From Candidatus Gottesmanbacteria bacterium (GTDB lineage: Bacteria; Patescibacteriota; Microgenomatia; UBA10105; UBA927): 64,000 nucleotides of DNA. Shown here in pieces: positions 1 to 64,000 of this stretch. Location: NCBI GenBank assembly GCA_963711735.1, contig CAVQFA010000005.1:135525-199524 (forward strand). Direction: 5' to 3'. A model generated the notes under the pieces. That model had not been told where the DNA came from and ran no database searches. It was given only the letters and a program-made list of their open reading frames with translations. The position numbers and the translations under genes are program-made. The stretch's first letter is position 1. Every line of letters starts with the position of its first letter.

Positions 1-18435
<18,435 letters not shown>

Positions 18436-18484
18436 TGTCTTTGAGACACGAAGATGAGAAATTCAAAAAATGTGTGATGGAGGA

Positions 18485-19876
18485 TTACTCTTCTTCCCAG
18501 GAAATGAACTCGTAATCACCCTGACTGGGGAAATACGGCGGAGGTGTGAAGTACAGATTGGTATCATACGTGATGGACCTCGTGGTAAATCCTGATGTCG
18601 GCGGAGTACTGAAATTCCAATAGGATTTCTGGTTGCTGATGACCGATCCGTAAATGGTCAGGGAGTTGCGTACGGCGTTTGAAAGCGTACTGCACCCGGA
18701 ATAGCGGTAGTTATGCCGGATAATCCGGCCGCTGGCAGACAGGAGTGCGCCGTTAATTTCAAAATTCGTCGGGATATTATACCGGAAATAAATGTTATTC
18801 TGGGAAAAGATTCCGAGTTGCGTGTGGCCGTCTTTGGCGATGTATGTCAGATTATTATTGATCCATATGTTCATGAAGTTGACACCCAACGGAAACCTGG
18901 CTGCAACGACCGTTGCCCTGCCGTTGACGACCCCGTCGACCCAAAGATGGTCTTCGGCAAAAATAATCGGTTTGAGTGCGAGTGAGTAGGTACCGATGAG
19001 CGTCTGGCCGGTTATATCCTGGCGGAGACTTTCGCATCCTCCGTCAGGGCTCCATCCTCTCACGGTATTGGCACCGGTGACCCTGTATACCGTCACGTTT
19101 CCGTCTGCGGTAAAGACCAAATGGTATCCGTACGCGCCTGATGCCGCCAGATAGACACCGTTATTCTGTGCCTGGGTCCGCATGAGATTAAAATCAATCT
19201 GGAGGCTGTTAAAGTCAGCCGGAGGAACAGGAAATGACCACAGTGATGACGGACCGCCCGCGCCCCACACGCCGTTTCTCGTCGCTGACGGGCTGCAGCC
19301 GGTTTCACTCCCGCACGTATACGTCTGGCGGGCGCTTTCGACGGATGAATCATTCGCTCCGTCCATCCTGATGCCGCCGTTGCTCATCACTTTTCCGTGC
19401 ACGGTGATACCCGTACCGAACCAGACGTTGGCGTTATGGAGGAATGAATATTTTGCAAGCGACGGGATACCGTACCGCGCTTTCACTTTCCGTTTAATTT
19501 CCGGATAGCTTGTCAGCCATCCGGTAGACTCGATCGTAACAATGGAGGATCCGGATGCAGGAGGGGTGACGTTCAGGCTGAATACCGCTTCCGTTTTGCC
19601 GTACGGGTCCGGCATCTGGTGGACATACGGACCGGGATTTCCGGTGCCGTCGGTGAAGTCATTCGGGGCATGCGCGAGGTGCCACCGGTAGTATTCGGCG
19701 CCTGCCTGCGCTATATCGATGGCCCTTTCATACACGACGGTACGCGTTGATGCCGTGTACTGGACGCCGGCGATAAGCACAATACCGGTTATGGCAATGG
19801 ACATGGTGACGCCGATCACCAACACCAGGATGGATATGCCGCCCTTCCGGTATGTATGTAAAAATAGTTGTTTCAT
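18485..19876 (-). CDS. Large PilX-like type IV minor pilin / pseudopilin (463 aa). It has an N-terminal hydrophobic helix followed by a PilX_N-like 'YERAIDIAQAGAEYYRW' segment.
   Basis: The N-terminus reads 'RKGGISILVLVIGVTMSIAITGIVLIAG'. It overlaps the upstream pilin gene by 4 nt, which suggests an operon. Confidence 0.6.
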   Translation of the reverse strand: MKQLFLHTYRKGGISILVLVIGVTMSIAITGIVLIAGVQYTASTRTVVYERAIDIAQAGAEYYRWHLAHAPNDFTDGTGNPGPYVHQMPDPYGKTEAVFSLNVTPPASGSSIVTIESTGWLTSYPEIKRKVKARYGIPSLAKYSFLHNANVWFGTGITVHGKVMSNGGIRMDGANDSSVESARQTYTCGSETGCSPSATRNGVWGAGGPSSLWSFPVPPADFNSLQIDFNLMRTQAQNNGVYLAASGAYGYHLVFTADGNVTVYRVTGANTVRGWSPDGGCESLRQDITGQTLIGTYSLALKPIIFAEDHLWVDGVVNGRATVVAARFPLGVNFMNIWINNNLTYIAKDGHTQLGIFSQNNIYFRYNIPTNFEINGALLSASGRIIRHNYRYSGCSTLSNAVRNSLTIYGSVISNQKSYWNFSTPPTSGFTTRSITYDTNLYFTPPPYFPSQGDYEFISWEEE

Positions 19877-20496
19877 AGGTTTGTTTTCAGTGTCCTGATC
19901 GCCACTCCGCTTCGTACAAAAAACGGTCCGGCGGCAAAATTATCGGTTATGCTGATACCGAGCTGCACCCGGATATACCGCGTATTTAAAATCCTCTGCG
20001 CGGTTGGCAGCGGATTGTTCACGATGTCGTCCGGCCAGTCACCGTTATAATACAAAAACATCGGACCCCCTGACGTGACGACATTATCCGCAATACTTAT
20101 TATCTTTTCGTTTGCCGGCGGGTAAGAAACCGGGACTGCGGTCGGTTCGGTAACTCCCCGTCTGAGTGTTGTCCCCTCGAGAAAGTACCGGATTTTATCC
20201 GGCCTGCCGTCATTGGTCACGTCTGCGAAAAACGTTATCGCAAAATCATCACACAACAAAAACGGCCATGATCCGTCATCACCCATCCTGGCTTCCCTGA
20301 GTTCCCGTATCATCCTGGTGTGGGCATTTTGTACTCTTGTGACCTGCTGGGCTTCTTCGATGGAAAAGGATGTATTACGCAGGTAATAAACGGAGAACAG
20401 AGAAACAGCCAGGACAACACTGCCGAATATGAATACGGCGACGACCATTTCTACCAGCGTAAAGCCCTGAGATCGTGTTTTACGGAATCGGTACAT
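19873..20496 (-). CDS. Type IV pilin-like protein with a canonical prepilin N-terminal cleavage/methylation motif.
   Basis: The N-terminus reads 'RSQGFTLVEMVVAVFIFGSVVLAV', matching the G|FTLVE pattern with Glu at +5. The protein is 207 aa and overlaps both neighbouring genes. Confidence 0.8.
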   Translation of the reverse strand: MYRFRKTRSQGFTLVEMVVAVFIFGSVVLAVSLFSVYYLRNTSFSIEEAQQVTRVQNAHTRMIRELREARMGDDGSWPFLLCDDFAITFFADVTNDGRPDKIRYFLEGTTLRRGVTEPTAVPVSYPPANEKIISIADNVVTSGGPMFLYYNGDWPDDIVNNPLPTAQRILNTRYIRVQLGISITDNFAAGPFFVRSGVAIRTLKTNL

Positions 20497-21946
20497 ACGG
20501 ATTTAATATGATTGTATCCCTTTGGTTGCCTGAAATGGTTACGGACGTCGTGGCTTCCTGAAATCCCGGTAAGTTTACCGAAACGCTGTACTGACCCAAA
20601 CCCAACGACCCGAAATATGCCTGCCCGTAACTGGCTGACCCTGTCGCTGCAGTTATGACAGTTTTATCGTACCCGAGCGGTACGTTCAAAAGACGCGCGC
20701 TCGCTGATGCCTGCGGCGTGAGGAGTGTGTCTTTGACGGTCAGCTGGTAGGATGCCAGTGTTTTGGGAACCGCGACGATAACAACGGAACCGTTCGTTCC
20801 GGCAGGTAAAAGGTAGGGAAGCAGGGGGCTGGAGCCGGCGAGCATATGAGCGGAATCGGTAAAATCGAGCGTATAGACGTCCCACTCAAGTCCGACGATC
20901 GTGACGGTGCTCCCGCCCGTATTTGTCCTGTACTCATACTTATACACCGATTCGTCGGTTGCATCGTGCCCGATGAGTTTGGCGCCGCGAAGGGTAAAGT
21001 ACACGTTGGCGATGGGCTGCATGGCTTGGTTCACTGAGTCGATTTTGATGGTTGATGTTTTATCTATGGCGAGTGACGCCTGTGACAGTTGTCCTTCGAT
21101 AACCGTGAGGTCCGGGAGTATCGGGTTGGTCACTTCGCTTGGTGAGTACGTACGGTCCGATGAATACGTTGCTTTTGATGCGGTTATCCGGTAACAAAGG
21201 ACACACGCGGGAGCGCCCGGAATGACGACGGTGCCTGTTGCCGAGGTGAGGGTTGTAGTGTGTATCGGCGGAACAACGGAAGTGTTATCGATGTTCACTG
21301 TCGCATTGGAAACCGGCAGGCCGGCAGAGTCAAATACCTGTACAAGCAGTGTCCCCCCGCCTTCGACCGTCTCTACCCCCTTCGGGACGAAGTTGGTGAC
21401 GAGCGTTACCGGTTCGCGTGACTGATATGGTCCGGTCCACCGCACCTGTACCCGCACCCGTTTATAATCCGTATTTATCATATCCGCCGGCGCCAATCCG
21501 TCAAACGGGTCGTCGATATACACGACAGACGTCGTCACGGTAAAGACCTGGCTGTTGATGGTTTCTGTTCTGGATTGGGGGAGCGGGCCGTTCGGTATAC
21601 CGCCTACCGTTCCGATCTGAAGGTACGGCAGATTGCGGGCTTCTTCGATGGTTTCCCGCGCCAGGGCCAGAGCGGTCACCTGGATTCTGGAAAGGGCAAT
21701 TTGTTCAATGACAACCTGGACAATAGTGGCTATGGAAGTGAAAAAAATGCCGATAACCGCCAGGGCAACCAGCGTTTCGATCATGGATATGCCTGCCAAA
21801 CGGTTGTTTTTCGGAGATTCAGCAGGTGCGGGGGATTTCTGTACCGGTATCGTTTTTGCGTACCGGTGCAGGCAATATGAGACGGTTCTCCTCAGACGGG
21901 ATTTGTTCAGGCAGATTTGACCCATTACGATTATTATACCTATCAT
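20480..21946 (-). CDS. Large prepilin-like minor pilin (PilV/PilW-like). The true start is probably internal to the annotated ORF.
   Basis: The motif 'NNRLAGISMIETLVALAVIGIFFTSIATIV' places Glu at +5 after Gly, followed by a hydrophobic helix. The C-terminal domain is 488 aa. This is the first gene of a three-gene minus-strand operon. Confidence 0.7.
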   Translation of the reverse strand: MIGIIIVMGQICLNKSRLRRTVSYCLHRYAKTIPVQKSPAPAESPKNNRLAGISMIETLVALAVIGIFFTSIATIVQVVIEQIALSRIQVTALALARETIEEARNLPYLQIGTVGGIPNGPLPQSRTETINSQVFTVTTSVVYIDDPFDGLAPADMINTDYKRVRVQVRWTGPYQSREPVTLVTNFVPKGVETVEGGGTLLVQVFDSAGLPVSNATVNIDNTSVVPPIHTTTLTSATGTVVIPGAPACVLCYRITASKATYSSDRTYSPSEVTNPILPDLTVIEGQLSQASLAIDKTSTIKIDSVNQAMQPIANVYFTLRGAKLIGHDATDESVYKYEYRTNTGGSTVTIVGLEWDVYTLDFTDSAHMLAGSSPLLPYLLPAGTNGSVVIVAVPKTLASYQLTVKDTLLTPQASASARLLNVPLGYDKTVITAATGSASYGQAYFGSLGLGQYSVSVNLPGFQEATTSVTISGNQRDTIILNPYVPIP

Positions 21947-22083
21947 GTGCCGTTATGCAATCGAAGAGATCGATACACACATAATCCGTACGGTTCGTCA
22001 CGGGAAGTGCGTGGTACATATGATGAGACGGGACATGTGCGTTTATTGTCTGTTCAGAATGCCGGAGTTGTGCTACTCTCTGT

Positions 22084-22488
22084 ATGCGTATGGATATAGA
22101 TAAAAAACCGGTCATCACGGCAGCCGGCATTGCGGGAGTTGCAGTGTTTGTGATGGTTGTCATTGCCGGAATATTTTTGTGGCAGAAAAACCGTACACCC
22201 GGATTATCCGTACAAACCGGAGATGCTCAGATAACTCCTGCCACAACGGATGCATCAAACGATGTCGTGTCCCGTGTCGGGCGCCATATGATCCTACCCC
22301 CCGAAACGCCGAAGGTGGTTCCGGTAGTCACCGCGGAAGAGCTGAAAAAAACGCAGCCGTTTTTTGCCAACGCAGAGAATGGTGATGTGCTCCTTGTCTA
22401 TACAAATAAGGTAGTTTTATATAGTCCGAAGCTGGATAAAATCGTAGAGATTGCCCATTTCCGGGAGGCAACAGGATCAGGAAATTAG
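22084..22488 (+). CDS. Small N-terminally membrane-anchored protein (134 aa). It is a paralogue of the N-terminal/central part of 50165..50932.
   Basis: It contains the TM segment 'AAGIAGVAVFVMVVIAGIFLW'. It shares the motif 'PFFANAENGDVLLVYTNKVVLYSPKLDKIVEI' with 'AFFARAENGDRVLFYASVKKAILYRPSTGKIIDM' in the other gene. Confidence 0.55.
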   Translation: MRMDIDKKPVITAAGIAGVAVFVMVVIAGIFLWQKNRTPGLSVQTGDAQITPATTDASNDVVSRVGRHMILPPETPKVVPVVTAEELKKTQPFFANAENGDVLLVYTNKVVLYSPKLDKIVEIAHFREATGSGN

Positions 22489-22505
22489 GCTGATCCGGGA
22501 TTTGA

Positions 22506-22536
22506 GCAGTGTCCGCGCATTACTGCGTTTGTTTTT
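22506..22536. terminator. Weak candidate bidirectional terminator between two convergent genes. It has a short stem (gcagt/actgc) followed by a T-run.
   Basis: The sequence is 'gcagtgtccgcgcattactgcgtttgttttt'. The stem is only 5 bp and overlaps the stop codon of the minus-strand gene. Confidence 0.2.
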
Positions 22537-24337
22537 CCCAAATAGCAAGCCACTCCTGTGCCTGAATATTTTCATTATCCAATGAAATTGCCTTCCGGAG
22601 CATCGCTTTGGCTTTCTCCCGGTCACCGAGTTTGTTGAGCGTCATACCCAGATTTGAGTAAAAATATGAGGTGGTGTGTCCTGCCCTGATTGCTGCCTCA
22701 ATGACGGCTTTTGCTTCTGTATACTTCCCTTCGTCATAATATTTAGACGCCAGGCGTTCAAACGAGGCAGAGAAGTTCGGATCAAGTCGGATGGCGCGCA
22801 TGAGGTACTCATTTGCCTGGTCGGGCTGGTTGGTGGCATCAGCTATGAGGCTCATGTTATACAACGCTCCGGCATATTTCGGGTTGATCCGTGAGGCGAT
22901 TGCAAACTCCTTTTGCGCGTTTGTATAATCCTGCTGACGGTAGTAAGACACGCCGATATTGTTATGGAGCCGTGCATCGTTGGGGGCGGTTTTCAGGGAT
23001 GCGGCCGAGAGCGTGTACTGGTCTTTCCAGTCATTGTTCCGTATGACCGTACGGACAGTGAGAGCCGCTACCAAAATACCAAGGAGAAGGTACACGCCTG
23101 TGGGTTTGTTGATCTTGGCAAAAACCCAGTCCATTGTATAGGCAATCAGAACGATTACTCCCAACGCGCCGAGGTATACATACCGTTCAGCTGCCATCCA
23201 GGAGATGATGATCGGGGAAAACGAGGGAGAGAGGCTGATGAAAAGGACAGACAGCCAGAAGAAGTGGCGGCGGTTGCCGAACCAGCTGGCTATCATGATG
23301 CCGGCAACGGATATAAACGCCAGCAGCCGGAGCATGTATTCCGTAAGCGGGAATGCAAGTTGCGAATGGAAAAAAGCCAATTTATCCGGCCAGACGATAA
23401 GATCCAGATAGATGGATGTCGCAATCGGTATCTGCACAAAGGGATTGAATATTCCGACAGCATCGTAATTTGTTTTCTGAAGCGCTGCTACCCGCGTTTG
23501 GAAGTACTGCGTCGGTCCGAAGATGAAAAACAGCCAGAGCATGGTGAGTGCAACAAAGGGAATCACCCGTTTCCAATTCTTTTTCAGATTTCCAAACGCG
23601 AGTTCATAGGTAACAAACGCAAGCGACATGGGAATGGACTTTTCGCAGGATGCAAGCATGAGGGTGAAAAAAATTAGCGAAGCTATATACCATCGTTTGT
23701 TTCCAATGCTTACAATGTAAGTAATCATTGAAAGGAGGAAGAACAAACTGTACTGCACGTACGTACCGCCCACAATCCACGTCACTGCTTCCGTGGCGAT
23801 CGGGTGAACGGCAGCAATTGCTGCAGCAATGAGTGCGGTCCGTTTGTTTATCATAATTGCCACCAGCACATAGAGAGCGAAAGTAACTCCCGTGTGGAGC
23901 ACTATGTTGACGATGTGAAACGGAATAGGGTGTAATCCTCCGACAAGGTATGTAAGCCAGTTGATGAATGCCCAGGCGATGGTCATGGGACGGTCCAATA
24001 CGAATTGGAAAGACGTCATGTGCGGATTGTTTACAAGGTATGGGATATCATCCTGCAGGAATTCTCCCCGAAGGGCATTGGCATAGGATATACAGATAAT
24101 CACTGTCAGAATAACAAATATCAGTTTGGAAGAACATATAATGTTCCAAACAGATTGGGGAGTCTTTGTTATCTTCCGCCATGAAGCGCTCATAATGGGT
24201 GACTCCCTGCCATGGAGTTGCTTCTGAATATATGTGTGTACTTCCTGTTCGCTTACCTCCAGGTGTTTGGCAATATCAGAAGGTAAATCCGATGAGAGAT
24301 GTTTCTTTATATATTTTTGTTTCTTGTGGGATAACAT
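22520..24337 (-). CDS. Polytopic membrane protein with a C-terminal TPR-repeat domain. The architecture is that of GT-C-fold PMT/DUF2723-like protein O-glycosyltransferases.
   Basis: The 605-aa protein has about 10 hydrophobic segments in its N-terminal 400 aa. TPR-like repeats occupy the last ~200 aa, for example 'NNIGVSYYRQQDYTNAQKEF...ALYNMSLIAD...AIRLDPNF'. Confidence 0.8.
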   Translation of the reverse strand: MLSHKKQKYIKKHLSSDLPSDIAKHLEVSEQEVHTYIQKQLHGRESPIMSASWRKITKTPQSVWNIICSSKLIFVILTVIICISYANALRGEFLQDDIPYLVNNPHMTSFQFVLDRPMTIAWAFINWLTYLVGGLHPIPFHIVNIVLHTGVTFALYVLVAIMINKRTALIAAAIAAVHPIATEAVTWIVGGTYVQYSLFFLLSMITYIVSIGNKRWYIASLIFFTLMLASCEKSIPMSLAFVTYELAFGNLKKNWKRVIPFVALTMLWLFFIFGPTQYFQTRVAALQKTNYDAVGIFNPFVQIPIATSIYLDLIVWPDKLAFFHSQLAFPLTEYMLRLLAFISVAGIMIASWFGNRRHFFWLSVLFISLSPSFSPIIISWMAAERYVYLGALGVIVLIAYTMDWVFAKINKPTGVYLLLGILVAALTVRTVIRNNDWKDQYTLSAASLKTAPNDARLHNNIGVSYYRQQDYTNAQKEFAIASRINPKYAGALYNMSLIADATNQPDQANEYLMRAIRLDPNFSASFERLASKYYDEGKYTEAKAVIEAAIRAGHTTSYFYSNLGMTLNKLGDREKAKAMLRKAISLDNENIQAQEWLAIWEKQTQ

Positions 24338-38164
<13,827 letters not shown>

Positions 38165-38380
38165 AAATTACCTCATCAGTCATTCGTACACCATCCCACA
38201 TTTGAACAACTTTTGTGTTATCTATTGACATTCATGTCTGATATATATGATTATTATATATAGGTAGTGTGATAGAGTTGTAAAAACTTGTACAATTTTT
38301 GGTACATACTTGTAAAAACATGTAATTCTGGGGCAGCAGAACGGGATTTTTGAAGAATACGAGCTATTCCGCTTTGGGGT
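38165..38380. promoter_or_regulatory. Intergenic region upstream of the HTH_17 sensor gene. It has a TTGACA box (38225..38230) and two direct repeats 'TTGTAAAAAC(T/A)TGTA' (38278..38294 and 38310..38324), each containing a TGTACA-like half-site. This is a candidate promoter plus operator.
   Basis: The repeats were read directly from the sequence. Spacing to possible -10 elements is imperfect. Confidence 0.35.
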
Positions 38381-50082
<11,702 letters not shown>

Positions 50083-50164
50083 CGGTGTACGATTTATACG
50101 ATACGATTATACTTCAGGAAATTATAATCTTAAATTATTAATCTTAAAACGTAAATCGTGGGGC

Positions 50165-50932
50165 TTACTGGGGTTTGTAGTCAGAACCTATGATAATGAG
50201 GATATCTGCATCAGGTTTAGGTTCATCTGCAGGGATATTTTGTCCCACCCCTCCGATTACCTGTGCAATTTCTGAGCTGACCGCGCTTGTTGATTCATTG
50301 AGGTTGGCGACAATCGTCTTCGTATAATCAGTTTTTACGGCATTGTCTTTGCGCACAACTTCAATATTCGCAACATGTTCTTTGATAAACCCTTCCATAT
50401 TATTAGCAAGTTTTGGGGTTGTTGTACCGTTGAAAATGGCAATTCGAACCGGTGCAGCTATTGTGACAGTCGGAGCAGACGATTCAGCTTGCGTTTCTGC
50501 TCCTGCAACTTGGGCTGATGGTGTCGATCCGCCGACATTTACCGGAGACATATCGATAATCTTGCCGGTTGACGGACGATAGAGAATTGCTTTTTTCACA
50601 GACGCGTAAAAAAGAACCCGATCGCCGTTTTCAGCACGTGCAAAAAATGCCTGGTCCTTCAGTTTCTCTTTATCAGACACGGTGGCGATAGTCGGCTCTT
50701 CACCAACCGGCACATCGACTATTTTTGCAATTGTAACAATCAGCTCCTTATTTTCTACCTTAACCGCCTCAGCGGGATTTTTGAGAAGATCTTTGGTATT
50801 TTTCCATTGCCGGTAAAAATAGACAGACGGGGCAGTGACGATGAGGATGACGAGAATTATTCCGGCAATGATTGCGTGTTTTTTTGTGAGTTGAATCGTC
50901 ATGGCATAATCATAAAGATTTATGGTTGTCAC
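50165..50932 (-). CDS. N-terminally membrane-anchored protein with a LytR_C-like (LytR/CpsA/Psr C-terminal) domain.
   Basis: The TM helix is 'AIIAGIILVILIVTAPSVYFY'. The C-terminal segment reads 'IFNGTTTPKLANNMEGFIKEHVANIEVVRKDNAVKTDYTKTIVANL...DADILIIIGSDY'. The central part is paralogous to 22084..22488. Confidence 0.6.
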   Translation of the reverse strand: MTTINLYDYAMTIQLTKKHAIIAGIILVILIVTAPSVYFYRQWKNTKDLLKNPAEAVKVENKELIVTIAKIVDVPVGEEPTIATVSDKEKLKDQAFFARAENGDRVLFYASVKKAILYRPSTGKIIDMSPVNVGGSTPSAQVAGAETQAESSAPTVTIAAPVRIAIFNGTTTPKLANNMEGFIKEHVANIEVVRKDNAVKTDYTKTIVANLNESTSAVSSEIAQVIGGVGQNIPADEPKPDADILIIIGSDYKPQ

Positions 50933-51001
50933 GTCAAGCTTACCCTTCTTTACGGAAAGTATTCTTCCGATTATTTATATGATGTACAATGGATAAAGTG
51001 T

Positions 51002-53275
51002 ATGAAATTATTTGCCTGCCGGGTGATAGTCTTCCTTCTTTTGTATTTCGTGTTTGGTTATTTCAATGATATTCACGCTGTTTCTCTCGTTTCCACCAAA
51101 TCCGCAGAACTCTCTGTTTCCGCACGCGTAAGTCCGCGTCCGTCTGATTTTCTCTTTGACCTGACCTCAGATCTGACTGACAATACAGTCGGTGCAGACA
51201 CAACGATAGAATACACGATAACCTACGGATCCAAGCTTGACTACTGGGCACCGATGGTAATAGAAGCAGAATGGAGCCTCGGAACGGTCCCAGAGCAATC
51301 TCTCTATTCCTACAATATCGTATCTTATGTTGCCGGATCTGCGACAAAAGACTACTGGGGAGAATCTACACCGATTGTCGACACAGTAAACCGGAAAATC
51401 CGTTGGGTCGTAAAAAGATTTCCGCCAAATACCATCGGAAAAACATTAAAGTTTAAACTGAAAACACCTGATCGGTATGTTACAGATAAGAACGTTAATT
51501 TCACTGTTCGAGCTAGAATGTATCAGAACGATGTATATTTACCATGGGACACGTTAGACCAAATCTACATGCCGGGGGAATTTATCAGGAAAGAGGTCAA
51601 AGGTTTGCAGTTTCTCGTTTTGGAAATCAGGAGAATTACCGATGCATCTTTTACGCTTTTTCTCGTGACAAGCGTTCCTGCAAAAGCAACTGTCTATTAC
51701 GGATTATCTCCTGATAATCTTGATAAAACGTGGTCAGACGATACCCTTACGGACCAGCGTCTCATAACGATAGACGGACTGTTACCTGCTACGAAATATT
51801 ACTACCGCGTGATGATCGAAAACGAGAAGGGGATCCAACGGAAAACACCGGAAGTGTTTGAGGTGACGACGTCTTCGACATCCCTCATTTCACTTATAGA
51901 CCAGGAGCGTGTACTTATCTCATCACGGGGAGTACTCCTCAAAAGTTCCTCCGGTCTCGGTATGGGTACACATGTGACAGTACCCAAAGGTGTGCCTGTT
52001 GAAGTGTTTCTTCCGTTTGCAACAGATGTCCCTTCATCCGTCCAGTTATCCTTAGCAAACCAAAAAGTCCTCGGGATTTCAACAGATACAGCTCCCTATA
52101 CCGCGGAAGGGAAAGTACGGCTTCTTGAGACGCAGCACAGGACATATACGGGCACAATTACGGCGCCGATTACGAGGGGTTTGTACGATATGGTACTTGA
52201 AACGGAAGGGACGAAAACCGGCGTCAACCAGGACGTCATGACGACGCTTGTTGTCAGTGATCCTCTCACGGTTGTAAACGAAAAGGGACAGTCGGTGGAG
52301 CGGGCAATCGTGTATCTCGAAAGGTGGAATGAGCGGGAATCACGCTTTGAATACTTCCCGTCTGAATCATTCGGATCCAAAAATCCCGGCTGGACGGAAT
52401 CTGACGGGAGTACGGACTTTATCCTCCCCCAGGGCGAGTACATGGTCAATGTCAATGCAATTGGATATAAAACATTCCAGAAAAACTTCTCCTTTGACCC
52501 GTCCGGTACCACCCCGTATCCACGGGTTGTGCTTGAACGTGCACCATTTTCTATTCTTACGTATATCACGTATTACTGGACTGTCTCCCTGGATGTCTGG
52601 CGCTTTGCCAATTACTCAGTCGACAGGCTCGCGTCATCCTGGCGGTTTTTGGATCTGTCGCTTCTCACGAGTCTCGCTATTTTGTCGATACTGAGTATTT
52701 TTACCAATCTCCGGAGGGTGAAGTTGTCTCTTGAAGGGTTTCTCATTTTTATCGAAAAGTGGGCGCTCAAATTATTGGGAAAGCTCAGAACGCATACGCT
52801 GTTTATCGGATTTACAGAACACTCCGGCACAGAGCTTCCCGTTCACGGCGTAACCGTGCTTCTCGTTGACAGAAAGTCCAAAACAGTCATCGGACATGAT
52901 ATAACGAATTCACTCGGTGAGTTTCACTTGCGTATCGATCCCGGGAGGGAATATGAAATAATTCTAAAAAAGCACGGATTTATCACACATAAAGAAAGTA
53001 TCAACGCGGAGGCACTTCTAGTTGACCGTACGCCATTTGTCCTGACTCCGGAAGTGACCGTACATCTGCCTCTTGTCCTTGAATTTGCCGGTACGATGGT
53101 CCGTATTATATTTCATGCGTTTTCCGACACATTCCTGTTTGCAGTCGGCATTCTCAATATACTTCTTTATATGCGGCTCGGGATACGTGTATTACCGGTC
53201 TTTATCCTGACAGCACTTAACACGCTTCTCTGGCTGGAATTCCACTGGCACATCTTCCGGATCCGGAGAAAATAA
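51002..53275 (+). CDS. Large secreted/membrane protein (~757 aa from Met51002). It carries a signal/anchor sequence, FN3/PAP-N-like and carboxypeptidase-regulatory-like beta-sandwich segments, and a C-terminal multi-TM region.
   Basis: The signal reads 'MKLFACRVIVFLLLYFVFGYF'. Beta-sandwich segments include 'ATVYYGLSPDNLDKTWSDDTLTDQRLITIDGLLPATKYYYRV' and 'VLLVDRKSKTVIGHDITNSLGEFHLRIDPGREYEIILKKHGF'. Several C-terminal hydrophobic helices follow. The upstream part of the track ORF (50807..51001) overlaps the convergent gene and was rejected. Confidence 0.7.
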   Translation: MKLFACRVIVFLLLYFVFGYFNDIHAVSLVSTKSAELSVSARVSPRPSDFLFDLTSDLTDNTVGADTTIEYTITYGSKLDYWAPMVIEAEWSLGTVPEQSLYSYNIVSYVAGSATKDYWGESTPIVDTVNRKIRWVVKRFPPNTIGKTLKFKLKTPDRYVTDKNVNFTVRARMYQNDVYLPWDTLDQIYMPGEFIRKEVKGLQFLVLEIRRITDASFTLFLVTSVPAKATVYYGLSPDNLDKTWSDDTLTDQRLITIDGLLPATKYYYRVMIENEKGIQRKTPEVFEVTTSSTSLISLIDQERVLISSRGVLLKSSSGLGMGTHVTVPKGVPVEVFLPFATDVPSSVQLSLANQKVLGISTDTAPYTAEGKVRLLETQHRTYTGTITAPITRGLYDMVLETEGTKTGVNQDVMTTLVVSDPLTVVNEKGQSVERAIVYLERWNERESRFEYFPSESFGSKNPGWTESDGSTDFILPQGEYMVNVNAIGYKTFQKNFSFDPSGTTPYPRVVLERAPFSILTYITYYWTVSLDVWRFANYSVDRLASSWRFLDLSLLTSLAILSILSIFTNLRRVKLSLEGFLIFIEKWALKLLGKLRTHTLFIGFTEHSGTELPVHGVTVLLVDRKSKTVIGHDITNSLGEFHLRIDPGREYEIILKKHGFITHKESINAEALLVDRTPFVLTPEVTVHLPLVLEFAGTMVRIIFHAFSDTFLFAVGILNILLYMRLGIRVLPVFILTALNTLLWLEFHWHIFRIRRK

Positions 53276-53293
53276 ATAGTATAAGAAGTTTCA

Positions 53294-53698
53294 TTACGGG
53301 ATAACTCTTACAGTTCCGACAGCATTAATATTGAGTTTGTTCCTGAATGTGATCGTTGCCGGTTTATCGATCCTCATGTGTACCGTTTCGCTTCTCATGT
53401 ACCCACGCGGGGTGGAAATGCCGGGATAGTCGGATTCAAGCCACATGGGTGAATCACTGCCATTGACGATGGTTAAGTATCTGCTGACTGCCATGACGCC
53501 GTTTGACGGTTTGAAACGACCGTTTTCGTATACGACACGCAGGTTGCCCGGGGCATTATCAATAGTCTTCGCTTCTTCAATAAGCGGTTTCGTGAGGGCG
53601 TTTTTCGGCAGCATCCCTATCACCATATACGGTGTGATGACGCCACGCACGTAGTATCCGGCAAGAAAGATGATAGTGAAAATAATGAGTTTTTTCAT
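53294..53698 (-). CDS. Small secreted/anchored hypothetical protein (134 aa).
   Basis: The N-terminal signal-like sequence is 'MKKLIIFTIIFLAGYYV'. No recognisable domain was found. Confidence 0.5.
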   Translation of the reverse strand: MKKLIIFTIIFLAGYYVRGVITPYMVIGMLPKNALTKPLIEEAKTIDNAPGNLRVVYENGRFKPSNGVMAVSRYLTIVNGSDSPMWLESDYPGISTPRGYMRSETVHMRIDKPATITFRNKLNINAVGTVRVIP

Positions 53699-53719
53699 AT
53701 ACTCCAGTGTATCAGAAAT

Positions 53720-54598
53720 TTATTTTTTTTGTTCACGTTCGGCTTTCAGAAATTCGTTTTCACCCCATGATTTCACAACCTCATCACTTACCGGAGTTCC
53801 CAACTGCCACATGAATTCAAACAGGGAAAACAGGCTTTTGGCAAGGGAGGAACTCGCAATTTCCAAACCCCAGCTTTCGTCCTCCTCAATGCAGATGATT
53901 CTCGTATACGAGCCTTTTACAATAATCCGCTGTTTGATGTCCCATATTGGATTTTCTATATAGCGGTAGTGAATTGCCTTTATATAGTCAGGATTATGCC
54001 CATACTGGTAGGATATGACATGACGTGACCAGTCAGAAAGGGGAAACAGTTCTCGGGGAGTGCATTTCAGTTTCATTTTCGTTCTATTCATTTTCTGGAC
54101 GTCAACGTTAATAAAGTCCCGTCCGAACGCATCCATCGGTGTCTGATAATCCCATCCGACTTGGGGGATATCCGTATTGTCAGAGTCTGTCGCCACATAC
54201 ACCTTTTTTGCTCCCTCAATCCCGGGGTAGAAATGGAAATCTGCATTTGCTCCTGCGGTTTTGTGATAATCGGACTTAAGGTCGGGCAGGATATTGAGGA
54301 TATCCGATTCGAGATGAAAAAGACTTTTGCGCCGGTCCCAGATGATTTTCCGAAGAACAGAAGGATTTTTGGCCTTGATTTTTGTCTGCTGCTTCGTAAT
54401 TCCGTCGCTCCGCTCGAGTTCCACAAGCCCTTTAAGTGACAGATTTGTGATGATTTCATACACGGTTGTCCGGGGTATTTTGGTTGCCTTAGCAAGAGCA
54501 AACGGATTGGTGCTCTCGTACTTCACGGCTTCTCTGTACACGAGGGCTTCTTTATCCGAGAGTCCGAACGCGGTGAGTGTCTTGGTTATCGTATCCAT
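53720..54598 (-). CDS. TrmB-family transcriptional regulator. It has an N-terminal winged-HTH TrmB domain plus a C-terminal effector domain.
   Basis: The N-terminus reads 'LTAFGLSDKEALVYREAVKYESTNPFALAKATKIPRTTVYEIITNLSLKGLVE'. The protein is 292 aa. Confidence 0.75.
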   Translation of the reverse strand: MDTITKTLTAFGLSDKEALVYREAVKYESTNPFALAKATKIPRTTVYEIITNLSLKGLVELERSDGITKQQTKIKAKNPSVLRKIIWDRRKSLFHLESDILNILPDLKSDYHKTAGANADFHFYPGIEGAKKVYVATDSDNTDIPQVGWDYQTPMDAFGRDFINVDVQKMNRTKMKLKCTPRELFPLSDWSRHVISYQYGHNPDYIKAIHYRYIENPIWDIKQRIIVKGSYTRIICIEEDESWGLEIASSSLAKSLFSLFEFMWQLGTPVSDEVVKSWGENEFLKAEREQKK

Positions 54599-54653
54599 TT
54601 GAGGTCAGTCTACTACTGTCGGAAGTGTTCGTCAACTTTGACAGTATACGGAT

Positions 54654-55271
54654 TTGCCCTATACTGTGCGGAAAAGGAGCAGTTCTATGTCACAAGAAAT
54701 AATGACGATTCAGATTTCTGAAAATACACAAGGTCGCGTAAAAAAGTGGTCTATTCCATACATCCATCCGACAGAGGTAATTACCAATCCCAATTTCCAT
54801 AATGCATTTTGGGGTGGAGATTTCACGATTCCTGCCGGTATGTCGATTGAAATTGGCGGACGGCAAACAATCGTTCAGCTCATAGGATTTCAGATGCTTG
54901 ACGGAGAGGGTGCTTTTATCGGCGGACCGGTGGATATGGATGGAAAAGGCTGGATGGGACACCGGGAGAACAAGGATGAATTTTGGTACCCTTTAACCGG
55001 CTTGGCGTCAGCATATGTGACGGATCAGGGACAAATACGACTCTTCGGGATGCAAGGACAACTGTCAGAATCACAACTCCAGACCGCTTCATTTGTTTTG
55101 GATCCCAACGGGTCACTCCGTATCACCGCAAGCGGAGAGGAAACGGACATTTCACCGATATTGACAAAACAAGGTGAGGTACACGGTACACGTTCAATTT
55201 TACATCCGTTTATCTACTTAGTCATCAAAGGTGAGCCGGTTGTCACAGTCAATGATTCGGAATTATCGTGA
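54654..55271 (+). CDS. Hypothetical cytoplasmic protein (205 aa; the true start may be Met ~54687). It is transcribed divergently from the TrmB regulator.
   Basis: The ORF has coding-like composition. No domain was recognised. Confidence 0.5.
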   Translation: MPYTVRKRSSSMSQEIMTIQISENTQGRVKKWSIPYIHPTEVITNPNFHNAFWGGDFTIPAGMSIEIGGRQTIVQLIGFQMLDGEGAFIGGPVDMDGKGWMGHRENKDEFWYPLTGLASAYVTDQGQIRLFGMQGQLSESQLQTASFVLDPNGSLRITASGEETDISPILTKQGEVHGTRSILHPFIYLVIKGEPVVTVNDSELS

Positions 55272-55281
55272 GGGTATCTAT

Positions 55282-56223
55282 TTACTTGCCTAAGAGCACT
55301 TTGGCTGCCTTGATGATGCGTTTGCGGAGAACGAAAAGGATAATTATTGCAATGACGATGAGTGCTGCGATCCGTATCGGGAAAACGATGAAGGTCGTTG
55401 TTGCGGTAGAACTTTCATTGAGCTTTCCACCTGAGTTGATGATGGCAAGTGCCGTGTATTTGCCGATGAGGAATTTGCTATCCCACACCACGTTTACTTT
55501 TCTTTCAGCACCTGGAAATACGTTGGTTCCGACAGCAACAACATCTTTCACTTTCTTCCCAAACATGTCAGTAATGGCAATCAAACCATGCGGACGGAGG
55601 TGAACGTTTCCGCTGTTTTTATACGAAAGCGTAAATGGAACGGGTCCGAACTCCAGAAATGATGGAGTGGTAAAATCCGTAATTGATAACTTTTCTACTG
55701 TGGGACCCTCTATTTCAATAAGAAAAAGGGAAGCAATTTCCTGCGATAAGCCTGCAGTACCGGCCGATGATTTACCGGCTGCTGTATAGACAAAAGATCC
55801 GTATCTGCCACCTGCCGCATCAGCGGATGGGATGCTCACTGTGGCTATAACCTCTCTTGCCTCATTGGGTCGAAGAGTAAATTCTGTTGTCGAGAGTTTG
55901 GTCCAGCTCGAGACTGACCATGGACCTTTTTCCGTGAGAGCCACTTGTCCTTCATCACCTGATGCGATGAAATCCTCTATACGCGCTTGTATAGTCAAGG
56001 GTTTATCGCTTTTGTTCCGTATAGATGATTTTACTTCCAGAATTTGTCCTGGTTTGGCAGTAAGCTCCTGTGACGGAGGAGACACTTCAAGACCCTGTCC
56101 TACATTGGCAGTCTGGGCGCGCGTCATTTGTGCGATGACGGAAGCTGCAAGGAGTATCGCTCCGGCGATGAGGTAGGGGAGAATTTTTAAATCTCGGTTT
56201 TCTGCAATAAGAGCACGGGACAT
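55282..56223 (-). CDS. Cell-surface protein resembling DUF916/DUF3324 proteins (the Csc-type WxL-partner family). It has a signal peptide and a C-terminal TM anchor with a basic tail.
   Basis: The N-terminus reads 'LPYLIAGAILLAASVIAQMTRAQT'. The C-terminus reads 'IAALIVIAIIILFVLRKRIIKAAKVLLGK'. The protein is 313 aa and is a paralogue of 57479..58459. Confidence 0.6.
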   Translation of the reverse strand: MSRALIAENRDLKILPYLIAGAILLAASVIAQMTRAQTANVGQGLEVSPPSQELTAKPGQILEVKSSIRNKSDKPLTIQARIEDFIASGDEGQVALTEKGPWSVSSWTKLSTTEFTLRPNEAREVIATVSIPSADAAGGRYGSFVYTAAGKSSAGTAGLSQEIASLFLIEIEGPTVEKLSITDFTTPSFLEFGPVPFTLSYKNSGNVHLRPHGLIAITDMFGKKVKDVVAVGTNVFPGAERKVNVVWDSKFLIGKYTALAIINSGGKLNESSTATTTFIVFPIRIAALIVIAIIILFVLRKRIIKAAKVLLGK

Positions 56224-56252
56224 AAATATTTTTGTCGGGCAGCGATTCTTAT

Positions 56253-57371
56253 TTAATACGTTGGTGTGGCAATTAAGACAACACTGCCTGTATATGCTCC
56301 CGGAGGCTGAAAGGTATCTACCTCAATTTGCCATCCAACGCGTTCTGTATCTCCAAGACCTGATCCTGGTGCAGCTATGTTATACATAACCTCTTCGGGA
56401 CTCGTTGTCGTTCCTGCCCAATTTCCGCCATCGAAACGGTTGTCATCGCCTGTAAGTAGGGAATCCTCCGTTGTGTATCCGAAAAAACCGGTATTCACGT
56501 TTTTTGTCTCACCGGTGGGTCCGCTCCAGGGAATAGGAACCGCATTCGATCCGGAGAAATTATCGATATTATTACCCGTTGCACCGTCTGAAAGGGGTGG
56601 GTCAGCATCTGCTTGAACCGTTACGAGGTATCCGTTCGTCGCGTTGCTTTTTATATTGATATCATGTGCAGCAATTTGTGGCGTGTCTGCCGTGAGTGTT
56701 CCGAACGGAATAGTAGAATCCGTCGCAGTTGTCGTGAGATCAGTTCCATTCACCTGTACACCGACTCCTGTGGCTACTGCTGTTACGTTAAATTCAAATA
56801 TGGACTGCACGTCTGCGGTGACGTAAATGGAATCTGTAGCAAGTACTGCAATTGCAGCATCAGCATAATCGATAGGATCGCTATTATCATCAAATGTTGA
56901 GATACGGACGTAGACAGCCGAATTTGCATCTGATGTATTGGTAATTCCACCGAGCGTGAACGTAACAGGATCTGTGGTTTGTGCAAGTATCGAACCGACT
57001 GTGATGCGGGCAGAATTATTGGCACCGCTTATCTGTGCGACGGTTTCACCTGAACCATCAATTCCGTCATTGGAATATGCTATACCGCCTTCTCCGGGAT
57101 CGGTATCGAGATTTGCCGGTGTACATGCTGCATTCGGATCTGAATTCGTACAAAAGTAGATATCCACAGTTTTTATTGCCGTTCCGGATGGTGATCCGAG
57201 ACTAAATGCATACGAAACATCTGCTTTTGATGCACGGGAATCGGATATTGTGACACTTGCCTCAGTAAATGTGACAGCCTGTGCTTTTTTGGCAAAAAAT
57301 GACGGAGCGAGAAGGACAATGACAAGAGAAAGAATAAGTGTGAGTGCAATAGATTTTCGAGCAGGGCGCAT
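56253..57371 (-). CDS. Secreted surface protein (372 aa) with a WxL-like C-terminal region (hypothesis).
   Basis: The signal peptide reads 'SIALTLILSLVIVLLAPSFFAKKAQA'. The C-terminus reads '...ERVGWQIEVDTFQPPGAYTGSVVLIATPTY'. The protein is Thr/Asp/Gly-rich. It is a paralogue of 58483..59577. Confidence 0.55.
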   Translation of the reverse strand: MRPARKSIALTLILSLVIVLLAPSFFAKKAQAVTFTEASVTISDSRASKADVSYAFSLGSPSGTAIKTVDIYFCTNSDPNAACTPANLDTDPGEGGIAYSNDGIDGSGETVAQISGANNSARITVGSILAQTTDPVTFTLGGITNTSDANSAVYVRISTFDDNSDPIDYADAAIAVLATDSIYVTADVQSIFEFNVTAVATGVGVQVNGTDLTTTATDSTIPFGTLTADTPQIAAHDINIKSNATNGYLVTVQADADPPLSDGATGNNIDNFSGSNAVPIPWSGPTGETKNVNTGFFGYTTEDSLLTGDDNRFDGGNWAGTTTSPEEVMYNIAAPGSGLGDTERVGWQIEVDTFQPPGAYTGSVVLIATPTY

Positions 57372-57478
57372 AAATAAATCCTTTCTATATTCACTATACA
57401 GATAAAAATTTCACGGTGTCAATAGGGGATTGGTCTGAATAGAATGCGATAACGCATATTTTGGGGTAAGGAATATAT

Positions 57479-58459
57479 TCATTTCGATGAAAAGAACGTT
57501 TTGACAGCGCGTTTGATATTTTTCCGGACTGCAAGCACAAGCATGAGCATTAGGATAATTCCCGCCCAAGCACCAAATGTTGAAAGCGGTGCTATGAGAA
57601 CGGTTTGTTCGTACGGTTTCGTCCATCTGCCGTTTCCGACAGATACAGCCAGGGAGAGCCGGTAGATATTTGGTTTGGCGTTTTCAAGTATTTTTATTTG
57701 CCATGATCGGATCTTTCCGGGCAGAATGATTTTTTCCGGAATTTCCATGCGATAGGCTTTACGGGATCCCAGAAGTGGGGTAATGGTGATAAAAGGTTTC
57801 GCGCTGAAATGGAATAGGGCTGTATTTTTTACCTCAAACGATGCGTCAATCGGACCCTCTGATGAAATTGTTTGTGATGTAAATGAGAGGATTGAACCGA
57901 TTGTATCGCCCATTGCGTTGTTATCCGGAACACCAAGAGATGCGAGAACTATAACGGTAATTCTCGGAATCACGCGTGGAATTGACGTTTGTGCTTGTAT
58001 CATCGGAGCAATTGTAAGCGTCGCGTAGTATCCGCCGACTTCTACAACCGTCGGTACTTTGATGGTCAATGAAACGGTATGTGTGCCTCGAGCCGGTATA
58101 ATCGTGTCCTCTTTATCAACAACCATCCATGAAGATAGGGGAGATGCGTTCTTTTCATCCTCAGGGACGGCAACATCATCACTTGATGGGATAATACGAT
58201 CGGGTTGTATGTGAACAGGAAGGGGGATATCCGTTAGGTTATCAATACGTACTTCATATATATTTGTTTTCCCTGGTGATAATTGGATGGGGAGTATTGC
58301 AGGAGAAACCCGGATGTTTTGTTCTACTGATTTATCTTTTGATATGTTTTGATCGTTCGATTGAGCATGGGCTGAGAAAGGTATACATAATGATATACAG
58401 AGTAAGATAATAAGAGAAAATATTGAAATAAAATGCTGTTTTGCTTTATATATAGTCAT
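57479..58459 (-). CDS. DUF916-like cell-surface protein (326 aa) with a signal peptide and a C-terminal TM anchor.
   Basis: The N-terminus reads 'FISIFSLIILLCISLCIPFSAHAQS'. The C-terminus reads 'GAWAGIILMLMLVLAVRKNIKRAVKTFFSSK'. Confidence 0.6.
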   Translation of the reverse strand: MTIYKAKQHFISIFSLIILLCISLCIPFSAHAQSNDQNISKDKSVEQNIRVSPAILPIQLSPGKTNIYEVRIDNLTDIPLPVHIQPDRIIPSSDDVAVPEDEKNASPLSSWMVVDKEDTIIPARGTHTVSLTIKVPTVVEVGGYYATLTIAPMIQAQTSIPRVIPRITVIVLASLGVPDNNAMGDTIGSILSFTSQTISSEGPIDASFEVKNTALFHFSAKPFITITPLLGSRKAYRMEIPEKIILPGKIRSWQIKILENAKPNIYRLSLAVSVGNGRWTKPYEQTVLIAPLSTFGAWAGIILMLMLVLAVRKNIKRAVKTFFSSK

Positions 58460-58482
58460 ATTTTGATATATATTGTTCTTTA

Positions 58483-59577
58483 CTAATATTCCGGTACGAC
58501 AATGTAGAGAATTGTCGTGCTGTATGATCCTGCTTTATGACTTTCTGATGCAGTCACGCGGTATCCGATGTTAAACCATTCACCGACAATCGGATTTTCC
58601 TCTACTTTGGCCAGATGGTCAGCAACAGGGTCGCCGGGAACGTTTACGGTAAATCCTGCATATTTCGGACCGCCGTTGGTAAACCTGTCCTGAACACCAC
58701 CTGCCAGGTTGTCGTCAGTTGTCGTATATCCAAAGCCGGTTCCGGTCCAGAGGCTCGGATTTGCGTTTAAACTTCCGTACGCGTCAATTTTATTTCCATA
58801 CATATCCGTGAGAGGTCCCGTATTGTAGGCATAGACGGTATACCCGTTGTACGCGTTCGTAGACGTCGTCACTTTTGTGAATTGTGTACTGTCTGTCCAG
58901 CTGTTCGTGGGTTCGAGCGTATTGAACGTTACGGTATTTCCGCTCACTCCGAATGTGAGCGACGGAATGCTCGTTGTTGCCGCGGATGGCAGGCTCCATC
59001 CGGACTCAGTTTTATCACCGGTTCGCGCTTTTACTTTTACTGCATAGGTCGTGCTCGGATTTAAACGGGAAATAAATACTCCGGCAGTTCCGCCCCAGCC
59101 GGTTTCATAGCCGAGGAAATCTTCAATTCCAAGCGCTGAGCCGATAGTGAGGTCATCCTGGATATAGCGTGTTGTTACCCAGTCATCATCGGAAATGGCA
59201 ACAGCATATGTCGCATCGGTAGGGTTATCTCCGGTATCAATGATAATTTTAAGACGATCGTATGTGCTTCCGGGATTGGTAAATGACGGGGCATCGGGAA
59301 CATTTGCAAGCATGGTGAATACGAGACCTTGTCCGAGAATATGCGTTCCGGCTGACGCGGATGCCCCCGATTGTTCACCTGCAATTGCAGTCATGGTGTA
59401 TGCGTTTCCGGCTGATACGGAGTCATCCGTACCTCCTGCTCCGAAACCATATTGGATAAGTTCATATTTGTCACTGACCGGACCGGCAAGAACGTGTGAA
59501 AAAGGCAGAATAAATATGGATAATATTACGGCGAGTTGTGAAAAAAAAGAAATACCCATGCAATATGTAGTATACAC
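58483..59577 (-). CDS. Secreted surface protein (364 aa) with a WxL-like C-terminal region (hypothesis). It is the first gene of a four-gene minus-strand cluster.
   Basis: The signal peptide reads 'MGISFFSQLAVILSIFILPFSHVLAGP'. The C-terminus reads '...PIVGEWFNIGYRVTASESHKAGSYSTTILYIVVPEY'. Confidence 0.55.
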   Translation of the reverse strand: MYTTYCMGISFFSQLAVILSIFILPFSHVLAGPVSDKYELIQYGFGAGGTDDSVSAGNAYTMTAIAGEQSGASASAGTHILGQGLVFTMLANVPDAPSFTNPGSTYDRLKIIIDTGDNPTDATYAVAISDDDWVTTRYIQDDLTIGSALGIEDFLGYETGWGGTAGVFISRLNPSTTYAVKVKARTGDKTESGWSLPSAATTSIPSLTFGVSGNTVTFNTLEPTNSWTDSTQFTKVTTSTNAYNGYTVYAYNTGPLTDMYGNKIDAYGSLNANPSLWTGTGFGYTTTDDNLAGGVQDRFTNGGPKYAGFTVNVPGDPVADHLAKVEENPIVGEWFNIGYRVTASESHKAGSYSTTILYIVVPEY

Positions 59578-59684
59578 ATAGTAGAATAGTTTTTTCTATT
59601 AAGGAAAAATATTTTTGCGGAAGCAATATAACTTTAATACTTAGCTTCAATTTTACAAATTGGTACAAGCCTATATTACTTAAG

Positions 59685-60110
59685 TTATAAAGGAATATAG
59701 AACATCGACAGACCGAACATGGCATGGAAATATTCAAATGTAGCAATTTGTCCTATACCGCGCCGGTCAGCAAGAACTGCCATGAGTGCTTTCTGAAAGG
59801 GAATTTCGTTTGATTTATCATTTGCATACAGTTTCATGGCAGCTTTTGTATCGCTTTCATCCGGATAGATGATCGTAATATTGCTTGCCATGACGGTCCG
59901 TAAAAAATCTTTGGCGATAGACGGACTGATGGTTGACGCGATGATGTGGTAGGTATCATTCATGGAAAGGAGGTCTGTCGATAGGTGATATCCTTCAAGC
60001 GCAAAATAACGGAAAAACGCAGATGCCTGATCGTGTTTAGAGTGATTTCTGTCTATAAATGCCAATAACACATCCGGTGCGAGAAATACTTTTTTACTTA
60101 TAAGCGGCAT
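59685..60110 (-). CDS. PIN-domain (VapC-like) toxin.
   Basis: The 141-aa protein begins 'KVFLAPDVLLAFIDRNHSKHDQA...' and has a PIN-like acidic-residue pattern (D at ~aa 12, E, D). It lies 2 nt downstream of a small HTH gene. Confidence 0.65.
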   Translation of the reverse strand: MPLISKKVFLAPDVLLAFIDRNHSKHDQASAFFRYFALEGYHLSTDLLSMNDTYHIIASTISPSIAKDFLRTVMASNITIIYPDESDTKAAMKLYANDKSNEIPFQKALMAVLADRRGIGQIATFEYFHAMFGLSMFYIPL

Positions 60111-60112
60111 AT

Positions 60113-60442
60113 TTATTCTTCCTGATTATCCAAGTGAAAGCTTGCTCCGCGTCCTTCAAATCGGAAAAACGGATCATCATGGGTAAAAGGAATAAGCGGT
60201 ATATTTTTCCGTTCTTTTCGTTTCCGCTCTTTTGCATTTTTCGGAATAAAATCTTTCGTTATCGTATTTAAATCCGTTTCCCGGATACGTACGGCACCTC
60301 CGACTTTTACCGCTGTAAGCTTTTGTTCGCGAATATATCTTCGAATTGTGAGCGGATGAACCTTCAGGATGAAAGCAGCTTGATTGACGTTAAAGAAAGT
60401 ATCCATATGTAAATATATATAATAATATACAATAATATGCAA
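60113..60442 (-). CDS. Small HTH_17 (excisionase/MerR-type) DNA-binding protein, a putative antitoxin partner of the PIN protein. The likely start is the internal Met at ~60406.
   Basis: The protein reads 'MDTFFNVNQAAFILKVHPLTIRRYIREQKLTAVKVGGAVRIRETDL' followed by a KR-rich tail. Confidence 0.6.
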   Translation of the reverse strand: MHIIVYYYIYLHMDTFFNVNQAAFILKVHPLTIRRYIREQKLTAVKVGGAVRIRETDLNTITKDFIPKNAKERKRKERKNIPLIPFTHDDPFFRFEGRGASFHLDNQEE

Positions 60443-60490
60443 GTTTTGTCAATAGTTGACTGTAATTATAATAAGTATTTATTCTAATAG

Positions 60491-64000
<3,510 letters not shown>

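Follow-up and report, generated by a model that had tools for sequence, protein, structure and literature searches.

A TMTC/TfpW-like GT-C glycosyltransferase encoded beside giant G-X-T collagen-like fibres: a candidate enzyme and acceptor pair in Gottesmanbacteria

The 64-kb stretch of Candidatus Gottesmanbacteria DNA that we analysed (the window) encodes giant collagen-like fibres and, next to them, a membrane protein of 605 aa. By its sequence and its structural model, the membrane domain of this protein is a GT-C glycosyltransferase, with the N-terminus in the cytoplasm, 11 transmembrane (TM) helices, and both the loop that carries D96-D97 and the TPR repeats on the outer face. The closest architectures are those of the eukaryotic TMTC1-4 proteins and of TfpW from Pseudomonas aeruginosa. 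We tentatively put forward that the protein is an active PMT_2/TMTC/TfpW-type GT-C enzyme that has the giant G-X-T fibres as acceptors, a reading that we consider quite possible although somewhat short of probable.

Fold and family of the membrane protein

The gene lies at 22520..24337 on the minus strand. This interval is exactly one reading frame from ATG to stop, encoding 605 aa, as the earlier note had placed it. The gene is probably monocistronic; a plus-strand gene (22084..22488) converges on it and a terminator-like hairpin is found at 22515..22528. That the product crosses the membrane several times and ends in a TPR domain had also been claimed and was confirmed: TPR families match at aa ~447-600 (E down to 4e-18), and the AF2 model of the full-length protein (pLDDT 89.9) contains 11 TM helices followed by four TPR hairpins and a capping helix. 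Lysine and arginine residues concentrate on the predicted cytoplasmic side, which suggests that the N-terminus is inside and the C-terminus outside.

The N-terminal module of three helices (aa 1-45; 24203..24337, minus strand) is HTH-like, with AF2 helices at residues 4-13, 19-26 and 30-40 (pLDDT 81-92). It is predicted to lie inside the cell as it is rich in lysine and arginine, has a weak YlxM-like match (E = 0.0085), and is kept in about three quarters of the family members. The GT-C membrane domain with its 11 TM helices follows (aa 61-445; 23003..24157, minus strand), as supported by the AF2 model, Foldseek and the positive-inside topology. The predicted extracytoplasmic TPR domain (aa 447-604; 22526..22999, minus strand) comprises four repeats and the capping helix according to Pfam (TPR_1/2/8 and others) and AF2, and is a candidate acceptor-recognition module. 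About 100 homologues have the same combination of GT-C and TPR domains.

The earlier note had proposed GT-C homology of the N-terminal domain, and Pfam, Foldseek and hhalign all point to it. The Pfam family PMT_2 (PF13231) matches aa 115-271 with 30.5 bits against a gathering cut-off of 26.1 (E = 4.9e-7) and is also present in ~25 of 120 homologues. When the PDB was searched with the full-length protein (phmmer and Foldseek) and with the A2 profile, TPR proteins swamped the results, so that aa 61-445 were modelled separately (pLDDT 93.2, pTM 0.93). With this model as the query, the best 26 Foldseek matches in the PDB are all GT-C enzymes, most of them with a probability of 0.96-1.00; they include AglB/STT3/PglB, ArnT, AftA/AftD, ALG9, Pmt4, Pmt1/2, Emb and DPY19. 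The best matches reach query-normalised TM-scores of 0.47-0.56, and Pmt4 and Pmt1/2 are distant structural matches only (0.31-0.39). In hhalign, the protein aligns to bacterial relatives that bear DUF1736 with a probability of 100% (E = 2e-74, 519 columns). A phmmer search of the N-terminal 445 aa against the PDB sequences gave no match. Two other assignments were considered and rejected. An O-antigen ligase or PglL-type enzyme (Wzy_C) finds no Wzy_C match in Pfam, and nothing among the Foldseek matches resembles WaaL or PglL; the transporters among these matches reach a probability of 0.21 at most.

The first outer loop carries D96-D97 (24047..24052, minus strand), an acidic motif of the kind that the earlier note had also expected there. 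This candidate catalytic pair directly follows TM1 in a loop predicted to be outside and is invariant in 39 sequences; with distant DUF1736-type relatives included (49 sequences), D96 is still invariant and D97 is conserved in at least 90%. Its counterparts are motif M1 of the TMTCs, D55/E56 of ArnT and D77/E78 of Pmt1 (PMC7801869). In outer loop 2, V177-H178-P179 (23801..23809, minus strand) is part of a conserved 'AVHPIxTEAVTWI' and is invariant across the family alignments; in hhalign, this stretch aligns with 'AVHPIHTEAVT' of the DUF1736-type family. Outer loop 5 carries the invariant ERxxY motif E384-R385-Y-V-Y388 (23174..23188, minus strand), and A383, E384, R385, Y386 and Y388 are all invariant in the 39 sequences. 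It corresponds to motif M7 of the TMTCs, which is the proposed binder of the donor phosphate (PMC7801869).

The family names given in the earlier note had to be replaced. Among the 18 Pfam families found at E <= 0.1 there is no PF02366, MIR or PMT_4TMC, and since no PMT or MIR match is present, the protein is not a GT39 PMT. Likewise, Pfam gives no DUF2723 match and the protein is thus not of the DUF2723/TMEM260 type; no TMEM260 structure occurs among the top PDB matches. The correct label is TMTC/TfpW-like. A mannose-specific reading was dropped as nothing supports mannose. GT39 PMTs (yeast Pmt1/2/4 and the actinobacterial Pmt) and ArnT (GT83) share the GT-C fold and the acidic pair of loop 1 with the protein; however, PMTs have MIR domains where it has TPRs, and ArnT modifies lipid A and not protein, unlike the role proposed here.

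TMTC1-4 are O-mannosyltransferases of cadherins that belong to the GT-C/PMT clan and contain DUF1736 and TPRs. They resemble the protein in having the N-terminus inside, 11 TM helices and then non-cytoplasmic TPRs (PMC7801869). Furthermore, the DD in EL1, the 'AVHPIxTEAV' in EL2, the ERxxY in EL5 and an extended EL4 that includes an amphipathic helix are shared. There are also differences. The protein has no match to PF08409 (DUF1736, the TM7-TM8 loop) at E <= 0.1, and this domain is carried by distant relatives only (P0105-7, P0110 and P0120). Motif M2 of the TMTCs (SHKSYRP or 'YRP', EL1) is absent, with 'YRP' aligned to a gap or a diverged stretch, and where motif M4 (KE(T/Q)xxT, EL3) is expected, E232-K233 occur in reversed order. 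The protein is bacterial, has the additional cytoplasmic HTH-like module and contains four TPRs, whereas human TMTCs have 8-12. Finally, its acceptor is proposed to be an unfolded G-X-T chain, whereas the acceptor of the TMTCs is a folded cadherin domain.

TfpW, the D-arabinofuranosyl transferase of a P. aeruginosa pilin, is similar in architecture. This bacterial GT-C enzyme (~600-650 aa) likewise begins in the cytoplasm and has 11 predicted TM helices, an acidic motif in loop 1 (its DDX in periplasmic loop 1 is essential) and a periplasmic TPR domain. Its gene adjoins the gene of its filament-forming substrate, in which several Ser/Thr residues are modified. The substrate gene of TfpW is located upstream on the same strand and encodes a pilin, whereas the proposed substrate gene in the window is divergent and encodes a collagen-like fibre.

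Fibre genes and the neighbourhood of the gene

Thr-rich G-X-T is the commonest collagen type of bacteria and viruses. To describe the fibres, we counted G-X-Y triplets in runs of at least five. Fibre 1 (11119..18435, plus strand) is an in-frame tail of 2438 aa with a G-X-T region of 1,179 aa and a C-terminal region that includes a Peptidase_S74 chaperone domain; among its 393 triplets, Y is T in 81% and S in 13%. Upstream of this fibre (1..10350), we observed collagen-coding DNA in which the frame of the glycines shifts ~20 times. Fibre 2 (25010..38164, plus strand; 4384 aa) starts with two cytoplasmic HTH_17 domains and one TM helix, continues with a G-X-T region of 2,796 aa (about 25799..34210) and ends with a region that contains an H-type lectin domain (932 triplets; Y is T in 76% and S in 15%). 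Fibre 3 (40270..50082, plus strand; 3270 aa) has an N-terminal TM anchor, G-X-T collagen and then Gly_rich_2, H_lectin and SH3_3 domains (647 triplets; Y is T in 73% and S in 13%). Together, the Y positions of the three intact fibres offer ~1,770 hydroxyl groups of Ser or Thr, and the topology of the fibres places the G-X-T region outside the cell. The formula (Gly-Pro/Ala/Ser-Thr)n, by which the fibres had been described, is right in that G-X-T occurs far beyond chance, but only ~65-70% of the triplets have A, P or S at X.

Fibre 2, which we propose as the acceptor of the enzyme, is transcribed divergently from the glycosyltransferase gene across a spacer of 672 bp with 27% GC (24338..25009). 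The divergent geometry and the AT-rich spacer noted earlier therefore stand, but a shared control region is not supported by any conserved element or by a promoter signal above chance. In the alignment with the spacer of the related locus described below, there is no conservation beyond ~15 nt immediately before the start codon of the fibre gene. Promoter-like sites number seven, compared to 7.7 expected from shuffles, and a search of the spacer against Rfam gave no match.

It had also been claimed that the protein is the only enzyme-like product beside the fibres, which is true for 18-50 kb of the window; the other products encoded there are a small protein with a TM helix, a membrane protein with an HTH domain and three proteins that resemble pseudopilins. 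The pseudopilin or minor-pilin-like genes (18485..21946, minus strand; 488, 207 and 463 aa) were recognised by N_methyl/prepilin motifs, with a motif above the cut-off in the 207-aa protein, a weaker one in the 488-aa protein and no match in the 463-aa protein. They are separated from the glycosyltransferase gene by the opposite-strand gene at 22084..22488, which encodes the small TM protein (134 aa, no Pfam family) and is a member of a conserved three-gene block. As fibre genes occupy ~45 kb of this 64-kb stretch, adjacency within the window is by itself little informative. Within the 64 kb, we found no gene for a polyprenyl-phosphate sugar synthase, a flippase or sugar-nucleotide synthesis.

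Relatives, synteny and rival explanations

More informative is the comparison with relatives. The closest one (P0002, 50% identity) is encoded at a locus from another metagenome (L081), and this locus holds the same block of a small TM protein, the GT-C protein and a divergent HTH-TM-collagen gene. The divergent gene encodes four HTH_17 domains, a TM helix and then '...GSTGPT', where the contig ends, and the N-terminus of its product is 60% identical to the N-terminal 129 aa of fibre 2 (E = 2e-46). The orthologue of the small protein is in the same position (51% identity over 43 aa) and is also found on the contig of a third relative (P0003). That contig is too short upstream to show synteny with a fibre, and conserved synteny therefore means one independent locus; the L081 contig, in turn, ends on the pilin side. 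The protein and these two relatives (P0001/P0002/P0003) form the only such cluster at 50% identity among 1.84 billion representatives. Within this clade, the TPR domain is of a common type that is shared by these two relatives only: the TPR identity to our protein is 51-52% for P0002 and 42-44% for P0003, compared to 25-38% for all other relatives. The identity of the TM domain, in contrast, falls gradually across the family. This difference in pattern between the two domains suggests a changed acceptor. Dedication of the enzyme to the fibres, as the earlier note had it, is thus supported in part, by one independent conserved synteny and by the clade-specific TPR type; against it stand the lack of collagen linkage in the wider family and the lack of donor-synthesis genes nearby.

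The wider family gives reason to consider that the protein might instead be a general GT-C enzyme of the envelope. It would then lie in a fibre-rich region by chance and would modify many surface proteins rich in Ser/Thr, as a broad protein O-glycosyltransferase or an oligosaccharyltransferase, or would act as a transferase of glycan polymers, and the fibres would be at most one of many acceptors. We consider this explanation unlikely, although it deserves serious weight. The family is very large, with 19,260 clusters of 50% identity at E <= 1e-3 (326 at E <= 1e-30), and is spread over Microgenomates, Moranbacteria, WWE3 and others, with paralogues in tandem at three loci (L001, L053 and L075). 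No collagen-like reading frame occurs within 10 kb at any of 79 genome loci, and of the 96 other family loci outside the window none has a collagen gene nearby, nor any neighbour in common with the window or with L081. The neighbours are instead GT2 enzymes (67 of 97 loci), radical SAM/B12 proteins (47), Wzx-like flippases (25), GT4 enzymes (22), epimerases (21) and acyltransferases (18); the usual neighbourhood of the family is that of lipid-linked glycans, which also fits the identification of the protein as a GT-C enzyme. The next relatives, P0004 (46% identity) and a Gottesmanbacteria paralogue at L001 (41%), reside in housekeeping contexts. Moreover, with ~45 kb of fibre genes any gene of the window would be 'adjacent' to a fibre. 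However, the copy in the window has left the usual glycan-cluster context, the GT-C gene and an HTH-TM-collagen gene form the same divergent pair in another organism at ~50% protein identity, and the TPR domain of the clade departs from the family in the way described above. Further searches added no member to the clade: a scan of metagenome contigs for close relatives gave loci of 29-37% identity and none that is linked to a fibre, the protein search with the N-terminus of fibre 2 found nothing at E <= 1e-5 in a database that seems to be without such giant or cut genes, and scans of viral contigs with the GT-C protein and with the fibre N-terminus gave no match.

The similarity to TfpW, a protein of ~650 aa with the same architecture whose gene neighbours pilA, raises the possibility of a pilin glycosyltransferase that acts on the pseudopilins or minor pilins encoded directly downstream (18485..21946) or on a major pilin encoded elsewhere. 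The three pseudopilin-like genes are on the same strand and within 600 bp, and two have prepilin motifs. Nevertheless, the opposite-strand gene with its terminator-like hairpin stands between, so the glycosyltransferase and pilin genes are not one operon; furthermore, no gene of the size of a major pilin is adjacent, and prepilin motifs occur near only four of the 79 family loci. We thus regard a pilin acceptor as improbable. Still less credible, in our view very improbable, is a non-catalytic partner of the fibres, that is, a scaffold for secretion or assembly or a fibre anchor in which the GT-C fold is kept only as a membrane platform. TPR domains do commonly mediate assembly, TPR models of the PilF/PilW type match the protein too, and a donor pathway is not seen within the window, but the DD, VHP, EK and ERxxY motifs are invariant or nearly so across 39-49 diverged sequences, which is unexpected for a degenerate enzyme.

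A possible route of fibre glycosylation outside the cell

Under the reading that we prefer, in which the fibres are the acceptors, the sugar would be supplied by a donor linked to polyprenyl phosphate, either as one sugar on a monophosphate or as an oligosaccharide on a diphosphate. Such a donor is suggested indirectly by the ERxxY motif and by the GT2 and flippase genes that neighbour family members. The sugar would be passed to the membrane-anchored giant fibres, fibre 2 first and perhaps the others, onto the hydroxyls of Thr and Ser residues that occupy Y in their G-X-T repeats. Transfer may occur on the unfolded chain as it emerges outside, ahead of the zipping of the triple helix, with the TPR domain gripping the extended acceptor chain. 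Glycosylated threonine would then take over the role of hydroxyproline: it would make the triple helix more stable and protect it against proteases. It is conceivable, and we offer this with a little more reserve than the enzyme's pairing with the fibres, that a small CPR/Microgenomates-like clade of ultra-small, uncultivated bacteria took up for this role a TMTC-like GT-C enzyme whose TPR domain is of a distinct type, and that this enzyme O-glycosylates threonines at the Y position of the fibres in numbers from hundreds to thousands, outside the cell and on emerging unfolded chains.

A glycosyltransferase gene that adjoins the gene of a G-X-T collagen-like surface fibre is also known from SgtA-BclA3 of Clostridioides difficile and, similarly, from BclA of Bacillus. 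SgtA, encoded beside BclA3, glycosylates the threonines of its G-X-T repeats (PMC7157674). SgtA is soluble, uses UDP-GlcNAc and acts in the interior of the mother cell, and the known glycosylations of G-X-T collagen (BclA and BclA3) are all by soluble nucleotide-sugar enzymes and not by GT-C enzymes, whereas the protein described here is modelled as a polytopic GT-C enzyme with an outward active site, for which a lipid-linked donor is expected. Furthermore, the fibres in the window are 10-20 times longer than BclA3 and BclA and are membrane-anchored by an N-terminal TM helix. In streptococci, GT-C enzymes of the PgtC2/GtrB and Pgf systems (the latter with PgfS and PgfM1) act on the outer face and use Und-P-sugar to glycosylate extracytoplasmic regions rich in Ser/Thr; in S. 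mutans, the genes of the adhesin substrates are part of the pgf cluster as well (PMC12041528). Unlike our protein, these enzymes are of the YfhO family and have no TPRs. Their partner GT2 is known (GtrB or PgfS), whereas none is encoded in the 64-kb window, and their acceptors are disordered S/T tracts and not collagen repeats.

If true, the pairing would represent an extracytoplasmic, lipid-donor route of collagen glycosylation in place of hydroxyproline, and would thereby differ from BclA and BclA3, whose route relies on soluble nucleotide-sugar enzymes. The peptide (Gly-Pro-Thr)10 becomes triple-helical by O-glycosylation of its threonines, and the same study states that it is unknown if G-X-T glycosylation precedes or follows the folding of the chain into the helix (PMC11923368). 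An outward-facing GT-C enzyme beside membrane-anchored G-X-T fibres gives a concrete enzyme and substrate pair for this question. Should the pairing prove wrong, nothing would set the gene apart from the rest of a common family of CPR glycosyltransferases. If it is right, the fibres would be the first substrate for the very large and uncharacterised bacterial family of TMTC-like GT-C/TPR proteins, and the pairing would bear on how episymbiotic ultra-small bacteria build and protect long adhesive fibres with H-type lectin domains at their tips.

Fold and family of the GT-C protein

The GT-C gene (22520..24337, minus strand) is a single ORF of 605 aa, and many TPR families match aa ~447-600 of its product (Pfam, E down to 4e-18). 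This agrees with the earlier note, which had placed a membrane protein with C-terminal TPRs here. NCBIfam gives only partial, TPR-driven matches, all well under the cut-offs, and PMT_2 (PF13231) matches aa 115-271 (30.5 bits, gathering score 26.1, E = 4.9e-7). From the helix pattern and the Lys/Arg distribution, we predict a cytoplasmic N-terminus, 11 TM helices and, outside the membrane, four C-terminal TPRs closed by a capping helix. The AlphaFold2 models reach a pLDDT of 89.9 for the whole protein and a pLDDT of 93.2 with a pTM of 0.93 for aa 61-445. The extracytoplasmic loops (EL) carry DD in EL1, VHP...TEAV in EL2, E232-K233 in EL3 and ERYVY in EL5; EL4 is long, with an amphipathic helix and W316-P317-D318. 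The N-terminus (24203..24337) forms its own conserved 3-helix module, found in about 75% of the family.

When the full model was submitted to Foldseek, TPR proteins swamped the results. With the membrane domain alone, the best 26 PDB matches are all GT-C enzymes (AglB, STT3, PglB, ArnT, AftA, AftD, ALG9, Pmt4, Pmt1/2, EmbA and DPY19), mostly at a probability of 0.96-1.00 and with best TM-scores around 0.5. The top matches span both monosaccharide transferases and en-bloc oligosaccharyltransferases. Transporters reach a probability of at most 0.21, and no O-antigen ligase is among the PDB matches; both readings of the domain were rejected. A first homologue search yielded ~100 proteins of the same architecture at 30-50% identity. 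Microgenomates-group CPR bacteria supply most of them, and JGI labels some of the proteins 'protein O-mannosyl-transferase'. Invariant in a 39-member alignment are D96-D97 (immediately after TM1, pattern 'F-x-x-DD-I'), H148, V177-H178-P179, W187 and A383-E384-R385-Y386-x-Y388; D96, H178, P179, Y388 and R433 are still invariant once distant DUF1736-type proteins join. Thus, the two features on which the earlier note had staked its proposal, GT-C homology of the N-terminal domain and an acidic motif in the first outer loop, were both found. Sequence and model together show a GT-C active site that is predicted to be intact and an outward-facing TPR domain, and the protein is very probably an active GT-C enzyme.

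The proposed PMT / DUF2723 / TMEM260-like label has to give way to a TMTC/TfpW-like one. As PMT and MIR matches are absent, the protein is not a GT39 PMT, and the Pfam search also rules out DUF2723/TMEM260. Its remotest homologues carry DUF1736, the signature of TMTC, and profile-profile comparison with DUF1736-bearing bacterial relatives gives a probability of 100% (E = 2e-74, 519 columns). Human TMTC1-4 have been described with this layout, including motifs M1 (DD) and M7 (ERxxY) (PMC7801869); the GT-C protein shares the helix/TPR layout and both motifs. However, it has no PF08409 match in Pfam, its EL1 lacks the 'YRP' motif and its EL3 pair is in reversed order, so that it is not a strict TMTC member. 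By architecture, the nearest characterised bacterial enzyme is TfpW of P. aeruginosa: its N-terminus is cytoplasmic, it has 11 TM helices, loop 1 bears a DDX that is essential, and its TPR domain is periplasmic. The gene for TfpW adjoins that of its pilin substrate (bioRxiv 10.1101/2020.04.19.049825). Membership in the bacterial TMTC/TfpW-like GT-C/TPR enzymes, as a new member, is well supported. The family grows through tandem duplication: Gottesmanbacteria RBG_16_52_11 has tandem paralogues of 607 and 606 aa (locus L001, 7872..11593), locus L053 has four copies inside 15 kb, and L075 has two.

Collagen-like fibre genes

The G-X-T fibres of the earlier note are real G-X-Y collagens, with Thr at Y in 73-81% of triplets. 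Fibre 1 (11119..18435) has 393 triplets (81% Thr at Y), fibre 2 (25010..38164) has 932 (76%) and fibre 3 (40270..50082) has 647 (73%). Ser occupies Y in a further 13-15%, and hydroxyl-bearing residues fill ~1,770 Y positions across the three intact genes. At X, ~2/3 of triplets have Ala, Pro or Ser. In fibres 2 and 3 the N-terminus is cytoplasmic and one TM follows, so that the collagen regions come to lie outside.

Window positions 1..10350 also code for collagen, with ~20 changes in the frame of the Gly codons; all three plus-strand frames are largely open, with 11-18 stops each, and the fibre 1 ORF is merely the last in-frame portion. A single frame is maintained for 8.4 kb in fibre 2 and 5.7 kb in fibre 3. 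The switching could reflect decay of a fibre gene, local misassembly of repeats or a stranger cause. Fibre 2 contains big near-exact internal repeats (~30000..34200), including a block of 40 protein letters that occurs ~10 times, and an earlier ~380-aa segment is present as a near-exact duplicate. The C-terminal regions carry Peptidase_S74, an intramolecular chaperone of phage tail-spike type, in fibre 1 (14662..18435), H-type lectin in fibres 2 (34211..38164) and 3 (47080..50082), and additionally Gly_rich_2 and SH3_3 in fibre 3, which suggests sugar-binding adhesive tips. In fibres 1 and 2, a Pro/Thr-rich tail precedes the terminal '...ISPI'.

Elsewhere on the minus strand, four consecutive genes for secreted or anchored products (55282..59577) resemble a WxL-type surface-protein locus; one weakly matches WxLIP_PGBD, slightly under the cut-off, and the other three match no Pfam family. 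An HTH_17-like protein of 109 aa followed by a 141-aa protein that by eye looks PIN-like (59685..60442) may be a toxin-antitoxin pair.

Gene neighbourhoods and closest relatives

We surveyed 79 loci of family members in species-representative genomes, up to 10 kb either side, and found a collagen-like ORF at none (0/79) and a prepilin-like motif at only four. Across a set of 97 loci, among them the window copy, L080, L081 and 15 metagenome loci, the genes that recur nearby are GT2 (67), radical-SAM/B12 (47), Wzx-like flippase (25), GT4 (22), NAD-epimerase (21) and hexapeptide acyltransferase (18). This is a lipid-linked-glycan context, which supports the enzymatic reading and not a collagen link. 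None of these neighbours accompanies the window copy or L081, and the next relatives beyond the small clade described below, P0004 (46% identity) and a Gottesmanbacteria paralogue (41%), lie in housekeeping contexts.

In the window, the GT-C gene converges on a plus-strand gene for a small TM protein of 134 aa (22084..22488), with 31 bp between them and a terminator-like hairpin at 22515..22528. It is thus probably monocistronic, and the three pseudopilin-like genes (18485..21946) would not belong to its operon. The small protein, kept next to the GT-C gene in two further organisms, shares a domain with a 255-aa LytR_C protein, in whose N-terminal half it lies (50165..50932; pattern '...FFA.AENGD.(L/V)L(V/F)Y...(V/A)(V/I)LY.P...KI(V/I)(E/D)...').

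The closest relative, P0002 (50% identical overall), comes from a separate JGI metagenome and lies in the same gene block on the 4-kb contig L081. Across a 632-bp spacer, a divergent gene encodes a product whose initial HTH_17 modules share 60% identity with fibre 2 (E = 2e-46), followed by a TM helix and '...VLGSTGPT' right where the contig breaks; an orthologue of the 134-aa protein lies on the other flank. P0003 (47%), the third clade member, also has the small-protein neighbour, with just 115 bp of sequence upstream. Among relatives, TM-domain identity to the GT-C protein falls gradually (54, 49, 45, 44, then about 40%) whereas TPR-domain identity falls abruptly (51, 42, then 25-33%), a pattern confirmed across 261 proteins. 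Among 1.84 billion representatives, searched exhaustively, only this one 50%-identity cluster lies near the GT-C protein. Together, the shared block, the TPR drop and the single cluster indicate that a small clade, set apart by its TPR type, has departed from the usual glycan cluster and stays beside an HTH-TM-collagen gene.

The spacer between the GT-C gene and fibre 2 has 672 bp and 27% GC. Of the 'shared control region' proposed for it, the divergent geometry stands, but no conserved element, promoter excess or Rfam match was found: promoter-like sites number seven against 7.7 expected in shuffles, and compared with the L081 spacer nothing is conserved except ~15 nt at the fibre start. These lie directly 5' of the start codon (24995..25009; L081 1335..1350), are the reverse complement of ATCTATGCAAAGG.., and may act in translation initiation or as part of the 5'-UTR. 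The fibre 2 N-terminus (25010..25330) has two HTH_17/MerR modules, its L081 orthologue (L081 3..1334) four, and a 630-aa polytopic protein (38381..40273) one (38381..38570). Cytoplasmic modules of DNA-binding type thus start membrane and surface proteins, including the 4,384-aa fibre 2 and the glycosyltransferase; membrane-tethered autoregulation is one possibility.

Possible acceptors

The proposed glycosylation has precedents. (Gly-Pro-Thr)10 forms a triple helix only with galactosylated threonines, and bacterial collagens over-represent Thr-rich triplets (PMC11923368). BclA3 threonines are glycosylated by SgtA, whose gene adjoins bclA3 (PMC7157674). In streptococci, GT-C enzymes add sugars to Ser/Thr-rich outer regions, and the adhesin substrates are encoded in the pgf cluster too (PMC12041528). 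In our proposal, the enzyme would use a polyprenyl-phosphate-linked donor produced elsewhere in the genome and would O-glycosylate Y-position Thr/Ser on a chain not yet folded, the TPR domain holding the extended acceptor; this would stabilise the triple helix and protect it from proteases.

A dedicated role of the fibres as acceptor, which the earlier note suggested, is a tentative reading that falls a little short of probable: the syntenic locus L081 and the clade-specific TPR domain speak for it, the lack of collagen linkage across the surveyed loci against it. The enzyme might instead be a general envelope GT-C that lies in a fibre-rich region by accident. Fibre genes fill ~45 of the window's 64 kb, so that adjacency to one is nearly unavoidable; we nevertheless consider this reading rather unlikely. 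It is improbable that the enzyme modifies the nearby pseudopilins as a pilin glycosyltransferase like TfpW, since an opposite-strand gene intervenes and family-wide pilin linkage is lacking. Least probable is a non-catalytic scaffold, as the catalytic residues are invariant. The pairing of the GT-C gene with the giant G-X-T fibres would be a new variant of the 'glycosyltransferase encoded beside its fibre substrate'; it is plausible and partly supported, by a single independent locus of conserved synteny and by a TPR domain particular to the clade.
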